DNA of 64,000 bases from assembly GCF_009914755.1 (NCBI RefSeq), contig NC_060940.1. One strand, 5' to 3'. Below the pieces are notes generated by a model. The model was not told the DNA's origin. It saw nothing but the letters and a program-made list of their open reading frames with translations, and ran no database searches. Positions 1-64,000 of this stretch are shown here, piece after piece. A program made the position numbers and the translations under genes. Origin of the DNA: the human T2T-CHM13v2.0 reference genome, Homo sapiens. Position 1 is the first letter of the stretch. Each line of letters opens with the position of its first letter.

Positions 1-139
1 TTTTTTATAGAGATGGGGCCTTGTTATGTTGCCCAGGCTCACAGCAAGAGCCTGGTCTTGAACTCCTGGGCTCAAGTGATTCTTCCGCCTCGGCCTCCCA
101 AACTGCTGGGATTATAGGTGTGAGCCACCGTGCCTGGCC
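1..139 (-). mobile_element. Alu left monomer (AluJ/FLAM-like), cut by the window edge
   Basis: Ends ...gtgagccaccgtgcctggcc; carries a 12-nt insertion near 40-51. Confidence 0.9.
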
Positions 140-569
140 AGCTCTTTTCTTGAGCTGCAGAGCAACTTGAGAAAGAACTTGGTGATGACTTTGCCAGGTA
201 TCTCTCCAGGTCATTTATAATAAAGCAAATCATTTGACATCTGCTTCTTCACTCGGGCTCTTCGTGGGGCCAATCAAAGGGACAACAAATTTCCCATCTC
301 AGAGCTGCTAATGAAGGTTAAATAATTAATGCCTGGAACAAAGTAGAGGAGGCTGGACAGCTTCCCGGCTGCAATCTCCTGCCCATGCCTGTGGACATCC
401 CGCTCTGATCTCAAGCCCACCGTGCTCAAACGGCTGGCTTCATGCCGCTGCCTCCATCCCAGCCCCACTGGCCTTTCTCCTCATGGCAAGCACAGAGTAT
501 AGAATGGGCAGAAGTTGTTTCTAGGAGCAAAAACTCAAACCAGAAGAGCCCTTGAAGAGATACTCAGAG

Positions 570-1030
570 GCACTCCTCATCAGGGAAATGCATGTTGAGG
601 CAATGAGATGTCGTTTTATGCTTTATACTGATTAGATAGGCAAACAGTAGAAAGCTGGAGAATGCCCAGTGTTGGTCAGGATATGGGAACTTTAAGCAGT
701 GCAAATTCAACGTAATCTACGCTGTGACTCCATCAGCCTGCACCTGGATGCACACTCCAAGTGGATCCTTGGTCCTTAGGAGGACACAGGTCCTTAGGAT
801 GCACACAGGTCCTTAGGAGGACAGGCCTGAGGATGTTCTCTGCAGCTTCCTTTGTGGTGACAAGGATTTGGAAACAAGCTCGTTGTCTATCACTAAGAGA
901 ACAGACAGGCACAGGAGGAGCGCAGTGTGGAGAATCAGGCGGGTGTTGGGTTAGGTATAGACACAGCCACATGGATAATCTCAAACAGAGTGCATGAAAA
1001 CTGAAGAAACAGAATGAGATCTATAGCACA
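570..1030 (+). mobile_element. Old L1 (L1ME-like) ORF2 end/3'UTR fragment
   Basis: Degenerate catcagggaaatgca...gagatg...gtgttggtcaggatatgg motifs. Confidence 0.6.
771..825. repeat. Short tandem repeat, ~3 x 18-19 bp
   Basis: ggtccttaggaggacaca / ggtccttaggatgcacaca / ggtccttaggaggaca. Confidence 0.85.
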
Positions 1031-1101
1031 AACTGAGATCAACTGCATTACTGTTCAGCAGACATTCACAGCCGTCCTTCTTGGGGAACAGTCTTCCCCA
1101 C

Positions 1102-1784
<683 letters not shown>

Positions 1785-1789
1785 CCCAT

Positions 1790-2137
1790 CCTACTAACTT
1801 TGGGCCTGAACATGTGACTTGCTTTGTCCAGTGACATAGGGGCAGAGGTGACCATGTGCCATCACCCAGCCAGGGCTTACACAGTATCCCAGATCATGGC
1901 TCACCCCTGTTGCATTTCCACCGCTGCCATAAGAATATCCCCTGGTGCTGGCCCCAGTGTGACAGGAGATGTGTCCAGCAAGAAGACCTGAACACAACCC
2001 TCAGCCTGGACCCAAGGTAACCCGCCCAACCTGCAGACTCACAAGCAAGAAAAATAATGCTTGGTTATGGAAGCCACTTGCTGAGTGGTGGGGTGATTTG
2101 TTACACAGCCTTACTGCAGGAATAGCTGACTAATACA
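1790..2137 (+). mobile_element. MLT1 LTR fragment
   Basis: catgtgacttgctttg... and terminal tttgttacacagc...aatagctgactaataca. Confidence 0.7.
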
Positions 2138-2452
2138 CATACTATTCATATGAATTTAAAATACATGCAAAAGGGGGCACCTTTGTAAAAACACATACAA
2201 GCAGAAATACTTCAGACAGAATTGGATGGTTGCCAGTATGGAAGGGAGGGGAATGGAGAAAAGAATAACCCATTATTCAATCAACTGGAGACTGGTATGG
2301 ACCATTCAGGACCATAGCCTTGACCTGAGCAGCACTCTCAGCTCACTCTCTTCTCCCGAGTTTCTGTCTCACCAGAAACAAGTCCATGAGGGCAGGGCCC
2401 TAGAAATCATACTGGGGAGGTACAGAGTTGGTGTTCAATAAATATTTGTGAA

Positions 2453-2757
2453 GGCCAAGTGTGGTTGCTCACACCTGGAATCCCAGCACTTTGAGAAGCT
2501 GAGGTAGGGGGTTTGCTTGGGGCCAGGAGTTTTGAGACCAGCCAGGGCAACATGGCAAAACCCCCATCTCTATAAAAAATTTAAAAGTTAGCCAGGAGCA
2601 GTGGCTCATGTCTGTATTCTCCACTACTCAGGAGGCTAAGGCAGGAGGATTGCTTGAGTCCAGGAGTTCTAGGTTACAGTGAGCTATGATCATACTACTG
2701 CACTCCAGCCTGGGTGACAGAGCAAGACTTTGTCACAAAAAAAAAAAAAAAAAAAAA
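2453..2757 (+). mobile_element. AluJ
   Basis: Full dimer with J-type gagctatgat and poly(A). Confidence 0.92.
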
Positions 2758-3349
2758 GTGTGTTGAGCCAATGACTAAGATAAAAAGTCTGAAGACTTCT
2801 TTGACCCTCAGAACCCCAGAACCTCCCTTCTGGAAGAAAATTTGCCACTATCTTCTCAAAATGCAAAACTCAAATTCCAGAGGGGTCTTCCAATGTCACC
2901 TTTTCCTTGAAGTCCAAGAGAGGTTCGGAAACAGGCCTGAGGTCCCGTAGCTGCTCAGGGCTGGGCCCTGCATTCAACCCTCGATCTGCTGGTAGCCAAA
3001 GTCCCTATTTTGAACCCTGCCACCCTCCACGGGGAGGATGAAGGGCTTGGAGTTGAACTCAATTAAATCTTCCTCACTCTCTCAGCCAGTTTATTTGTCC
3101 ATTTGAGTCTTAAAGAGGCGTTGATGAGAACTCCACAGGAAATCATGAGACAGCAGAGGTGCTTTGCAGCAGAGAAGGCAGGGCGGGGCAGAACAACCTT
3201 CCCCAGCACGCAGGTCATTAGTTCCATTTGCAAGGGCCACTCCCCGCCAACACTACTACCCTCCAGCTCATTTAATTCAAAATAAATGTACAGGGCAGGA
3301 AAGTCATTGAGGTGCAAGAAAGGAGGGAAGGCTTTAAAAGCGAGCTATG

Positions 3350-3653
3350 GGCCAGGCGTGGTGGCTCACGCCTGTAATCCCAGCACTTCAGGAGGCCAAG
3401 GTGGGAGGATCACCTGAGGTCAGGAGTTCGAGACCAGCCTGGCCAACATGGCAAAACCCCATCTCTACAAAAATTAGCCAGGCATGATGGCAGGTGCCTG
3501 TAATCTCAGCTATTTGGGAGGTTAAGGTAGGAGAATCGCTTGAACCTGGGAGGCGGAGGTTGCAGTGAGTCTAGATTGCGCCATTGCACTCCAGCCTGGG
3601 TGACAGAGTGAGACTCTGTCTCAAAAAATAAATAAATAAAATAAAATAAAAAC
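3350..3653 (+). mobile_element. AluS with TSD
   Basis: TSD aaaagcgagctatg / aaaagtgagctatg. Confidence 0.95.
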
Positions 3654-3744
3654 AAAAGTGAGCTATGAATTTCATTTCCAAGGAAAGGAGAATACGGAAG
3701 AGAGAGTGGAGAAGTTGAAGAGACCCAGAGGAGCATGGCACCAT

Positions 3745-4000
3745 GGGAGAGCTGTGGCTCCAGCGTGCAGCGGCCCTGGGTTCAAATTCTGGCTCTGTCA
3801 TTTCGCGGTTGTGCGAGGGTGTCACATGCTTAGCCTCTCTGAACCTCAGTTTACCCATCTGAAAAATGAGGACCAAAGTGGCACCTATTTCCTGGGGCTG
3901 TTGGGAGGATCCAATGAGACCATGAGCTGATCTATGCATAACACCTGGCTCAGAGCAGGCTCTGGAATGTAGCTCACATATTTTCTGGGCACCTACTGGA
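3745..4000 (+). mobile_element. MIR
   Basis: Core cctctctgaacctcagtttacccatctgaaaaatg. Confidence 0.8.
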
Positions 4001-5328
4001 TGCCAAGCACCATGTGGGGATTTGGCATTGAACAAGACAGGCAAGGCAGTGCCCTTGTGGAGTTCAAGGTCTTGTGAAGAGAACAAGACAGAAAACATGT
4101 GAACGCATAAAACGAGATCATTTCGGGGATTTGCAGGAGGGACAAAGCAAGGTGACTTGAGAAGGTGTTTATTTTAGACAGCACGGTCCAGGGAGGTTTC
4201 TCCAAGGCGAGGACATTGAGGTGAGACTCGGATGGAGCCCATTATGGGGAGCAGCGTCAAAAACAGTGAGCAGGGGAGCCCCTAATCCCATCAGCAAACA
4301 GCTCCCACCTGCCCTGGAATGGCTGCTGAGAGAGGTCCCTGTGGGTCCCCAGGCCTCTGAGAGCTGCCACAGCCCGGCCAGCCTTCCTGAGCTAGTCCCA
4401 TCCTGATGGGGGAATGGGGGGCTTCAGAGTCAACAATGAGGGCTCTGCTTGCGTTTTTATTTCTGATGCCAAGTGGTGTCTATGATGCAGGGTCTGACTT
4501 GGGGCTCTTGACACCTTGCATTTTGGGGATATTAAGTCAAAATCTTAAATGACCACTTAGCGTTAGGCTCTCGGCTATACGCTAGAGACAGACGTGAAGA
4601 AGTCCTGCCTCTCAGGCCATGCTGAGGCTCTCCCCAAGATCTGGGCAGGGCTGCTTCACAGCCATGCCACCCCTCTGCCTCAAGGCAGCTGTGAATCAGT
4701 TTTTGGAGTTCAAATCAGATCGTGCCACCTGTGATTCCATTGTCTTGCAAGTGGCTTCCAAGAGGTAGCCCAAGTTCCTCAAGGTGACATTTCAGGTGTG
4801 TTGCAACCCAGCCCTGCTAAGCCCTCCCGCCTGGCCCCTCCTGCTCCCTGGTCCTCAGTGTGCCAGCAACAGCCATTAGCTGCTGTAGACAGAACCGGAC
4901 ACAAGCATCCATCCTCCTCCTTGAAATTGCATGTGCTGTTCCTCCCATCTAGAATGCCTTTTCCTACCTTCACTGCTCAGCCTGCAGGATGCATCACAGA
5001 TGATGCTGCCTGGTGAACCCTTGCCTAGCAACCCGATCCGTATCTCAAGTGAGGTCAGGTCCAGCTCTGGGATCTACAGGACAACTACACCAAAATCTAA
5101 GACCCCTTCATCCCAGGACCCAGGGAATCACCCCCACCCTTCAGGACCCTGCCAGACCTTCACTCAGCCTGCCTTTCAGGGCACTAAGCCTTTCCATGCC
5201 CAGGTCAATCACAGTCGCACGAGGAAAGAACAAGGAAGTGGTCAGACTCACAGCATCCTTATCGGCAGACCATCCTGCCCACTTTACAAGGAAGGGGACT
5301 GAGGCTTTCACTTTATAAGGTCACTGGG

Positions 5329-5757
5329 TGCTATAGTTTGGTTTATGTGACCCCCTCCAGATCTCAGGTTGAAATTTGATCTCTGCTGTTAGAGATGGAG
5401 CCTAATGGAAGGTGTTTGGGTCATGGGGGAGGACTCCTCATGAATAGATCAATGCCCTCCCTTGTGTGGGACGAGGGTGGAAGTGAGTTCTCACTCTATT
5501 CGTTTCTGCAGGAGCTGGTTGTTGAAAAGAGCCCGGCACCTCCCTCCGTCTCTTGCCTCCTCTCTTGCATGTGACCTCTGCACACAGCAGCTCTCCTTTG
5601 CTTTCCTCCATGAGTGGAAGCAGCCTGAGGCCCTCACCAGAAGCAGATGCAGGCTTCTTGTACAGCCTGCAGAACCATGAGCCAAATAAGCCTCTATTCA
5701 TTGCAAATTACCCAGACACAGGTATTCCTTTACAGCAACACAAACAGACGTAGATGC
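5329..5757 (+). mobile_element. MST (MSTB-like) solo LTR inserted in a MIR
   Basis: tgctatagtttgg...gagccaaataagcct...aattacccag. Confidence 0.88.
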
Positions 5758-5828
5758 CCAACTTGCAAATCAGAGCCTGGATTTGAACCAGATCTTTGGT
5801 TCCTCTGGCTCAAAGTCATCCTCTTTCT

Positions 5829-5900
5829 ACTACATTGGTACAAAAGTAATTGCAGTGTTTGCCACTGAAAGCAATGACAAAACTGCAATTACTCAATGCA
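5829..5900. mobile_element. MADE1 (Hsmar1-derived MITE), right terminus missing
   Basis: ttggtacaaaagtaattgcagtgtttgcca...tgacaaaactgcaattact palindromic core. Confidence 0.85.
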
Positions 5901-6001
5901 TGCAGGTCATTAGTTCCATTTGCAAGGGCCACTCCCCGCCAACACTACCCTCCAGCTCATTTAATTCAAAATAAACGTCCAGGGCAGGAAAGTCATTGAG
6001 G
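5898..6001 (+). repeat. Direct copy of unique segment 3206-3312
   Basis: gcaggtcattagttccatttgcaagggccactccccgccaacact...gtcattgagg at both sites; ~3 substitutions and one 3-nt indel. Confidence 0.97.
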
Positions 6002-6478
6002 CAGCCCATGCATCCTCACCTACTTACTCTTGTCCTGAACATAACAGAAGAGCTCTTTTCTGCTCTTCCTAGAGGTTTTTGCCAGCTCAGTCCCTCGCGG
6101 TGGGCACTTGCCCGTCCTGACAATAACCTGATGACCTTCGCTGCTCTGATGTTCACTCTGACCTGCTGCCTGGACAGCTTTTGGAAATCTCCTTCTCCAG
6201 CAGGGCGTCTGCTCCTGTGGCTCTCAAGGCTCCAGCCAGTGTTTCCAGGGACATTTGTCTCAATGGGAACCTTTGGGCAGCCTAGAATTTTGAACTGTTG
6301 AGAAGCCAGCGGTCTTTCTCTCTGCTCTTCTGCCTTTTTTTTTTTAATGGAGTCTCGCTCTGTCATCCAGGCTGGAGTGCAGTGGTGTGATCTCGGCTCA
6401 CTGCAACCCAACCTCCATCTCCAGGTTCAAGTGATTCTCCCGCCTCAGCCTCCCAAGTAGCTGGGATTACAGGTGCCC
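6001..6478 (-). repeat. Left arm of ~480-bp inverted repeat (partner 7341-7822)
   Basis: Reverse complement of 7341-7822 with ~8 substitutions; shared private Alu variant ggttgggttgcagtg. Confidence 0.97.
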
Positions 6479-6629
6479 ACCACCGTGCCCAGCTAATTTT
6501 GTATTTTTTAGTACAGACAGGGTTTCACCATGTTGGCCAGGCAGGTCTTGAACTCCTGACCTCAGGTGATCTGTCTGCCTTGGCCTCCCAAGGTGCTGGG
6601 ACTATAGGCATGAGCCACCACGCCTGGCC
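6334..6629 (-). mobile_element. AluS, full length
   Basis: Poly(T) followed by a complete dimer. Confidence 0.95.
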
Positions 6630-6789
6630 CCTTCTGCCCTCTCGAAGGACCATCTCCCTTGCTGACAGGGCATCTGCCAATCAGCAATCTTTCACCTCTA
6701 GGTCACTCTCCAAGTAAGACAGACCAGGGCGATGACTGGGGAGCACTTCCTAAGTCCTTGGCACCATCGTTGAGTTGGCGGCTGGTGGG

Positions 6790-7290
6790 GGTTTTAGAAA
6801 AGAAGAAAAATTGGCTTCAAGGACCACATCCCACTCAAACTAGCTTAACTCCAAAGGAAGTTCTGAGAGGCCACAGGGGACTGTCCTGGGCCCAGGAGGT
6901 GTTCGAAGAGCAGACTTAGAACATGAGATGGGGACTCCCTCTCTGTCTCTGATTACCAGGGGTCTTCCCTTGACTCCTCTACACATCCGTTTCATTCTTT
7001 TGTTGTGGCGACACCCACATGATGACCATGGCCCCATGGTTGTCTGCCCCACCTCCTAGCTCAGCAGTGCACCTGGTCACCCCACAGTCAATGAAATCTC
7101 TAGGTCTCCTTTTCAAAAAAAATCCAAAGAGAGAGATTCTGATTGGTCCAGTTGGAGCCGGGTCCAGCTCAGGTCCAGTGAGCTGAGGCGAGGGGTAGGG
7201 TTGCACCATGCAGAGAGGCGCCCCTTGGGGCTGTGGTCAGTTTCATTAATAAGGGAGTGTAGCTGGGGAGGCAATGATTGGCACCACTAA
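6790..7290 (-). mobile_element. Old MLT1 LTR, degenerate
   Basis: cactcaaactagcttaa..., gagagagattctgattggtccag motifs. Confidence 0.5.
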
Positions 7291-7340
7291 TATGGGTGGG
7301 GGATGGGGAGTGCACCATTGTTTGGTTTATTATTAGGTTG

Positions 7341-7822
7341 GGGCACCTGTAGTCCCAGCTACTTGGGAGGCAGAGGCGGGAGAATCACTTGAACCTGGAG
7401 ATGGAGGTTGGGTTGCAGTGAGCCGAGATCACACCACTGCACTCCAGCCTGGATGACAGAGCGAGACTCCATTAAAAAAAAAAAAAAAGGCAGAGGAGCA
7501 GAGAGAAAGACCGCTGGCTTCTCAACTGTTCAAAATTCTAGGCTGCCCAAAGGTTCCCATTGAGACAAATGTCCCTGGAAACACTGGCTGGAGCCTTGAG
7601 AGCCACAGGAGCAGATGCCCTGCTGGAGAAGGAGATTTCCAAAAGCTGTCCAGGCAGCAGGTCAGAGTGAACATCAGAGCAGCGAAGGTCATCAGGTTAT
7701 TGTCAGGACGGGCAAGTGCCCACCGCGAGGGACTGAGCTGGCAAAAACCTCTAGGAAGGGCAGAAAAGAGCTCTTCTGTTATGTTCAGGACAAGAGTAAG
7801 AAGGTGAGGATGGATGGGCTGC
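7341..7822 (+). repeat. Right arm of ~480-bp inverted repeat (Alu right arm 7341-7488 plus unique flank)
   Basis: See 6001-6478; also explains the near-identical ORFs 5996..6301(+) and 7522..7911(-). Confidence 0.97.
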
Positions 7823-8210
7823 TTGGAGCCAAAGGTAAGATTCCGAAAGCATGGTGGTAGGAAGTGAGCAGAACGTCCCTGATTCTGCTTTGTTTCAGAC
7901 TCCTCTGGCAAGAAAGAGGATCACTTAAACCACAAAGAGCAGCCCAAGTACTGGCAAGGCAGAGCCAAAGTCCAAATGGAGCCAAGGTTCTGAGCCTTCT
8001 GAATGTGTTCCAGCCTCCCAACATGAACAAACATGGACTGTGGCATTGGGACCCTCCGTGAGGATGGATGGATGCTTCATTGCTGTGCAGTGGGGACTCT
8101 GGGGAACTAACGGGGAACCCAGCACTTGAAAGCACATAATGACATTCCAACTGCAAAAAAAGAAAGAAACTAGAGTTTGTGAGCTCAAGGGTAGCAAACA
8201 TTCCAGCTGA

Positions 8211-8544
<334 letters not shown>

Positions 8545-8892
8545 TGAACCTTGAGACCTGAACTGAGCTTTTCCCATGCCCTTCCATGAATGTGTCTTTC
8601 CCCACATGTAACTGTTGCTGTATGACAGAATGACACACTGGTCAGCAGAGAGGCAGCTCAGGCCACCAGAACAGGACTTCTGAGTTACAAGAGTCTGGGC
8701 TTTTGAGTTCAAAAGCCACGGTTTTCACTGTATGTAATATATTTAGAAGAAGAGATGAAAGTCCAGCCTGCCACCTCTCCCCACTCTCCCCATATGCCAT
8801 ACGAAAGTTCCCCTGGCCTGGGGGACCGAGGAAGGGATGTCAGAGAATATGACAGAGACTTCATGCATCACCAAAATTTGTTTTCTTTCCCT

Positions 8893-9082
<190 letters not shown>

Positions 9083-9099
9083 TAAATAGGCCAGAGAAA

Positions 9100-9981
9100 A
9101 AAACAAACAACCCCATCAAAAAGTGGGCAAGGATACGAACAGACACTTCTCAAAAGAAGACATTAATGCAGCCAAAAAACACATGAAAAAATGCTCATCA
9201 TCACTGGCCATCAGAGAAATGCAAATCAAAACCACAGTGAGATACCATCTCACACCAGTTAGAATGGCAATCATTAAAAAGTCAGGAAACAACAGGTTCT
9301 GGAGAGGATGTGGAGAAATAGGAACACTTTTACACTGTTGGTGGGACTGTAAACCAGTTCAACCATTGTGGAAGTCAGTGTGGCGATTCCTCAGGGATCT
9401 AGAACCAGAAATACCATTTGACCCAGCCATCCCATTACTGGGTATATACCCAAAGGACTATAAATCATGGGGCTATAAAGACACATGCACACGTATGTTT
9501 ATTGCGGCACTATTCACAATAGCAAAGACTTGGAACCAACTCAAATGTCCAACAATGATAGACTGGATTAAGAAAATGTGACACATATACACCATGGAAT
9601 ACTATGCAGCCATAAAAATGATGAGTTCATGTCCTTTTTAGGGACATGGATGAAATTGGAAACCATCATTCTCAGTAAACTATCGCAAGAACAAAAAAAC
9701 CAAACACCGCATATTCTCACTCATAGGTGGGAATTGAACAATGAGAACACATGGACACAGGAAGGGGAACATCACACTCTGGGGACTGTTGTGGGGTGGG
9801 GGGAGTGCGGAGGGATAGCATTAGGAGATATACCTAATGCTAAATGACGAGTTGATGGGTGCAGCACACCAGCATGGCACATGTATGCAGATGTAACTAA
9901 CCTGCACATTGTGCGCATGTACCCTAAAACTTAAAGTATAATAATAATAAAATAAAATAAAATAAAATAAAAATAAAAAAT
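9100..9981 (+). mobile_element. 5'-truncated young L1PA (L1PA2-4-like), ~0.9 kb
   Basis: ORF2 C-terminus in frame ([19 protein letters not shown]...CWWDC...), 3'UTR G-tract, GAG (non-Ta) diagnostic, A-rich tail, TSD aaataggcca(g/a)agaaa. Confidence 0.96.
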
Positions 9982-10477
9982 AAATAGGCCAAAGAAAGCA
10001 TTAATCCTAAAGAGAAGGATGGATAAATTTAGCTGCTTTAAAATTAAGTATTTCTTTGGATATTTACCTTAAACCATCTATAAAAATTAACTCAATATGG
10101 ATCAGAGACCTAAACAGAAGAGCTAAAACAATAAAACTCTTAGTAGAAAACAGGAGGAAAACTTCATGACATTGGATTTGGCAACAGTTCCTTGGGTATA
10201 AAACCAAAAGCACAGGCATCAAAGGAAAAAATAGATAAACTGAACAACATCAAAATTAAAACTTCTGCATCAAAGGATAATATCAAGACAGTGAAAAGGC
10301 AACCCATGCAAGGAGAAAAAATATCTGCGAATCAGAGATATCTGATAAGGTGTTAATATCCAGAATATATAAAGACTCCTCCTGTAACTTACCACCAACA
10401 AAAAAACAAACACTGTGATTCAAAAATGGGCAAAAGACTAAGCTATGAGGTTGCAAAGGCATAAGAATGACACAATG

Positions 10478-10982
<505 letters not shown>

Positions 10983-11119
10983 ATAAATTGGGTGCAGTGT
11001 ATACTGCTCAGGTGATGGGTGCACCAAAATCTCACACATCACACTAAAGATCTTATTCATGTAACCAAACACCACCTGTTGTTCCCCAATAACCTATGGA
11101 AATAAAAAGAATTTTTTTA

Positions 11120-11620
<501 letters not shown>

Positions 11621-11842
11621 CTAACAAGTGTTGGCCAGGATGTGGAGAAAACGGAACGCTTGTGCATTGCTGGTGGAAATGTAAAATGGTGCAGCTACTA
11701 TGGAAAGCAGTAGGACAGTTCCTCAAACAAGTCAGCATAGAATTACCATATGATCCAGCAATTCTAGTTCTGAATATACACCTCAAAAATTGAAAGCAGG
11801 GACTCAAACAGAGTCCCCACACCCATGATCACAGCAGCATTA

Positions 11843-12070
<228 letters not shown>

Positions 12071-12546
12071 TTAGTGTATCTTCACAACACACAACAGCCA
12101 ACAGCCAAGGGACCCACCTGTCCCTCAACAGACAAATGGATAAACCAGGTGTGTTACATCCATGCGATGGCATATTAGCCTTAGGAAGAAATGGAATTCT
12201 CACACGTGCTGCACCAGAAATGAACCTTGAAGACATTATGTTTCATGAAATAAACCAGACACGCAAATACTGGTGATTCCACTTAGATGAGGTACCCAAA
12301 GTAGTCAAATTCATAGAGATAGGAAGTAGAATGGTGATTGCCAGAGGCTGGAAGGAGAGGCAGATGGGAAGTGAGTGCTTAATGACTACAGAGTTTCAGT
12401 TTGGGAAGATGAAAAAGTTCTGGAGGTAAATGGTGATGATGGTTGCAGAGAATGTGGATGTATTTAATGCCACTGAACTGTACACTTAAAAATGGTTAAA
12501 ATGGTAAATTTTATGTTATATATTTTACCATAATAAAAAAAATTAA

Positions 12547-13325
<779 letters not shown>

Positions 13326-13328
13326 AAC

Positions 13329-13703
13329 CAGTGGTTCTCAGACTGGAGTATGCATGAAAATCACCCACAGGGCTTATGGAACACGAATTGCAGGGTCCAC
13401 TGCTTCTAGTTCAGGAGGTCCGTAGTGGGACTTGAGAATTTGCAGAGTGGTTTTGTTTGTTTGTTTGTTTGTTTGTTTTTGAGACAGGGTCTCACTCTGT
13501 CACCCAGGTTAGAGTGCACTGGCATGATCATAGCTCACTACAGCCTCGAACTCCTGGCCTCAAGTGATCCTCCTGTCTTGGCCTCCCAAAGTGCTGGGAT
13601 TACAGGCATGAGTCACTGCACCCAGCCAAAATTTGCATTTCTAACAAGCTCCCAGGTGATGCTGATTCCACCAGTTTGAGAATCACACTTGAAGAACCAG
13701 TGG
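13329..13703. mobile_element. MER5A hAT transposon with an Alu monomer (FAM/FRAM-like, 13451-13627, minus) inside
   Basis: cagtggttctca...tttgcatttctaacaagctcccaggtgatgctgat...gaaccagtg. Confidence 0.8.
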
Positions 13704-13956
13704 CATTGTTCCTAATAAAAACTGAAAATGACCCAAATATCCATTAAGAATAGAATGAACAAATAGAAGGTGGTGTAGCAATACAGCAGAATATTACATA
13801 ACAATGAAAAGAAATAAACTACAGTTACATGATCAACATAATGTCAAGCAGAAGAAACCAGACACAAAAAAGTACACTGATCACATTTAGGCAAAAAATT
13901 CGAAAACAAATAAATCTATATACTTGGTAAAACCACAAGGTGAGATCAGCTAACAT

Positions 13957-14285
13957 TTTCTTTTTCTTTGTTTCTTTTTTTTTTTTTTTTTTTTTTTTTT
14001 TTGAGGCAGAGTCTTGCTGTGTCACCCAGACTGAAGTGGAATGGTGCAATCTCGACTCACTGCAACCTCTGCCTCCAGGGTTCAAGCTATTCTTATGCCT
14101 CAGCCTCTCAAGTAGCTGGAACTACAGGTGTGCACCACCACACCCAGCTAATTTTTTGCATTTTTAGTAGAGACAGGGTTTTGTCATGTTGGCCAGGATG
14201 GTCTCAAACTCCTGGCCTCAATCCTCCATCCGTCTTTGCCTCCCAAAGTGCTAGGATTACAGGTGTAAGCCACCATGCCCAGCCA
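13957..14285 (-). mobile_element. AluS inserted in a MER58-like element (to ~14442)
   Basis: TSD-like agctaa(c/t)attttc; MER58 motif taaagggacagacagtaaatatttt...ataaaactttatttacaaaa. Confidence 0.85.
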
Positions 14286-14679
14286 GCTAATATTTTCTAT
14301 AAAGGGACAGACAGTAAATATTTTATGTTGTGCAAGACAGATGGTCTCAGCCATAGACCATACGTAAAGGAGTGGGAGTTGCTGTGTTCTGATAAAACTT
14401 TATTTACAAAAAAACACAACAGGCCATAGTTTGGCAACCCTTGTTAGAAAGTGAAGCAAGGCAGTGATGACCCTCCCCTGGGGAAAGGGATTTGGTAGTG
14501 GCCAGGAAGGGTTACAGGGGCTTCTGGGAGTCTGACAATGACCCATTTCTTAACCTTAGCTGTAATAAAGTTTTTGCCTTACAATAATTTGTCAGGCTAT
14601 ATATGTATATGTTATGCACCTTGCTGCATTGTACTAATTTCCCAATTTTAAAAAGGTTTTAAAAATAAATAAATAAATC

Positions 14680-15720
<1,041 letters not shown>

Positions 15721-15879
15721 TTCTTTAATGTAAAACTAATGAATAAAACTGACAACCTCTGCCCTCACCGCCAGAGATGGGCCAGGGAGAGGCATGTGTG
15801 ACAAGATCAACCAGACAGAAACCGGCTTTGGAGAAATCACTAGCCCCTCCCCCTGCTCCAGAAGCCCCCAGTCCCACAT

Positions 15880-16100
15880 GGGACCCTTTCTCTGCCTTTG
15901 GCAAACGCGAGCGGAAGATCGGAAGCCCAGGAGGCCAGAGATTCTGCAGACAAGCAGGGGCCAGGGCATCCCCGCCAAGAGACAGAGGACTTTTTAAATC
16001 CAAAATGAAATTTCAAGCAGACGCCTGAGCAAAGTAAACCCCAGCCGGTTCTGCGGAGCCAATTGCCGGGCAGCCAATGGGAGAGGGGGCTCCAGCCCTC
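15880..16100. promoter_or_regulatory. Candidate intronic enhancer or promoter
   Basis: Repeat-free and locally CpG-retaining; two CGGAAG (ETS) at 15911-15925 and two CCAAT at 16059 and 16074. Motif evidence only. Confidence 0.3.
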
Positions 16101-16672
16101 TGGGAACAGTTCCTCTGAAAGGACCTCTCTCCTGAGTTTCCAGTTCCTGGTGGCTTCAAGGCGTAGGTAGGGGTCTCAGGGGCATGGGCCTCTCTGCTCC
16201 CCGTGCAGGCTGAAGGTGGCACATTTGGAGGTTCTGTGTTACATCTCAGGCTTTGCAGCATCTCCAGGGAGCCTGACAGATGGCTGCAAATGATGAGGCC
16301 ACAGGAGCCAGCAGATGGGATGCCTGATGAGCAGAGGGTAACTCGGGTCCCCTCAGCTGCTGCCTCCCTCCTGCTCCACGCAGGCCCTGACAGCTGTGAG
16401 CCAAGGGGCCTCCCCGCCAGGTCAGAACACACAGCAAAGCAGACCAAAGAAATTCCTGGGCCTGAGCAGTGGAAGAGGAACCAGGAGGCACCAGGCAGGG
16501 TGAAAAGGCCCATGAGGTGTGGCTGAAATAGCACAGGACTGACGGGATACGTCACTTTGCTGTGTGACCTCAGGCAAGTGGCTCAACTTCTCTGAGTCAG
16601 CTGCCCGGCCACTCTGGTGTAAAGCAGAGATCACAGTACCTAACCCAAAGAGCTGTCGAAAGAACTAAATGA

Positions 16673-17152
<480 letters not shown>

Positions 17153-17460
17153 TTATTCTATAAAGCTTAGTTGAATGTTTTAGCTGAGTAGAAATAAACG
17201 CAAACTGAGTTATTCCAAGTTAGCCTTCCAGCTGGCTGGGCCACACTGAAGAGATGGGGGAAATCCGACAGGATATTCAAGCTGGAGTTTGAGCCAGACG
17301 TTGTGCTAACTCCTCACATGGATCATCCCACTTGATTCTCAGAAGAATCCCACAAAGTGGACGCTGTTATCCCTATTTTACAGATGAAGACATGAAGTCA
17401 CTAAAAGGATCAACAGCACGCCTGAGGCCCCACCACTAGAGAGCCAGAGCTGGAATCTGA

Positions 17461-17733
<273 letters not shown>

Positions 17734-17735
17734 TG

Positions 17736-17790
17736 AAAAAAGGAGAAGAAAGAAGAAGAAGGAGGAGGAGGAGAGAAAGAAAGAAAGAAA

Positions 17791-17842
<52 letters not shown>

Positions 17843-17955
17843 GAAGGAAGGAAGGAAAGAAGAAGGAAGAAAGGGAGGGAGAAGAGAAAGAAAGGAAGAA
17901 AGAAAGAAAGAGAAAGAAAGAAGGAAAGAAAGAAAAAGAAAGAAAGAATGAAGGA

Positions 17956-18019
<64 letters not shown>

Positions 18020-18043
18020 AAAAGAAAGAAAGAAAAAGAAAAG
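17736..18043 (+). repeat. GA-rich/(GAAA)n polypurine tract
   Basis: ~300 nt, almost purely A/G. Confidence 0.95.
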
Positions 18044-18771
18044 TTCTCTGTGGGTTGTGTGATAACATGCATGAAAGGGATGAGTATACTCAGTGAGTGC
18101 TTACTGTATATGTCAGGGTCGGGCTAAGGGAAGTTGCCCCAGAGACAGGACCCTATTTCTTAAGGACCGGTATGCAGGAGGCATACTTCATATGCTCAGT
18201 CCATGGCAGCCACAAAGAGTTCTATCTCTGGGCCTCAATTTCCTCATCTGTTAAATGGAGCAAGTGGGACCGGCTCTCGGAGCCCTTTGCACTCTGACAT
18301 TCCATGCACAAGGGTCAGACTATTTTCCTGGAACTAGAAGCACAAGAAGAAGAAAGCAGAAGGAGGTGCCTGAGGCTGGAGGGCCTCAGAGAATCACAAG
18401 TGTCACCCCCATGGTGTGACGGCCAAAGGGGAGGAATAAAGATTCCTCCCCAGCCCTACCTGGCCGACACTTACCTCGCCCTTTCCTTTCACTGGATTTC
18501 ACTCCTTACCCCCCTTGCTGGGGCAGTCTTTTCTATTTTATTAGTTCACCTGGGGACAGGAAGTAAAATGGCAAAGGCTAGGACTCTGCAGCCCCTACCC
18601 AGGTTCAGAGCCACCTCTGCCACTTAAAACGCACATGATCTTGGTTGGGAAAGATGATGTAAACTACCTGGGCCTCAGTTTCCCCATCCATAACCTAGTG
18701 TAACAGCAGTACAACCTCTTCAAGTTGTTGGGGAATCAAGTGGGCCTGGCATGTTGCTAAAACAGAAATAA

Positions 18772-19649
<878 letters not shown>

Positions 19650-19881
19650 TAATTTGAAAGCATCTTGAAAAAATAAACTGGCATACTAAAACTATGAGTT
19701 GACAGATATTACTGCTCAGGATGAGACTAAAATAATTAGACTTTTTCAGTGAATGAATGTGAACAGAAATAGTAAATGAGCAGTGGTATGGGAGGCGGGT
19801 ATGGCACACGGCCGAAATTGGGAAGGCAGCGTGAAATGAAAATGAACAGCCCTTCGTTGAAAGATTATTAAGAATTTCTCA

Positions 19882-20047
<166 letters not shown>

Positions 20048-20060
20048 AGGAAACATGACA

Positions 20061-20471
<411 letters not shown>

Positions 20472-22584
20472 TTAACCCTATCTGTGAATCCCTGGGCCCC
20501 TCATACAGGATGTTCACTGCCCAACCCTACGCCATCATAGATCAGTACAAATTGTGAGCCTTCGAGTTATATTATCATTTCTCATAGCAAAGCATGCTAA
20601 GACCACAGAGCCATTTAGAAATTTAAATTACTGCTGTTTACCCTTAACAGAGTCTATTTGCCATGGAGAAACTGTTTCCAATTACAAAACATGAAGGCTG
20701 GTCACCGTTTGGGGTTAATATGATGCTCTGTGGAAGAGTGAGCAGGCAAGACTGCCCAAATACCTAATTACCTGGAAAGATAATCTTGAATAATTGGAAT
20801 TAGAGCAACTAAAGCAATTATTAGATGTTGTGATCTCCAGGAGCAATCTTCCACCAGGCTTAGGGATTTAATCACCTTTAATAAGAGCACATAATTAGAG
20901 GAATCCAGAAATTCAGAAAAGAAAGTGGCAGAACCAGCACTTCAGAATTAAGGAGGTGGGAGGGCCAGGTGTGTTTCTCAAGCAAATGCGTCTCGAGGGA
21001 TGGCTGAGAAGGAAGGGTGGGTAGCAGGGTAGGCTTGAAAACCTCGGAAGCCTAGAGGCTGAGCCTGACTCTGACCTAAACCTGCTGTGTGACCTTGAGC
21101 AAGGCAGTTGACCTCTCTGGGCTCTCCCTTCCTTCCACCCTTCAGTCACTTAGCTATGTCCACTGAGCACCTGCCAGGTTCCCAGCACTGAGATACTCAG
21201 TGTCGCCTTTTGCACAGGCTGTTCATTCTACTGGGACTTCCTCTGACACCCCTCATGCACGAGAAGGAATTGCATTCTGTCTTCGAGATGCTTCCAACAT
21301 GGCGCTCCTCCACTCAATCTTCCTAGACTGCCATCACACCGCAGCCCTCTGTCTCCCCTCACGGATTGTGAGTCTGGATCCCCTCATCTGCCTTCCCACT
21401 AGAAGATGAGCTCTTCAAGAACAGAGCGAGGTTAGGGATGGTTCTCCTCCCTGCCTTATTTCCTGACACACACCCTGGCATCAAGGGATACTGACGACTG
21501 GCCCAAGGCAAGATGGACGAAGGTTACTGCAGCCCACTCCTGAAAGCGAGGTTGCAGTCTGCCCTGCCTCCGAGAATTAACTGGCATCAGGTGAGCCAGC
21601 CTCTGCTGTGAGTTGACTGACAATGGCCAGGCATCATAGGAAGATTCTAGAGCTCCACGATGGAGCAGGGCCATTCAGATGGTGGACAGTTCCCAACCTG
21701 GGTCGCAGGGCTGGGAGTATTATCTCCATACTATCTGGGAATGGTAGGTGAGAAGGAGTAATGGAGTGTGACCAGTATCCTGCCTTTCTGTGTCTTGAAA
21801 TGTCTGTCTCTTTGAAATGGAAAGAATCACAGCTTCCATGTTTCTGGGCCCTGGACCACCAGGAGGTACCCAGTCCCTCGGGAGCATCGAGTGAGAGTAA
21901 TTGATGCAGTCTGGGGATGAAGGAGGGCTTTGTGGAGGCAGGACCTTTGGGTTGGCTCATGAAGGTTGATGGAGGGTTCCCCAGACAGCCAGGGGTGTAA
22001 AGAGCATTGATTAACTCTCAGGCAAAAAGATGCTCTAGCCACCTGGCGTATTCCGGCTGCAGCCAGTAGGTTGACCTGTTTTTAGCTCAGATGTCAGTTT
22101 GGGCAGCTGTGGAAGCAGCTGTGGAGAGGGGCTCCCCTCTCTGCTCAGCATGCTCTGATCTATGCACGTTTCAGTTCTATGACATAAATCAATAAAATGC
22201 ACTAAATAAATTAAGTGAGCAGCAGAATTGTAAATCGATTTCAGGCGGAGAACAGAGAGGTTGAGGGAACGAACAAGAGACTATTATAGGAACTGAAGTG
22301 AGAAATGACTCACGCAAGACTCAAGAGTGTGACCATGGAGCCAACCACATTGTTACACATCCCTGAAATATTAAACAAATGAAACCTACAAGCTTTGGAG
22401 ATTGCTTCACAAAAATTGCTGGCTGGTGGCTGCCAGAAATCCCAGGGCACCAAGAAACAGGAGCAGGGAGCAGGGATGACTTAAAATACAGTTCAACCCA
22501 GGTGGGTCAGAGGAGATCACAGCTTCAGGAGTCAGATCCAGGTTTCTAAGCCCAAATGGGCCACCCACTATCTATAACCTGGCC

Positions 22585-24580
<1,996 letters not shown>

Positions 24581-24649
24581 TGAACATGGGGCTGAACCAA
24601 AGGCCACTGCTCTCTTTCAATACCGCCAATCATTACAGTTAAGGAATAA

Positions 24650-26240
<1,591 letters not shown>

Positions 26241-26292
26241 CCCTAGATAATCATTGAGTCAAAATGGGGCTGCAGGTCAAAAGACTCCATAA

Positions 26293-26423
26293 GAGAAGAG
26301 GAAGGAAGGAAGGAAGGAAGGAAGGAAGGAAGGAAGGAAGGAAGGAAGGAAGGAAAGAAGGAAGGAAGGAAGGGAGGAAGGAAGGACAGGAGGGAGGGAG
26401 GGAGAGAAGAAGGAAAGGAGGAA
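26293..26423 (+). repeat. GGAA microsatellite (14 consecutive units at 26300-26355)
   Basis: Counted directly. Confidence 0.95.
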
Positions 26424-26879
26424 GTGTTATTATAATTAGCCAGTTGTCTTTGAAGACATTGAGAGAACATTTACACATTTGCCAATAATTTGCAAAAAGG
26501 ATGAACAGTTTTCTTTTGAAGCTAGAAAGTTTAATGATAGTTGGTTAATCTAGAAAATTTAATGATAGTTGGTTAATCTGGAAGGTTTCATGACTGTTAA
26601 TAGTTATATATTTTTAACCAGAAAGTTGGCCAAAGTCTGTGCACATAAAACAGTTCTTCAATCTCAGAAGAGGAAGCAATAATAGACCATTTAGCAGCCT
26701 GATGCCAACCAGGTTATAGATAAATATTCAAATATTTAGGTCACTTTGGGAGAAATAAAGATCCTGACAATGACCAGAGGAGACCTTGACAAGCAAATTA
26801 ATGAGTCTCACGCTCATGACCAGAAATCCAGCCAGGCTGGCTCCAGCTGCCACCCATCCTTGAGACCTATGGTCAGGTC

Positions 26880-27335
26880 CGGGTGTGGTCACTTAAATTA
26901 TTGATCAGCAAACATTCACTCCAAACACCCCACCCATTCCTCCATGTGAGCAGTATACTTCTTGCCCCATTGATGTTGGACTTGGCCATGGGACTGGCTG
27001 TGGCCAATGGGATGTTGGTGGATATGATCCAAACAAGGTTTAAAATGTGCTTGTGCAGTTGGCTCCCCATCTTGCATTTCTGTCATTACCATGAAAAAAC
27101 CTCCACCAAGCACCTACTATCCCCTCTACCTGAACAGACACAAGTGGGGCAGATTGAGCCCAGCCTATATCCTGGAACCAAGCCTTCCGACATGAGCTAA
27201 ACTCAAGAAAACCCACAGACATGTGAGGAAAAAAAAAAAAACTGTGTGAATGCCACTGAGTTGTGTGAATGCCACTGGGTTGTGTGATAGCTCGTTACAT
27301 AACATTATTGTTGGTCTTACTGGCCAATGCACCAG
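26880..27335 (+). mobile_element. MLT1 LTR with a 20-bp tandem duplication near its end
   Basis: ttggccatgggactggctgtggccaatgggatg...; tgtgtgaatgccactg twice. Confidence 0.7.
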
Positions 27336-27496
27336 GTTTTAAGATTATCCTGTGGGTCACAGTTATTTGGTAGGAGACTCTTGCCCTAGTGAATAAATGA
27401 CTGAGGTTTTGAGAGACAAAGGAACCCTTGAGGAGGAAGACAGGGAAGTAGGAGAAACTTTTCTCTGCATGTTCAGTATCAAGTTCACAACATCAA

Positions 27497-27794
<298 letters not shown>

Positions 27795-28125
27795 TCATAA
27801 CCTGGAGGCATTGCTGTTGATCTGCGTTTGTACATTTCATCTTAAGTTGCTCAGGCATCTTTGATCACTTTCTTCTTCTCTGCCTGGCACAATCTACTGT
27901 GCAGACCTTTGTTATACTGCTTATACTGTCTTGCCAGTGGTACTCCAGTGCTGGGCTAGGACTTGGAGACCCAGAGGTAAATGAGAAATTATGCTACCCA
28001 TCGAAGGTCTTGGGCTTGTAAGGGACAGAGAGATGTGCACAAGTCACTGTTATTCAGCTACAATACAATACAGAACACTCAAGTGCAGTTCAGCTAGACA
28101 GCCTGGTTTAAACACATGTCAATAT

Positions 28126-28542
28126 ACGTGATAGTCCATGTTGCACTGCTATAAATACCTGAGGCTGCGTAATTTACAAAGAAGAGGTTTATTTGGCTCA
28201 CAATTCTGCAGGCTGTATAAGCATGGCGCCAGCATCTGCTTGGCTTCTGGTGAGGCTTCAGGAAGCTTTTACTCATGGTGGAAGATGTAGAGGAAGCAGG
28301 CATGTCACATGGCAAGAGAGAGAGTGAGAAAGAGAGGAGAGGAGGTGCTAGGCTCTTTTAAATAACAAGCTCCAGTGTGAACTAATACGGTGAGAATTCA
28401 CGCATTACCAAGGGGACGGCACCAAGTCATTCACGAGGGATCCACCTCCATGACTCAAACACTTCCCACTGGGCCCCACCTCCAGCATTGAAGGTCACAT
28501 TTCAAAATGAGATGTAGAGGGGACACACATTCAAACTATATC
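28126..28542 (-). mobile_element. MST solo LTR
   Basis: gctataaatacctgaggctg...aaactatatca. Confidence 0.88.
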
Positions 28543-28543
28543 A

Positions 28544-28868
<325 letters not shown>

Positions 28869-29108
28869 CTATATCAGTCATCATGCGATAGAATATCCTA
28901 CACCTATTTCAAGATAAGGACAAGTTCTATGTACTGACATGAATAGCAAACCATGATTTTATATATCAAATATATGTATGTACATACGTGTGTGTATGTA
29001 TACATTTTTTTCAAGAACTGATAAACCAAACCATTCATATTAAATACCCAAGGGTGGGTTTATAAGAGACTTTCATCTGTAATTTACACACTTGGGGCTA
29101 TCAAAACT

Positions 29109-29405
29109 TCTTTTTCTTTTTTTTGAGACAGAGTCTTGCTCTGTTGCCCAGGCTGGAGTGCAGTGGCATGATCTCGGCTCACTGTAACCTCCACCTCCCG
29201 GTTCAAGCCATTCTCCTGCCTCAGCCTCCCAAGTAGCTGGGATTACAGGTGCATGCCACCATGCCCAGTTAATTTTTGTATATTTAGTGGAGACAGGATT
29301 TCACCATGTTGGCCAGGCTGGTCTCAAATTCCTGACCTCAGGTGATCTGCCCGCCTTGTACTCCCAAAGTGCTGGGATTACAGGCATGAGCCACTGCACC
29401 CGGCC
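29109..29405 (-). mobile_element. AluS
   Basis: Full dimer. Confidence 0.94.
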
Positions 29406-29439
29406 ACGGTTGTTAAAATTTCTATAACAAGTGTGTATA

Positions 29440-30220
<781 letters not shown>

Positions 30221-30649
30221 AAATACAGATCATTCAGGTACCAAGCAAATCAGGGAGCAAGAATGAAAGGAGGTAACCACTTACAAGATTGTGGCAGGAA
30301 TCCGGATAAAAAATGGTTGTGGCTTAGGCTAGCATAAAACAAAAAAGACATTTCCCATGTAAAACACAAAACTAGAATAGTCAGGCAAACGAAGAAAAAT
30401 GTGTGATGCTATGGTAAGAAACTGATGATGGACAAATATTTTGCCAGGAGGGAGAGGGTAGGTGAGCAGGGGACAAGAGGGTATTGGAGAAAATGGGAAT
30501 GGGGAAGTGGCATTTGAGAAGGGCCTGGAAATCTTGAAATCATGCCTGCGGTTTGCCAGGTGGGAGGAGCTGGAGGCAGGAAGGAAAGCACTCACCGGAC
30601 CTCAGCTGATAAAGGGAGTACAGATATCCCCCAGGCTCAGAAGCCCTAA

Positions 30650-30830
30650 GCTTTTCAGCTGGAGAACCAGACATTTAAGAGCCAGACTGTTCAGGTTCAA
30701 ATCCCAGTTCCCCCATTTTTCCAGCCGTGTGGTTGCTCTGTACCTCAGTTTCCTCACCTGTAAAATGGGGATTACAGGAGCCAACGTGTGCCAAGTTCTC
30801 AGCATAGCACCTGGCACACAGTAACTACCG
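30650..30830 (+). mobile_element. MIR
   Basis: ctctgtacctcagtttcctcacctgtaaaatgggg. Confidence 0.82.
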
Positions 30831-31449
30831 TATGAAAGCCAGTTAGTGCCAGTGTCGTGATTATCGTATGTGGCAGACCAGAAAGATGCCAGGAGGGATG
30901 TCCCAGAGGGAGCCAGTGCGGGAGCCATAACATAGGGAAAGAGTATTCCTTGGGAGAACACAGCTGAGTGTGGACATCCAACCCCGCACACTTGTTCCCA
31001 GTGCGGCTGGGAACAAGTCCCTCGTCTCTCTGCCCTCAGATTCCTCTGTGAAATGGAGAAGCTGAGTGTGGTGGGGAGAAAATGGATGGGTCTGAGGGTG
31101 CCACGTTACTGCGGGTGTCTACTGGAAGGGCTGGGCCCGTATACATGGGGGGAGGCCACACGGGCTGCCTTGGACCAAACCCTGCCAACCTCAAGCGAGA
31201 GCTACAGTGTTTGAGAGACAGCGAGTACGTGAAAATCATTCAGCACCTCAGTGGCAAAGCCAGCCCACTCAGCCTCCTTGTAAACATTTTTATATACACA
31301 GCCAGAAGGTTCTCGGTGTGGCTGCCAAGCCCTAAAAGTAAAATCACAAGGCCAGTAAAACACAAAGATACAACCTCTTTGGGGTTCTTGTAAAAGAAGC
31401 AAAATAAAGGCCTGATACCTTCTGGAGGGGCACAGGCCACCCACCTGCC

Positions 31450-31735
31450 ACTGTACACAGACACACACACACACACGTACTCAAATTCACACACGCACTC
31501 ACATGGGCACACAACCCGTATGTGCTCACCCTAGAACACACCTGTGCTTATGCACACATGGCACCTGCACTTACATGTGCACGCATGTGTACACGCCTCC
31601 ATGCCCACGTTCACACATGCTCACCCAGCTCATCCACAGGCATGCATGCGTGCACACACATAGCAGCAGCCACTCATGCACACGCACACTCACCCTTACC
31701 CGGGACACACGCACACATGCATGTGCACATACACA
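31450..31735. repeat. Degenerate (CA)-rich tract, UG-rich on the GSG1L sense strand
   Basis: Alternating purine-pyrimidine cacacac/gcacacatg units. Confidence 0.9.
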
Positions 31736-31803
31736 GGCCCTGCTTTCTGGAAGCCAGATTTGGAGCAAAGTTGACCCAGGAGCTCCAAGGCCTTGGGAAT
31801 TAT

Positions 31804-31862
31804 GGGATGCACATCCCAGAGGGCTGCACATCCCAGAGGGCTGCACATCGCAGAAGGCTGCA
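31804..31862. repeat. 17-bp tandem repeat, ~3.5 copies
   Basis: gggctgcacatcccaga units. Confidence 0.9.
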
Positions 31863-32589
31863 GACAGTGGAGAGGTGTGAAGCGCAGGCCTGGATTTCAC
31901 CCAGCTCTGCCTCTCATGAGGTGTGAGACCTAAGTGACTTCATCTCTCTAAGCCTTGGTTTCTTCATCTGTCAGGTGGGAGTGAGAATGACAGCCCCTTC
32001 CTCAAGGGGTTGTGGGGAGGTTTCTCAGTTGATGCTTGCGACGTGCTTGGCACTGTATCCGGCACATAGTAACTGTTCAACAAATATCAGCCATGCAGTG
32101 GTCATATTATTGTGTTTCCCAGTGATCTCAATTTGGAAGCTGTGGCTTGAGCCGCCCAGCCAAATGTTTTGGAGATGGTCACATGTAGCAATTAAACAGA
32201 ACACAGCCATGGGGACATCAAAGAAATGGAGGAGGCGGTCCTGACTGCCAAGAGGCTGCTGGGGGGTAGGGAGTCCTTGTCGCTTTCTGGGAACTGAGGG
32301 CCCGGTGGGTTCCCTGTCTCTTGCCCCTCAACTTCACCAGCTGCCACTTGACTGGAGCGCTCCAAAAAGACAGTGTCTGCAAAACAGAATGTCACCAGCT
32401 TCCAGGACACATGGTGCCCTTCTGCCTCAGTTTCCCCTCCCCTGACTCCCAAGCCCAGAGCCCTCTCTTAATCTCCAGGCTATCTGAAGAGACATGCATA
32501 CCTGTTTCACTCTTGGCAGCCTATCTCCTGGGTGGCAGAGGGTAGGCAGGTGGGGAGGCAGCCACACTCCCCCGTGTCCCTGTGGCAGG

Positions 32590-33027
32590 CTCTCCTCCTG
32601 TGTCCATTCTCTTGTTCTTCCATAATAACAAAACTCCTGACTTTCAGCTAGGCACAGCATTGCCCAGGATAAAGACCACATTTCCCAGCCTCCCTTCTAG
32701 CTGGGTGTGACCATGTGACTAGTTCTGGTCAAGGAGATATATGCAGGTGTTGTGGGATAACTTCTGGGAACCTTAGAGTTTGCCCTTCCTGCATCCTGCT
32801 GCCTGGAATGCAGATGTAATAGCTGGTGCTCTGGCAGCCATCTTAGACCATGAAGAAAAACACAGTGGGACAACAGAGAGAGTGGCAGGGGCCAGGATCC
32901 TGAGGACTTTGTGGAGCAGAGCCACCTTAGATTGTCTACTTTCAAACTTTTATAAAGGAGATAAATTTCTCCATTGAAATTAGTTCCTTAGGGTCACTAT
33001 TACTTGCAACTAAACCTAATCCTGACT
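32590..33027 (+). mobile_element. MLT1 (J/K-like) LTR
   Basis: acatttcccagcctccctt...ccatgtgact...gcagccatctt...acttgcaactaaacctaatcc. Confidence 0.8.
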
Positions 33028-33587
33028 GCTATCCCCTGACTCAAGCTGTGCCCTGCTCCTGATAATCCAGTCACTGCCTTGCACACCTCTGGACATCTCT
33101 GTGGGCTCAGAGCCTCTGCTGTCGGGCTCTGAACACCAGTGAGCCCTCTCTGGATGGTGGCATCCAATCAGACTGGCCCTCCCCACACCTGTGAGATGAC
33201 AAAGGCCAGGCACCTGGCTTCCCTCCCCCAAGGTCAAATCCTACAGCTGGAGGCAAACCCCAACACCAGTCTTGCCTGAACCAAACGTCCACACCCCCAT
33301 CATCCCTCCCACAGTCCCAGCATGCACTGGACAGAATGGAAGGGTGATGACCCTCAGGACTACTCTGTCAGACAGGGAGGGCAGACAGTCCCCATCCACC
33401 AGCCTCTCCCACTCCACTGAGAGCTCAAGAAACTCAGGGCTTTGCAACAGGGTGTCTGGCTCCCAGGGCCCTGTTGCCCAGGGATGCTGAAGAAGATGCT
33501 ATCACAGGGCTTTGGGGAGCCACCAAGGCAGGAAAGATGTCCCCAGAGAGAGCAGAGCTGCCACAGCTCAGCTGGGGTCACACTCAC

Positions 33588-33635
33588 CTTTCTCCGACGC
33601 CGGGGCCAGGTCAATGAAGCTGCGACATTTTTCAC
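33588..33635 (-). CDS. GSG1L: GSG1L internal coding exon (48 nt, probably exon 2), encoding (G)[15 protein letters not shown](G) of the first extracellular region
   Basis: The minus strand reads cttctcttcttttcaaAG|GTGAAAAATGTCGCAGCTTCATTGACCTGGCCCCGGCGTCGGAGAAAG|GTGAGT: pyrimidine tract plus AG, consensus donor, CpG-rich body, symmetric phase 1. The peptide matches my recollection of GSG1L ...[31 protein letters not shown]... Confidence 0.93.
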
Positions 33636-34518
33636 CTTTGAAAAGAAGAGAAGCGTTTTCAGAATGTGAGAGGACACGTGGGCTTCCGAGGTTTGCCTGC
33701 TCCCATCCCATGAGCCCTGGAGCAAGCCAGTGTCTCTGACCCAAGCCCAGTGACATCTTTCTCCAACCCTGGTTCCTAGAAGCCCAACATCCCAGGAGTG
33801 TGGATGGCGAAACTGCCAATTCTCCCACCTCCTGACCCCATCCATCCTGGCCCATCGCTTCCACCTCCACGATAGCAACCTTGTCCCTTTCCACAGCCTC
33901 CCCCCAGAATCCACGCTCCTCCTCACTGGCCTCCCCAGGCCTCCACTCTGGCCCCTCTCCGATTCATTCTCCACGCTGCAGCTGGAGGGATCATTTCAAA
34001 ACACAGCTCTGATCACATCCAACACACGCACACACACAGCTTGCTCCTGTTTGAAACTCTTTGATGACTTCCCAAAGGAGAAAGTTCAAATTCCCATTTG
34101 TGGACCCAGAACAGGCCTTGACTGGCCTGTCCACCCACTGCCCTCTCCCTCTGCCCCCGTTCCTGGTACACCCCTGTGCAGCCTCCCACCATGGCTTTGC
34201 ACATGCTGTTCCCCGCCTGGAACATGCTCCCGCTGTTGTAACTCTCACAGCACCTTGGATTTCTATGGGGCATGGCCACCATCCTGAGTCTGCCTTTGCA
34301 TGTGTGAGTCTCAGGTGCAAGTTAGTGGCACTGAGATGATAAGTCACTGAAAGAGAGTGTACTGACCGCCAAGAACTGGAAGGGAGGATTTAAAAGAAAG
34401 AAAACAAAAGTGGTGTGCTACAGTGGATGGATTTTGAATGAATTGCTTTATACTTTTTTTAATGTTACATTGTTTCCTCAAAGGCTAGAGGGAGGGAAAT
34501 TCAACATACAGATCATAA

Positions 34519-34778
<260 letters not shown>

Positions 34779-34924
34779 TCAGCATCCACAGCCACATTGA
34801 GGCATTGGTGGGCCTTCGGCCATTTTGCCTTGATGAGCCCCTTCCTAAATAAAAATTAATTAAATAATTAATTGTTGTATTTATCAATCGTGGATAGCAC
34901 AATTGTATTTATCAATTGTGGATA

Positions 34925-35745
<821 letters not shown>

Positions 35746-36039
35746 AAAAATTTTTAATTTAAATAAAATTTAATTTAATTAAATTTTTAAGTAATTTTAA
35801 AATTATGTTTTACAGTCACATTGGTATAGAGACTAATATACAATATTACTATTAAGTATTAAACATTTTCTTCACCTAAAAGTTTCTTTTTCTTCTTCTG
35901 AACTTTCTACTTCTTCCAGACCCTTTCTTACAAATAGAAGAAGCTCACTCCGGACTCTGCTTACACACACATTAATGTCTATTTCCCCCAGCAAGCTGCA
36001 AGCTCTGTGAGGACAGGGACCAAGTCTTCACTGCATCCC

Positions 36040-36930
36040 CAGCTAGTAAATGGCACCTCCATCCCCAGATGCTCAGGCCAAAACCCTGCTGCCATCTTTA
36101 TCTCATTCGTGGCTCTAGCTTCCCAATGCGTCTAGCATCCAGCCACTTCTCGCCACCTCCGCTGGTCCAGCCACCATCAGTTCCCACCAGGATCACTGTA
36201 GTAGCCTCTGCACTGGTCTCTCTCTTTCTGCCCCATCCTCACAGTGACCAGAAGTATCCTGGTATAACCTAAAACAGATTATGTCCCTTCTCTGCTCAGA
36301 ACCCTCCCAGCATTCCCAACTCACCCCAAGTCAGAGCCTAAGTCCTCGCTGTGGCCTGCAAGACCCTCTGTGATCTGTCTCTCCATCACCTCCCTGACCT
36401 CTTTCCCTCCTGTCTTCCCCCTTGCTCACTCCACTCCTGTCATTTTGGTCTCCTTGCCAATCTTTAAACGTGCCGGGCATTCTCCTGCCTCAGGGCCTTC
36501 GCACTGGCTGCCTCTGCTGCCTGCAGCACTGTTCACTCGCATACCTGAGTAGTTTACTCCTCCTCTCCCTTGTCATTTTTCTCAAATGTTATCTTCCCAA
36601 GGAGGCCTTTCCATTTAATCTATCTAAAATTCCAAATGTCCCTCCCCTGACACTCTCCATCTTCCTTCTGGATGGATTCCTAACAGCTACAACAGAACCT
36701 GGTGTGTACAGTGACTGCTTAATAAATATTTTCCCACCAGCCTGAGCAAGAAAGCGAGACCCCATTTCTACAAAAAAATTTAAAAATTAGCCAGCTGTGG
36801 TGGCACGGGGCTGTAGTCCCAGCTACTGGGGAGGCTGAGGCAGGAGTATCACTTCAGCCCAGGATGTTGAGGCTGCAGTAAGCTGTACTCCAGCCTGGGC
36901 AACAGAGCAAGACCCCATCTAGGAAAAAGG
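36040..36930. mobile_element. L2 fragment followed by a partial AluJ (36735-36930,+)
   Basis: ctctgctcagaaccctcc...tcctgcctcagggcctt...ctcaaatgttatctt. Confidence 0.72.
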
Positions 36931-38075
36931 AAACAAACAAACAATATTGAAGGAATATATGAACAAATGAGCAAGAGAATGAATACACGAGCAAATGAAT
37001 GAATAAATGAATGAATGCCACTGAAACCTTATGTCTACAAGAAGCTTCCCCTCTTCAGTCTTTCCTCCCAGGCCTCCCTGATGCCAGGGACACAGACCTG
37101 GCCACCAAGGATGCAGCACTGAGCAAATCATGGCCCAACTTCTAGACCTTTCTAACAAAGAGAGGGGGCGCACGCTGGACCTATGCTCACAAACACATTT
37201 TGTTTGACCCACACGGGATCATAAAAATAGGTAAATTGCTACCTACAAATTCAGATTTGTAATTTTCTCTTAAAGAATCAGAAGATCCAGCTGTGCTGAG
37301 CCCACAATCCCACACAGCAACAATCACACGGGGCCAGGCAGCTGTGCCTCCTTTAGATAAGGCACCTGAAAGCTCTCTGGTTTGCCACAGTCCCCACCGC
37401 CCACTACTGCTCTGCCCCCAGCTTCACCTAAACCACTGAGATGGCCCCTGCGACACTAGACTGGATAAACTCTAGGGTGAGTTTGCAACCCCTGGCTTCA
37501 GGATGTTACTGCTGGTCCCAACAAAGAGACAGATTGGGTCAAAAGGGACCAATGTGGGTAGAAGAGTCAAAACGATCTAGAAGCTTTCGGCATTCTCAAC
37601 TAATTTGTCTGCTTAGAGCTTCCTAAGTTCTCTGATAAGGTCTCTTGAAGCCCCTTTGGCCTCCTGAACCTCCTGCCAGCCCCATATCAATGCAAAGGCA
37701 GAGATGGAGGCAGCGGTGGGAGATGAGTCTGAGAAGGAAGGAAGGGGTCAGATCACAAAGGGTCTTAAATGTCAAGCCAAGGAGGTGCTTCCTCTCTTAT
37801 TTATGTCACTCCTTCCAAAGAATCACAAGGCCACAGATGGGTGAACCCTGCTCTGTGGTTCCAGCATTCTGGCTTCCCCTGCCCCCGCCTTGTGCTCCGT
37901 ACTGAGATGCAGGACTCACACCTTCCATTACAGACAAAGACGATAAGGCCCAGGGCAGCTGAGGGACCATCCTGGGCCACACAGCACATTAGAGGTGCTG
38001 ATATTTTAGCCCACTGAAAGAGATGTTTGCTGACAGCCAAGAACTAGAAGGAAGGATTAAAATTAAAAAGTGTTG

Positions 38076-38426
<351 letters not shown>

Positions 38427-38477
38427 TTATATTGCTGGAATGGAGGAGATGTAATGGCCAAATTCAGACCAACACCC

Positions 38478-39112
38478 GAGGCCACATTAAAATGTTGGTG
38501 GGCCTTGCACATTTTTGCCTATTAGGGGCCCTTCTTAAACTTCAAAACATAATAATAAGAATTCTATTTTACAACCACATTGGCAAAAAGATGAATATAT
38601 TAAGTATTAAGCATTTTTTCACCTAAAAGTTTATATCTTCTTCTGATTTTAAAATAAATTAATTTTTTTCTTTTTTTGTTTATTTGTTTTTATTTTTAGA
38701 GATAAGGTCTTGCCCTGTTGCCCAGGCTGGAGTGCAATGGCTCAATCATAGCTCACTGCAGCCTTGAACTCCTGGGTTCAAGTGATCCTCCTGCCTCAGC
38801 CTCCTGAGTAGCTGAGACCACAGGCACATACCACCACATCTGGCTAGTTTTTTTTATTTTTTGTAGAGATGGGATCTCACTCTGTCACCCAGGCTGGTCT
38901 CAAACTCCTGAGCTCACGCAATTCTCCTGCATCAACCTCCCAAAGTGCTGGGATTAGAAGCGTGATCTACCACGCCCGGCCCTAAAACATTTTCATGGGC
39001 CCGTAGAATTTTCATGGCCCTAAAACATTTTCACAGGCCCAAGACCTTTATAGAAGTATTCTGGGCCCTCCGCTCTGTGCCTCCTGAGCCTAAGAAAGAT
39101 GCCCGCCCTCCT
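38478..39112 (-). mobile_element. MER96B-like hAT transposon with AluJ (38662-38981,-) inside
   Basis: ggtgggccttgcacatttttgcc...cttctgattttaaaa...aaacattttcatgggccc...tgtgcctcctgagcctaa; family name from recall. Confidence 0.6.
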
Positions 39113-39184
39113 GCAGCAGGCTCCCAGCTCTCACCACCAACTGGGCACCTCAATAATATTTAAGATCTATGTGCTAGGCATTTT

Positions 39185-42290
<3,106 letters not shown>

Positions 42291-43056
42291 TATTTGCCGT
42301 CTCTTTAGTCCCACAACAAACTTCAATGAGAATCTCCACTTTCAAGACAAGCAAAGTGAGGGTCTGAACTTTCGGTGACTTGCCTAAGACCACACAGCCA
42401 GTAAGAAATGGAGCAAGACTCAACCCAGGTCTGCAGACTCCACACCACATCCTAAAATCTTCCCAGCTCTCTGCTCCCATTGCTATGTCAGAATTTCCTA
42501 CCAGAACCAGATGTTCCCACCATGGACAGCTGGGGGTGTCCTGAAAGAAATCTCCTAGGAATATACCTCCATAGAGACAGGGAAAATCCAAGAGGGGCCA
42601 AAATAAATGGCTCTCACACTTCCATTTCTGCTACATGGACAAGGCTAAACAGAAGATGTTTAAGCAGAGGTGATCAAACTTAGCCCACACTGCCCAGGCA
42701 GGTCAACGCTGAGGTTTAAGGAAAAGTCATAGAGATGACATGAGGAACACAGGATACTTCAATGGCCAGAAGTCTAACAGCTGAAATTCAAACACAGAAG
42801 AGATGTTTTTCCTCCAAATCCTTAGTCTCTGTGATAAAGATTATCTAAGGATTAATGAGCTAGGTATTAAATGGCACCATATTGGCTTGCCGCTTTTAGA
42901 AGTGACCCATAAAATATCAAAATCAATGGCAATTAAGTTTATATGTTTAGTTAAGGGATTTTTTTTGGGCATTAAACCTTAAGACAGGTGCACTTGTCTC
43001 TCAATCACACTTCAGACTGGGGCTTGACAATTAGATCACAGAGCTGTGGCATGTTA

Positions 43057-43073
43057 CTGCCACCTGATGGCAG
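43057..43073 (-). promoter_or_regulatory. Candidate CTCF site
   Basis: CCATCAGGTGGCA vs core CCASYAGRKGGCR (1 mismatch). Confidence 0.35.
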
Positions 43074-43598
43074 CATACCTTTGGTGAACCATGGAACTTG
43101 AAAGCTGAGAAGAATCCTATTAGGTCAATCAATTTACGTGATTCTTAACCCCGGAAATGTGAATCCCAGGCCCCACCCACAACGATTCTGATTTCATTGG
43201 TCAGGGTGGAGCCCATATATCTTAGCGTTTTAAAAGCTCCCAGGTGATTCCAATGTACACTCAGGGTGAGAATCACAGCCTATTAAAAATATCCTTCCAA
43301 CATTAGAAAAACAACAGAGAGTCATTTTAGTGATGGCTCATGTGATGGCACCGGCCGATCCTTCAGGGAAGGGCATTTATGGGGCAGAATAGTTCAGTGG
43401 TCAGGTGTCTGACTTCTGGAATCAGCAGAGCTGAGTGCAAATGCTGGCTCTGTCACTTCCTGCCATGTGAGTCCTCCCATCTTTCTGTGCCTTTATTTCC
43501 TTGTTGGCGAAATGGGCACAGCACCTGTAGGGGTCTTGTGAAGACTCAACATGGGCAAAGAGCTTAGATGCAATGCCTGGAAAAAAGTAAGTGCTTAG

Positions 43599-43909
<311 letters not shown>

Positions 43910-45255
43910 TTAGGAGATGGCTTTCGTTGTCATCACTGTCACCTACATGCGGGTCAGAGGAAACATGAGACACGGTCTTCTGCAGCCTAATTGGGGGAAA
44001 CAAGAGTGACATGCAGGTACCATCACAGACTAGCACATGGCCAGGGGGTCACGCACTGGTTCAGTGCAGGGATTCTAGAGCCAGGCCTGCCTGGGTGCAG
44101 CCTGGCTCCATCACTCACTGCACGTGTAACATCAATATGAACCTTTTGGTGCCTCAGTTTCCCTACCTATAAAAACATGAAGATCACCAACGCTGGTGTT
44201 TCTACAGTGCATATTATAGGGTAGGTCGGCAGGGCTTGTTGTCAACCACCAGGGGGTACAGCTGGGACAACTCAGTGGGCGGCAGTCCAGGTTGCCTGAG
44301 GCTGCTGCAGACATGCTCTGGGCTCCTTCGTGGGCCCCAGCCTGGGTCCTGGCCCTGCGCCTTCCATTGTCTCCTCCATGCCCATCAATGTTGCCTGGGA
44401 ACGGCCTCATTTTTGCCCCTTGAAGATGCCCTTTCTCCCATTACCCCCTCCCCATCTGATTCCCTTTGAGCTGCTAAGATAGCAAAGGTGAATGGAGCTG
44501 GCATCTCCTGCCCTAGGAAGGAGACTCCTTAAAGGCCCCTTGTATTCCCAGAGGCCCACTGGAGGGTGATGTCTTCCTGCTTCAGGGAGGGGACAGCAGA
44601 GGGAATTCATGCAGAAAGAAAGGGGGGCCATCAGATTCCAAGAGGAGAAGATGTTTGGGGATCCACAGCACCCTAAAAGATGTCAGGGCCTTCAAAGAAA
44701 AACGTCACGGGAAAGCTGGACTTTGGGGTCATAGGTTATTAGCTCAGCCAAAATCTTGCACCCAGTGAGGGTCCCATGGTGCCCATGAGGCCAGAAAACC
44801 ACCAGCTGTGGGGAGAGGAAGGGTAGGGGAAGACCAGAGCGTTCTCTCAAATGGCCTGAAAACTTCATACGACCCAGGGGCTGAAAGGAAATCTCAAAAA
44901 CTGGAGATTGAATTTCTTGCTATTCTGGGGAGTGGAAGCTCAGAGTTCTATCCTACTGGGTCTACAGGAATAAATGACTAGGGCATTCCTTGGCTAGAAG
45001 AAGTGAGAGTGCCTGTTCATACCCACCATAGCCTTAAAGAGAAATGCCATGTGTGACTGCCCTCACCATCGCACACCATTGCATCTTGCTTGCAGGCCAG
45101 GGGCACACAGACAGGACTTAAATCTCAGCCTCAACTCAAGGTCACCAACTCAAGCCTTCTCAATGACCAGCAATGACTGAGGCGAGCCTGTGGGGACTGG
45201 GTGACCGTGAGAGGGTGTGCCCTGTCTAGATGGGGATGAACTGACATGCTGGTCA

Positions 45256-45810
45256 TCTGGACAGTCAGGGTCTCTGCAGGAAACAGATGGTACCTCCGAG
45301 GGGCTCACTGAAGACCGACGAGTGAAGAAATTATGTATAGGGGTGTGGACAGGGTTGAGGGGCTGGTAACCAAGGGAAACCCAGGTCTGAAGGGGCAGGG
45401 GAGGGAAAGGAGCCTGGAAGAGGTGAAGCCATAGAGGAGGAGCTGCCATCAGGAGCTGAATTCACACTTAACAAGCCTCAGAATCAGAACTTAAGCATCT
45501 CTGGGCCGGGACTTGAGAATCGGTCTTTCCAACATGTTCCCAGAGGATGCTGATGCTGCCGGCCTGGGAACCACACTTTGAGAGCCACTCCTTAGAGAAA
45601 TGTAGTCACTGTCAAAACCGCAACAGGGAGAGAACAAGATGAGCCAGAAAGGAATGCCCTGATCTTTCTCTCCTTCTGCCCTCTTGATTCCCTGTAGGTG
45701 CCTCCTGTTGGCCAAAACCAATGGGCACAGAGTCCAGGCAGTTCCCAGGGCACCGAGAAGGGCAGGGAATGGACATGGAGGGGTGGATGGAGAACAGCTG
45801 GCACACCGCC
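45256..45810. mobile_element. ERVL LTR (LTR33/LTR16-like) with a MER5A piece (~45460-45590)
   Basis: agggtctctgcaggaaacagatgg...cctcctgttggccaaaacca; gatgctgatgctgcc...ccacactttgag. Confidence 0.55.
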
Positions 45811-46423
45811 CTACTTAAGGTGGTCCCCACCCCTCCTCACCGCATCATGCTTATTCCTGCACCTGCGTTGCTTTTCTTCCATAGTGAGACCACCATCACG
45901 CTCTGAAATTGTCCTGTGTATGGATTTGTCAACTTGTTTAGTACACGTGTCCTCTATAGGACGTGCAGGGGACTTTTCCTCTGCTTTCGGATCTATTTAC
46001 GTGTAGTCCTGTGTGCACTGTGGGCTTAACCACTTTCTAGACTAGGCTGGAGGCTGCGTACCCTGAAATCCTGAGAATTCATATTCTATCTCTCTATCTT
46101 AGGCATCAAAATCACAACATCAAGTAGTGATATCTGAAGGTGTCTGAATTAATCTCAATCCCCAAAAGTACACTTCTCTTCTCTTAAGTTCCCAATGTCA
46201 ACGTTTTATATTCACACAGTTGTATCCCATCAACATTTATTGAGCACCTACTATGTGCCAGTCCTGGTTTTAGGTGCTGGAGACACAGCAGCGAACCACA
46301 CAGACAAAATCCCTGCCCTCACGGAACTTCCATTCTCATGTTAAAGTGTACATATCAGTAATTCTTTGGAATCCTCTCTCCAAAAAATGATGTTTCCTGG
46401 CTCTTCTAAATAACACCCAGACA

Positions 46424-46722
<299 letters not shown>

Positions 46723-47730
46723 ATGCCCAGACAATGTCTCTGCAACACGGAGGCCACATGTTTTCAGCAACAAATAGAAACTTCGTGACCATGTATGTCT
46801 TGTTCGCTGTTGTGTCCTCAAAGCCTGGAGCAGTGATCAGTGCTGCAGACATGATTGTGGAATGAAGCAATTAATAGTACTTCATAAATCGTCTTTCTCA
46901 AGAATCTCACAAGAGCGGGGACCTACTCTGCAGAATCCAGAATGTATGGCCACAGTGAGACAGAAATTGAATCTTGGGAGCAATCTAAGACAGAAGAGAC
47001 AAACAGAAAGGGATATCTACACTAGCCAAGAAAGAGCTGAGGGCTCCAACAGCAGACATTGGGCAGCCACATTGAGCCTTACACCTGCCACGAGGCAGCA
47101 GACTTAAGATCGGGAGGTCACCTTAGCCATCACGTCTGCATTCTCAGCCTTTTCCCATGGCTGGGTCTCTGTTCTTGCTACTGCCTTAATCTCAACATCT
47201 CTCTCTCTGTTTCTCTAAGTCTGAACCATCCCCAGCCTTCAAGATCCAGCTCAAATGTCCACCCCACTCTCCCGTCATGAAGCCTGTCTTGTTCACCAAC
47301 CACTCGCTCCATCCAGAAGCAACATTTCTCCACTCTAAATTTCCCAAGGGTTTTATTGCAATATCACTCATCGTATTGTCACGTGCTACCCTGAGCGTGG
47401 CTTGGCCCCTCTGCTAAGCCCCTTTGGAAGGCAGATCCCACCCCAGGCTCGAGTTTGTCATGTTGCCTTAGAGCCAGGATCCCACAACCCGGAAGAGAGT
47501 CCAGAACAAGCCCCACGCAAAGGACTTGGCGTTCATCACAGCAATGGCACGAAGTCTGAATCCATTCCCATTTTACAGATGAGAAAACTAAGGCTCACAG
47601 AGGCAGAGTGACCTACCCAAGGTGACACAGCCACTATGTGGCAGAATCAGGATCTGGACTTAAGTCCTTATCTGTCCAAGGCTCTGTTATCATGCAGGGG
47701 ACTGACTTGGTCAGAAACGGAACAAGACAG

Positions 47731-47990
47731 GACAGGCGCGGTAGCTCATTCGTGTAATCCCAGCACTTTGGGAGGCCAAGGCAGGTGGATCACTTGAGGT
47801 CAGGAGTTTGAGACCAACATGGTCAAACCCTGTCTCTACTAAAAATACAAAAAATAGCTGGGCGTGGCAGTGTGCACCTGTAGTCGAGGCTGAGGCACAA
47901 GAATCGCTGAAACCTGGGAGGCGGAGGTTGCAGTGAGCCAAGATCGTGCCACTGCACTCCAGCCTGGGCTACGGAGTGACACCCTGCCTC

Positions 47991-48017
<27 letters not shown>
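47731..48017 (+). mobile_element. AluS with small internal deletions
   Basis: Dimer plus poly(A). Confidence 0.92.
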
Positions 48018-48024
<7 letters not shown>

Positions 48025-48843
48025 GGACACATTCCAGAAGGCATTCTATGGCCAGACCAGGTATCTCTAAAATCTTTTTTTAAACATTTTATTTATTATG
48101 GGAAATTTCCATCCTTTGCAAAAGTAGAGAGACTAGTACAAAAAGCCCCATGTCCCCATCACCAGCTTCAATACCTGTCAACTCAAGGCCAGTCTTGTCA
48201 CCTCTACACCCCACTGTCCCCACCACCATGAGATTATTTTGAAACAAATTCCAGAATTGGACCTAGATATGTTTTTCAGGGGTGTGTCCACCGTTCAGAA
48301 AAGACAAATGGAAGGTCATTTCTTCCTAGACCTTGTGGCATCACCTTATGGGGCAGCTGGATTTTGCAGCATGAGAATCAAACAGAAAATTCAGGAGGCC
48401 CTGACCTCCCCTCACCGCTAGCCCCTCTGAGTTACTGTCTCCAGGGGCTCTGGCTGAGCGAGGATGGATGGGGGCATCACTCAGAAATTGCCCTCAGTGC
48501 AGCAGCTTGAGCTTGTCAGCAGGCACATCGAGACTGCCATGAAACAGAGAGCCTGGCACGGGCCCTCAGCAGAAATGAGTCTTCCAGGAATCCACCACAG
48601 ATAGAACTGGCCGGGTCACAGCTGCCTCACTCTGGCTCACCACTCAGGCCTGATTCCAGGAATTCCACCCCCAGATCTCCTCCTGTAGGTCTGGTTTAAT
48701 TGAGAAAGAAGCTCCTGTGTGAAGGCAGCAAGGAGAGCCATGGGGTGCACCAGGGTCACCAGGAAGCCGGACAGGGTGTGCTCCCTGGTTAAAAGCTGGG
48801 CTCTGGCTTCCCGCAGACCTGAATTCAAATCCCCACTGTGCCA

Positions 48844-49140
<297 letters not shown>

Positions 49141-49598
49141 TCAAATCCCCACTGTGCCACCTGCTAGCTGTGGGACTGGGAGTAAATAATGGTTTTTTTT
49201 TTAAAATATATATATTTGTTTGGTTGGGTTCTTTTTTGTAGTTGTTTGCTATTAAGGTTGACCATTCCAATCTTCTGGGGTTGCTGGGAAGGCTAAATAA
49301 GGTTATTGGCATAAAACAAGACATCTTCAGTTAGGATTTAATTCAGACAACATCTGCAAAGGAATCAGCTCCATGTTTTGACAACCACACCCTCAATGTC
49401 ATTCATCACAGGTCTGGAGGCGCCAGCACAGGGAGGTGTCTAGGCTCAGAAGCCACAGGACGTGAGTTCAAATCCATCCTCTGCCTCCTCATAGCCAAGT
49501 GATCTCAGGGAGTGGCTTCACCTCTCTAAGCCCTTTCCTTGCTTGCCAGACGGAAATCAGAGCGCCTTCCATCCAGGCTTGCAAAAAGGATTCAAACA

Positions 49599-50477
<879 letters not shown>

Positions 50478-51079
50478 CTAAGTTAGAGACACATGTCACT
50501 CCTCCCAAGGAGAGCCCGGGCGTCTTCCCAAGCCAGAAGCAGGAGGCTGTAATTCTGCAACTTCAGCCTGAGCAGGTGGGGGGAACCTGGCAGGGCCACA
50601 GGCAAAATCAAGGGGGGTGGCCAGAGGCAGATGCCCAATGCTGGCAGAAGGTGTGCAGAGCATTGAGGGTCTGCCAAGTTACCCTTGGCATGGACATTGG
50701 GCGCCCAGGTCCTGGTTGGCAGCAGAGATGTGGGCAACGAGACAGGGGGAAGGGGTCACTAAGGAGCCCAGCATCCTTGGCTGAATCCCCAGATCCTGGG
50801 TCTGAAGATCGTGACTTAATTCCATACCCCACCAGATGGTGTTGCTGAGGCTTCCATGGAGTCAGGAGGTGGGGAGAGGCGGGGAAGGCAGGGTCAACAG
50901 AGAGAGGCAGTAGCAACAGTTTCACAAAGTCAACCAGCCAATAACACGTGCTGACATGCTTTATGCGCCTACCAACGTGTGTTCTAAGTGCTTTACATGC
51001 ATCAATTGCTAATCTGCACGACAGCCTATGAGGCAGCTCCTATGACCACACCCATTTTACAGATGAAGAAACTGAGGCT

Positions 51080-51443
<364 letters not shown>

Positions 51444-52479
51444 TCACTTGTCTAACTTTACACAGCTAGTGGTGGAGCCAGGATTCCAATCAAGACAGCT
51501 TGGCACAGAGCCTTTGATTTGGTCATTCCTCTGTACTACATCTTAGCAGAGCAGGCAGGTCCTAGTAAAATTCATTCCTCCTAAGGAAAGTCCCACACAC
51601 CCTCCAGAGACCCCACACGTGGCAGGAGAACCTAGCAGCCTTCCAGACGTGCCCAGCGAAGTGGACTCAAATCTGGCTGGTTCAAAGTTTGACCCTGGTT
51701 CCGAGACCCAGATTCCACAAGCAGCAAAGCTTTTTGGCAGGTGCATGGTAAATTTTCTTCATAGTTGAGTGCTTTCAACTTGCTGGGCGGGCAGAGAAGA
51801 ATCAGTCCTGGTCCCCAGCAAATGAGGCCAATGGGGAATGATTTTAACTGGTTGGCAAGGGCAAGAGTTCATACACCTTTGCTGGCCAGATTCAAGGAAT
51901 TCAGCTGGGGGAAAAAAATGCCAACAGATCTTGTGTGAAGCTTCTCCTCTCACTATCTGGGCTGGCGGCAGAGCCTTGGCAAGCACTTCCTTGGATTCTC
52001 CGGAGGCCTCTGCCAGTTCAACTGACGGGGCAGCAGATGGCACACACTTCTCTGCTGATGATATTTTGATTTATTTATCTCTTACAGATGGTACCATGCC
52101 TTGATTTCTGGCAGGAGTCCAAAATGCAGGTCAACTTTCTGGGGATAATCGTTTCTACAAATGGATGAAATACTGAAGACTAAAACCCCGCTTGGCATCA
52201 TGACTGCTACACCGTGGCCTCCAGACATACGTTGCTTGGGCATTTGGGGCATTTTGTATAAATCAAGGGAAGAATTTTGTTCTCAAGAATGTTAAAGCTG
52301 AAGAAGCTAAATGCTTATCTAAAATTAGAATTATAGTGATTAAATGTAAGAGATTTAAACTTACAGAGTCCTGAATTCAAGTCTCAGCTCTGCCACATAC
52401 AAGCTCTGTGACCCAGGGGTCAGACTCTCTGGGTCTTAGTTTCCACATCTGTAAAATGGTTATAATTGTCACCTCTACC

Positions 52480-53915
52480 ACATCAGGTATGGCAGAAACA
52501 GCTAGCTATCTACCAAAAGAAGTGATCTTCTGTAGTATGGAGTTATTGCTAAGAAGTAGCTGCCCTGGCCAGGCACCATGGCTCATGCCTGTAATCCCAG
52601 CACGTTGGGAGGCTGAGGAGGGAGGATCACTTGAGGCCAGGAATTTGAGACAAGTCTGGGCAACACAGCAAGAGCTTGTCTCTATAAAAAACAAAAAATG
52701 AGCCAATGTGGTGACACGCACCTGTAGCCCTAGCAACTCAAAAAGCTGTGGTGGGAGGATTACTTGAGCCCAGGAGTTCAAGGCTGCAGTGAGCTATGAT
52801 TGTGCCATTGCACTCAGCCCAGCCAGGTACAATATTTCCCAGCATCCCCCGCATCCCAGTGGGGTCATGTGAGCAGTGGGTCACGTGACTAGTTCCTGCC
52901 AATATGATGTGTGTGTGCGTGAAGTGAGGCAATTCCTGGGGAGGGCTTTTATGAAATGGGTGTACTCTCTCTTTCCTCTTCCAGCTAGATGCAAAGGGCT
53001 CTAAGGCTCCATGAAATGGAACAATTTGGAAGTTGCATAGTCCCCTGGGTTAGTCTATTTTGCATTGCTATAAAGGAATACCTCAGACTGGGTAATTTAT
53101 AGAGTATGAGGTTTATTTGGCTCGTGGCTCTGCAGGCCATATAAGCATGGTATCAGCATCTGCTCTGCTTCTGGTCAGGCCTCAGGAAGCTTTTACTCAT
53201 GTTGGAAGGTGAAGGGGGAGTAGGCGTATCACATGGTGAGAGCAGGAGCAAGAGAGAGGAGAGGACCTTCCAGTTTCTTTAACAACCAGATCTTGCATGA
53301 ACTCATTGTCGTGGGCAGGGCACCAAGTCATTCATAAGGGATCCACGCCCATGACCCAAACACCTCCTACCAGTCCCCACCTCCAACATGGGGGATCACA
53401 TTTCAACATGAGATTTGTAGGGGACAAATTACCAAACCATATCATCCCAAAACACTATGTAGAGTAGAACTGCCATCCACCAGGACCACCTGTGCTGACA
53501 TGTTACATGAGCAGGAAACAAACTTCTATTGCTAGCTGGGCACAGTGGCTCACACCTGTAATCCCAGCACTTTGGGAGGACAAGGCAGGAGGATCACTTG
53601 AGTCCAGGAGTTTCAGACCAGCTGGGACAACATGTTGAAACCCTGTTTCTACTGAAAATACAAAAATTAGCTGGGCATGGCGGTGCATGCCTGTAGTCCC
53701 AGCTACTCAGGAGACTAAGGAAGGAGGATCACTTGAGCCCAGGAGTTTGAGGCTGCAGTGAGCCCAGATCATGTCACTGCACTCCAGCCTGGGTGACAGA
53801 GCAAGACTCTGTCTCAAAAAAATAATAATAAAAATAAAAATTAATAAAAGAAAATAAACTTCTACTGTTACTCCATTGACATTTCAGGGCTTATTTGTTA
53901 CAGCAGCTAGTGCTG
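52480..53915. mobile_element. MLT1 LTR interrupted by AluJ (52567-52815,+), MST LTR (53048-53444,-) and AluJ (53535-53850,+)
   Basis: atttcccagcatcccc...tttgttacagcagctag; MST gctataaaggaatacctcagactggg...aaaccatatca. Confidence 0.75.
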
Positions 53916-54772
53916 CCCTACACATAGGGTAGCTGGAGATAAATGAGGTAATACATGTGAGGCACGTGGTGCAGGACAAGGACTCAGTTTCAGGGAAGCT
54001 TGATAAATTAAAGAATTGTGATTTTTGTAATGTCATCCCATATGTTTGGTTTGGTTTAAAGCAAGGCAAATATTTTCCCCTTATCTCAGTCTTATTTCTG
54101 CCCTTTTTCTAAATATAGAGATGGGGTCTCACTATGTTGCCCAGGCTGGTCTCAAACTCCTAGGCTCAAGCAATCCTCCCTCCTCAGTTACCCTATCTCA
54201 TTCTCCAAGAGCATGCTTTGAAAGAGAAATCAAAATGGGGGGCAGGGATACTGGGGAGTTTTTTTGGAGGCATTCTATGGCTGACACTGTGAGATTGTGG
54301 CCCATGATTATCTGCATCTCAGCTTGCAGGAAAACAGCCTGTTGCATGGCAAGAGTGACACCATCTTGAAGTGAAATTGCCATGATGAACAATGTTTGAC
54401 TCCCGCAGCAAGGTCTTTAAACGACACCTGTGGCATAAATAACCCCTGATAGAGAAACAATGCCCATAGCATAGATAACCCCTTGTCAAGATGCTTATCC
54501 AACATCCTCAGTGGTCATGAGTTTTGCAAGAAAGTCTGAGGTGTGACCAGCTACGCATGGTTTTTATCCTAAAAGTTTGCTAGAGAAAGGATATTTTTTG
54601 GAGGTCGGTGCGGGAATCCACTGTTGCATGGCCGCAAGACACCACTTCTGTTTGTAAGCCCTTATTAATGTTTCTCTCTGAGAAACGGGATTTGTCAGCC
54701 TCTTTCTTTGGCATCTCAGCTCCCTTGGACCTTGGAGGTGGGTTTGCATAGGCCTGCTCACTGCAGAACATG

Positions 54773-54790
54773 TAGCAATCCAGCCAGGAG
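54773..54790 (+). other. Primer-binding site, tRNA-Arg(ACG)-like
   Basis: tagcaatccagccaggag vs TGGCGAGCCAGCCAGGAG, 15/18 match, 2 nt after the 5' LTR. Confidence 0.7.
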
Positions 54791-55224
54791 CCGAGAGACC
54801 AAGAAATGGGCAGAGGGAATGAAGCATCCATGGGGGACATCGCAGGGTAGCCAGCCACTTCTATGTGGAGTGGTGTGGCTCATCTTTTGGACACTTTTGG
54901 CCCATGGCATGAGTACAAGGATGCCCCAGAAATGTCAGGATCACTGCTTCTGTGGGCTGCCCATTGGGTGACGGAAGCCCAGCTAGCAACAGAAGCAAAA
55001 GTAAAATGGCTTGAGGAGGAATTATAATTAGAAAGAAGTTTTTTTTAGAGCTCTACAGTCAGAAGTCAGCTTAATTAGAAGCTAATATTCAGGTTATAAT
55101 TTTTTTTCTAGATAGGGGAAGGCCTTTATCCTGTTTCTGGCATTTTTTTTCAGTCGACTGAAACACCTTTTTAAAAATTACATTTGATCCCTCTGTTTGG
55201 TGTCTTTTCTGTTGGTATAATTTT

Positions 55225-55537
55225 TATTTTTTTCCTTTCTTTTTTTTCTTTTTTTGGAGACAGCATCTTGCTCTGTCACTCAGGCTTGAGTGCAGTGGCA
55301 CAATCATGGCTTACTGCAGCCTCGACCTCCCAGGATCAAAGTATCCTACTGCTTCAGCCTCTGGAGTAGCTGGGATTACAGGCGCGAGCCACCATGCCCA
55401 GCTAATTTTTGTATTTTTTGTAGAGATGGGGTTTTGCCATGTTGCTCAGGCTGGTCTCGAGCTCCTGGCCTCAAGCAGTCTTCCCGCCCCAGCCTCCCAA
55501 AGTGCTGGAATTACAGGGATGAGCCCCCATGCCTGGT
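55225..55537 (-). mobile_element. AluJ inside the ERV
   Basis: Full dimer. Confidence 0.9.
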
Positions 55538-55659
55538 CTTGTTGGCATGATTTTTGCTCTTGCTCTTCCATTTCCTTCCACTTCTGCTCCTCCTGCCTTT
55601 TGCTATCTTTGAAGCCAAATGAATCAATCTAGAGGAGACTTCCTGTGCCCCTGAGACCC

Positions 55660-56370
<711 letters not shown>

Positions 56371-56679
56371 CTCCTTGAGGAACACAGGAAAAGGTGCCAC
56401 TCACCCCCTTTTTGGGGTCTTCTGCCTTCCTTGTGGGGTTCCAAGAGTCATGAGAAGGTTTCTCTGTGGTCTAAAACTCTGCTCTCTTTTGCATTGCTTT
56501 CTCCCATCTTTGAGGCTTTTGGGAGTACCAGGGATTACTTAGTACTATGACAGAATATGACCTTTGCGTGTGCCATGGCTGACAAGTCACTGATGAGGGC
56601 TGCCATTTTGAGGGTGGCTGACAGTGTTTACAACGAGAGTTATTGCCGCAGGGAGGCTACTCCTTTCTTTGCATGTTTA

Positions 56680-60256
<3,577 letters not shown>

Positions 60257-61229
60257 TCAAATAAGAAATGGTGTTTAACTTTCTTTGAGTTGTATTTGTA
60301 TAAATGTGTTATTAATATGTGTCCCAAAATTGGAGGAAATTCCTAAATGTCTGATATGTCTTGGTATATGCAGTTAATTGCTTTATTCTGATTCTTTTTC
60401 CTAAAAGCTTTTTGCAAACCCTAAAGTGTGGTGTCTTCGAGGAAATTCATGGAAAGGACCCTGACAAGTCATCTTGAATAACAGGTTTCTGATAACTTTG
60501 GAGATGATACCATTAGGCTAGTAGAAACGTCCAGGGCTCTTAATTAGCTGATGTGTTTATGAGGATTGCTAACCCAACATCAAGCAGAACAAGAATTACT
60601 CACATGGGTCTGAAATAATAAAGGACTGAAATCATTTTTATGACTTTTTGTTTGAACCATTGTTGTTTCTTTTTATGTTTTGTTTTTCAGAGTCAAAGAA
60701 ATTTTTTTCTTTCTTTTGAGCTATTTATATCTACAGCAATTGGGCAAAGTATACACTTGTGAGCAAAATGGAGACATTTACATTTCCCTCTAATTTCTCC
60801 ATAATTTGGAAACTATTCATGAATATTCTTATTTTATTATAATATAGTTATTAACATACATTCACTAAGAATACGTTTTCTTTTGCCACTGGACACATTG
60901 GAAATACTTATTATGCCAAGGTTTTGACTAGAATGGTGTATTTTTAGATATGACCATTCTGCTTTGAGGAATTGAGGTTGACTTAATAGAGCCAATAAAA
61001 GGTCCTCTGGAAAGACTGGCCTAGTTCCTTGTCTTATGGTTCCCTTGCAAGATTCCTGACCTGTGATAAATAAAGAATGACACTTTCTAGCAGGTCCAGG
61101 AACCTCAAGATATTTTGGGACCTCAAGAAGAAAAGAATTCACCCAATTCATACAGGTAGTTTAGGCACATTTTGATGACGAATCTGTGACTTGGCTTCCT
61201 AAATCCAGACCTTTAAAAGTCTAATTCAA

Positions 61230-61410
61230 GTCTTTGCTATTGTGAATAGTGCTGCAATAAACATATGTGTGCATGTGTCTTTATAGCAGCATGTTTTGCA
61301 ATCCTTTGGGTATATACCCAGTAATGGGATGGCTGGGTCAAATGGTATGTAACAAACCTGCACGTTGTGCACATGTACCCTAAAACTTAAAGTATAATTT
61401 AAAAAAAAAA
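61230..61410 (+). mobile_element. Tiny 5'-inverted L1PA insertion (twin priming)
   Basis: Antisense ORF2-end piece, then sense 3' end and A-tail; TSD aaaagtctaattcaa at a TT|AAAA site. Confidence 0.92.
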
Positions 61411-61879
61411 GTCTAATTCAAAATTCCTTATGTAAGTTCCAGCAAAGCCAACTTAAAAAGAGTCTATGTGGTCAATCGCTAGTCTTGCTCCACCTTATGC
61501 AAATAATCGGGCCAAGTACAGTAAGGCTAAAATTTATTTTGCAAATAAACTGGGTCTTACTGTGATTTTTCTTTGGTAGAAAAGGGGAATTGGAGACAGA
61601 AAAACTATCTTTCAGAAGAAAACTATAACACACCTGTTATTAGATTCCAGCCTTGACAGTTGTTTCTGAGCTTTTATTATTTGCCTACAATTTGGACTGA
61701 ATGCTGAATTATTTCCTGGCTACAACAAGTCTCTAAAGGAGAACTGGGTTTTAATTTTCTTCGTGATGTTTTTAGTTTGCTCCCTGATAGAATAGGTTCT
61801 CTGTTTTTTGTTTTTGTTTTTTTTTCATTCTGGCATACAAATTCTCTTTTTGATTGTAGTATTTGTGTGCATTATATTT

Positions 61880-62240
<361 letters not shown>

Positions 62241-62693
62241 TGAGAAAACCAAAATCGTGGTATTCCAAAGACTAGAGATTATTCAACAAAGGCTGTGAAT
62301 CTCCCTCCTTTGGAATCCTACTGGGCCCAATCTATTTCCCATTGCCAATGCACTGCTGATAAATCTATACCATACCAAGCGTCTTCTCTCCAGACCCAGG
62401 GACTACCTCAGGAGAGGTGGGTGAGTGAGATTGTCAGGGCAGGTTTCCAGGGGTGGAGCGTAAGAAAACAGCCTGTTGCATGGCAAGAGCGACGCCATCT
62501 GGAAGTGAAACCTCCATGATAACTGATGTTTGACTCCTGCAGCAAGGTCTTTAAGCAATGCCTGTGGCATAGATGACCCTCGTCAAGATGCTTATCTAAC
62601 CTCCCTAGTGATGATGAGTTTTGCAAGAAAGCCTGAGGTGTGACCAGCTATGCATGTTTTACCCTAAAGGCTTGCTAGATAAAGGATATTTTC

Positions 62694-62987
<294 letters not shown>

Positions 62988-63568
62988 GGAATATTTTCTG
63001 GAGGGTGGGTGTGGGGAGCTACTGTCTCTCAGCCACCAGACATACCACTTCTGTTACTAAGTTCCTATTAAATTTCTTTTTCAAAGAAGCCAGATTTGTG
63101 AGCCTCATTCTTGGGCCTCTCGGCTCCCTCAGCCTTTGGGGATAGGTTTGCATAGATCTGCTCATTGCAGAACACGCTTCCTCTTCTGTCCTCCCTTGAC
63201 ATACAATTATCCAGCTCTGCTAGAGATGGAAGCAGGAATTTAGGGATCACAGAGTCCACCACCCTCAGTTTCCAGATACAGAAACCATGGCCCAGGGAGG
63301 GCCTTGGGTGACTTGAGATCTCATCATGAGTCAGATATTAAGCTGAAGTTAGGACCCACATCCTCCACCTTATAACTAGAAGAAGGTATGAGGGAATGAG
63401 GTCCCTACAGTCCCTGCCTACAGAAAATAATAACAGCTAATGTTTATTGAGAACGTACTATGTGCCAGGTGCTACTGAAATGTCCATATGTCTAATTCTC
63501 ATAATAACTATATGAAAGAGGTACTGTTATTATGCCCATTTTTGAATGGAGAAACAGAAGTACAGTGA

Positions 63569-63913
<345 letters not shown>

Positions 63914-64000
63914 CTAGAGTCCCCACTTTCAATCATATTTGGAGGAATGTAACTTGTAGGAAGGATTTTATCTGTTCTATTGCACTCCAGACAGTAAAAC

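What the first reader, a model, noticed from the sequence alone, without database searches (positions are those of the whole stretch)
5829..7822. Inversion that cut a MADE1 palindrome in two, with a ~104-bp templated insert and ~480-bp inverted repeats
MADE1 at 5829-5900 lacks its right end (ccaacctaata), and that end appears reverse-complemented at 7331-7341 (tattaggttgg), fused to the middle of an Alu. Reconstruction: synthesis left MADE1 at GCA, copied 3206-3312 (GCA microhomology), jumped to 7822 (G overlap), copied ~1.34 kb backwards to the MADE1 end, then resumed inside the Alu (G overlap). This explains why a full Alu is at 6334-6629 but only its right arm is at 7341-7488. The breakpoint lies in a hairpin-forming MITE, a plausible trigger.
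Basis: partly seen in the sequence, partly recalled or inferred. Interest (0 to 1): 0.75.

Follow-up and report, generated by a model that had tools for sequence, protein, structure and literature searches.

The report
Patched DNA break with flipped spacer
In an intron of the human GSG1L gene, a small transposon lies in two pieces around two copied patches of nearby DNA and a reversed 862-base stretch, likely the scar of a chromosome break repaired roughly 5-18 million years ago; this is a known kind of rearrangement, though two similar patches of apparently the same age lie within 6 kb.

Summary
The structure is real. Arms 6001-6478 and 7341-7822 are inverted copies (8 substitutions in 478 bp). 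Insert 5898-6001 copies 3206-3312. The missing end of the MADE1 sits reversed at 7331-7341, the best profile match among 127,980 positions.

Two corrections. First, MADE1 homology stops at 5893, followed by a 4-base filler, so the 'GCA' join is not clean. Second, flipping the 862-bp spacer gives the inferred ancestor plus one clean 577-bp insertion. The same three junctions therefore fit a simpler history: a two-ended break in MADE1 patched with two local copies, and the spacer flipped through the new inverted arms. I favour this (0.55) over one continuous template-switching strand (0.27).

The hairpin trigger is possible but unsupported. No ape genome was available. Divergence of 1.9% suggests an origin before the human-chimp split. 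The locus is absent from a 44-sample inversion table and a human-chimp list.

The class is known (inverted duplication, dupINV, templated insertion). The extra observation is two more inverted patches of similar divergence within 6 kb (p about 0.01, small background). Interest 0.3.

The parts
3206..3312 (+). Donor of the ~104-bp patch
   Evidence: 94.4% to 5898-6001; two copies found in the genome
5828..5893 (+). Left piece of MADE1, with TA target site at 5828-5829
   Evidence: genome-wide matches end at the base matching 5893
5894..5897 (+). 4-base junction filler CAAT; possibly fold-back copy of 5833-5837 or reversed copy of the donor end
   Evidence: each match has about 1% chance and such 7-mers recur nearby, so origin unresolved
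5898..6001 (+). Templated patch 1 (copy of 3206-3312)
6001..6478 (-). Left inverted arm
   Evidence: 8 substitutions in 478 vs right arm
6335..6629 (-). Full-length Alu with target duplication; its 3' half lies in the left arm
6479..7340 (-). 862-bp spacer, reversed relative to the inferred ancestor
7331..7341 (-). Right end of MADE1 plus TA, fused to mid-Alu
   Evidence: best profile score of 127,980 positions
7341..7822 (+). Right inverted arm (Alu right arm 7341-7488 plus unique DNA)
10845..10982 (-). Neighbour E2: inverted copy of 10670-10804 inserted in an L1 3' piece
   Evidence: 2 substitutions in 88 non-poly-A bases; empty site aligns across another L1 copy
11862..12068 (+). Neighbour E3: inverted copy of Alu piece 12588-12794, with target duplication (11845-11859 / 12090-12104)
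   Evidence: 5 substitutions in 207
12071..12084 (+). Second snippet of E3: exact 14-base inverted copy of 13277-13290
   Evidence: chance about 9e-5 in 2 x 12 kb

Best explanation
A MADE1 element lies split around two local copies and a reversed spacer, likely because a two-ended break near its right end was patched by copying 3206-3312 and an inverted copy of 7341-7822, and the 862-bp spacer then likely flipped by recombination through the new identical inverted arms. Shown: copies, junctions, split element, and the equivalence of the flipped form to ancestor + one 577-bp insertion. Inferred: the break, the order of events, the age (about 5-18 million years from recalled primate divergence rates). 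The flip was either a crossover outcome of the same repair (about 0.15) or a later ectopic recombination (about 0.40).
For: Flipping the spacer in silico leaves two collinear blocks and one 577-base gap against the inferred ancestor (partly by construction, it shows topology only). The two MADE1 pieces rejoin with 0-6 bases missing, expected for a patched two-ended break and about 0.2-0.5% likely otherwise. The two neighbours of like divergence are plain insertions with unflipped surroundings, and E3 is also a double patch. Sudmant 2015 (PMC4617611, passages): 54% of 229 validated inversion sites were inverted duplications, nearly all <1 kb within 5 kb; complex sites 5%. Frith and Khan (PMC5829575, parts 2-4 of 7): double non-tandem duplications inserted between their two sources. 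Setton 2023 (PMC10482687, passages): one junction set fits insertion (cis) or inversion (trans), and short copied tracts were exclusively cis. Giner-Delgado 2019 (PMC6748972, passages): inversions between highly identical inverted repeats recur in humans and apes.
Against: No unflipped form was found: none of the 26 chr16 rows of Porubsky 2023 Table S1 covers the locus (44 samples) and no human-chimp inversion row maps here in Feuk 2005 (coordinate transfer recalled). The arms (478 bp) are shorter than the smallest repeat (654 bp) among the 24 recombination-type inversions. A later flip needs two fixations. Setton's data are mostly long-range tumour events. Substitutions do not reveal a crossover point: 3 polarisable ones are all on the right arm, 1 ambiguous, 4 unpolarised.
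Confidence: 0.55

Rival explanations
1. One reading: one nascent strand made three template switches (MADE1 to 3206, 3312 to 7822 reversed, MADE1 end to mid-Alu), copying 1.34 kb backwards, giving the duplication-inversion in one step (FoSTeS/MMBIR).
For: Gives the present sequence directly; 1-3 base overlaps at all junctions and GCA within 2 bases of all six junction ends. Collins 2017 lists dupINV as a recurrent class compatible with MMBIR/FoSTeS (passages). No intermediate is on record.
Against: Overlaps are near random expectation. The return to within 0-6 bases of the first break needs a broken template. The first junction has a 4-base filler rather than a clean GCA switch.
Confidence: 0.27
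2. Staggered-break inversion: a near-blunt break in MADE1 and nicks 480 bp apart across the arm region; fill-in made the inverted duplication, and end joining captured the 104-bp patch.
For: [quoted passage not shown]
Against: Needs a separate templated synthesis for the 104-bp patch; does not relate to the neighbouring plain insertions; same paper notes repair synthesis can mimic staggering.
Confidence: 0.1
3. No inversion: the right arm is a plain inverted duplicate and the 11-mer at 7331-7341 is chance or the stub of a second MADE1.
For: MADE1 is a palindrome, so any copy begins with this 11-mer; a near match scoring 16.0 vs 17.1 exists at 25997. No older repeat spanning the rejoined site could be detected.
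Against: The 11-mer is the top score of 127,980 positions, sits exactly at the arm edge and supplies what the left piece lacks; about 7,850 MADE1 exist genome-wide (PMC1784062), one per roughly 400 kb.
Confidence: 0.04

Closest known systems
Inverted duplication / 'Ins with MultiDup' (Sudmant 2015) and double non-tandem duplication (Frith and Khan 2018)
   Same: Copies <1 kb placed within 5 kb of their sources; two non-adjacent sources, target between them; little loss at the target.
   Different: Here the DNA between target and one source is reversed, and the event appears old rather than a current polymorphism.
dupINV complex variant (Collins 2017); trans rDelDup (Setton 2023)
   Same: Inversion with a duplication at one breakpoint and 0-6 bases lost at the other.
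   Different: About 2 kb in all, with an extra 104-bp patch; those classes were defined on larger variants in patients or tumours.
Inverted-repeat-mediated recurrent inversions (Giner-Delgado 2019)
   Same: Spacer bounded exactly by >90% identical inverted repeats.
   Different: Repeats are 478 bp and were made by the rearrangement itself; no polymorphism is recorded.
MADE1 / mir-548 hairpin family (Piriyapongsa and Jordan 2007)
   Same: About 80-bp palindrome with TA ends once rejoined.
   Different: Split, diverged, far below the mir-548 gathering score.

Membership tests
MADE1 MITE | About 80 bp: two 37-bp terminal inverted repeats around 6 bp | tested here: met
   Definition from PMC1784062; rejoined pieces give an 84-base hairpin including both TA, z -5.0 and -6.3; 75 matches at 40 scored loci
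MADE1 MITE | TA target-site duplication (recalled feature; seen in most fetched copies) | tested here: met
   TA at 5828-5829 and at 7331-7332 reversed
mir-548 precursor | Rfam gathering score 90 | tested here: not met
   34 bits
dupINV | Inverted segment with a duplication at one breakpoint | tested here: met
   relative to the inferred ancestor
dupINV | Ancestral allele seen in an outgroup or other haplotype | not testable with these tools
   The genome search holds no relatives
FoSTeS/MMBIR product | Microhomology at each junction beyond chance | tested here: inconclusive
   3, 1, 1 bases; null probabilities 0.035, 0.28, 0.28
FoSTeS/MMBIR product | Templated inserts from nearby DNA | tested here: met
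   shared with break-patching pathways
FoSTeS/MMBIR product | All junctions formed in one event | not testable with these tools
   Divergences 1.7% and 2.9% do not differ (Fisher p 0.42) but cannot date the flip
Inverted-repeat-mediated (NAHR) inversion | Inverted segment bounded by >90% identical inverted repeats | tested here: met
   98.3% over 478 bp
Inverted-repeat-mediated (NAHR) inversion | Both orientations exist with the repeats present | tested here: inconclusive
   No row in two tables; sub-kb inversions are under-called
Palindrome-triggered rearrangement | Recurrent breakage at the same structure | tested here: inconclusive
   2 of 480 strand matches are broken at this site; one is this locus, the other an Alu insertion. 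Excludes only a very strong hotspot

The most novel reading that the evidence does not exclude
One germline repair episode in an ape ancestor left three templated-patch scars within 6 kb (5898, 10845, 11862), one starting from a fold-back in a MADE1 hairpin; the arms it created then let the spacer toggle, so apes may carry either orientation. This would be a datable fossil of clustered micro-scale break patching that builds its own inversion substrate.
Probability: 0.15. Interest if true: 0.55.

Novelty: new member of a known kind. Interest (0 to 1): 0.3.

Why it matters
As a single deep-intronic scar it has little expected function: it is about 26 kb from the only GSG1L exon in the window and carries no annotated element. 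Its value is as a worked case: small 'complex inversions' read as multi-switch replication errors may be plain templated insertions whose spacer flipped through the repeats the insertion made. That, the MADE1-fragility idea and the clustering of same-age patches are each directly testable with existing ape and pangenome assemblies.

Tried and rejected
Old repeat spanning the rejoined site or the 7822/7823 boundary as an internal outgroup: nothing significant. Two independent Alus homogenised by conversion: rejected, the arms include 334 bp of unique DNA and other full Alus in the window reach at most 84.7% (44 hits). Error-prone synthesis of one arm: 4 transversions of 8, p 0.26, not supported. 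G-quadruplex pattern within 40 bases of five breakpoints: none. L1 at 9100-9935 as trigger of the cluster: it has its own target duplication and its best genome matches are 95-97%, somewhat older than the 2% cluster, so not supported. Young rearrangements round other MADE1: no long inverted copy in 20 loci of 3 kb, too few to mean much. A larger MADE1-centred and random background could not be obtained, so background rests on 264 kb. Supplement searches in PMC2603318 (primer table only), PMC4617611 (one file) and PMC13721702 were negative but are uninformative, since the coordinate tables may not be held. 'Staggered' in PMC3961182 refers to enzymes. Porubsky 2022 tables and a recalled paper on short paired duplications could not be seen.

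Full report
Observation. Self-comparison shows inverted arms at 6001-6478 and 7341-7822, 862 bp apart, with 8 substitutions and a 4-base poly-A difference, and a direct copy of 3206-3312 at 5898-6001 with 3 substitutions and a 3-base indel. Genome searches found no further copy of the unique parts. The Alu at 6335-6629 is whole and has an 8-base target duplication on both sides; the 15 positions where its duplicated half differs from the window majority are shared by both arms, while other full Alus are at most 84.7% identical. So the arms are one sequence duplicated, and the left arm plus spacer is an ancestral continuity.

MADE1. The element at 5828-5893 matches 40 scored loci and Rfam mir-548 weakly. 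In the 19 fetched copies the column majority after the point matching 5893 is TTTGCA then CCAACCTAATA; one copy (L009) is truncated there. The 11-mer lies reversed at 7331-7341, at the arm edge, and is the best of 127,980 window positions. The split is therefore well supported. The window has CAAT instead of TTT at 5894, so between 0 and 6 bases were lost. CAATG is the reverse complement of 5833-5837 in the element's own left arm and pairs with it in the predicted fold; CTCAATG is the reverse complement of the donor end. Each has about 1% chance, yet that 7-mer recurs at other nearby sites, so the filler's origin is unresolved. Very short fold-back copies at breaks are documented in yeast (PMC11724301, abstract).

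Mechanism. Reversing the spacer gives the inferred ancestor plus one 577-base insertion (this shows topology only). The three new junctions are thus the same for a one-step duplication-inversion and for a double templated patch at a break in MADE1 with the spacer flipped through the arms. Setton 2023 makes this cis/trans point and found short copied tracts only in cis (passages). Sudmant 2015 found inverted duplications in 54% of validated inversion sites (passages); Frith and Khan describe double duplications inserted between their sources (parts 2-4 of 7). The near-exact rejoining of the MADE1 halves is natural for a two-ended break and about 0.2-0.5% likely for a free-running backward leg. 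Against this reading: no unflipped allele is recorded, and 478 bp is below the smallest repeat among 24 recombination-type inversions (654 bp; passages).

Age and polymorphism. Copies differ by 11 of 582 bases, 1.9% (95% interval 0.9-3.4). With recalled divergences of about 1.2% to chimpanzee and 3% to orangutan this points to roughly 5-18 million years; conversion between arms could make it look younger. None of the 26 chr16 rows in Porubsky 2023 Table S1 covers the locus, and the coordinates were not found elsewhere in that file. In Feuk 2005 Table S1 only two human chr16 rows start at 27 Mb, neither here. The coordinate transfer is recalled; it places one of those rows on the inverted pair about 101 kb into my extended region, which suggests the transfer is about right. 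This fits, but does not show, chimpanzee sharing the human orientation.

Hairpin trigger. The rejoined element folds well (-16.8 and -21.0 kcal/mol, z -5.0 and -6.3) but weaker than the median of 19 other copies (-29.0, range -14.2 to -42.2). Of 480 strand matches to a two-motif MADE1 pattern, 2 lack all three T after the second motif: this locus and an Alu insertion. This rules out only a very strong hotspot at that site. With about 7,850 MADE1 (passages) and local copies this common, a few chance hits genome-wide are expected (inference). The neighbours broke in L1 pieces. I give the hairpin a causal role about 0.35.

Neighbourhood. Two more young inverted copies lie close by: 10845-10982 (2 of 88) and 11862-12068 (5 of 207), the latter with a second 14-base templated snippet and a target duplication. 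Pooled divergence is 18 of 877, 2.05%, homogeneous (p 0.84). In 264 kb (window plus 100 kb each side) the 24-mer scan gave 7 inverted and 13 direct clusters within 10 kb. On inspection 5 of the 7 inverted ones were at least 94.9% identical and 2 were ordinary Alu pairs (87.5 and 90.9%). Of the 13 direct ones, one is the 104-bp patch, 4 were aligned and set aside as Alu pairs (82-94%), and 8 short-offset clusters were set aside as tandem arrays without alignment. Three of the five events fall within 6 kb: p 0.014, or 0.012 conditional on this finding. The test is post hoc and the background small.

Literature. Eight full-text searches (listings only unless noted) gave no paper on this locus or on MADE1 as an inversion breakpoint; the library lacks most subscription papers, and several supplementary tables could not be seen. 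Collins 2017 (passages) names dupINV; PMC11702581 (passages) was read for the L1 idea, which was not supported.

Verdict. A real, old, intronic rearrangement of a known class. Novelty: new member of a known kind. Interest 0.3.

Noticed in passing
window 10670-10982: Inverted copy of an Alu right arm with poly-A and flank, inserted 40 bp from its source in an L1 3' piece; forms a 135-bp near-palindrome.
   Followed up: yes
window 11845-12104, donors 12588-12794 and 13277-13290: Double inverted templated insertion (207 + 14 bp) with target duplication in an L1 piece.
   Followed up: yes
window 3206, 3314, 5898, 6001, 7343: GCA or TGCA lies within 2 bases of all six junction ends, and each product junction differs from the outgoing sequence just before it. 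Unexplained, post hoc.
   Followed up: partly
G000:C16:28310924-28311418 and 28314537-28315061 (L041-L042): Inverted pair of about 500 bp, 97.8% identical, 3.1 kb apart; by recalled coordinate transfer it may match a 155-bp human-chimp inversion row in Feuk 2005.
   Followed up: partly
G000:C16:28139969-28140300 and 28145841-28146180 (L030-L031): Inverted pair of about 335 bp, 94.9% identical, one end running into different Alus.
   Followed up: partly
window 9085-9995: 5'-truncated primate L1 with target duplication in the middle of the cluster; best genome matches 95-97%.
   Followed up: partly
L026 (G000:C8:70160949): MADE1 interrupted by an Alu insertion at the same position as the break here, with target duplication.
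   Followed up: yes
L009 (G000:C10:6549641): MADE1 lacking its right end near the same position; the end was not found within the 3-kb locus.
   Followed up: partly
window 19040-19313 and 20071-20344: Inverted Alu pair at 90.9%, higher than either Alu's other matches (87%); possible partial gene conversion.
   Followed up: no
window 6001-7822: The arms would form a long near-perfect double-stranded stem in GSG1L pre-mRNA, a likely RNA-editing substrate; not tested.
   Followed up: no
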